DNA of 36,807 nucleotides. Source: Conidiobolus incongruus B7586. Lineage: Eukaryota. Positions within the stretch are counted from its first letter, which is position 1; the number at the start of each line of letters is the position of its first letter. Under the pieces are notes generated by a model, which saw only the letters and a list, made by a program, of their open reading frames with translations, had not been told where the DNA came from and did no database searches. The stretch lies in assembly GCA_000697335.1 (NCBI GenBank), contig JNEM01011478.1:1-36807 (forward strand), given 5' to 3'. The position numbers and the translations under genes were made by a program. Below are positions 1 through 36,807 of this stretch, piece after piece.

Positions 1-22
1 ATATATATATATATATATATAT
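1..22. repeat. (AT)n microsatellite, truncated by window start
   Basis: Perfect AT dinucleotide run at positions 1-22. Confidence 0.9.
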
Positions 23-496
23 TTCAAATAATTATATTGTATTTATAAAATCAGTTTTCGAATTAAAAATCATCATAAATATAGAAATTTTGAATATTGA
101 AATTTCATCCTATTAATAATTTATTATGATATTTTAACCAATTAATCAATATTAATTTAGTTATAAAATTAACTCTTGTTAATTATATCAATTGTGCAGT
201 TATTTATTTATTCTAATAATATTTAGCTAATCAATAGACAAATTGAAATGTGACTTAAATTTTCATTTATTTTTTATCAGATGTTAATATAATAATCAAC
301 TCATCTATCTATCAATCTAAAGTGGATACTAAATATTTTCATGATTATTTTTCATTAAAATTTACCTCATGATAAAAACCATCAGTAAAAAATTAATAAT
401 CCAAAATTTAATCATATTACACAGTTATGATAAAGTGATGAATATTGATTTTATTTATAATAAAGAAAATAATTAAAATATATATAAAGATAAAAT

Positions 497-1332
497 TTAG
501 GGAAATATGGATCTGAACTCGCCAGCTGATACCAATTCCTTAACGATATCGAGACCTCCAATCAATTCGCTGTTAACATAAAGTTGGGGATAGGTGGGCC
601 AGTTGGAGTACTTCTTCAAGCCTAATTCAAGGTTAATCATGTGATACTATTAAGTGATATGATAAATTTACCTTGTCTAATTTCTTCATCTTGCAAAATA
701 TCGAAGTGAGCATACTGAATGTCGTGATCATTCATAATCGATACCAACTGTCTCGAGAATCCGCACTTGGGCTGTGTGGGTGATCCTTTCATAAATAGAA
801 TGACGGGATCCTTCTTCAAAATTTGTTCAATGCGAGTATTGATATCGACCTTTGCGGGTGCTGGAGACGAGAATGAAGATGTGGGGGCTGTTGCTTTACT
901 GTATTTTTCAGTGAGTGTGGTCAATTGAGCGGGATTGGCTCCCTCTACTTTGTTGAGAATTTTCTTATTCTAAGTGATGATTTTAAAGTAAATATAACTA
1001 TTGTATCATCAATAGTAATTTCTTATTACCTTAGCAAAAATAAATGTAGGTACCGAATTAATACCGAAACTTTCAGCGATATCTCCAAAATTTTCAGCCT
1101 CGATCTACCACCACCTCTAATTAATATCCTTCCCACTAACTATATCATAAAAATTTACCTTGATAAAAGTCAAAGCACTAAACTTCTTAGACAAAGTTTC
1201 AAAGATTTCGTTCAAATGGGCGCATGGGGGAGCCCAACTCGCCCAAAAGTTTAAAACGTAAATTTTATCTTGAACATTTGTAACCTGTTGGAATTGTTCT
1301 TCAGTTTCGAGTTCAATATAATTGGTAGACAT
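497..1332 (-). CDS. GRX4: Monothiol glutaredoxin, Grx3/Grx4 (PICOT) type, with thioredoxin plus CGFS glutaredoxin domains
   Basis: Exons 1332-1159, 1104-1030, 969-672 and 621-497 join in frame over GT-AG introns. Trx domain has FWASWAPPC and IEAE; Grx domain has [14 protein letters not shown] and [23 protein letters not shown]. Confidence 0.93.
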
Positions 1333-1579
1333 AGCCAATTTTCTATTAATATTATAAATAATTTAATGAATAGATAAAAATATATTAAATATTTAATAAT
1401 CAGTAATATAATAAAATATATTAAAATCTTGTTTTTTAATAATTATCTTACTAATATTCAAATAAATTTTAATTATTAATATAAATTTTTAGAAATTACT
1501 ACTCTTTCAACATTTGTTAAGCGCTTAAATAATAAAATTGAGGTTATGGGATAAATGAATAAAAAAATTAATACATAAA

Positions 1580-1652
1580 TGGAGAATCGGGGTATCGATC
1601 CCCGTGCCTCTCGCATGCTAAGCGAGCGCTCTACCATTTGAGCTAATTCCCC
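1580..1652 (-). tRNA. tRNA-Ala(AGC)
   Basis: Reverse complement folds as a 73-nt cloverleaf: GGGGAAT/ATTCTCC acceptor stem with the G3:U70 alanine determinant and anticodon arm CTCGC-TT-AGC-AT-GCGAG. Confidence 0.96.
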
Positions 1653-1819
1653 ATGATTAGTTCATTATATATTTTAAATTCATTTTATTTATTTGTACAA
1701 CTCAACATTTTTTTTCTCTTTTCAAACCCGTTTTTCATTTAAAATTCAATATATCATATTAATATATTTTTTCAATAATAATTTAATTTATTTATTATAA
1801 TTATTTTCATAAATTATTA

Positions 1820-4450
1820 ATATTCATATTATAAAACCTATTCAGCTAACCTTCTTTTATTTTACTTCCTATTTATTTATACTTTTAAGAATTTGATAAT
1901 GTACCCAAATCCCTTAAATTATCTATCTTCTGCATAACTCGGGTAGTTTTCTGAAAATTAATATTTGGTAAATTCAATAAAATATGGCCACTTCGTCCAA
2001 ATGGTAGCCGGTGTCGTCGCCGCCCAATACCGCCCCAATTGCGGTGGCAGTGTCAGGATTGGGATTGCCATCGTCCTTCCTGATATTTTCGAAGTAATGG
2101 GCAGTGGTCATATTCGACGATGACCATATGATTTTGAGTTTGAGGAAAGTGAGGGTCAGGAGTACCAATTTGCATTTGATGTAGCCTTCGTTGATTGCGA
2201 TTCGCAATTCGGCAATGACTTTCAGTGAGAATGTTCTAGCTAGGTCGAATTCGATGAAGAAGATGGGGTGTTGGTAGTATTGCGACACCGCTTCAATTTG
2301 GCCATATAGGTGTCCAGATGCGATGGGTTGCACAGGATCCAGCAGGTTTTTGTGTTCGATGCAGTAGTCTGGAGTTAGGACGTAATCTCCTACTACTAAT
2401 GTACTGGGTGCTACTTTGAAATCCTTTTGGTGCAGTGCTGATGGTAAAGCCCTGCGAAATTCTCTCTTATCAACAAAGATAGCTCGGTTGTTAGTGTATT
2501 GATATCCTGCTATACGTGTGAGTTGATCTGGCAGATTGAGTAAATGGTCGCTGGAATCGAATGCGGTGAAATCTTGAACAAGGACTACCATATTCGCTTT
2601 CTCCATGATTAACTTTTCAAAGGCTTCATTCTCCTTAAAAATTCGTAGCAGGAAAGTTTGCTCTATGAAACTGTCTTTATACACAAGAAAATACAATTTA
2701 ACACTGATATCAGGATTCAAATTTTGGTACATTTCCACTTGACGAATGAACATGGAATTGGGAACTGTTAGAACAATTTATTGAGGTTGAATTCTAGTAA
2801 AAATATGTGAATCGCTATAGTCAGTATGAAAAGGTTTGATTAAAAGTTCAACAGTTTTGGGAGATCCTGTAAGTACTCCAAGCACTTCAGTGAGCTCTTT
2901 AAGTATAATGACTCCATCATTGAGTTTCAGTTCGAAATTAATTCGAGGTTCCTCGGATGCATCATCTTGTTTTCCGTTAATTCCGCTGCTATCATTGTCA
3001 ATATTACTACTTACTGCTGTAGTAGACGATGCAGCTTGCGAAGCTTTTCTTACTCTTCTTCGTTCGCTAGCGGGTACTTGTCTACCAGGAACTGAAAAAG
3101 AAACAGAAGTGATACAAGGACTGCCATTTCTGATGATATATTTCTTAAGGTTGCAAGTTGCTTCTTTCCAACTCCAAAATGCGTCGTACTTGGACTTGAT
3201 CATATGATGAGCATCTTCCTCATTGGGCTCTTAATCCCCTAAGTAGCCCTGGATTTGGAGACAGACTTGAGGATCTTCCCTAAGAATTATTACTTTCACG
3301 GAGTCTTGGCATACTGAACTGTGATGATGTAGGTCAATTTCGATCTCCGCAATCAATTTTTAATTTGGCGCCATTTGGGCTACTCTTCTAAAGTAGAAAC
3401 AATTTCTCGATCACTATTATCTGGCATCTTAATATAAACTCTATGCTGAGCGGCAACCATCAGAAAATTAGTAACATCAGATAACATACAACCACTAAGG
3501 TTATTACTGATTTGTGAACCCAACAAAACCAGATGCAAACTTTCAAAAAAAAGTGATGGAATCTTAATGAACCAAATACTCCAACTACAATCTCAATTTC
3601 CATAGATTATTCACAGCTTGATTAATCTTGAATCCGACCCTATACCAAATAATCCTCAACTTGACCTTAATGAAGGGTAAGAACGCTTTCGAAATGCCCA
3701 AATCCAGGGTCAAACCATCCTCAATACCCATGAGCAGTTTGCAACGATTTAATTCACCAAAGTATATTTCCAAATAATCGAGAATACCCTACTGTATCAG
3801 CGCCATGGACTTAGTCAATTTCACATTAGTTTCCACGACTTCTGGCACGTTCGCTCGATTTCTTCGCTGACTTCAGTGTGGAGCCGAGGGTATAGCATAC
3901 AGTTGCGAGTTTGTAGCAGCTTAAAACATCTTTCAAGTGTGTTGAATCTTGGACTCAAGACTGTAGGGCTATCTGAAAATGCATAAATAAAATCATCCTA
4001 AATAATAATCAATTTCAATATTTAAACAATTCAAAATAAAATTACTTAATTCCTCTTCCTACACATACTCGCCATAAACACCTCCGGACAATTGAGTTTC
4101 AATGCATAATTCTTCAAACTAATCAATCTCGTAACTCAATCGGTAAGCAACTTCCCCATAACGATATCCGTAACCAAAATCCTGATCGTGACCACGTGTA
4201 CACCGCCCATTTTATAAAGCCCCTCCTTCTGCTGGGGTGTATTCCACATGTTGCTCGACTTTATTGGACTGTTTCCGATCTTTTGCACGGGTATTTGACT
4301 GTTATCATGATTTAGTAACAGGACCAAATGCTTGTTAGTGTTGTACAGTTGGGCTGAGTATGAGGATTTGCTTGAGATCCTACCCAGGTGCTAGAATTAC
4401 AATGTTAACTTCTAATGTGAGTTGAGTTAGAATAATTCTCTTATTATTAT
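1820..4450 (-). pseudogene. RAD1: Degenerate XPF/Rad1/ERCC4 structure-specific endonuclease; ends approximate
   Basis: Colinear fragments across several frames: N-terminal VILAPG*DL, LYKMGGVHVVTIRILVTD, FIYAFSDSP...LYPRLH, FIRQVEMY...LYFLVY, nuclease region VDKREFRRALP...VGDYVLTPDYCIEHK...SGHLY, and HhH tail LLNLPNIN after a frameshift near 1980. Several stops and frameshifts. Confidence 0.85.
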
Positions 4451-6174
4451 AATAAAATATTATTTACTCTAATTCAAAATTATTTTTGGGGCTTTTAAGT
4501 ATTCAACCCAAAATTCAATGTGGTTTAATGTACTTTGAATTCAGTTGTATTAATCATGGAATTTGCTAATTTAGAATTATAGACTCTGATATTTACGCAA
4601 TGCCCAATTTGCTCGAATTATGAAAATCAAACAATGACTTTTTTGACAATTTGATAACATTTGTTTTCTATTTCTCTAAGAATTTTTTTTAATTATAAAA
4701 GCGATTTTGAAATTTTTATTAATATTATATTATTTGATAATTAAATTTATTTAAGTTTCAAATTTCTAAATTTACTTTTGAAGTAATTTTATGATTTCCT
4801 GAATCTAATTAAAAGTTAAAAAAAATTTACCAAATTATAAGATTTATTTCAATAATAATTATTATATATAGCTAGACTATAAATGTATAATTTAGTATTA
4901 TATTAATATGCAAAATAATAATATGTTAAAATTTTTTATCCAATTTCATTAAATAAATAAAGTTGGAAATACAATTAATATTTATTTAAATCATTCTCAT
5001 ACATAAACTTTCCAATTTTAGTAAATATTTAAAGTATATACTAAATTTTATATTTCTTCAAAATACAAAGTTATTTTAGGTTTTAATAAAGGGTTTAAGC
5101 TTTTTATTTGTAATAATTTGTATAAGTTACTAAATATAGAGCGATATTTACTGTATATATAATATATAAACAATTTTTACATCTTAAAACTTTTGAATTA
5201 ATTTAATGTCACTTAAATGGTACTTGTAAAACTTTTTAAGCTAGTAAAAAGCAATGATTTTAATGTAAATTTTGCAATTTTTAAAAAAAACATTATCGAA
5301 TTACATGATATAGTGTTATTTCAATATAATGGATTTAATGAATATAATTTAAATATATAAAAATCTCAAAGCTCTTATTCTCAGTTATTGAAATTATTAA
5401 CTATTATTTCGTTTACCATGATACTCCTTTTGAAACATTAATCTAATATTAACATTTCGAAATTTATATGTCAAAATTTGATACTCTAATATACCTTATT
5501 AGTTTTATTAGATCATTAATTATATCCTATTTATATTATTATTAAACATTATTTTATTGTATAGGTTAAATCATAAATCTTCATTCTTTAAACATAATAA
5601 CTTTTTAACTCCCTTGAAAAATTGTCTATATATCATAATAAATATTTTGACTTTATAAATCATTATTAAACATAAACTTTACGAACATATGATTTTAAAT
5701 TGAATTAAATCCGAAATTAACTATTAAAAAACTCAGGATATTTAAGATCATTGACAATATTAGATCATTTAAATAGCACAAAGTTTTAGAGTTAGTAATT
5801 TTACAATTTAATAAATTTCTAAAATAATACAATTTGGTAAATGTGTCTAGTATTTATAAAAAATATTAATTAGTATTTCCAAATATTTAAAGCCTAAAAT
5901 TTCTATAAAAAAATAATCTTAAAAATGTAATAACACTCAATCAATATAACATTCATGCATATTGTCTAAAATTATTTAAATTGACTTTGCCATAATTAAA
6001 ATTTTTTGCTTTTAAAACAAATTTAAATTGATTAATTATTTATAGTTTGTCTATTGTGTGTAACTGTATTAATTAATTAACTACAAAGCATCCTCTTTTT
6101 TACATTATAATTAATTTGATATTAAAAAATAATTTTAAAATGTATTTTTTATCAAATTAAAGCTTATAATTGAA

Positions 6175-6207
6175 TATTACCATAGAATCAAAGAAATAGG
6201 AAATTTT
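6175..6207 (+). repeat. Left terminal inverted repeat of the mariner, including the TA duplication
   Basis: TATTACCATAGAATCAAAGAAATAGGAAATTTT versus reverse complement of 7440-7472, TATTACTTTGTAATTTAAATAATGGGAATTTTT. A further TAAACAT match lies on the same diagonal. Confidence 0.7.
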
Positions 6208-7470
6208 TTAATTTCTGATTTTTTAAACATATTAATTTCAAATAACAAAATATATAAAAAACAAATAAGAAAATAAATAATTTTGAATTATATATATATA
6301 TAATAATTTTATTAATTAAAAAAATAATTTTTTAAAATTGGTTATTTAATTTAAATATACTTAAACTAAATAATAGCCATCAAAAGTTTTTTATTTTAGT
6401 ATTAATAAAACTTAACTACAAACCCTTTAAAATCATTTAAAATTTATAAGTAGCTTTTAATAATAAAATATTATTTAAATTAATTATTTATTATTAGGTA
6501 AATTATTTTAAAGTTAAAAAAAATTACTTAAAATTTATTAAAATTTAAAAAATTAATTTTAATTATTATTCTTTTAATTATTAATAAAATAGTAAAATAT
6601 TAAAAAATATCTTTTTATTTTAATTAAAAAATTATTAAGATACTTTAATATTAATTATATAAGTAATTTATATATATTAAAGTTTAAATTAAAATTAATT
6701 AATAAAAATATAAAATAAATACCTTATAATTTAATTAAAGCTTAAAAAAATTAGAGTAATTATTATTAAATAAAATTTACTAAGGTATAATTAGAAACTA
6801 AAGCTTTTATAATAAATTATTATATTTAATAAATCTTAAATTTTTTATATAATCTTTTATTAAAATATAAATTAAAATATTAAATTAAGTTATATTAACC
6901 TTTTCTATAAATTCTTTTATATAAACACTTTATTAATAAATAAATATTAATTATTATAATTTATTATAATAATATATACTAATTTTATATAATTTTTAAA
7001 ATAAAATTAATTAATAATAAACTTTATATTTTTTAAATAAAATTATTTTTAATTAGTATTCTCAATATAATTTAAAAAAACTTATTATTTTGAATAATAA
7101 TTATAAAATATATAAATTTAAAGTTATAAAAAACTTTTTAATTAAAAACAACTAGAAAAAACTACTACATCTAATATATTCTTTAGATTATAACTTATAT
7201 AATTATAATTGTTTTAAGCAATTAAAAAACTAGCTTATAAGAAAGAAAATTTCTACAGGAAAATTTAATTGGTTTATAAAACATTAAATTTTAATCTTTA
7301 AAAGAATTGTTTTTTAAAAGTTAAATCTTTATTAAAAGTATAGCAAAAAGTTATTAAAAATAAAGGAAATTAATAATTTTATAATATATATTTATTTTTA
7401 CATATTATATATTAAAATGTTTATTTATTTTTAATCACAAAAAATTCCCATTATTTAAATTACAAAGTAA
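6177..7470 (+). mobile_element. Full-length, hypermutated mariner (Tc1/mariner DD34D) transposon relic, 1294 bp, TA target duplication
   Basis: TA at 6175-6176 and 7471-7472; removing the element and one TA restores the GS reading frame. Degenerate TIRs match at about 23/33. Reverting transitions recovers mariner motifs in order: WIPHxL (6716), IITFDESW (6816), xDNxxxH (7093), WExLPHPxYSPDYNPCDY (7153-7206) and WQKVIxNxG (7341). D7096 to D7201 gives D34D spacing. Confidence 0.88.
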
Positions 7471-7472
7471 TA
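7440..7472 (-). repeat. Right terminal inverted repeat of the mariner, including the TA duplication
   Basis: Inverted partner of 6175-6207; it ends exactly where GS homology resumes. Confidence 0.7.
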
Positions 7473-10144
7473 ATATGTTAAGACTTAAGTGTATTAATCA
7501 ACTGAAAAAAGCTGAAAAATTGTGAAAATGTTAAAGTGGTGGGTCTTAATATCAATGGTGGTTTGAAAGGTAAAATTATCAGTATTGACAAGTTTTGGTG
7601 TTGTGTTAATGGGAATAGGGGATTTGGTAAGTTAAATGACTAAATATTATAATCCACTGGTTAATTGCTGCTATTAGGTATGTGTTCAGTCATATTCAGC
7701 TTCTACATGGATGAAAAACCCTTGGTCTTACCAGGTTATGGCAGCAAAAAGGACGAGTACCTAGATCTAATCGCTATGATTGATTCAAAATCGTATCGCA
7801 ACATATTTTGGGAAGACAATACTCCCATTTCCTACTAGATTTCTACTCGAATCCTCAATAAAATGTGGTAGGATGCTCGCGATACTTGCTGAGAAGCACT
7901 ATTGAAAAATTAAATGCTAAGAGCTCTTATCCCATGACTGGTATAGAATTGCAATGTCACAATATTAGAGGGACGCCTGACGAGTTATACGATTCCAATT
8001 TTAAATTGAAACCGATTGCACCGGGTACCAGTGTTATTCGTTGTCAAAATCTCATCTCAATTTGGATTATATCAATGAAATTCTTGATAAAGTTAAACAG
8101 ATAGATATTAAAATTTAAGGTGACTACACCGAAACTGGATCGGGTATCTTCGAAACTACGTTGGCTTATACCGATGCTTTGAAGCTTGCTGACAATGCCG
8201 TCCTATTCAAAGATTTGGTGAAGTAGATCGGTCACAAGCATAAGTTCATTCCATCACTCATGTCGAAGCCAATTGAAGTTGGAGCTGGAATTGCAAGTTA
8301 CATACATTTAAGCTTGTTTGACAATTCAAACAAGAATCTACTCGCTAGCACTGATGGCACCAAACCTTACAGTGAAATACAAGAATGGTTTCTAGCTGGA
8401 CTTAAGGAAGGATTTGGATCTATATTGTGTATCGTGGCGGCCAATATCAACAATTATAAACGCTTCAACGAGAACTTTGTAGCACCCGCACGCGTCAGCT
8501 GGGGCATTGAAAATAGGAATTCATCGGTGCACGTGATCATACCGCCAATATGCTCGCCAAAGTCTACTCGGTTAGAAATCAGAGCACCTGGCACAGATTG
8601 TAATCCCACTCTTGTCATTACCGCGGTGTTAGAGTGTGGATTCTACGGCATTGAAAATCGATTGAAAAATCCACTACCACCATTGAAGGATTTGAAGACT
8701 ATATCAAATACCCCGGTATGGTATTCCCCAGAAATTTGAAGGATAGTATTGCACTTATGGATGCTAAAGACTCTATTGCTAGAAAAGTACTAGGGGACGA
8801 ATTTGTAGATTTATATGTTCTCAGCAGAAAAAATGAAGTGCTGGCGTGGGAGGAAACTGTCATAGATTGGGAATTAAAAAGATATTTGGAAGTAGTTTAA
8901 ACATTAAATATTATTATAAACTGGTTGATTCAATTTGAATATTTTTATAATATCGATGTAGAATTGATAAATTATCTATTAATAAAATAAAAATATAGTA
9001 ATTTGAATTATTATATTTAGTTGGACATATCTGGTTAAATTTAAATAAGCAATAAAGACTAATACCAAATACTGATTGAATCAGCTAGTTTAATTTTAAA
9101 AATTTGATCATAATATTAGATATGTTTATAATCTAAAACTCTATCATAAATTTTTAAAATGACGTATTTTAAGTTTAATTTTAACCTTAACAAATAAGAT
9201 TTCTTAATCGGAATTTTCAAATTAATATTCATACCTTTATCGATACTGACACTTAATCGGTATTACAATTCTTAGTTATAGGCAATTCCTTGTATTATAA
9301 TATTGAATAACTACTTAATTTTTGTATTTTAATTATCTATTGAATTTAATAGTATACCAAAATTAAATTAGAATAAGCATTGAAATTATACAAAAGCTTC
9401 AGTGTTCGATTTTAGATAAGGATAATTCAATATTTTTTATTATGAAAATTATTATGACATATTTGTTTCTTGAAGTAAAATTTTTATTATTCAAAAATTA
9501 TATACACTATGTAATTTGGCATTTGTCTCATAAATATATTCAATTACTTTTTAGGTCATAATTCTTGCAAATTATTATTCTATGAAATAATTCCGAATCA
9601 ATTGATTCAAAAAGTATTAAATATTTGGATTAAATTAGAAAATAATTTCATCATTTTGGAATATAATTTTTATTAATGATCTTATTCATACAATGGTGCT
9701 AAATAAATCCAAAAGAGTCATATTCAAAGTTAAAACAGTATAATTATAAAATATAATATTTATTATTGTACAGGTTCCTTGTTGAAATTTTTATAATTAT
9801 ATATACCTTGTAGAGAAGTCCAGGATATTTGAATCAAAATGACTTAATTATTGAATTGATAATTACTATTCCAATGATTTTAATTTAAACATATATTTAC
9901 AAATAAAACTTCAAAAATGACTTCATCAATGCTTAAATCTGGTATGATAAAATTTAAATGAAAATAAAACTTCACTATTTTTATTATAAAAATTATTACA
10001 CTAATTCAATATCATTTATCTCATTTAAAATACTTGAAAATGACGTAAAAATAATTTTCAACTCTATATAAACTGCAAATCACTGATTATTATTCAATTA
10101 ATTATAATAATACACAATTTAACAATTAGCATTACTCAATAATC

Positions 10145-11617
10145 ATGTACTTTTTATCTAGTGAAAATTTATCACTTAATAATTCATCAAAAACTACAAA
10201 GATTAATGAATTAAAAGAAAAGCTGAAAGATTGTGATAAAGTGAAAGTGGTAGGGTTAGATATCAATGGTATTATTCGAGGTAAAATCATTAACATTGAC
10301 AAATTTTGGCATTGTATCAATGGGAATGGTGGTTTTGGTAAGTTGAATATCGATTTTTTATAATATGTTTAATTAACCATTTTATTAGGAATGAGTTCAG
10401 CAATTTTTGGTTTCGATTTAACCGAAAGATCTTGGGCTATACCCGGTAAAGTTGCTAATAAAAAAACTGGATATCAAGATTTGCTTGGGATGATTGATTT
10501 GGACTCTTATCGAATCATACCTTGGGAAAACAATATTCCAATATTCCTATTTGATTTTTACGTGAATCCTGACAAAAGACTTGAGGGATGTACAAGAGGA
10601 TTATTGAAAAATATTATCGAAAAGTTAAATTCTAAGGGGTTCTATCCAATGAATGGGATTGAAATGGAGTATTATAACTTTAAAGGAACTCCTCAAGAGT
10701 TATATGACTCCAATTTTAAATTAACACCAATTGCACCGGGTACAAATTGCTATTCCTTATCCAGACCTTACCTTAACCTTGATTATTTCAATGAGATTCA
10801 AGATAAAGCTAAGCAAATAGGTATTAAAATTGAAGGTCACCATACTGAATCCGGATCAGGAATCTTTGAAACTGCTCTAGCGTACACCGACTCTTTGAAG
10901 CTTGCCGATAATGCCGTTCTTTTCAAGGATTTGGTGAAGCAGATCGGTTACAAGCACAAGATCATCCCATCTTTCATGCCTAAGCCAATTGAGAATGGGT
11001 GCGGAACAGCAACTCATATTCATCTTAGCTTATATGATAAATCTAACAACAATGTGTTTGCTAAAGCTGATGACTCTAAACCCTACAGCGAAGTGTTAGA
11101 ATGGTTTTTAGCTGGACTTATGGAAGGATTTGGATCTATCCTGTGTATCATGGCACCCTATATCAACAGCTACAAACGCTTCAACGAAGATTTTTGGGCC
11201 CCTGTTCGTGTCAGCTGGGGTATGGAAAATAGAAATGCATCGGTACGTGTGATTACACCTCCAGTATGTGCGCCAAAGTCTACTCGTATTGAAATCAGAG
11301 TACCTTGTGCCGATTCCAATCCAAACTTAGTAATTGCAGCCATTCTAGGATGTGGATTCTACGGTATTGAAAACCAACTGAGAAATCCGTTGCCTCCATT
11401 GGATGATTTTGAAGATTATTCTGAATATCCTGGTATGGTGTTCCCAAGGAATTTGAAGGATAGTGTCGAACTCATGGATGCCAAAGACTCCATTGCCAGA
11501 AAGGTATTTGGGGATGAGTTCGTTGATCTGTATGTGATTAGTAGAAAGAATGAAATTCTGGCATGGGAGAAAGCTGTTACTGACTGGGAAGTTAGGAGAT
11601 ATTTGGAAGTTGTTTAA
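10145..11617 (+). CDS. Type I (GlnA/FluG/PuuA-like) glutamine synthetase family protein, about 473 aa
   Basis: Exons 10145-10337 and 10389-11617. Motifs GLDINGIIRGK, GIEMEY, HTESGSGIFE, FMPKP, HIHLS, NSYKR, SWGMENR, IEIRVP and VTDWEVRRY. Confidence 0.9.
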
Positions 11618-11946
11618 AGGATTAATATATGACATTATTTTATTAATTGAACTATTAAATATACATTATATTGTTGATTATATCAAGACAAAATTATTCA
11701 TTTGGAATAGTTTTTTATATAATTGTGGGAATTTGGAAGGAAATATTAATAATATTGAATATAGTATTGATAAAAATGAAGCAAACATCTAATTAATGAA
11801 GGATGTATTCAATGTTGTTGAACATTATAAATCTAATTCAGTGAAAATTAATTTCAATGATATTATGAATTGGTGATGAATTAAATTCTGAGATTGAGAT
11901 AATTTGATATTGGACGAAAATATGAATATTAAAATTGTAATGACAA

Positions 11947-12028
11947 GACAGTTTGTCCGAGTGGTTAAGGAGTCAGACTTGAAATCTGATGGGCTCAGCC
12001 CGCACAGGTTCAAATCCTGTAGCTGTCG
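11947..12028 (+). tRNA. tRNA-Ser(TGA)
   Basis: 82-nt cloverleaf with long variable arm (GGGC-TCA-GCCC), anticodon arm TCAGA-CT-TGA-AA-TCTGA, followed by a T5 Pol III terminator. Confidence 0.96.
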
Positions 12029-14275
12029 AACTTTTTGGGTAGGTTTTATTTTTTTAAAAGTATATTGACCTGAATAACATCAAATATCAATGTTTATAAA
12101 ATCGCAGTTATTTTTAACCCATTTTGATAAATTTGATTTAAAGATTCTTATTATTAATATATTATTTTCTTTAAAAATCAAATCCACAATTATTGTAAAT
12201 AATATAAAAATATAATAGGTTTATATTCTACTAACATTTTGTATATTTTAATTTGTGAAATTTACAAATATCTCAGATTATTTCAATAATGGTTATGGAT
12301 TAATTATATTTGGAATTAATTTAATCAATATAACCATTATATATAATTGTATGACTATTAATTAGTGTTTATATAATATGAAATATTTTAGATAATTCTT
12401 AACCTCTTCGAATAATTTTCTCATAGTGATATTATATAATTGAATAATATATTTTCCTTGAAAGAATATGTAATTCGAGTCAAAAAAATCTTTCTCCTTT
12501 ATGGATAATTTAGTTCCTAAGAGTAAAAAAATTAAAGAAATTAATTAATTTCTTAGGTTTTAAAAGTGATTAAACTCATTAATTACTTTGATATATTGAT
12601 TTTATTAATTATAGCAGAATATAATATCCAAGTTATAATTTTAACTAATATAGTGCAAATTTTTAAAGTATCGAGTTGGATGTTAAGTATCATGTTAAAT
12701 TATGGAACTTTAATTATTTAATAACATAAAATTTTTAAAGTAATATCATATCAAAAATTACACATTATTAATAATTAATCTATTTTGCTTTAACTTTTTC
12801 AAACCTTTGAATGAGTATATATTGGCTTTCTTTTGAATGAACAAAATTCCTTATCCAGAGTTAGGTTAAATCAGGTGCCACTTTGCGGTAACCAATATTA
12901 TAAAAGATATAGTATTTTTATAATATAATTTGATATTCTGTAATAAATTATATTGATACATAATTCATAATCAGGCATTTATATTTGAAATTTACAATTA
13001 ATAAAATTACACCCTAAATTATTGATTATTGAAATCTTAAAATATCCATCTATTATATGAGTTGATGAATGAAATATATTTAATAACATATATATATATA
13101 TATAACATTTATATTATTCATTGGAAAATATTCACAATAAAGTTTACTAATAACATTGATATAATAAAGTATATTGATTATATCTCGATATTGCAACTAA
13201 TGTAATAGTGAAGATAATTAATTAATTGTTTTTGTAGTTTTGAAATATATTTATTATCTAAATTATTGCTTATATATTATTGATTTTAATTATTATTATA
13301 CATTAACAAAATAATATTTTTAAAACAACACAGCACATTTTGAACTAGTAAAACTCTTATTAATTCAAAATTCAGATAATGAAATTAGCAGTTGTTCAAA
13401 CAGTTATAATTTAATTTATATAATTAAAATATTATAAAAACCTATTTTAAGAGAGAAATCTAATGGAAAAAATCATATTCAATTTGTGGCTCAATAAGTA
13501 AATTGTTATTTGGAATAGTATTTTATTTTGGAGTCTGACTTGATTTCAAGTATAATTCAATAACGCTAAATATTAGGTATTTTCAAATTGATGTTTTCAT
13601 TATTAAAAATGTACTAACATCAAACTGTATTTATTTTTTGTTAATAGAAGTATTTGCCACAAATGTAAAAATTCCAGATCGATATATATTCTTGATCAAA
13701 ATATTCAAGAATGAATACATCAAGAAAATCTGCTGAAAACGATAATGATGAGATCTAAATTTGAAGATAATTTTATATGTAAAATAATATTTAAACACTA
13801 ATGAAATTAATAAATGGAAATAATTTTAATATAATAAATAGACTTAAATAAACTTTGCAAACTATTTAGGATGTTTTTACTATTCATGAAAAATTAATTG
13901 ATTTAACCATTATATTACAGTTTTCTTAAGATAAAACATATTTAAAAAATTAATAATAGATATTTTGATAATATATAAAATTATCAGGCAAGTTATTATA
14001 ATATCAATTTCAGTTGATTATTATATATTGATATTAAATAAGTTAAATCAACAATATGCAAAAATGTACTTAATATATGGCTACCAATATTTAAAAGATT
14101 TAAAATATCAAATTGTAAAATAAAAATAATCCCAAAAAGTATAATTATTTCACAAAAAACTGAATAGATAAAATAATATTAATAAAAAAAGATCAATTTT
14201 GAAAAATATATTGGGCGATTAGAATAAAATGATTATAAAATTCAAAGGTACAAAGAGATGGTAAAGTAATATAAA

Positions 14276-15767
14276 TTACTTACGAACAACAATCTTATGA
14301 ACCATTTCCTCCTTGGCGATGAGATGATTGGTCTTTTCCACAAGGGACAACAGTTTGTTGATATCGTGGGTCCATTCGTTGAGGATGGTGTTGGCATCCT
14401 TAGGAGCTTGGAAGTTCACAATACCGGCGGGACGGTCAATTTTGGCGTAGATAGTCTTTGATACAACTAATTTGGCTAATACTTCTTCGGTTTGATCATG
14501 GCTTAGGTCTAAGAGTTCAGTCATACGGTTGAGAGTAATACGTGTGTAGTACTTCTCAATGACACGAATATTATGTTCGATGACACGGTTATGAAGATCG
14601 TCCCAGCGCTTGGCACCTTGTTCAGTGCCACGAACGAAAGGATCTATGGAGAGGAGAGTCTTACCATAAAGCTCTTCGAGACGAGGCCATCTAATGAGTT
14701 CGATAGTGGTAAAACTGGTACCTAATTCTTTGTGCTGAGGAGATTTTTCTAAATAGGGATCTTGCATGATACGATGGATTAAATCGCTTTGCTCATTGTC
14801 ATAGGGAGAAAGCATAGCAAAAATTAAGGCTTGCTCTAAAGATTGTTTTCTCTTGGATTCGTCAGCTTGGATAGAAGGAGTGTTATAGATTTCCAAGTAG
14901 TGTTTTGAAATATCCAAATAATTATTTTCATGTGAAGCATATTGGATCATAAGATTATAATATCTTAATTTGAGATCATGGTTGGCTTCATCTTTAAAGA
15001 AATTAAGACCAATCTTTCTGGAGATGATCAATGTGCGTACATAGTCCTGATTAGCAAGACATAATCTCATTTGTTCAAGTAAGAACTCTGTCTTTTCTCT
15101 CTTTTCCATTGAACCAAAAGTTTCGACTTGAAGTTCTTGTAAAATATCAGCAGCTTCGGAAATCTTGCCTTCATTTTCGTGGATTTTTGCTAAATAAAGA
15201 GTGACGCGAGCTCTTTCAACTTCAACATAGATTTTTCCTTCCGTTACTTGGCGAAGAGTGTTGATTAACTGAAGTTTGGTTTCCATATCAGGGGTTTCGT
15301 CTAAATAGGACATAGCTTTTTGAACCATAGAAACAATGGCCTACAACTTAGTTAATATTAAGTAATTGAATAAAATATTATAATGTTACCTGCTTGAGTT
15401 GACCGTGTTTCTTAGACAAAAGGATAACGATTTCGTTCAAACGAGCCCATGAATTAGCACTACGACAGACGTCTACGGAAGCGACCAAAAGTCTAGTGGT
15501 TGAAGCCAAATCGGCACCCTAAAATATTATTATTAAGACTATAAAACCCTCTAAATAAATAATTAATTACATTTCTAGTCTGTTTTTCCAAAGATAAAAT
15601 TTTTTCTAATGCTTGTTCAATTTGACCACCCTAAAAAAGATATTAATTTATTGAAAATCATAAAGCTCAAATCAAATTACTTGGACAAGTGGTTGAACTT
15701 GACTTAAAAGCTGATCGACTTCATTGGAGAAATCTTTCTCCATCTTAACTAATTTACCATCCGACAT
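14276..15767 (-). CDS. RPN5: 26S proteasome lid subunit Rpn5/PSMD12, about 446 aa
   Basis: Exons 15767-15681, 15630-15571, 15518-15390 and 15340-14276. Motifs LSLEKQTR, LSKKHGQLKQA, VTEGKIYVEVERAR, ELQVETFGSM and a PCI domain with AKIDRPAGIV. Confidence 0.96.
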
Positions 15768-17968
15768 ATGGTTAATAATTTATTATTGCTGATTTAAATG
15801 ATAGTTTCAATAATTTTGATAGTAATACTAATTTGATTTAAATATCTTTGATATATATATATATTTAATTTATATTTTTATCAAAATATATTTTTAAATG
15901 GAATGATGAATTTAGAATGAATGATTAATTGTTTTTTAAATTGAAATTGAATTGGTGTACTGCTTGCGTCATTTTAACCTTTTGAATTTAAGAATGAATT
16001 TGAAATTGTTATCCCATAATAAATTTTATTATTTTGATTAATAAAGCTTTGTTTTGATCTAAAGTAATAAATTTTTAAAATTTGGTATTATTTAGTTTAT
16101 TTCTAAATATAGTAAATAGTCCTATTATGAAAAATGTATTAATTGATAAAACATTGGAAGAATATTTAATAGTATATTTTTAAATTTTAAAATGACTTTA
16201 TTATTTAATTTTGTTTATCTAATATCTATTTAACCATCCAAATACTTCAACATTCAATTATATTAAATATAATATTCAAATAAAAAACTTAATAAATATC
16301 GAAATATATATTATTTAAATCGATCAATTATTGAAAATAATGCATATTTTGATAAAATAAACTGATAAAGTAAATACTATTAAATAAATAATCAAAGAAT
16401 ACTTTGATAATTAAATTGTAAAATTACTAAATTAATCAACATAATATATATTGAATGCAAATTTATTATTTAATCCATTAAAAAAATAAATCTACAATCG
16501 TTAATAAAATTATTATATTAAATGTTAATACTAGTTAACGTCTACAATGTGGATTAATGAATTTTTCAAGTTAATTTTGCAAATAAATTATATAGAAACT
16601 TTTTATGAAATATTGTAATAAATATTAGTATTTGGTCTCAAATTATTCGTCAAAAATATATCTGAGGAAAAATAATACCAAGATTAAAATAGAAAATTAA
16701 TTAATTGATTTAATATTTGAAAAGTTGAATTAAAACCTAATATTGTGTTATTCGAGAAATAATTAACTTTTAATGTTAGAAGATCAAAAAAAATTTTTCA
16801 TTTGTAATTATATCACTTGATATAGGTATATATTATAACTGTCAAAATTAAATAAAAAAATATAAATAATAGCATGATGACTTTATGAAATAATTTGAAA
16901 TTATATTGATTTAAAAAATGAGGTAAATTGGTTAAAAGAGGAGTTAACCTGAGAATAAAATCAAAAATCTTTCGAAGGACTCAGTATAGGGTATCTCAAC
17001 TGAAAAAATAAATGGGCTACAATAAAAATATCACAATGCTAACGTTTGGGTGAAATATGTTAAATATCATAATTAATACATCTATTAAATGCTAAAAGTT
17101 GAAAATAATTTAATGACTATTCCAACCTATTCAATCGCCACCTAATAAGTATTAATATACTGATTATATGAGCGTTAAGCAAGAAATTGGTAATTATAAA
17201 AATTTACAAATATCTGTATTAAATTATTGTGAATCAGTCAATAAAAAATAAGACATAGTAAATATATTATATACTGGTAAAATTTATGATTCTAATAATT
17301 GTAATTATAGTAATATTTGAGATTAATATAAAAATTAAGGGTTTGAATATTACATCCAGTACAAATTATGAAATAGGTTGGTATATTGATATTAAAAATC
17401 GTTTTCAAGACTGAAATTGGATAATATTTATAAAAATTCCATATATCTAAAAAGGGTGACAGGTTAGCTTATTAAAATAAGGTGAAAACAACTATTAAAC
17501 GTGATAAAAATAACTGAGAAAAACGGTTAATTGAAAATAAATATATGCGAAAAAAAATACATTACGAAAGATACCAATTTCGAAGAAACATGGTTAAGGT
17601 AGGTGGAAATATGAATCTAATAATTAACAAGAACTAAATCAAGATGAATGCAGAGTCAGAAAAGTGAGATCAGGAACATAACTCAAACAGAAGTAAATTT
17701 TCTCGAGACAGATATAACAAGGTAAGATCTATAGAAAAGAATTGTCGAAAAAAAAGATTCAAAATTCGGAAAGAAGTAAAGATTTTGGGGTATATATTAT
17801 ATTCCAAATAGATACTTGACGTTTGTTTTGAGTGAGCCAAACACGAAAATGTCCCAACTAATAAAAATTAGTAAAGTTAGTGGGTTAGATCTATGAAAAT
17901 ATGTAAATAAATTTGTGAGATTGATGTCACTTTTATTCCATCGATATACAAGCCAATGGCCATACAGC

Positions 17969-18560
17969 TTAGATAAGGACTAAAAATAAAGTTAGTATTG
18001 AAATTTGGGATATTTTTGAAAAAAATATTACTTTCGTAGGGAAGAGGAGTAACGGTAGTGGGGGCATTGTTCTTGGAAGAGACGAAGTGAGCAGGACGAG
18101 GACCTTCGGGTTGACGCTTCAAATTGATTTGTTCTAAAATAATAATATTAAAATTTCGAAATTTTGTTGATCACTTGAAATTTAGCTTACCACCAGATTC
18201 CTTGGCCTTGGCACGGAGTTCAGCGTTGAGCTTGACACGCTTCAAGAAATCATCACGGCACTTGGAGTGTTTGACGTGTTCAATGCGGAGGTTGACACGC
18301 TTTTCGATGTAGCGGTTACCAACACGCTTGTGGCAGATAACACCGACGGAAGTCTTGGTAACGTTGTAAACAATACCAGTCTTACCGTGGTAGTACTTGT
18401 GGGGCATACCCTTGTGGACAGCACCATTGGCCTTGATGTCAACAATGTCACCAACCTTGTAGACCTTGAGGTAAGTAGACAATTTAATTTGACCCTTCTC
18501 GCGGAAGTTGCGAGAGAACATAGAGCGAGTACGGGCACGATAACCGAAGGAGTGAGGCAT
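17969..18560 (-). CDS. RPL21: 60S ribosomal protein L21 (eL21), 160 aa
   Basis: Exons 18560-18191, 18133-18032 and 17979-17969. MPHSFGYRARTR...KGMPHKYYHGKTG...LKRQPEGPR, with strongly biased codon use. Confidence 0.97.
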
Positions 18561-18565
18561 TGTGA

Positions 18566-18670
18566 CTAATCAAAATACAAATTAGTATCAAGGAATCTTC
18601 GGTTTTTGATAAAATGATCAAGTCAATTTGATTTTTTATAAGTTGACTCTTTCATGTACCTAATTCTTAC
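18566..18670 (-). other. Probable 5'-UTR intron of RPL21 (105 nt)
   Basis: On the minus strand: GTAAGA donor at 18670, TACTAAT branch site at 18587-18581, and TTAG acceptor 5 nt before the ATG. Confidence 0.7.
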
Positions 18671-19051
18671 TTAAATGAAAAGGACAAGATCAAGCCGTGT
18701 ACTAAAAGTAAAAGGGAGATTTGGCTAATAGAATCATTACACTATATGTTGTAATCTCAATTTTTTCATTCACAATTCAGCAACTTAGCAAAAATTTTTC
18801 AAAGTTCGAAGCACGATATGATTGGTCAATTGAAGTAATTGGACGAATAGTAATTGATCAAAATATCACACTCTCTCCATTTGTTATAAAAAAATTTTTA
18901 CTAAGTTGAAGATTTTTAAAAATATGGGATTGATCAAATCAACTGAAAATTTTTACACTTAAAAAAACCCATTAAAAGGTAGCAATAAATTTGATACTTT
19001 AGCCCTCTTTCTGCCTTTGTAAAATCTGACACAGGCCTCGGTTCTTCCAAC
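18671..19051. promoter_or_regulatory. Bidirectional promoter and leader region shared by RPL21 and RPS9
   Basis: Short head-to-head spacer between two ribosomal protein genes. It contains ATTGG boxes near 18821 and 18838, an RRPE-like TGAAAATTTT near 18944, and TAGCCCT and TCTGCCT near 19000-19016. The motif assignments are tentative. Confidence 0.6.
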
Positions 19052-19931
19052 ATGCCTCCCAGAAATTGTATTCAATGATATATTTACTTCAACTAATTTA
19101 CAGTATTAGTAAGACAAATCCTTACTGTTAGCAGATCTGTTTTCCTATATCCAATATTTTTAAGATCAACAATTTATAAAATATAAGATATTGTTTATAA
19201 ATATATCATGAAGAGAAATATAGCAGCTCTTCTGGACACGAACGAACTTATGTGATTTAATCACTTGCTTAATCTTAAAGGAAAGCACCCTAGTCGGAGC
19301 TGCTTTACCGTTTTTTTCTTTTAATTAGATTCTAAGACCTACAAAGTACCTCGTCGTCCTTTCGAATCCGAGCGTCTCGATCAAGAACTCAAATTGGCCG
19401 GTGAATACGGTCTCCGCAACAAGCGCGAAATCTGGAGAATCGGTTTGATCCTTTCCCACATTCGTCGTGCTGCTCGTGAACTTTTAACCCTTGAAGAAAA
19501 AGATCCCCGTCGTCTTTTCGAAGGTAATGCCTTAATCCGTCGTCTCATCCGTATTGGTGTCTTGGACGAAGAAAAGGCCAAGCTCGATTACGTACTTGCC
19601 CTCAAGATCGAAGATTTCTTGGAACGTCGTCTCCAAACCCAAGTCTTCAAGCTTGGTTTGGCTAAGTCCATCCACCACGCTCGTGTCTTGATCCGTCAAC
19701 GTCACATTCGGTAAGTTTATACACTAATACTCTAAAATTCCACAATATTTATTGTTTTATAGTGTTGGTAAGCAAGTTGTCAATGTTCCCTCTTTCGTTG
19801 TCCGTTTGGATTCTCAAAAGCACATTGACTTCGCCCTCAACTCTCCCTACGGTGGTGGTCGTCCCGGCCGTGTCAAGCGCAGACGTCAAAAGGCTGCTGA
19901 AGGTGGTGACGAAGATGCCGATGAAGAATAA
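19052..19931 (+). CDS. RPS9: 40S ribosomal protein S9 (uS4), 188 aa
   Basis: Exons 19052-19067, 19329-19710 and 19763-19931. [18 protein letters not shown]...[13 protein letters not shown]...[22 protein letters not shown]...[10 protein letters not shown]. Confidence 0.97.
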
Positions 19932-21211
19932 GCACCTCTAACTAATATATATACATTTCTTTGACTTAGCCAATAAAGTTTGTCAAAGTAACCCCGAAGC
20001 GTCCATCCTAGCATTTCGGTTCTCCAAGATAGAATTATCATATTAATCTATTGTTTGTAATCCAATGAATATACCCCAGTTTCCATTCTACAAGTACTCT
20101 TATTTGATTTCCACTTCCATATTGCATTATTAATTTATTTTTATGTATTAGATTGGACTTTATTTTTGTCTTAGATTTAGTTTCCTTGTTCCATCTCTAT
20201 CAACAATTTTTTTCGGATTCATTATTTTTTATTAGCTCGAAAAGTCCTTCATTCAGTATTTATATTTTTGCCGATATAAGATAGGTTAGTTTAATATTCT
20301 TCCAATTTGATTTTTAATTCATGTCACATTTATATTATTCTCAGTTTTCATATACAATATATTTTGAACTAAATAATCAGATTTATTACTGATCTGACAA
20401 TGTGGAAATATTTTAAGCTATCTAGTACCAATCATGAATCAGAATATTTGATCAGTTCTTTTGATATAGCCACTTTATTATATCTTCAAGAGTACCGTTT
20501 AGCTTTCTTACTTGACTAATATTCTGATAATACACTAAACATAGGTGTAAAGCCCAATATTAAATTTAATAGATAATATTTACTAAATATATATCTTATT
20601 ATATCATTTTAATGATTTAATCATCCTGCGTAGTAAATTCTTTTCTGCTACAGTTTTACCCTTTTAAACAAAGATCAGGTAACGTTAGGAGTTAAAATAT
20701 TTGTCATGTTTAGTATCAACTCTTTTCACAGGTGAACTTTATAAAAATCGAAATAAATGTTTGATTCAATATTTTGATAAATAATTAATTGATCCAAAGT
20801 ATTGAAATTTTGATAAAAATGTATATTTCATCACCTTGTGCATTGAAAATATTAAATGACATATCTTATACAAAACAAAAACTAATATTATAAAGTTTTG
20901 TTTTTGATATTTTATCTGCAAAATAATCCTTTGGATTTTAATTTTAATTCCTAAAGTTACCAAATTTGAAAATATACTAACCAACCGCAACATTATTATA
21001 TTTAATACTATTTTAAAAATATTGATATTTTATTTTTTCAATTGTTGAATAATTTAAATGATTATTAAATTATCACTAGATGATATGTATTCATTTTAAT
21101 ATATATTGTAAACATATACCTATTTCAATTATTCAATATAATATTCAAAACGAAATATAGAATTTAACAAATCAATTTATGTTAAAATGGATAAAACAAT
21201 AACAATCTTAA

Positions 21212-21214
<3 letters not shown>

Positions 21215-21247
<33 letters not shown>
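21215..21247. repeat. (AT)16 microsatellite
   Basis: Perfect AT run. Confidence 0.9.
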
Positions 21248-21248
<1 letters not shown>

Positions 21249-22421
21249 CGATATACATAATCACAATCAATATTATTAAATTTGATTAATTATATTGTTT
21301 TTTTGAAATATTTTATTAAACAAACATTCATTTGATGCTATTGAAAGAAAGATAATTATTGTTTTATACTCTATTTTATTAATTCTAATATAGATTTTTA
21401 ATTTTTATATTAATTAAATTACTTTTTACCACTATCAATATATTATAATGATTATGCAAATATATATTTGACATACATTGCTTTGTATAAAAATTAATTA
21501 TAGATAATGAAATATGTGCTCACTGTATGATTTCCCAATACATATCTTGTTAGTAATTAACATTATATGAATATTTTTAAATTCAATATCTGAAAAATTA
21601 ATAGGATAATAATCAAATTTTAATCAGAATATATTTTGATATTTCATTTATTCTAATTCATCCAAATTATTAAACAACAATACTGTTTATTGAATAAATA
21701 TCATTGTGTATATTAATTTGTATTAATTTATATGTAAAATGTATAGAAAAATCCTATTTTTTATGGAAAATTTCTTATTTTAATATTTCGATATAAAAAT
21801 AATTTTATCATACAACCCATATTAAAAAATTATTAGCTTTACAAAATAATTATATTAAATCAGAAATGTTTTTTATTTTAAAATCTAATTTATCCATATA
21901 ATGTTATAATGCTCGCAATAAAATGATATATACATGCTTAACTTCTAGACGGTGTCTTTAGTAGTATAGTAGCTATTAGTATAATACTTGCTTAAATATA
22001 GCACTTTTTTAAGAGTTTTCCCAAAAATTGTCACCCTTTCATCTTGGCAATATTCAAATTTTCTCAATCAAAAATAAAAGAAATTAATGAATAATGTAAG
22101 CCCAATTACAATAAACATAACAATCATAAATACAATTATGTTCAATTGGCTGCCTTTAATGCATATATCTTAGTTTAGTTTAATACAAGATGTCAAGTTT
22201 AATTCTCCCAATAATATTTTATTAAGTTACTTGCTTAGGATAAGGGGCTTGATCTGCTATCATATATGGGCATTAATTCCAAAAATTTGCTAAATTATGA
22301 AATCATCCCAAAGATTAATGGAGAAAATTATGATGTAATGGCTATCATGTTTATAATTTTGTTTGATTTTTTAATCAATGAAAGTATGATCACTCTTTAA
22401 TTATGAATAAGATTCCAAACA

Positions 22422-23828
22422 ATGACAGACTCAGATGATTTAAAATCTGTAGCTAGCTTAATACTAAATTTTTCTTTAGATTATTTAGATACTAAATATT
22501 TAAAAGGTTTTCGTTTGGTTTGCAAATCGTGGAACAGGAGACTATCACCAGTTGTTTTTGAGCATCTGAATTTAATTCCGTATTCCGATACTGCTTTTTG
22601 GAGAAGGTATCAGTTACCTTATTTCACACCTAGCGAAATATATATTTCTACTTTAGTTAAGACTCTATCCGATTATGTTCAGCATACAAAAAGTTTAAAT
22701 ATATCAGGACGGTTCACTCTTAATCTTCCCGTCATTTTGTCTAATCACTTTAATTCAGTAACGAGTATTCAGTTAAACAATACTACAATGTGCCTTACGT
22801 TATTCTCGGATTTGACTCATGTTCTAAATAACTTGTCGGAGTTAGTGATAAAGAATGTAATTTTAGAAATGGATTCGGATTGGGAGGAATCACCTAAGCC
22901 ATTATTTCCCTCAAGCTTAAAAGTTCTTAATATCAATACATTCCACGATTACTTCGACTTTCCTAAAGATCTCTGGTTTACTAAAAATTGTATAGAATCT
23001 CTGGCTATTACAAATAATGCACAATCCATATTAATTCCATTTTATTCACAAATTCATAGCTTTAAACAATTTATATGGAAGAGAAGGTTCGAAGTCTCGG
23101 GGATTAGCCAATTTGAGTCAACGATAGATCACAATCCCCAACTTGATACCATTTCACTTAGATACCATTCTATGCTAGTCTCTACTCTTGATAACATTGT
23201 GTCTAATCTACCTTGGAAGAAACAAACCATTCGATTGGATAGAATCAAGCTCTTCGCGAATTACCATACTCCACTTGAGACGCCTATTTATTTTGAATTT
23301 GGAAATCTTGTTAATTTAACAGAGTTTAAACTTTGTTTTACACCAATGATCTCTCTCCCATCGATCCATTCATTGCTATTGGGATGCAAGAAATTGACAA
23401 CACTGGTGCTCTATTTGGAAGAGATTACTCAACTTGAAGTAGATTTGATTGGTATGAACTGTCCAAATTTAAAATTACTATCACTGGGCGCAAACAAATT
23501 TAACTCATCCAAATTTTTCCAAACTCAGTTCCAATGTAAAAATAAGTTAGAACAATTATATTTAGAAAATTTAGAATTCAACATTGATTTAATTGACTTT
23601 AAGGATCAGTTTAAAAATATGATATATTTCTCAATCTTTAATACTTTCGATAGGTCAACTGAAGAAATTCAAATGTTACGAAATCAGTTCAAGTCTATTA
23701 ATTGGAGTTTCCAATGTCAATGGAGGTTTGAATTTGGTTATAGTTTTGGTTGTATCATTTTTAATCCTTTGAATTTACCAAAGCACTATAATTACTATGC
23801 TAACACTATTAATGATTTATATTTATAA
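22422..23828 (+). CDS. F-box / RNI-like leucine-rich repeat protein, 468 aa, intronless
   Basis: Long ORF with N-terminal F-box-like LDYLDTKYLKGFRLVCKSWNR and LRR-like units (LNNLSELVI, LVNLTEFKL, CKKLTTLVL, CPNLKLLSL, KLEQLYL). Confidence 0.8.
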   Translation: MTDSDDLKSVASLILNFSLDYLDTKYLKGFRLVCKSWNRRLSPVVFEHLNLIPYSDTAFWRRYQLPYFTPSEIYISTLVKTLSDYVQHTKSLNISGRFTLNLPVILSNHFNSVTSIQLNNTTMCLTLFSDLTHVLNNLSELVIKNVILEMDSDWEESPKPLFPSSLKVLNINTFHDYFDFPKDLWFTKNCIESLAITNNAQSILIPFYSQIHSFKQFIWKRRFEVSGISQFESTIDHNPQLDTISLRYHSMLVSTLDNIVSNLPWKKQTIRLDRIKLFANYHTPLETPIYFEFGNLVNLTEFKLCFTPMISLPSIHSLLLGCKKLTTLVLYLEEITQLEVDLIGMNCPNLKLLSLGANKFNSSKFFQTQFQCKNKLEQLYLENLEFNIDLIDFKDQFKNMIYFSIFNTFDRSTEEIQMLRNQFKSINWSFQCQWRFEFGYSFGCIIFNPLNLPKHYNYYANTINDLYL

Positions 23829-23991
23829 ATTATCGTTTGAATTACTAAAATAATAATAAAGCCAATCACTTTATTTAATTTGTTAAATAATATTCTAGTT
23901 AATTGATGAAATCACTTATAATTTTTTTATTAAATTCTTTGTAATATAATAACTTTTTTATTTTTATCAATTCATAACAACAATTGTTTAT

Positions 23992-25064
23992 TTATTTAGA
24001 TTTTTTTAATTGTTCTAGATATTCGTTAAAAAATCTTTGACGTTGTTTATAAGGTAATTTAATTGCTTTAGGGTTGAAACTGATTTTCTTATTAAAATCT
24101 TCCCATCTAGTTGTGGTTTTAACGTGTTTTGTCAATAAATTCTTAAAATATTCTTCATCATTCTAACCATTGTTATTATTAGTCAAATTCATAGTAATAT
24201 TAATGATATAATAAATTACATTGGGTTTCGTTGGTAAATCTTTGGTTTGAAATTTCAATTCTTTACAATATTTGGTAAATATATTTTTGCATTCTTTGGG
24301 GTTATTAATAGCTATAGTAATATATTGTTATTAATTCTAAAATAAGCTATCAATTGGCATTTTTTACCTAAATATCTTTGATCATGTTGGAGCTTAGGTA
24401 ATACATCTTCCCATAAGTCAACTGGGGATACTTTAATTTCGTTTAATAAATTCTATGATAATATTAATTTAATTTGAGCTTAAATACAAATATTGATGAG
24501 TTGAATTACTTGAAAGTTTAAAATTTTAATTTCATCAGGTATATCTTCAACCATATCATCTTCATTAGAACCTTCCATTAATTCATTCATCGCCTGCAAC
24601 TGGTATTCAATATCATCCTCGTTCATTCTAAATACCAATTATTAAAAAAAATCAAAATATCTAAGTAAATTATCTTACTCTGTAATTTCGTTTGCATTGT
24701 TATTTTCTATTTGAGTTTGAGTTTCAACTCTAATTAAATCTTCAGGTTCTTCCCAAGTACTCTCTTTAGTTTTTAAATTATGATAAAATCGAAAATTTTG
24801 CCTCGTTATAACCATTATATAATCACTATTTTCAATATTTTTACTATAAATAAATTATATATCAGTATCTTTTGATAGCACTTATAAAATTATCAATTAC
24901 GTTTTAATAGGCTTATCACCTGAATAATTTTGAATTTTAGTTTGGTTATCCAATTCAACATCGTAATCTTTAGGTTTTTCCCATTGAGATTGATTTGTTA
25001 TTATGTTATAATAGAATGGGGTGTCGTCTTGATTGTAATGAATGGACCAAACGCGTACTGTCAT
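23992..25064 (-). CDS. WW-WW-FF-FF protein, Dre4/Urn1/TCERG1-like splicing or transcription factor, about 264 aa
   Basis: Six exons (25064-24901, 24843-24679, 24627-24510, 24452-24368, 24311-24220, 24162-23992) join in frame. WW1 WSIHYNQDDTPFYYNIITNQSQWEKP, WW2-like RFYHNLKTKESTWEEP, EDDIEYQLQAM, and FF domains FQNLLNE...WEDVLPKLQHDQRY...IFTKYC and FKNLL...RWEDF...RQRFFNEYL. Confidence 0.82.
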
Positions 25065-25370
25065 GTTTTATATACTGATATTTAACTTTGATTGATTGTT
25101 TAGCTTTTGGTACATGCTACATGCTAATTACAATAATTTATAAAAAAAATTTGATATTATGGGATTAGAATTTTGATTATTTTAATTAAACTTTATATCA
25201 TACAAAATATTAAATAATCATGTAAATTAAATATAAACAAATTTTTATAAATTAAATTCAAAATTTATTTAAATGTAAAGGCGCAAAAGAATGCTGAATA
25301 AATTAAATAGTTATATATATATGTATACATATATATTTTATATATGGGGGAGGGTTTAATATTTTTAAGT

Positions 25371-26028
25371 TTATAACTTGTTCACTTCCAACTTAGAAAT
25401 TTTGAGTATAGTATAATAATTACGATATACATATTGACGTCTATAACCCTTTCTGGGACGATGTTTAACAATATTAATTTCGGGACCTCGACAGTGTTCC
25501 ATAACAGTAGCTTCAATATTAAAATATTCTGGACTGATTAAAGGGTCTCCAACAATGGAGAAATCTTTGGAACCTAACTCTAATACTTGATTCAAACGAA
25601 TTTTATCTCCAATCTCTAATTCGGCATTTCTATTCAATACAATGTTGTCAAATTCGGTTATGGTGTATTTGCGCCCTTTAATCTCTACAACCGCATAGTA
25701 TTTGGTTTGGTCTCTGAGCTGATTGACTAATTGTTTGGTTTGAGGGGAGAAAGAAGTGGAAGATTCAGTAGTAGTATTAGCTAACACTATATAATTAAAC
25801 CCAAATTAATATTTTTGTCCTAGATCGATTTTAATATAAAAAATATTACTGGAAGCGTTAGAGTGAAGGAGACGGCTAAAAGAAGCACCGAGAATTTGAG
25901 CAGCGGGCTTTTGAACTATAGATAAATAAGTTAATAAATCGAAATAAAATAAATAATTAAATTAATTTACCCCAGTTAATCTTTGATACAGCTCTCAAAG
26001 AGCGAGAAAATAAGTTGAGGGAGTTCAT
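25371..26028 (-). CDS. MRPL49: Mitochondrial ribosomal protein bL21m, about 179 aa
   Basis: Exons 26028-25971, 25915-25850 and 25786-25371. Arg/Ser-rich, acid-free N-terminal presequence, then YAVVEIKGRKYTIT...VLELGSKDFSIVGDP...YTILKI. Confidence 0.88.
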
Positions 26029-27311
26029 AATATTTGTATTAAAATTAAGTATATCAATCTATTAATATTTCAATTCAAATATATATATTTATTTATCTAG
26101 ATAATGTATATATTTCTATTGATTAATAAATAGTATAAATTAGCTCCAAAAATATCTAAATTAATCAATTTTAATATTTTTATTTTATGGATTTTGGAAT
26201 TTTTGTATTATATTTGATTTAAGAGTTGGGAAATTGTGGGACCTTGAGGGAAATGTTGAGAACAAGTGTTTGATATCTAATCATATATCAATATATTTTG
26301 ATTCAATATTCAAAAATTATGATATTTTCGTTAGTTTGATAAACTTAATATATTCGAAATTTTATTCTGATTAAAATGTTAATTTCAAACAAAGGAAATC
26401 TAATTTGTTTTTGATTTTATAAATAAATTAATAAGGAATATATATTAGTATACTTTGATTGAGGGATTTATTGATACCATTTAATCACAACAATAAGATC
26501 TATATATGTAAAAAAAGAAATAGATTTAAATAAATATTTACATTTAAAGATACTCTAAACGTTTCGACTCAAAATAAGATTTAATAAAGATTTATTTAGG
26601 ATATATTAGTGCTATATATGGAAATTAATAAAGCTTTTATTGTTATCTATTATCTGGATAATAAATATATAACTCAAAATCATATCAAAGTTAATAGAAA
26701 CAATTGTAACATTTTCAAGTGTATGAGGTAATTATTCTTAAAAATGATCAAATTATCAAAAATATTTACATCTACAAATAAAGATAACATTTTTAAAATT
26801 CTTATTCAACGAGAGTATATCAATTTTAATGTTTCCAATAAAAGTATCTAATTAATTTTTACTATTAAATTTATTATTTGTATCCAATCTCCTTAATCGT
26901 TACTGTTGATACAAATCTGTAAAAATTCACAATTCAGGAGTCAAACAAATAAAAGTAATAAAATAAATCTTCATAAAAAAGTTATATTAAATAGATTAAT
27001 ATAGTGTCAAAAAATGAATACTATTTAACCTTTTGTAGATATTGTTAAGATGGGTTAAACTTTGTTTAGTATTTTAATTAAATTTTTTATGGCGTTAGTG
27101 TTTCAAGAAATTGATCAGATTGATGTTGTATTAAATGAATAAAGAAATATAATGGGTTAGTGATAATATTAAATATCAAAATTTGATTTCATTGTATTGA
27201 TAAAAGTAAAGATTTTGATACTTTATATTAAGGGTATTGAAAAAAAAATAAAAAATATAATCATTTAGTTTAACTGGTTCTATAAAAGTTTCTATGAAGA
27301 TCCAAATACAG

Positions 27312-27383
27312 GTGCCAGTAGTATAATGGTTAGAATACTCGCCTTCCAAGCAAGTGGTCTGGGTTCGATTCCCAGCTGGCGCA
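27312..27383 (+). tRNA. tRNA-Gly(TCC)
   Basis: 72-nt cloverleaf: GTGCCAG/CTGGCGC acceptor stem, anticodon loop CT-TCC-AA, T arm CTGGG-TTCGATT-CCCAG. One C-A mismatch in the anticodon stem. Confidence 0.9.
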
Positions 27384-28417
27384 TTTCGCTTTCGTATCTC
27401 ATTATTTTTCATCATCTTTATTCGAGTTCAATAAAATATTTTATTCTCAGTTTTTAATATTGAATATCATCTATACAATTTTTCTCTATTTCTGTTATAT
27501 ATGTTGCTTTGATATTTTAATTTTTTCTAAAATTACCTTTTGCCAATTGAACTTTTTTAAATATTTATTATTCAATATAATCTAATTTAAATAAACAAAC
27601 TATTTTTAAGTTATACCGTTTTCTGTAAGAATAATATAATAATGCTATAAAAAGGATTTGATTAATATAGCTTTTAATAGTATTATTTATTATAGGCGAT
27701 CCAATCATTTGATAACTCATCAAAATAAATAACTATCATTTTCTCATCATTAAGATCGATACTAACAAAACTCCAAATTATTCGATTTGAATATCTGTTC
27801 TAACAAGAATGATATAAGCGTTTAAATTGTTAATACTGAGTTACGATATTTAAATAACAACAAATATTAATTTTTAATTGATTAGATATTATTAAAGTTT
27901 TTGTTCATTAAAAAGTTCTCTGTATCAAAAAGGGTTAATAAGTTTTAATAGTAAAAAATTAAAGTTTAATTGTATCTAATAATTTATGATATAGTATAGA
28001 AAATATTAATGAAAATTAAATTTGTAAATATTTATTTAGAATAAATTTTTTAATTATCAAATATTAGAGTGCTATTGGTAATAAAATTAAATTACAAATT
28101 TGACAGATAATATTCATTATTAAATTTAAGTATTTTTTGATAAATGTAAGGTACATTTAATTACATTATTTAAGCAGCGATATTATTTTTGATAAAGAGG
28201 TCACACTTTCACTATTACAATTCTGATTTCCAATAATTACTAGCAATAAATTTACTTGGAATTGAAAAGTAGTTTTCAATTCGACCAATTCAGGGACATA
28301 TTATTGGTGAATAATTTCCCCTGAATTAGATGGAAAGATGATCACGGGTGTATTATAAAAATAGGATCGATCCAGTATATTAGAAAAAAATAATTATTTT
28401 ATTCAAAGGTTATAAAA

Positions 28418-29433
28418 ATGGCACCCTCAATTTTAAAGAGTATGAAAAGTATGAAAAGTATTAAGGGATTTAAAAAGAAGAAGCCTCAGTTTTTGGAGGG
28501 CATTATGATTCAGAGTCTCACAGGTGATGCGGTACTGATTACCGATCTCTGGGCCAATAATACCGTGATATTAAAGGTTTTAAGACGTTTCGGTTGTCCT
28601 CTCTGTCGGTAATATTTTATTATATATATCATAATACTGAGCATGTATTGATTCTATTATTTAGTTATGAATCTCGCCTTTTGTCCAATTTAAAGCCTTA
28701 TTTCGGTAATTTGATTTGTCATTATATATTTAATATCAAATCATTAATATTGATTCATATAGATGAACTCAACGTACGTTTAATCGGTATCGGTTTCGAA
28801 GAAGTAGGATTACAGGAATTCTTAGATGGAAAGTACTGGGAGTGGGAACTCTTCCTCGATACCGATCGTACCGTACACAAAGCACTGGGATTAGTCAAAT
28901 ATGGTATTGTTGCTGGATTGGCGGACCTGATGTCTGCAGCCAGTAGAAAAGCAGTCTCGGCAGCATTGAAGTTAGGTATTAAGGGTAATTTTGATGGTGA
29001 TGGTTTCCAATTGGGAGGTACGTTTGTAGTGGGTCCTGGTAACACTGGTTTACTTTATGAATATCGCCAAACGGTAATTATTATATCTTTATCAAATAAT
29101 ATCACTCGACTTATGATTTTTTAGGCTGCAGCTATATATCCATCTATCAAAGACTTATTTGCAGCAGCTGGTGGTAATCCAGATCTAGTGCAAGATGTAA
29201 TAATAAATATCGTTTATTTTTACTATGATTACTAATATATTGATTTATAGATGGCGCCTGAAGAATGTATTTTCTACCAAGAGAGTATGTACTCAACATC
29301 TACCGATCCTTCACTCGCCACATCTAAAGCAACGTCAATTACATCGTCCAAATACTATACCAATTCAGATACTGAATCCGATGATGGAGATAATTTTACC
29401 GATGCACTAGATGATATTTCAGTTTACTCTTAA
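28418..29433 (+). CDS. Peroxiredoxin-like 2 (PRXL2/FAM213/SelU-like, AhpC-TSA_2) protein, about 265 aa
   Basis: Exons 28418-28608, 28665-28705, 28763-29073, 29125-29196 and 29251-29433 join in frame. Motifs LRRFGCPLCR, LIGIGFE and GDGFQLGGTFVVG, with an acidic Ser/Thr-rich tail. Confidence 0.87.
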
Positions 29434-29572
29434 ATCAACTGCAGAGTTGATAATGTCAATTTAAAATATTCTACTGTAAATTTTATATTAGTTTAAAATG
29501 ATAATATAGTTGAATCATTTCATAAACAATCACAAAATCATTTTTATTTTGTTTGTACTTAATAAATTATCA

Positions 29573-29596
29573 ATATATATATATATATATATATAT
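29573..29596. repeat. (AT)n microsatellite
   Basis: About 12 AT units. Confidence 0.85.
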
Positions 29597-30673
29597 TCTT
29601 GTAAAAAACTATTAAAACCAATATTAACAAAATTAGATTTTAAAAATATAATATATGATTTTACTAATATGAACACTGTATTTAACTATATCTTAACCTT
29701 GAAATCGATTAAAACTGTAATATGATTATAAAGATTGATCAAATCGTTGAATAGTTTCTAAATTTAGGAACATACGTATATAAATCAGTTTTGATCATAT
29801 TTTTGAATTTCTCTGATCTCAAATACCCATTTCATTATTCAAATTTAATTAAAATCTATTAATGATAATGAAAATACTATTAGAATAATTGACTTCAGAA
29901 TGTTGATAATTCCAACCCATACATTTTTAAATATTATCTACTAACTCTAATGTATTAATATACTTTGATTTCTATTAATTATTTTTCAATGAGATCGGTT
30001 TTAATGATCTAATTCAGCTTATTAATTGTAAAAATCTATACTAAAAATATAGAAAATGTATATTCAATAGTTATGTGAATAAAATAGAATATATTATTTA
30101 AGAGCATATAAAGAATACATAATAGATTGATTATTAATATTTAATCATTGTATGTAATATTATTCCATGAACTCTCAATCAACTGAATAAAAATTTTTCT
30201 CCAATATTTATTAAATTGCAATTATAATTCAATTATTAATTCTATAACTAGAAGTACCACTATTCAATTATTATCTTAATCATTAATTTGGTGTTTTTAT
30301 CGATTAGTTGATATAATAAAATATACGAGTCAATAGTAACAACTTATTATAATATTATATTAATATTCTTTTTTATTTTTAAGAACTGTCTCAAAAATTT
30401 TTCAAATTGTGTTTAATATTTAAAATTAACAGTTTTCAAATTTAAACATATTTCCAAATTTAGACAAAATTTAATTAAATAGAGATTTAAGTTTTAATTT
30501 GAAATTAAATTGCTCATTCAAAAATAAATTCCCGATATTTTAGTGTTTAGTATATAAAGGATTGAAGGGTAAATACAAGTTTTACTTTTTTAAAATATTG
30601 TTACTAACTTATTATTATATTTATTATAATTTTATATAATTTTTAAGTTTTAATAATAATAAATTGATAAAGG

Positions 30674-32397
30674 ATGGCAAGTGATTTAAGTGCGAAAAAA
30701 GCTGATTTAGCTCGTATTGAAGGTAAATTCAAAACCTATGCAACTTATTAGTTTATTAATAATACTATTAGATGCTATGAACAATATGGAACTAGCATCT
30801 CAGGAAGATGAGAAAGCAATATTAACCGAAATGGGAGACAAGTCATCGGATAGACTTCAAGAAGATACCAGAATAAATATCAGTCCCAAGTTGGAGCCCT
30901 GTTTTCCTCTTACTAATACTTCTAATTTGTACTTTGGGCCCAAAGTAATTCAAGCTCCTGAGAGGACTCAAAAGGAGAAAGGTATATAAATTTTACTAAT
31001 ATTGTAGAATATTATTTATTAATTGAAATTATTTATAGATCAATATGTAAGTATAATCGAAATACCATCTAAATTGATAATTTTAATCCCAATATTCAGG
31101 AAGCAGGGGTACCCCTACCCAAAAACGAAGAGAGCACAGTATCGATATTGGACAGCCAATTCTATATGAATGTCGACTCCATCACTATTAAAAGAACCCA
31201 AGAATTTGACGAGTCGAACCCCTTTAAAAACATCAAACTTAGTTTGAGGTATAATTCATTGATTCCATGTACCTGGAAATTATTTTGGGCTTTTACCGAA
31301 GACGAATTCCGTCAAACAATATATCCGAATTCGGATAGTAAGCTGAAAATGTGTGAGATGGGTCATGTTCAGAGGAATTATTTGGAAATTCCAGGCAATG
31401 TAGGCATTAATCAAGAGTTGGTCATTGATGATATACAACAATATCTTGAAGGATTATTTAGGAAGGATGGTGGGTTTTTAATAAGACCTCCGGAGCCTAT
31501 TGCTGATGGATTGAGATCATCTTTTGAGAGGAAGCTGGTGGAAACTTGGACGCGAACTAATGAAGATAATGGAAATTCTAGGAGAAGGAGTAATTTAAGA
31601 TTAACTGTTGCTATTCCCAAGCCTGATCGAGCTCCTCCTCCACCTAGAGTTTGGTTCCCATTGATTTTACATCTTGCTTCTAATGATATTTGTGACGGGG
31701 AATTGGCTAGTTTAAAAAAGGGTAAATCTAAAAGCTTAATATGATACTAAATTATAACCCGGTTGATATTTAGCTAATCATTCACTTACTATATATATGG
31801 ATATCATGACTGAAGAGAGCAAAAAGATTGACGATACTCCAACTGGAAGAGAAAATCAAGAATATGACCCAAATGAAGTTATTCCTGTTAAAAACTTGAA
31901 CTTTGAAGTTCAGCATATTAAGACTAAAGTTACAGTAATTTTTACATTACTATATACTATTCCATTCAGGATGCTAATCTTTTTCTACTTACTAGATCAA
32001 TGGTAAAAATTTTATAGTTAACCCCATATTCGGATACGATACACTAGTCGAAAAGACGCTGGAGTCGAGTGCACCGCCTGAAAACCCTAACTTCGTACCA
32101 ATAAAAAAGGATAGTACTAATAAAGGATTAACAGAATGTGTAATATGCTTAGAAGCCAAATGCAATACAACAATTTTACCATGCAGGCATCTGTGTCTTT
32201 GTTACGATTGTTCCATAGAGTTGAATACTCAGACTAGGAGATGTCCAATTTGTAGACAAGGTAATTTAAATGAGAATGTTAACCATTGTTAAAATTAATG
32301 GTATTTTCTAGATGTTGACGCTTTATTACATATCGATATTCATGAAGCGACTGGAATTGGAGCTTTTAGTAACGTTCAAGCTCAAGTATGCAAATAG
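30674..32397 (+). CDS. C3HC4 RING E3 ubiquitin ligase, MGRN1/RNF157/LOG2-like
   Basis: Exons 30674-30722, 30772-30981, 31039-31046, 31100-31721, 31774-31934, 31996-32260 and 32312-32397 join in frame. C-terminal ECVICLEAKCNTTILPCRHLCLCYDCS...RCPICRQ preceded by INGKNFIVNPIFG. Confidence 0.82.
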
Positions 32398-33420
32398 TCG
32401 AATTTTATTAAAACTTGTAGTATTGCTTAAATCTGTTGCTAATTACATTAAATATTAATATGATCTAATTTTAAAAAAAATTGATTTTTGATTTTATATG
32501 TTTATTATCATTTAATGTTCAAAATATAAACCAAATTTTCATCTAAATATTAGTTGATCTGAGTGGGATCCGAACCTTGGACTAATTAATACGTTATACT
32601 AGCCTTAAAACCTTCAAGTTGATTCTTTACTTCTCAAAAATATTTTAAATATATATAAAATAAATTTGAATTGTGATTAATGATATTCAATTATTGCAAC
32701 TAATAATATAAATTTTTATTAAAAAGATATGACTCAAAGAGCTAAGCAAGTTTAGGCTTTCGCTTGACAACACAGTTGTAACCAAACTAGATCAAATTCT
32801 TTTATAAAAACATCTTGACCCAATCGCTTGAAATCTCTATTCAAATTACATTATAAATCTTTTGTATTTTCATATAACCAATTAAAAGGTTAATCAATAA
32901 GCACAAAATTTTGAATAATTTTAATGGATATTAATTGATATAATCAACTTAATTTTTAATTCTTATTAATTTCAAATAAAAACCTCTAGATAAATATTTG
33001 CAATGTTAAAATAAAAAAGATTGTAAATTAGATTAATTTATTGTGTAATGAATAAAATAAAAAATTATTGAATAAATATATAGATATAATACCTTCGATA
33101 CTTTGATAATATCATGATGAAAATTATAAATTACAAAAGTATTACCAATTTAATATATTTGTGAAGATTATGTAGATATATATTAAGTTGATTCAAAAAT
33201 GTAAAGTTTACTTATTTATTCAATATTATCCCCTTTTTGAATATATATATTTAATAGTAAAAATCGATATAGCATTTTTGAACAATTTCAAGAACATTTT
33301 ATTTAGTTAAATATGTGAAAAAATTAAAAAACAATCATATTACAAAGATTTGAATTAATATTAGATTAATTATTTATAAACTTTATAAGTCAATTTTTAT
33401 AGTACAAACTCTAAATTTGA

Positions 33421-36400
33421 TTAAGCTCTACCACTTCTGCCACTAGGAGCCAACACATGTTGCAAACCGTCGGGAAGATTGGGTAACTGAAGTTTGGTAG
33501 CGTCTGCAGGGGAGGGCAAGAAGCCGACGTGGACCAAATAGCTCAAGTAAAGGGGAATAAGGTCTTGCATAGGCCTGCATTTGACATCTGCATCCCATTG
33601 TTGAAGAAGTTGGACACAGTTGGTTTGATCGAGTTCTGGAGATTTAGTGGAAGTGGGTAAATCGTCGAGGACAAAGTGGAGAAGAGGATACAAAGCATTG
33701 TCTTGGTCGCTGAGCGTAACATCCATGAGAATATCTCTCCAGGTGACATAATCTTCAGTTTGGACATTGTACCCATATTGACTTAAGAAGTCGAAGAATT
33801 GGTTGAATTGGAATGGATGGGGGTTGGAGACGTGGAATACACCACGAGAAACTGAGATACTGGGATTGACAGCTGCTCCGATGACGACATCGGCAACGTA
33901 GTCGACTGAGCACATGTTGACGCGGTTGGTCATCGATGGAACCTTGCCTATTTGAACACATCCTTTGATTAAGCGCCACAAAAAGTCGTCAGTAATGGAA
34001 ACACCAGTTTGACAGTCGCCTACAATGTAACCTGGACGAATAATGGTTGCATGGGCACCCTTGGCATGAGCGTCCATGATTAATTTCTCACAGACCCATT
34101 TGGTTTGACCATAACCACTTCTTAATCCATGCTGACTTCCTGTTAAATCATCATTTTCAGGAACACCCATGTAAACAGGGTTCTTGCTTGAAAGGTTCAT
34201 TTCAGATAATCTAACATAATGTTCAGTGTCAAGGACACTAGTTGATGAGACGAAATGGAATCCCTTCATTTCCCCAGGGTTGCTGATACTCAATTTGAGT
34301 GCTTCCAAGGTACCCATAACGTTAGCATCCTTCAACTTACTATATGGGAATACCCAATGGACGAAAGCACCGTTGTGAATAACTGAATCAACCTTGGATT
34401 TCAATTCTTCCCACATAGTATCGGAGACACCCAGTTGAGGCAATGCCAAATCACCTTGAACTCCTATGATTCTATTTTCATATCCAGATTGCCAAAGCAA
34501 ATTGGATTCGAGATTGCTCTTGATTCTTTCGTAAGCCTTCTCGTCTGATTGACCTCTAGCGAGACAGTAAACGATAGCATTGGGATATCTCTGCAGCAAT
34601 CTAGCTAAAATAAATGAACCCAAGAAACCAGTAGCTCCAGTTAAAAAGTAAACGGGCTTCTCAGGATGAGGCATTCTAAGCTTGGGAGCAGTTTCAGGTG
34701 TCCAAGAACTCCATGGAGCAGATTGTGCCAATTTTTGGAATTCGCCAGAATAATCGAAAATCTCTTCTTCAGAGTGATCAGGTTCCAAAGTTAATTTTTG
34801 AAGAGTGGGGGTAGAGATAGGTGTATTGCTAACCAAGTTGAGATCGATATTTTTAATTCTGTCAATTTCAGAGCTCATTTTTTCAATTGTTGGATGGTTG
34901 AACACCAAGCTCAAAGATACATTAACTGCGAAAGCTTGACGAATTTGAAATAATAAGCGAGTGGCTAAGATTGAATGGCCTCCAAGATCAAAGAAGTTGT
35001 CTTCTAAATCGATAGAGCCTTTAATGCCAAGTACTTGAGCCCAAACTTGGTGAACTGCTTTTTGAGTTGAAGTGAGGTTTTCATGAACTTGCTTAGACTG
35101 ATACTTGGAAAGGTATTCAGCAGTATCCGGGAATGGTAAAGCATTCTTATCAATCTTACCGTTAGGAGTGAGAGGCAACTTGCGTAAAGGAACGATCAAA
35201 GTTGGAACACTGTAAGATGGAAGTTTTTGCTTGAGATAGTTTCTAAGATTTCTGATCAATCTGGTGTATCTTCTTGGAGGACCATCTTCATCGGCTTCAT
35301 CGGTACTCGTTTCGTCAGCTTCGGTACCGTCGGCTTCGTTGGGAACAAAATAAGATATTAAAGTTTGTTCCTCATTTCTGTCTCTCTTTACTAATGTAAC
35401 ATTTTCACGTACACGAGGATGCTGACTGAGATGAGTGTCAATTTCTCCCAACTCAATTCTAAATCCACGAATCTTGACTTGATCGTCAGCTCTACCAACA
35501 CATTCAACAGTTCCATCGGGCAAGTATCTACCCAAATCACCACTCTTATACATTCTATCTCTAGCACCTAAATAAAATGGCATTGACTCGTCATTGGTGG
35601 GAGGTTCATTAGCAAACCAATTGGTTTGGAACTTCTCCTTGGTGACATTATCCAATCGAAGATAACCTTCACTTAATCCACTGCTTCGAACATAGATTTC
35701 ACCAGCTTCGCCTACGCCGCACATTCTTCGCTTGCCATCCTTATCTGCCATTCTACTGACGACTAATAATTGCACATCTATCATACCTTGACCAGCTGGT
35801 AAAACATCCTTGACAGAGCTCAAGAAGGATGGGTGTGTAGATTTGGGAGGGATTAAGTAATAACTGACAGCTCTTTGTGTTTCTGTAGTTCCGTACATAT
35901 TGATGATTCTAACATTGGGAGCGAATTGTTGAAGCCTTAAGCAATCTCTCTTAGTCAAAATATCTCCAACAAAGAAGATATTGAAGAGGGACGGGATCTC
36001 AACCTGAGCATTAGCTGATAACAGTTGTCCCATAGCTGGTGTCAAGTGGGAGGTAGTGACTTCGTTATCACGCATCCATTGTGCCAATTGACCAGGAGTA
36101 GTGATAATATCAGGATGAGGAATTCTCAATTGAGCTCCCAAAAAGAGAGGAGTGAAAATATCTCTCTGGATAGGATCATGAGCAATTCCTGAAAGCATAG
36201 TAAACTTGTCATGCTCTGATAAGCTGAATTTTTCAGCCATCCAAGGGTAAAAGTGAGTTAAAGAGAAATGTCTTCCCCTTACACCCTTGGGAATACCAGT
36301 ACTACCACTGGTAAATGAAAGTGTAGCTACGGAATCAGGTCCAACTTCAACATTGACATCATGATCACAAATTTGTAGGGGCTTTTGAACAGAGTCTTCT

Positions 36401-36807
36401 TCATACACCAGTGAACCATCGTCTAAAAGTTCAAGGCCAGATAACGTGCATTTGACATCCAATTCTTTTTCAATGTACTCCTGAACAGATGGCAATAACT
36501 CACCGGCTCTCTTCAAATTTAGAATAGCTGTAGGTCTAGCGACTGAAAGATAAATATTTTGACGTTCAGGAGGATATGCAGGATCTAAAACATTGAAGGT
36601 AGCACCACATTTTAATATACCCATCACACCAATGACTAAATCTACACCACGATAGGCATACATAGTGACTACATCTTCCCTTTGAACACCGCCATTTAGC
36701 AGAAACTGAGCAACTTGATTGGATGCGTGATTAACTTGAGCGTATGTAAAAGTTCGTGTTCCAGTAACTCCTACATTGATATCAAATAATGTCTCTATAA
36801 GACAAGG
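33421..36807 (-). CDS. LYS2: Alpha-aminoadipate reductase (A-T-R domains); 5' end lies beyond the window
   Basis: The frame is open to the window edge. Motifs LSFTSGSTGIPKGVRGRHFSL, LSGIAHDPIQRD, NMYGTTETQRAVSY, YKSGDLGRY, carrier motif FFDLGGHSILA, reductase LTGATGFLG and GYGQTKW. Confidence 0.97.
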   Translation of the reverse strand, partial: PCLIETLFDINVGVTGTRTFTYAQVNHASNQVAQFLLNGGVQREDVVTMYAYRGVDLVIGVMGILKCGATFNVLDPAYPPERQNIYLSVARPTAILNLKRAGELLPSVQEYIEKELDVKCTLSGLELLDDGSLVYEEDSVQKPLQICDHDVNVEVGPDSVATLSFTSGSTGIPKGVRGRHFSLTHFYPWMAEKFSLSEHDKFTMLSGIAHDPIQRDIFTPLFLGAQLRIPHPDIITTPGQLAQWMRDNEVTTSHLTPAMGQLLSANAQVEIPSLFNIFFVGDILTKRDCLRLQQFAPNVRIINMYGTTETQRAVSYYLIPPKSTHPSFLSSVKDVLPAGQGMIDVQLLVVSRMADKDGKRRMCGVGEAGEIYVRSSGLSEGYLRLDNVTKEKFQTNWFANEPPTNDESMPFYLGARDRMYKSGDLGRYLPDGTVECVGRADDQVKIRGFRIELGEIDTHLSQHPRVRENVTLVKRDRNEEQTLISYFVPNEADGTEADETSTDEADEDGPPRRYTRLIRNLRNYLKQKLPSYSVPTLIVPLRKLPLTPNGKIDKNALPFPDTAEYLSKYQSKQVHENLTSTQKAVHQVWAQVLGIKGSIDLEDNFFDLGGHSILATRLLFQIRQAFAVNVSLSLVFNHPTIEKMSSEIDRIKNIDLNLVSNTPISTPTLQKLTLEPDHSEEEIFDYSGEFQKLAQSAPWSSWTPETAPKLRMPHPEKPVYFLTGATGFLGSFILARLLQRYPNAIVYCLARGQSDEKAYERIKSNLESNLLWQSGYENRIIGVQGDLALPQLGVSDTMWEELKSKVDSVIHNGAFVHWVFPYSKLKDANVMGTLEALKLSISNPGEMKGFHFVSSTSVLDTEHYVRLSEMNLSSKNPVYMGVPENDDLTGSQHGLRSGYGQTKWVCEKLIMDAHAKGAHATIIRPGYIVGDCQTGVSITDDFLWRLIKGCVQIGKVPSMTNRVNMCSVDYVADVVIGAAVNPSISVSRGVFHVSNPHPFQFNQFFDFLSQYGYNVQTEDYVTWRDILMDVTLSDQDNALYPLLHFVLDDLPTSTKSPELDQTNCVQLLQQWDADVKCRPMQDLIPLYLSYLVHVGFLPSPADATKLQLPNLPDGLQHVLAPSGRSGRA

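Follow-up and report, generated by a model that had tools for sequence, protein, structure and literature searches.

A two-strand, CpA-led C-to-T mutation scar in a dead mariner transposon of a fungus outside the Dikarya

The window (the whole 36,807-nt stretch of DNA that was analyzed) holds a dead mariner transposon, directly followed by a broken duplicate of a glutamine-synthetase-like gene. The intact tandem partner of this gene and an RPN5 exon lie further to the right. The features to which the text refers are the following.

5712-7754, no strand: CpG-free stretch of 2,042 nt, the longest of the window, covering the element and about 460 nt to its left and 280 nt to its right
6175..6176, no strand: left TA target-site dinucleotide, from the sequence and from loose ends of other copies before 6173/6175
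6177..7470, plus strand: full-length mariner (DD34D) relic of 1,294 bp, about 9% GC, from profile alignment, terminal repeats and TA flanks
6177..6209, plus strand: left terminal inverted repeat, degenerate and of approximate length, with 24/35 matches to the right end (TA counted)
6354..7373, plus strand: broken transposase frame with HTH region, WVPH-like motif and DD34D core, from profile alignment
about 6434-6926, no strand: core free of CpA, TpG and CpG, with 34 C/G that are all in CpT/ApG or CpC/GpG (P = 5e-12)
6828..6830, plus strand: first catalytic Asp column, now AAT after T, from profile alignment
7096..7098, plus strand: second catalytic Asp column, now AAT after T, from profile alignment
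7201..7203, plus strand: third catalytic Asp column, now AAT after T, 34 codons past the second
7438..7470, minus strand: right terminal inverted repeat, degenerate and of approximate length, from the inverted match to the left end
7471..7472, no strand: right TA target-site dinucleotide, where the best inverted match to the left end stops
7457..8911, plus strand: glutamine-synthetase-like copy (PF00120), broken, adjoining the right end of the element, at 74% identity to the intact copy
10166-11630, plus strand: intact glutamine-synthetase-like copy (PF00120), the tandem partner, at 74% identity
14276..15340, minus strand: RPN5 exon, used to place the host

Elsewhere in the window, XPF/Rad1-like frames with an ERCC4 domain (1974-3230, minus strand) are split by a stop at 2778 and possibly represent a decaying copy, presumably with odd residues in the nuclease motif. 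A 473-residue single-exon ORF (22407-23828, plus strand) is F-box/leucine-rich by eye, with no Pfam family at E 0.001, and the intronless 1,128-residue ORF that runs off the window end (33421-36807, minus strand) is one we take to encode a LYS2-like aminoadipate reductase. Two short self-complementary low-complexity runs, at 21207-21263 and 29558-29598, are probably TA microsatellites.

Standard searches with stops read as X returned nothing for the element. Pfam gave 0 families in all six stop-masked frames, two PDB searches gave 0 matches and 1 chance match, and protein-database searches yielded 163 and 485 candidates, none of them a match at E up to 10. A profile of intact mariners was therefore aligned to the window DNA instead, with frameshifts allowed. 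The first set of mariners had the motif in frame at 14 of 19 loci, 11 of which were used. Another 150 proteins were fetched later, and 44 of these, selected as full-length (335-370 residues, with a conserved SPD motif), make up the profile. Without any directional mutation model the window scored 56.7 bits, compared to 16.3 +/- 1.7 bits for shuffles. The score rose to 79.9 bits when C>T alone was modeled, to 95.8 bits with G>A alone and to 124.5 bits with both, while the C>A/G>T control gave 15.9 bits. A profile blind to the identity of purines and pyrimidines, and thus directionless, still reached 41 bits, albeit over the C-terminal part only (60 shuffles reached 24.5 bits at most, and 52 other tiles 21.6). 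The best tblastn match of 11 intact mariners against the DNA had E = 0.002.

The element is thus a dead mariner (DD34D) transposon. It had been called a mariner from the sequence alone, and the score of 56.7 bits in the absence of a mutation model, against about 16 in shuffles, bears this out. The extent given at that stage, 6440-7140, was too small, however, since the element occupies 6177-7470. It shares with the Tc1/mariner DD34D family the size of 1.3 kb, the TA flanks, the terminal inverted repeats and the D, D(34)D spacing. Intact DD34D mariners, in which Pfam HTH_48 and Transposase_1 are present, differ in being alive: here all three catalytic Asp columns read AAT and the motif after YSPD is off consensus. 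The transposase frame contains many TAA and TAG stops and about five frameshifts, the column of the start Met is ATA (6357), and at two of the frameshift sites (6840-6843 and 7028) other copies carry extra letters.

As for the borders, the 24/35 repeat match is the best on the plus strand of the window, but one match of 23 and six of 22 are found elsewhere. Being barely above the AT-rich background, it leaves the element ends to rest also on position and element size. The left border is further backed by contigs of other copies, which begin to fit at 6173-6190, and by a single-copy contig that ends at 6204. The read-contig comparison covered 5900-7340; the right border at 7470 falls beyond it and rests on the inverted-repeat match.

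No close intact relative of the element was found among the mariners compared, the top score among the 144 intact ones being 56 bits (P0201). A scan of metagenome contigs with a degenerate element pattern gave 0 loci, two of three scans of viral contigs came back empty and the other gave 2 chance matches (phage), and there were no Rfam families in 5600-7800. As a side observation, mariner transposase genes, several of them intact, were seen on contigs in bacterial genome bins (L008-L025), where they are probably eukaryotic contamination.

The composition of the element core is highly unusual. A hand count in the sequence-only reading had given about 29 G/C bases in 6481-6900, none of them in CpA, TpG or CpG, and the exact count agrees: the 420 nt contain 29 G/C, of which 25 are in CpT/ApG, 4 in CpC/GpG and none in CpA/TpG or CpG. 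The contrast drawn with intergenic DNA also holds, as 53.5% of C/G lie in CpA/TpG/CpG in 27 AT-rich tiles of 420 nt elsewhere in the window, with 45% in the lowest tile. Compared to this expectation, 0 of 29 has a binomial probability of 2e-10. Shuffling 6481-6900 20,000 times gave a mean of 14 such sites and a minimum of 5, and zero was never reached. The longest run free of CpA, TpG and CpG in the window is 6434-6926 (492 nt) and the second longest (137 nt) adjoins it, while such runs outside the element reach 70 nt at most.

Sliding dinucleotide indices had been proposed as a check, and the composite RIP index, applied here to the window, gave the same picture. The four 500-nt tiles of the element rank first to fourth among 146 (1.11, 0.88, 0.81 and 0.46), followed by a tile at 0.31. 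As first noted, the depletion fades towards the element ends, where CpA/TpG accounts for 13 of 32 C/G in 6175-6434 and for 15 of 45 in 7141-7470. In the flanks CpA/TpG is at or above expectation (38 versus 29, and 41 versus 32). The feature is thus real, and the CpA loss is confined to the element. As regards confinement to repeated DNA, only the high-copy element scores within the 36.8 kb, i.e. one element in this window.

CpG erasure, on the other hand, had been read as part of the same signal and does not stand as a separate one. No CpG is left in the element, but merely 2.8 would be expected from its base composition today, and the gap without CpG (5712-7754) extends beyond the element on both sides. 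CpG loss is therefore no element-specific result and was dropped as such; the statistical weight comes from the loss of CpA/TpG, not CpG.

The CpG-free stretch is of some interest in itself, since its 2,042 nt are 3.6 times the next-longest gap of the window (562 nt). The probability of the CpG loss in the flanks depends on the flank width, and was 0.045 for 200 nt, 0.009 for 250 nt, 0.011 for 300 nt, 0.08 for 400 nt and 0.18 for 500 nt. Among CpGs of the glutamine-synthetase-like paralogue, 0 of 5 are kept near the element versus 12 of 24 further off, although only 1 of those 5 shows CG>TG. A methylation halo around the element is at most suggested by these figures, at a strength that varies with the width chosen.

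The direction of change was scored at those 64 alignment columns in which 70% or more of the intact mariner proteins agree. Where the conserved codons fix C or G (n = 59) we observed 42 transitions, 6 transversions and 11 kept bases, and where they fix A or T (n = 59) there were 0 transitions, 8 transversions and 51 kept bases. The contrast in transitions, 42/59 versus 0/59, is highly significant (p = 3e-18). Read on the plus strand the transitions are 18 C>T and 24 G>A, and both strands have thus been affected, in line with the matching changes first seen by eye. The individual codon changes listed at that time (TGG to TAG/TAA, CCA to CTA/TTA, CAT to TAT, GAT to AAT and GAA to AAA) are indeed found at columns conserved in intact mariners. 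Conserved Trp columns are now TAG (6495) or TAA (6716, 6837 and 6881), and conserved Pro columns CTA (6905 and 7171) or TTA (6553, 7183 and 7195). A conserved His column is TAT (7111), Asp columns are AAT (6532, 6828, 7096 and 7201) and a Glu column is AAA (6831).

With transversions omitted, CpA was lost at 25 of 26 sites and CpT plus CpC at 17 of 27 (p = 0.005), in an alignment that was itself built under a C>T model. Moreover, for 18 of the 25 CpA sites counted as lost the context is that of the present-day neighbor, and former CpG may be among them; the former third codon bases are not known. Of the CpA/CpG context originally claimed, the preference for CpA is therefore retained, while strict CpA/CpG specificity is not, as CpT and CpC have also been lost. 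In short, the element records a directional loss of C to T on both strands, led by CpA, in a repeated element of a host outside the Dikarya.

The broken duplicate next to the element served as a comparison. This left glutamine-synthetase-like copy has stops and frameshifts and starts at the right end of the mariner, the insertion of which may have disabled the gene. Its C>T differences from the intact copy fall on 54 of 214 CpA and 55 of 173 CpT (p = 0.17), i.e. without CpA bias, and background change at the locus is accordingly not CpA-biased. The two copies are 74% identical, which is below the 80% required for RIP, and the duplicate was formerly under selection, so the missing scar does not exclude recognition by pairing.

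The host had been suspected to lie outside the Dikarya, and this proved correct. The RPN5 protein of the window is identical to that of Conidiobolus coronatus (KXN75071.1) at 329 of 353 residues (93%), and no Dikarya are found among the best 120 of 3,510 RPN5 matches. In a quick tree of 52 of these 120 matches plus the window protein, a set that holds no Dikarya, the host and C. coronatus group as sister to Entomophthora muscae plus Neoconidiobolus (SH-aLRT 88). An RPN5 scan of metagenome contigs gave 5 loci at 47-63% identity and no close relative. Judged from this one gene, the host most likely belongs to Conidiobolus (Entomophthorales), as a species distinct from C. coronatus. The RPN5 matches and the identity to C. 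coronatus rule out an ascomycete host.

Other copies of the family were sought in reads, consisting of four runs of one sample that contains the window and is possibly its source; the runs are not independent of it. About 15,000 of the 490,000 contigs of one run (X1) fit 5900-7340 at 80% identity or more, and each run gave about 15,000. Summed depth across 6145-7320 was 8,600-311,000, compared to 24 for the single-copy flank contig, a depth that does not translate into a copy number. From this we infer that the mariner family is very abundant. The method leaves out copies that are less than 80% alike, and less-mutated copies would be among these. The 506 variant places in X1 comprise, from C/G, 99 C>T/G>A and 19 transversions and, from A/T, 223 T>C/A>G and 165 transversions. 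The raw sums of 322 transitions versus 184 transversions are near the 194 versus 129 of the unaffected gene duplicate.

In 21 of the 40 variant rows listed (of 577) this copy has T/A where 69-95% of the depth has C/G. These rows differ by location: in the interior 13 of 13 are TpT, and at the ends 7 of 8 are TpA (p = 7e-5, with the borders at 6400 and 7220 chosen by us). This pattern suggests that interior CpA was already exhausted in similar copies, and that CpA loss at the ends continued copy by copy after amplification. The same 40 rows include 11 mostly private A/T transversions, which together with the roughly five frameshifts mark this copy as old and the process as a long one. At either end of the element roughly 200 nt (6177-6400 and 7220-7470) keep CpA/TpG here and, within 5900-7340, in most other copies. 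The sparing could be due to proteins bound there, to a border in the chromatin, to the edge of the paired region, or to selection in favor of copies that remain mobilizable. The literature passages searched hold no support for RIP fading at repeat edges, and the spared ends were therefore not taken as evidence for pairing.

What kind of process left the scar? The sequence-only reading had named true RIP and deamination of non-CpG 5mC on transposons as the alternatives. The process behaves like RIP but cannot be classified as such. With somewhat better than even confidence we attribute it to a transposon-targeted C-to-T mutator, likely of DIM-2 type, on mutation-level evidence from one copy. 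The element copies would be packed in silent chromatin, where a non-CG cytosine methylase would mark C, mostly in CpA and less often in CpT and CpC. Deamination or enzyme-linked mutation would then fix T. Inserted copies would be acted on again and again, with TGG turning into TAG/TAA and CCA into CTA/TTA until the transposase is killed and the copies are driven towards a common AT-rich end state.

The DIM-2 reading is favored since DIM-2 has been reported in early-diverging fungi while RID/Masc1 homologues have been found only in Dikarya, as far as the sources consulted in part go, and since a precedent exists in Zymoseptoria tritici. The age of the copy and the heavy non-CpA loss fit long exposure, the possible CpG-free halo fits a methylated domain, and the lack of CpA bias in the gene duplicate counts for a mechanism targeted at transposons. 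Entomophthoralean genomes, moreover, encode PF00145 proteins (PMC11105155, in excerpt). In Z. tritici transposons undergo Dim2-dependent mitotic CA>TA mutation, with more than 98% of it at CA (PMC8016269, partial text). In both systems the C>T changes at CpA are concentrated in transposons, which are poor in CA and rich in TA. The Z. tritici system has been shown experimentally, in an ascomycete, and is nearly exclusive to CA with CG spared, whereas the present element is from the Entomophthorales, has lost CpT/CpC (17/27) as well and has spared ends; nor is any CpG left in it, though only 2.8 would be expected.

Several observations count against the DIM-2 reading. One is the heavy CpT/CpC loss as compared to the near-exclusive CA of Z. 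tritici, although the non-CA losses could be added by long exposure. Zoopagomycota are described as poor in 5mC in the passages available from PMC11258239. The same passages report that Phycomyces has DIM-2 and DNMT1 and transposon-targeted CG and CHH methylation, mainly CG and peaking at the element ends. Targeting of transposons in an early-diverging fungus is common to both cases, but methylation was measured in Phycomyces whereas mutation is read here, and the scar is CpA-led and central, with spared ends. Finally, the raw transition excess among the copies is close to that of the gene duplicate.

True RIP outside the Dikarya, in which repeats recognized by pairing are mutated near the sexual (zygospore) stage by a RID-like or convergent methyltransferase, is possible but rather doubtful. 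The order of loss, CpA first and then CpT/CpC, and the complete loss of CpA in the core match RIP of the Neurospora type, and the CpA loss halts at the element borders. RIP in Neurospora crassa and other Pezizomycotina, which depends on RID and DIM-2, shares with the element C>T on both strands, CpA preference, a high composite index and TAA/TAG stops; it acts, by pairing, on duplications of more than about 400 bp and 80% identity (10.1101/2020.09.27.311811 and 10.1101/2021.04.05.438447, both in excerpt). It differs in that the present host is outside the Dikarya, the family is very abundant and the flanks show no CpA loss, whereas DIM-2-dependent RIP spreads, as the excerpts describe. Related Entomophthorales are reported to have a high RIP index as well as RID-like domain architectures, which speaks for RIP, but the candidates cannot be read as RID homologues according to the paper that reports them (PMC11105155, in excerpt). 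Likewise, C. coronatus is without repeats of at least 1 kb at more than 95% identity in one assembly, yet the same source scored it 'no_rip' (PMC12543289, in excerpt). That RID/Masc1 homologues have been found only in Dikarya argues against RIP, as does the very high copy number reached by the family. Canonical RIP is, besides, a premeiotic process. The linked 1.4-kb gene duplicate without a CpA scar also argues against it, although weakly in view of its 74% identity and past selection. Should Conidiobolus nevertheless have a true RIP-type defense, with repeat recognition and CpA hypermutation to saturation but without canonical RID, which we regard as a tentative proposition, it either predates the split of Entomophthoromycota and Dikarya or was built twice. 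Kingdom-wide k-mer screens would then miss RIP in genomes where the DNA between genes is very AT-rich to begin with.

A methylation-independent deaminase (AID/APOBEC-like or other), acting on transposon DNA or transposition intermediates, is quite improbable. Its action would leave nothing but C>T, on both strands and with a bias in context. The bias seen here is on the 3' neighbor (CpA), as in fungal methyltransferase-linked mutators, whereas the context biases of deaminases are usually 5'. Such an enzyme would act without need for 5mC, said to be scarce in this phylum (PMC11258239, in excerpt).

Very improbable, too, is that the element acquired its RIP mutations earlier in a donor from the ascomycetes (or is contaminant DNA in the assembly) and was then copied in trans without further targeted mutation. 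Tc1/mariner elements often move between fungi (10.1101/2025.06.16.659975, partial text), and no read contig spans the whole element, the single-copy contig entering it by only 30 nt. Against such an origin stand the clean TA-flanked insertion between host genes, the roughly 15,000 contigs per run that fit the element, the two frameshifts that are not common to all copies, and the CpA>TpA changes that this copy carries at its ends, at sites where C/G is kept by most copies (7 of 8, among the 40 rows listed of 577).

The least credible explanation is neutral decay under the AT-biased mutation pressure of the genome, for although intergenic DNA is merely 13-22% GC and the copy is old, with indels and transversions, the element core has 7% GC, below every intergenic tile, the adjoining broken gene duplicate has no such bias, and neutral decay as the cause of the CpA loss is refuted, barring an equal loss in single-copy dead DNA of similar age across the genome, by the share of C/G in CpA/TpG/CpG, which is 45% or more in AT-rich tiles versus 0% in the core.

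The lack of precedent implied by the sequence-only reading was overstated. Index signals and RID-like architectures in Entomophthorales are described in PMC11105155, and the Z. tritici mutator in PMC8016269, both consulted in part. The passages of the former give a RIP-index signal of 24.2% in Zoophthora radicans and of 2.4-5.7% in three relatives, with major caveats, and its RIP analysis omitted C. coronatus. That work concerns the same order of fungi, and the same dinucleotide skew was proposed there as RIP outside the Dikarya, but its excerpts give genome-wide index values only, whereas direction, strand and context are read here from conserved codons in Conidiobolus. As excerpted, PMC12543289 found RIP signatures in ascomycetes only and no AT k-mer enrichment in the repeats of C. 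coronatus, and 10.1101/2025.06.16.659975 has RIP-proficient taxa almost only among ascomycetes. The C. coronatus repeats of at least 1 kb in PMC12543289 number 0 at 95-100% identity and 555 at 80-95%. The excerpt links such a pattern with RIP-like decay; assembly collapse could also explain it. Further fungal literature was drawn on in part (PMC5751038, PMC7862722 and PMC13297926). No report of CpA-directed mutation in Conidiobolus was found in the literature searched, outside of which most subscription papers fall.

Whether RIP-like hypermutation occurs outside the Dikarya is disputed in print, with PMC11105155 on one side and two surveys of the whole kingdom, PMC12543289 and 10.1101/2025.06.16.659975, on the other, as far as their excerpts go. 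What the present element adds is the direction, strand and context of the changes, read from codons, in a genus of which the one species surveyed was scored 'no_rip'. The very large copy family is a ready data set, and Conidiobolus is a culturable genus. Two questions thereby become testable: the identity of the methyltransferase responsible, and the stage at which it works, mitosis or the sexual cycle. An answer either way would date the origin of CpA-directed repeat mutagenesis.
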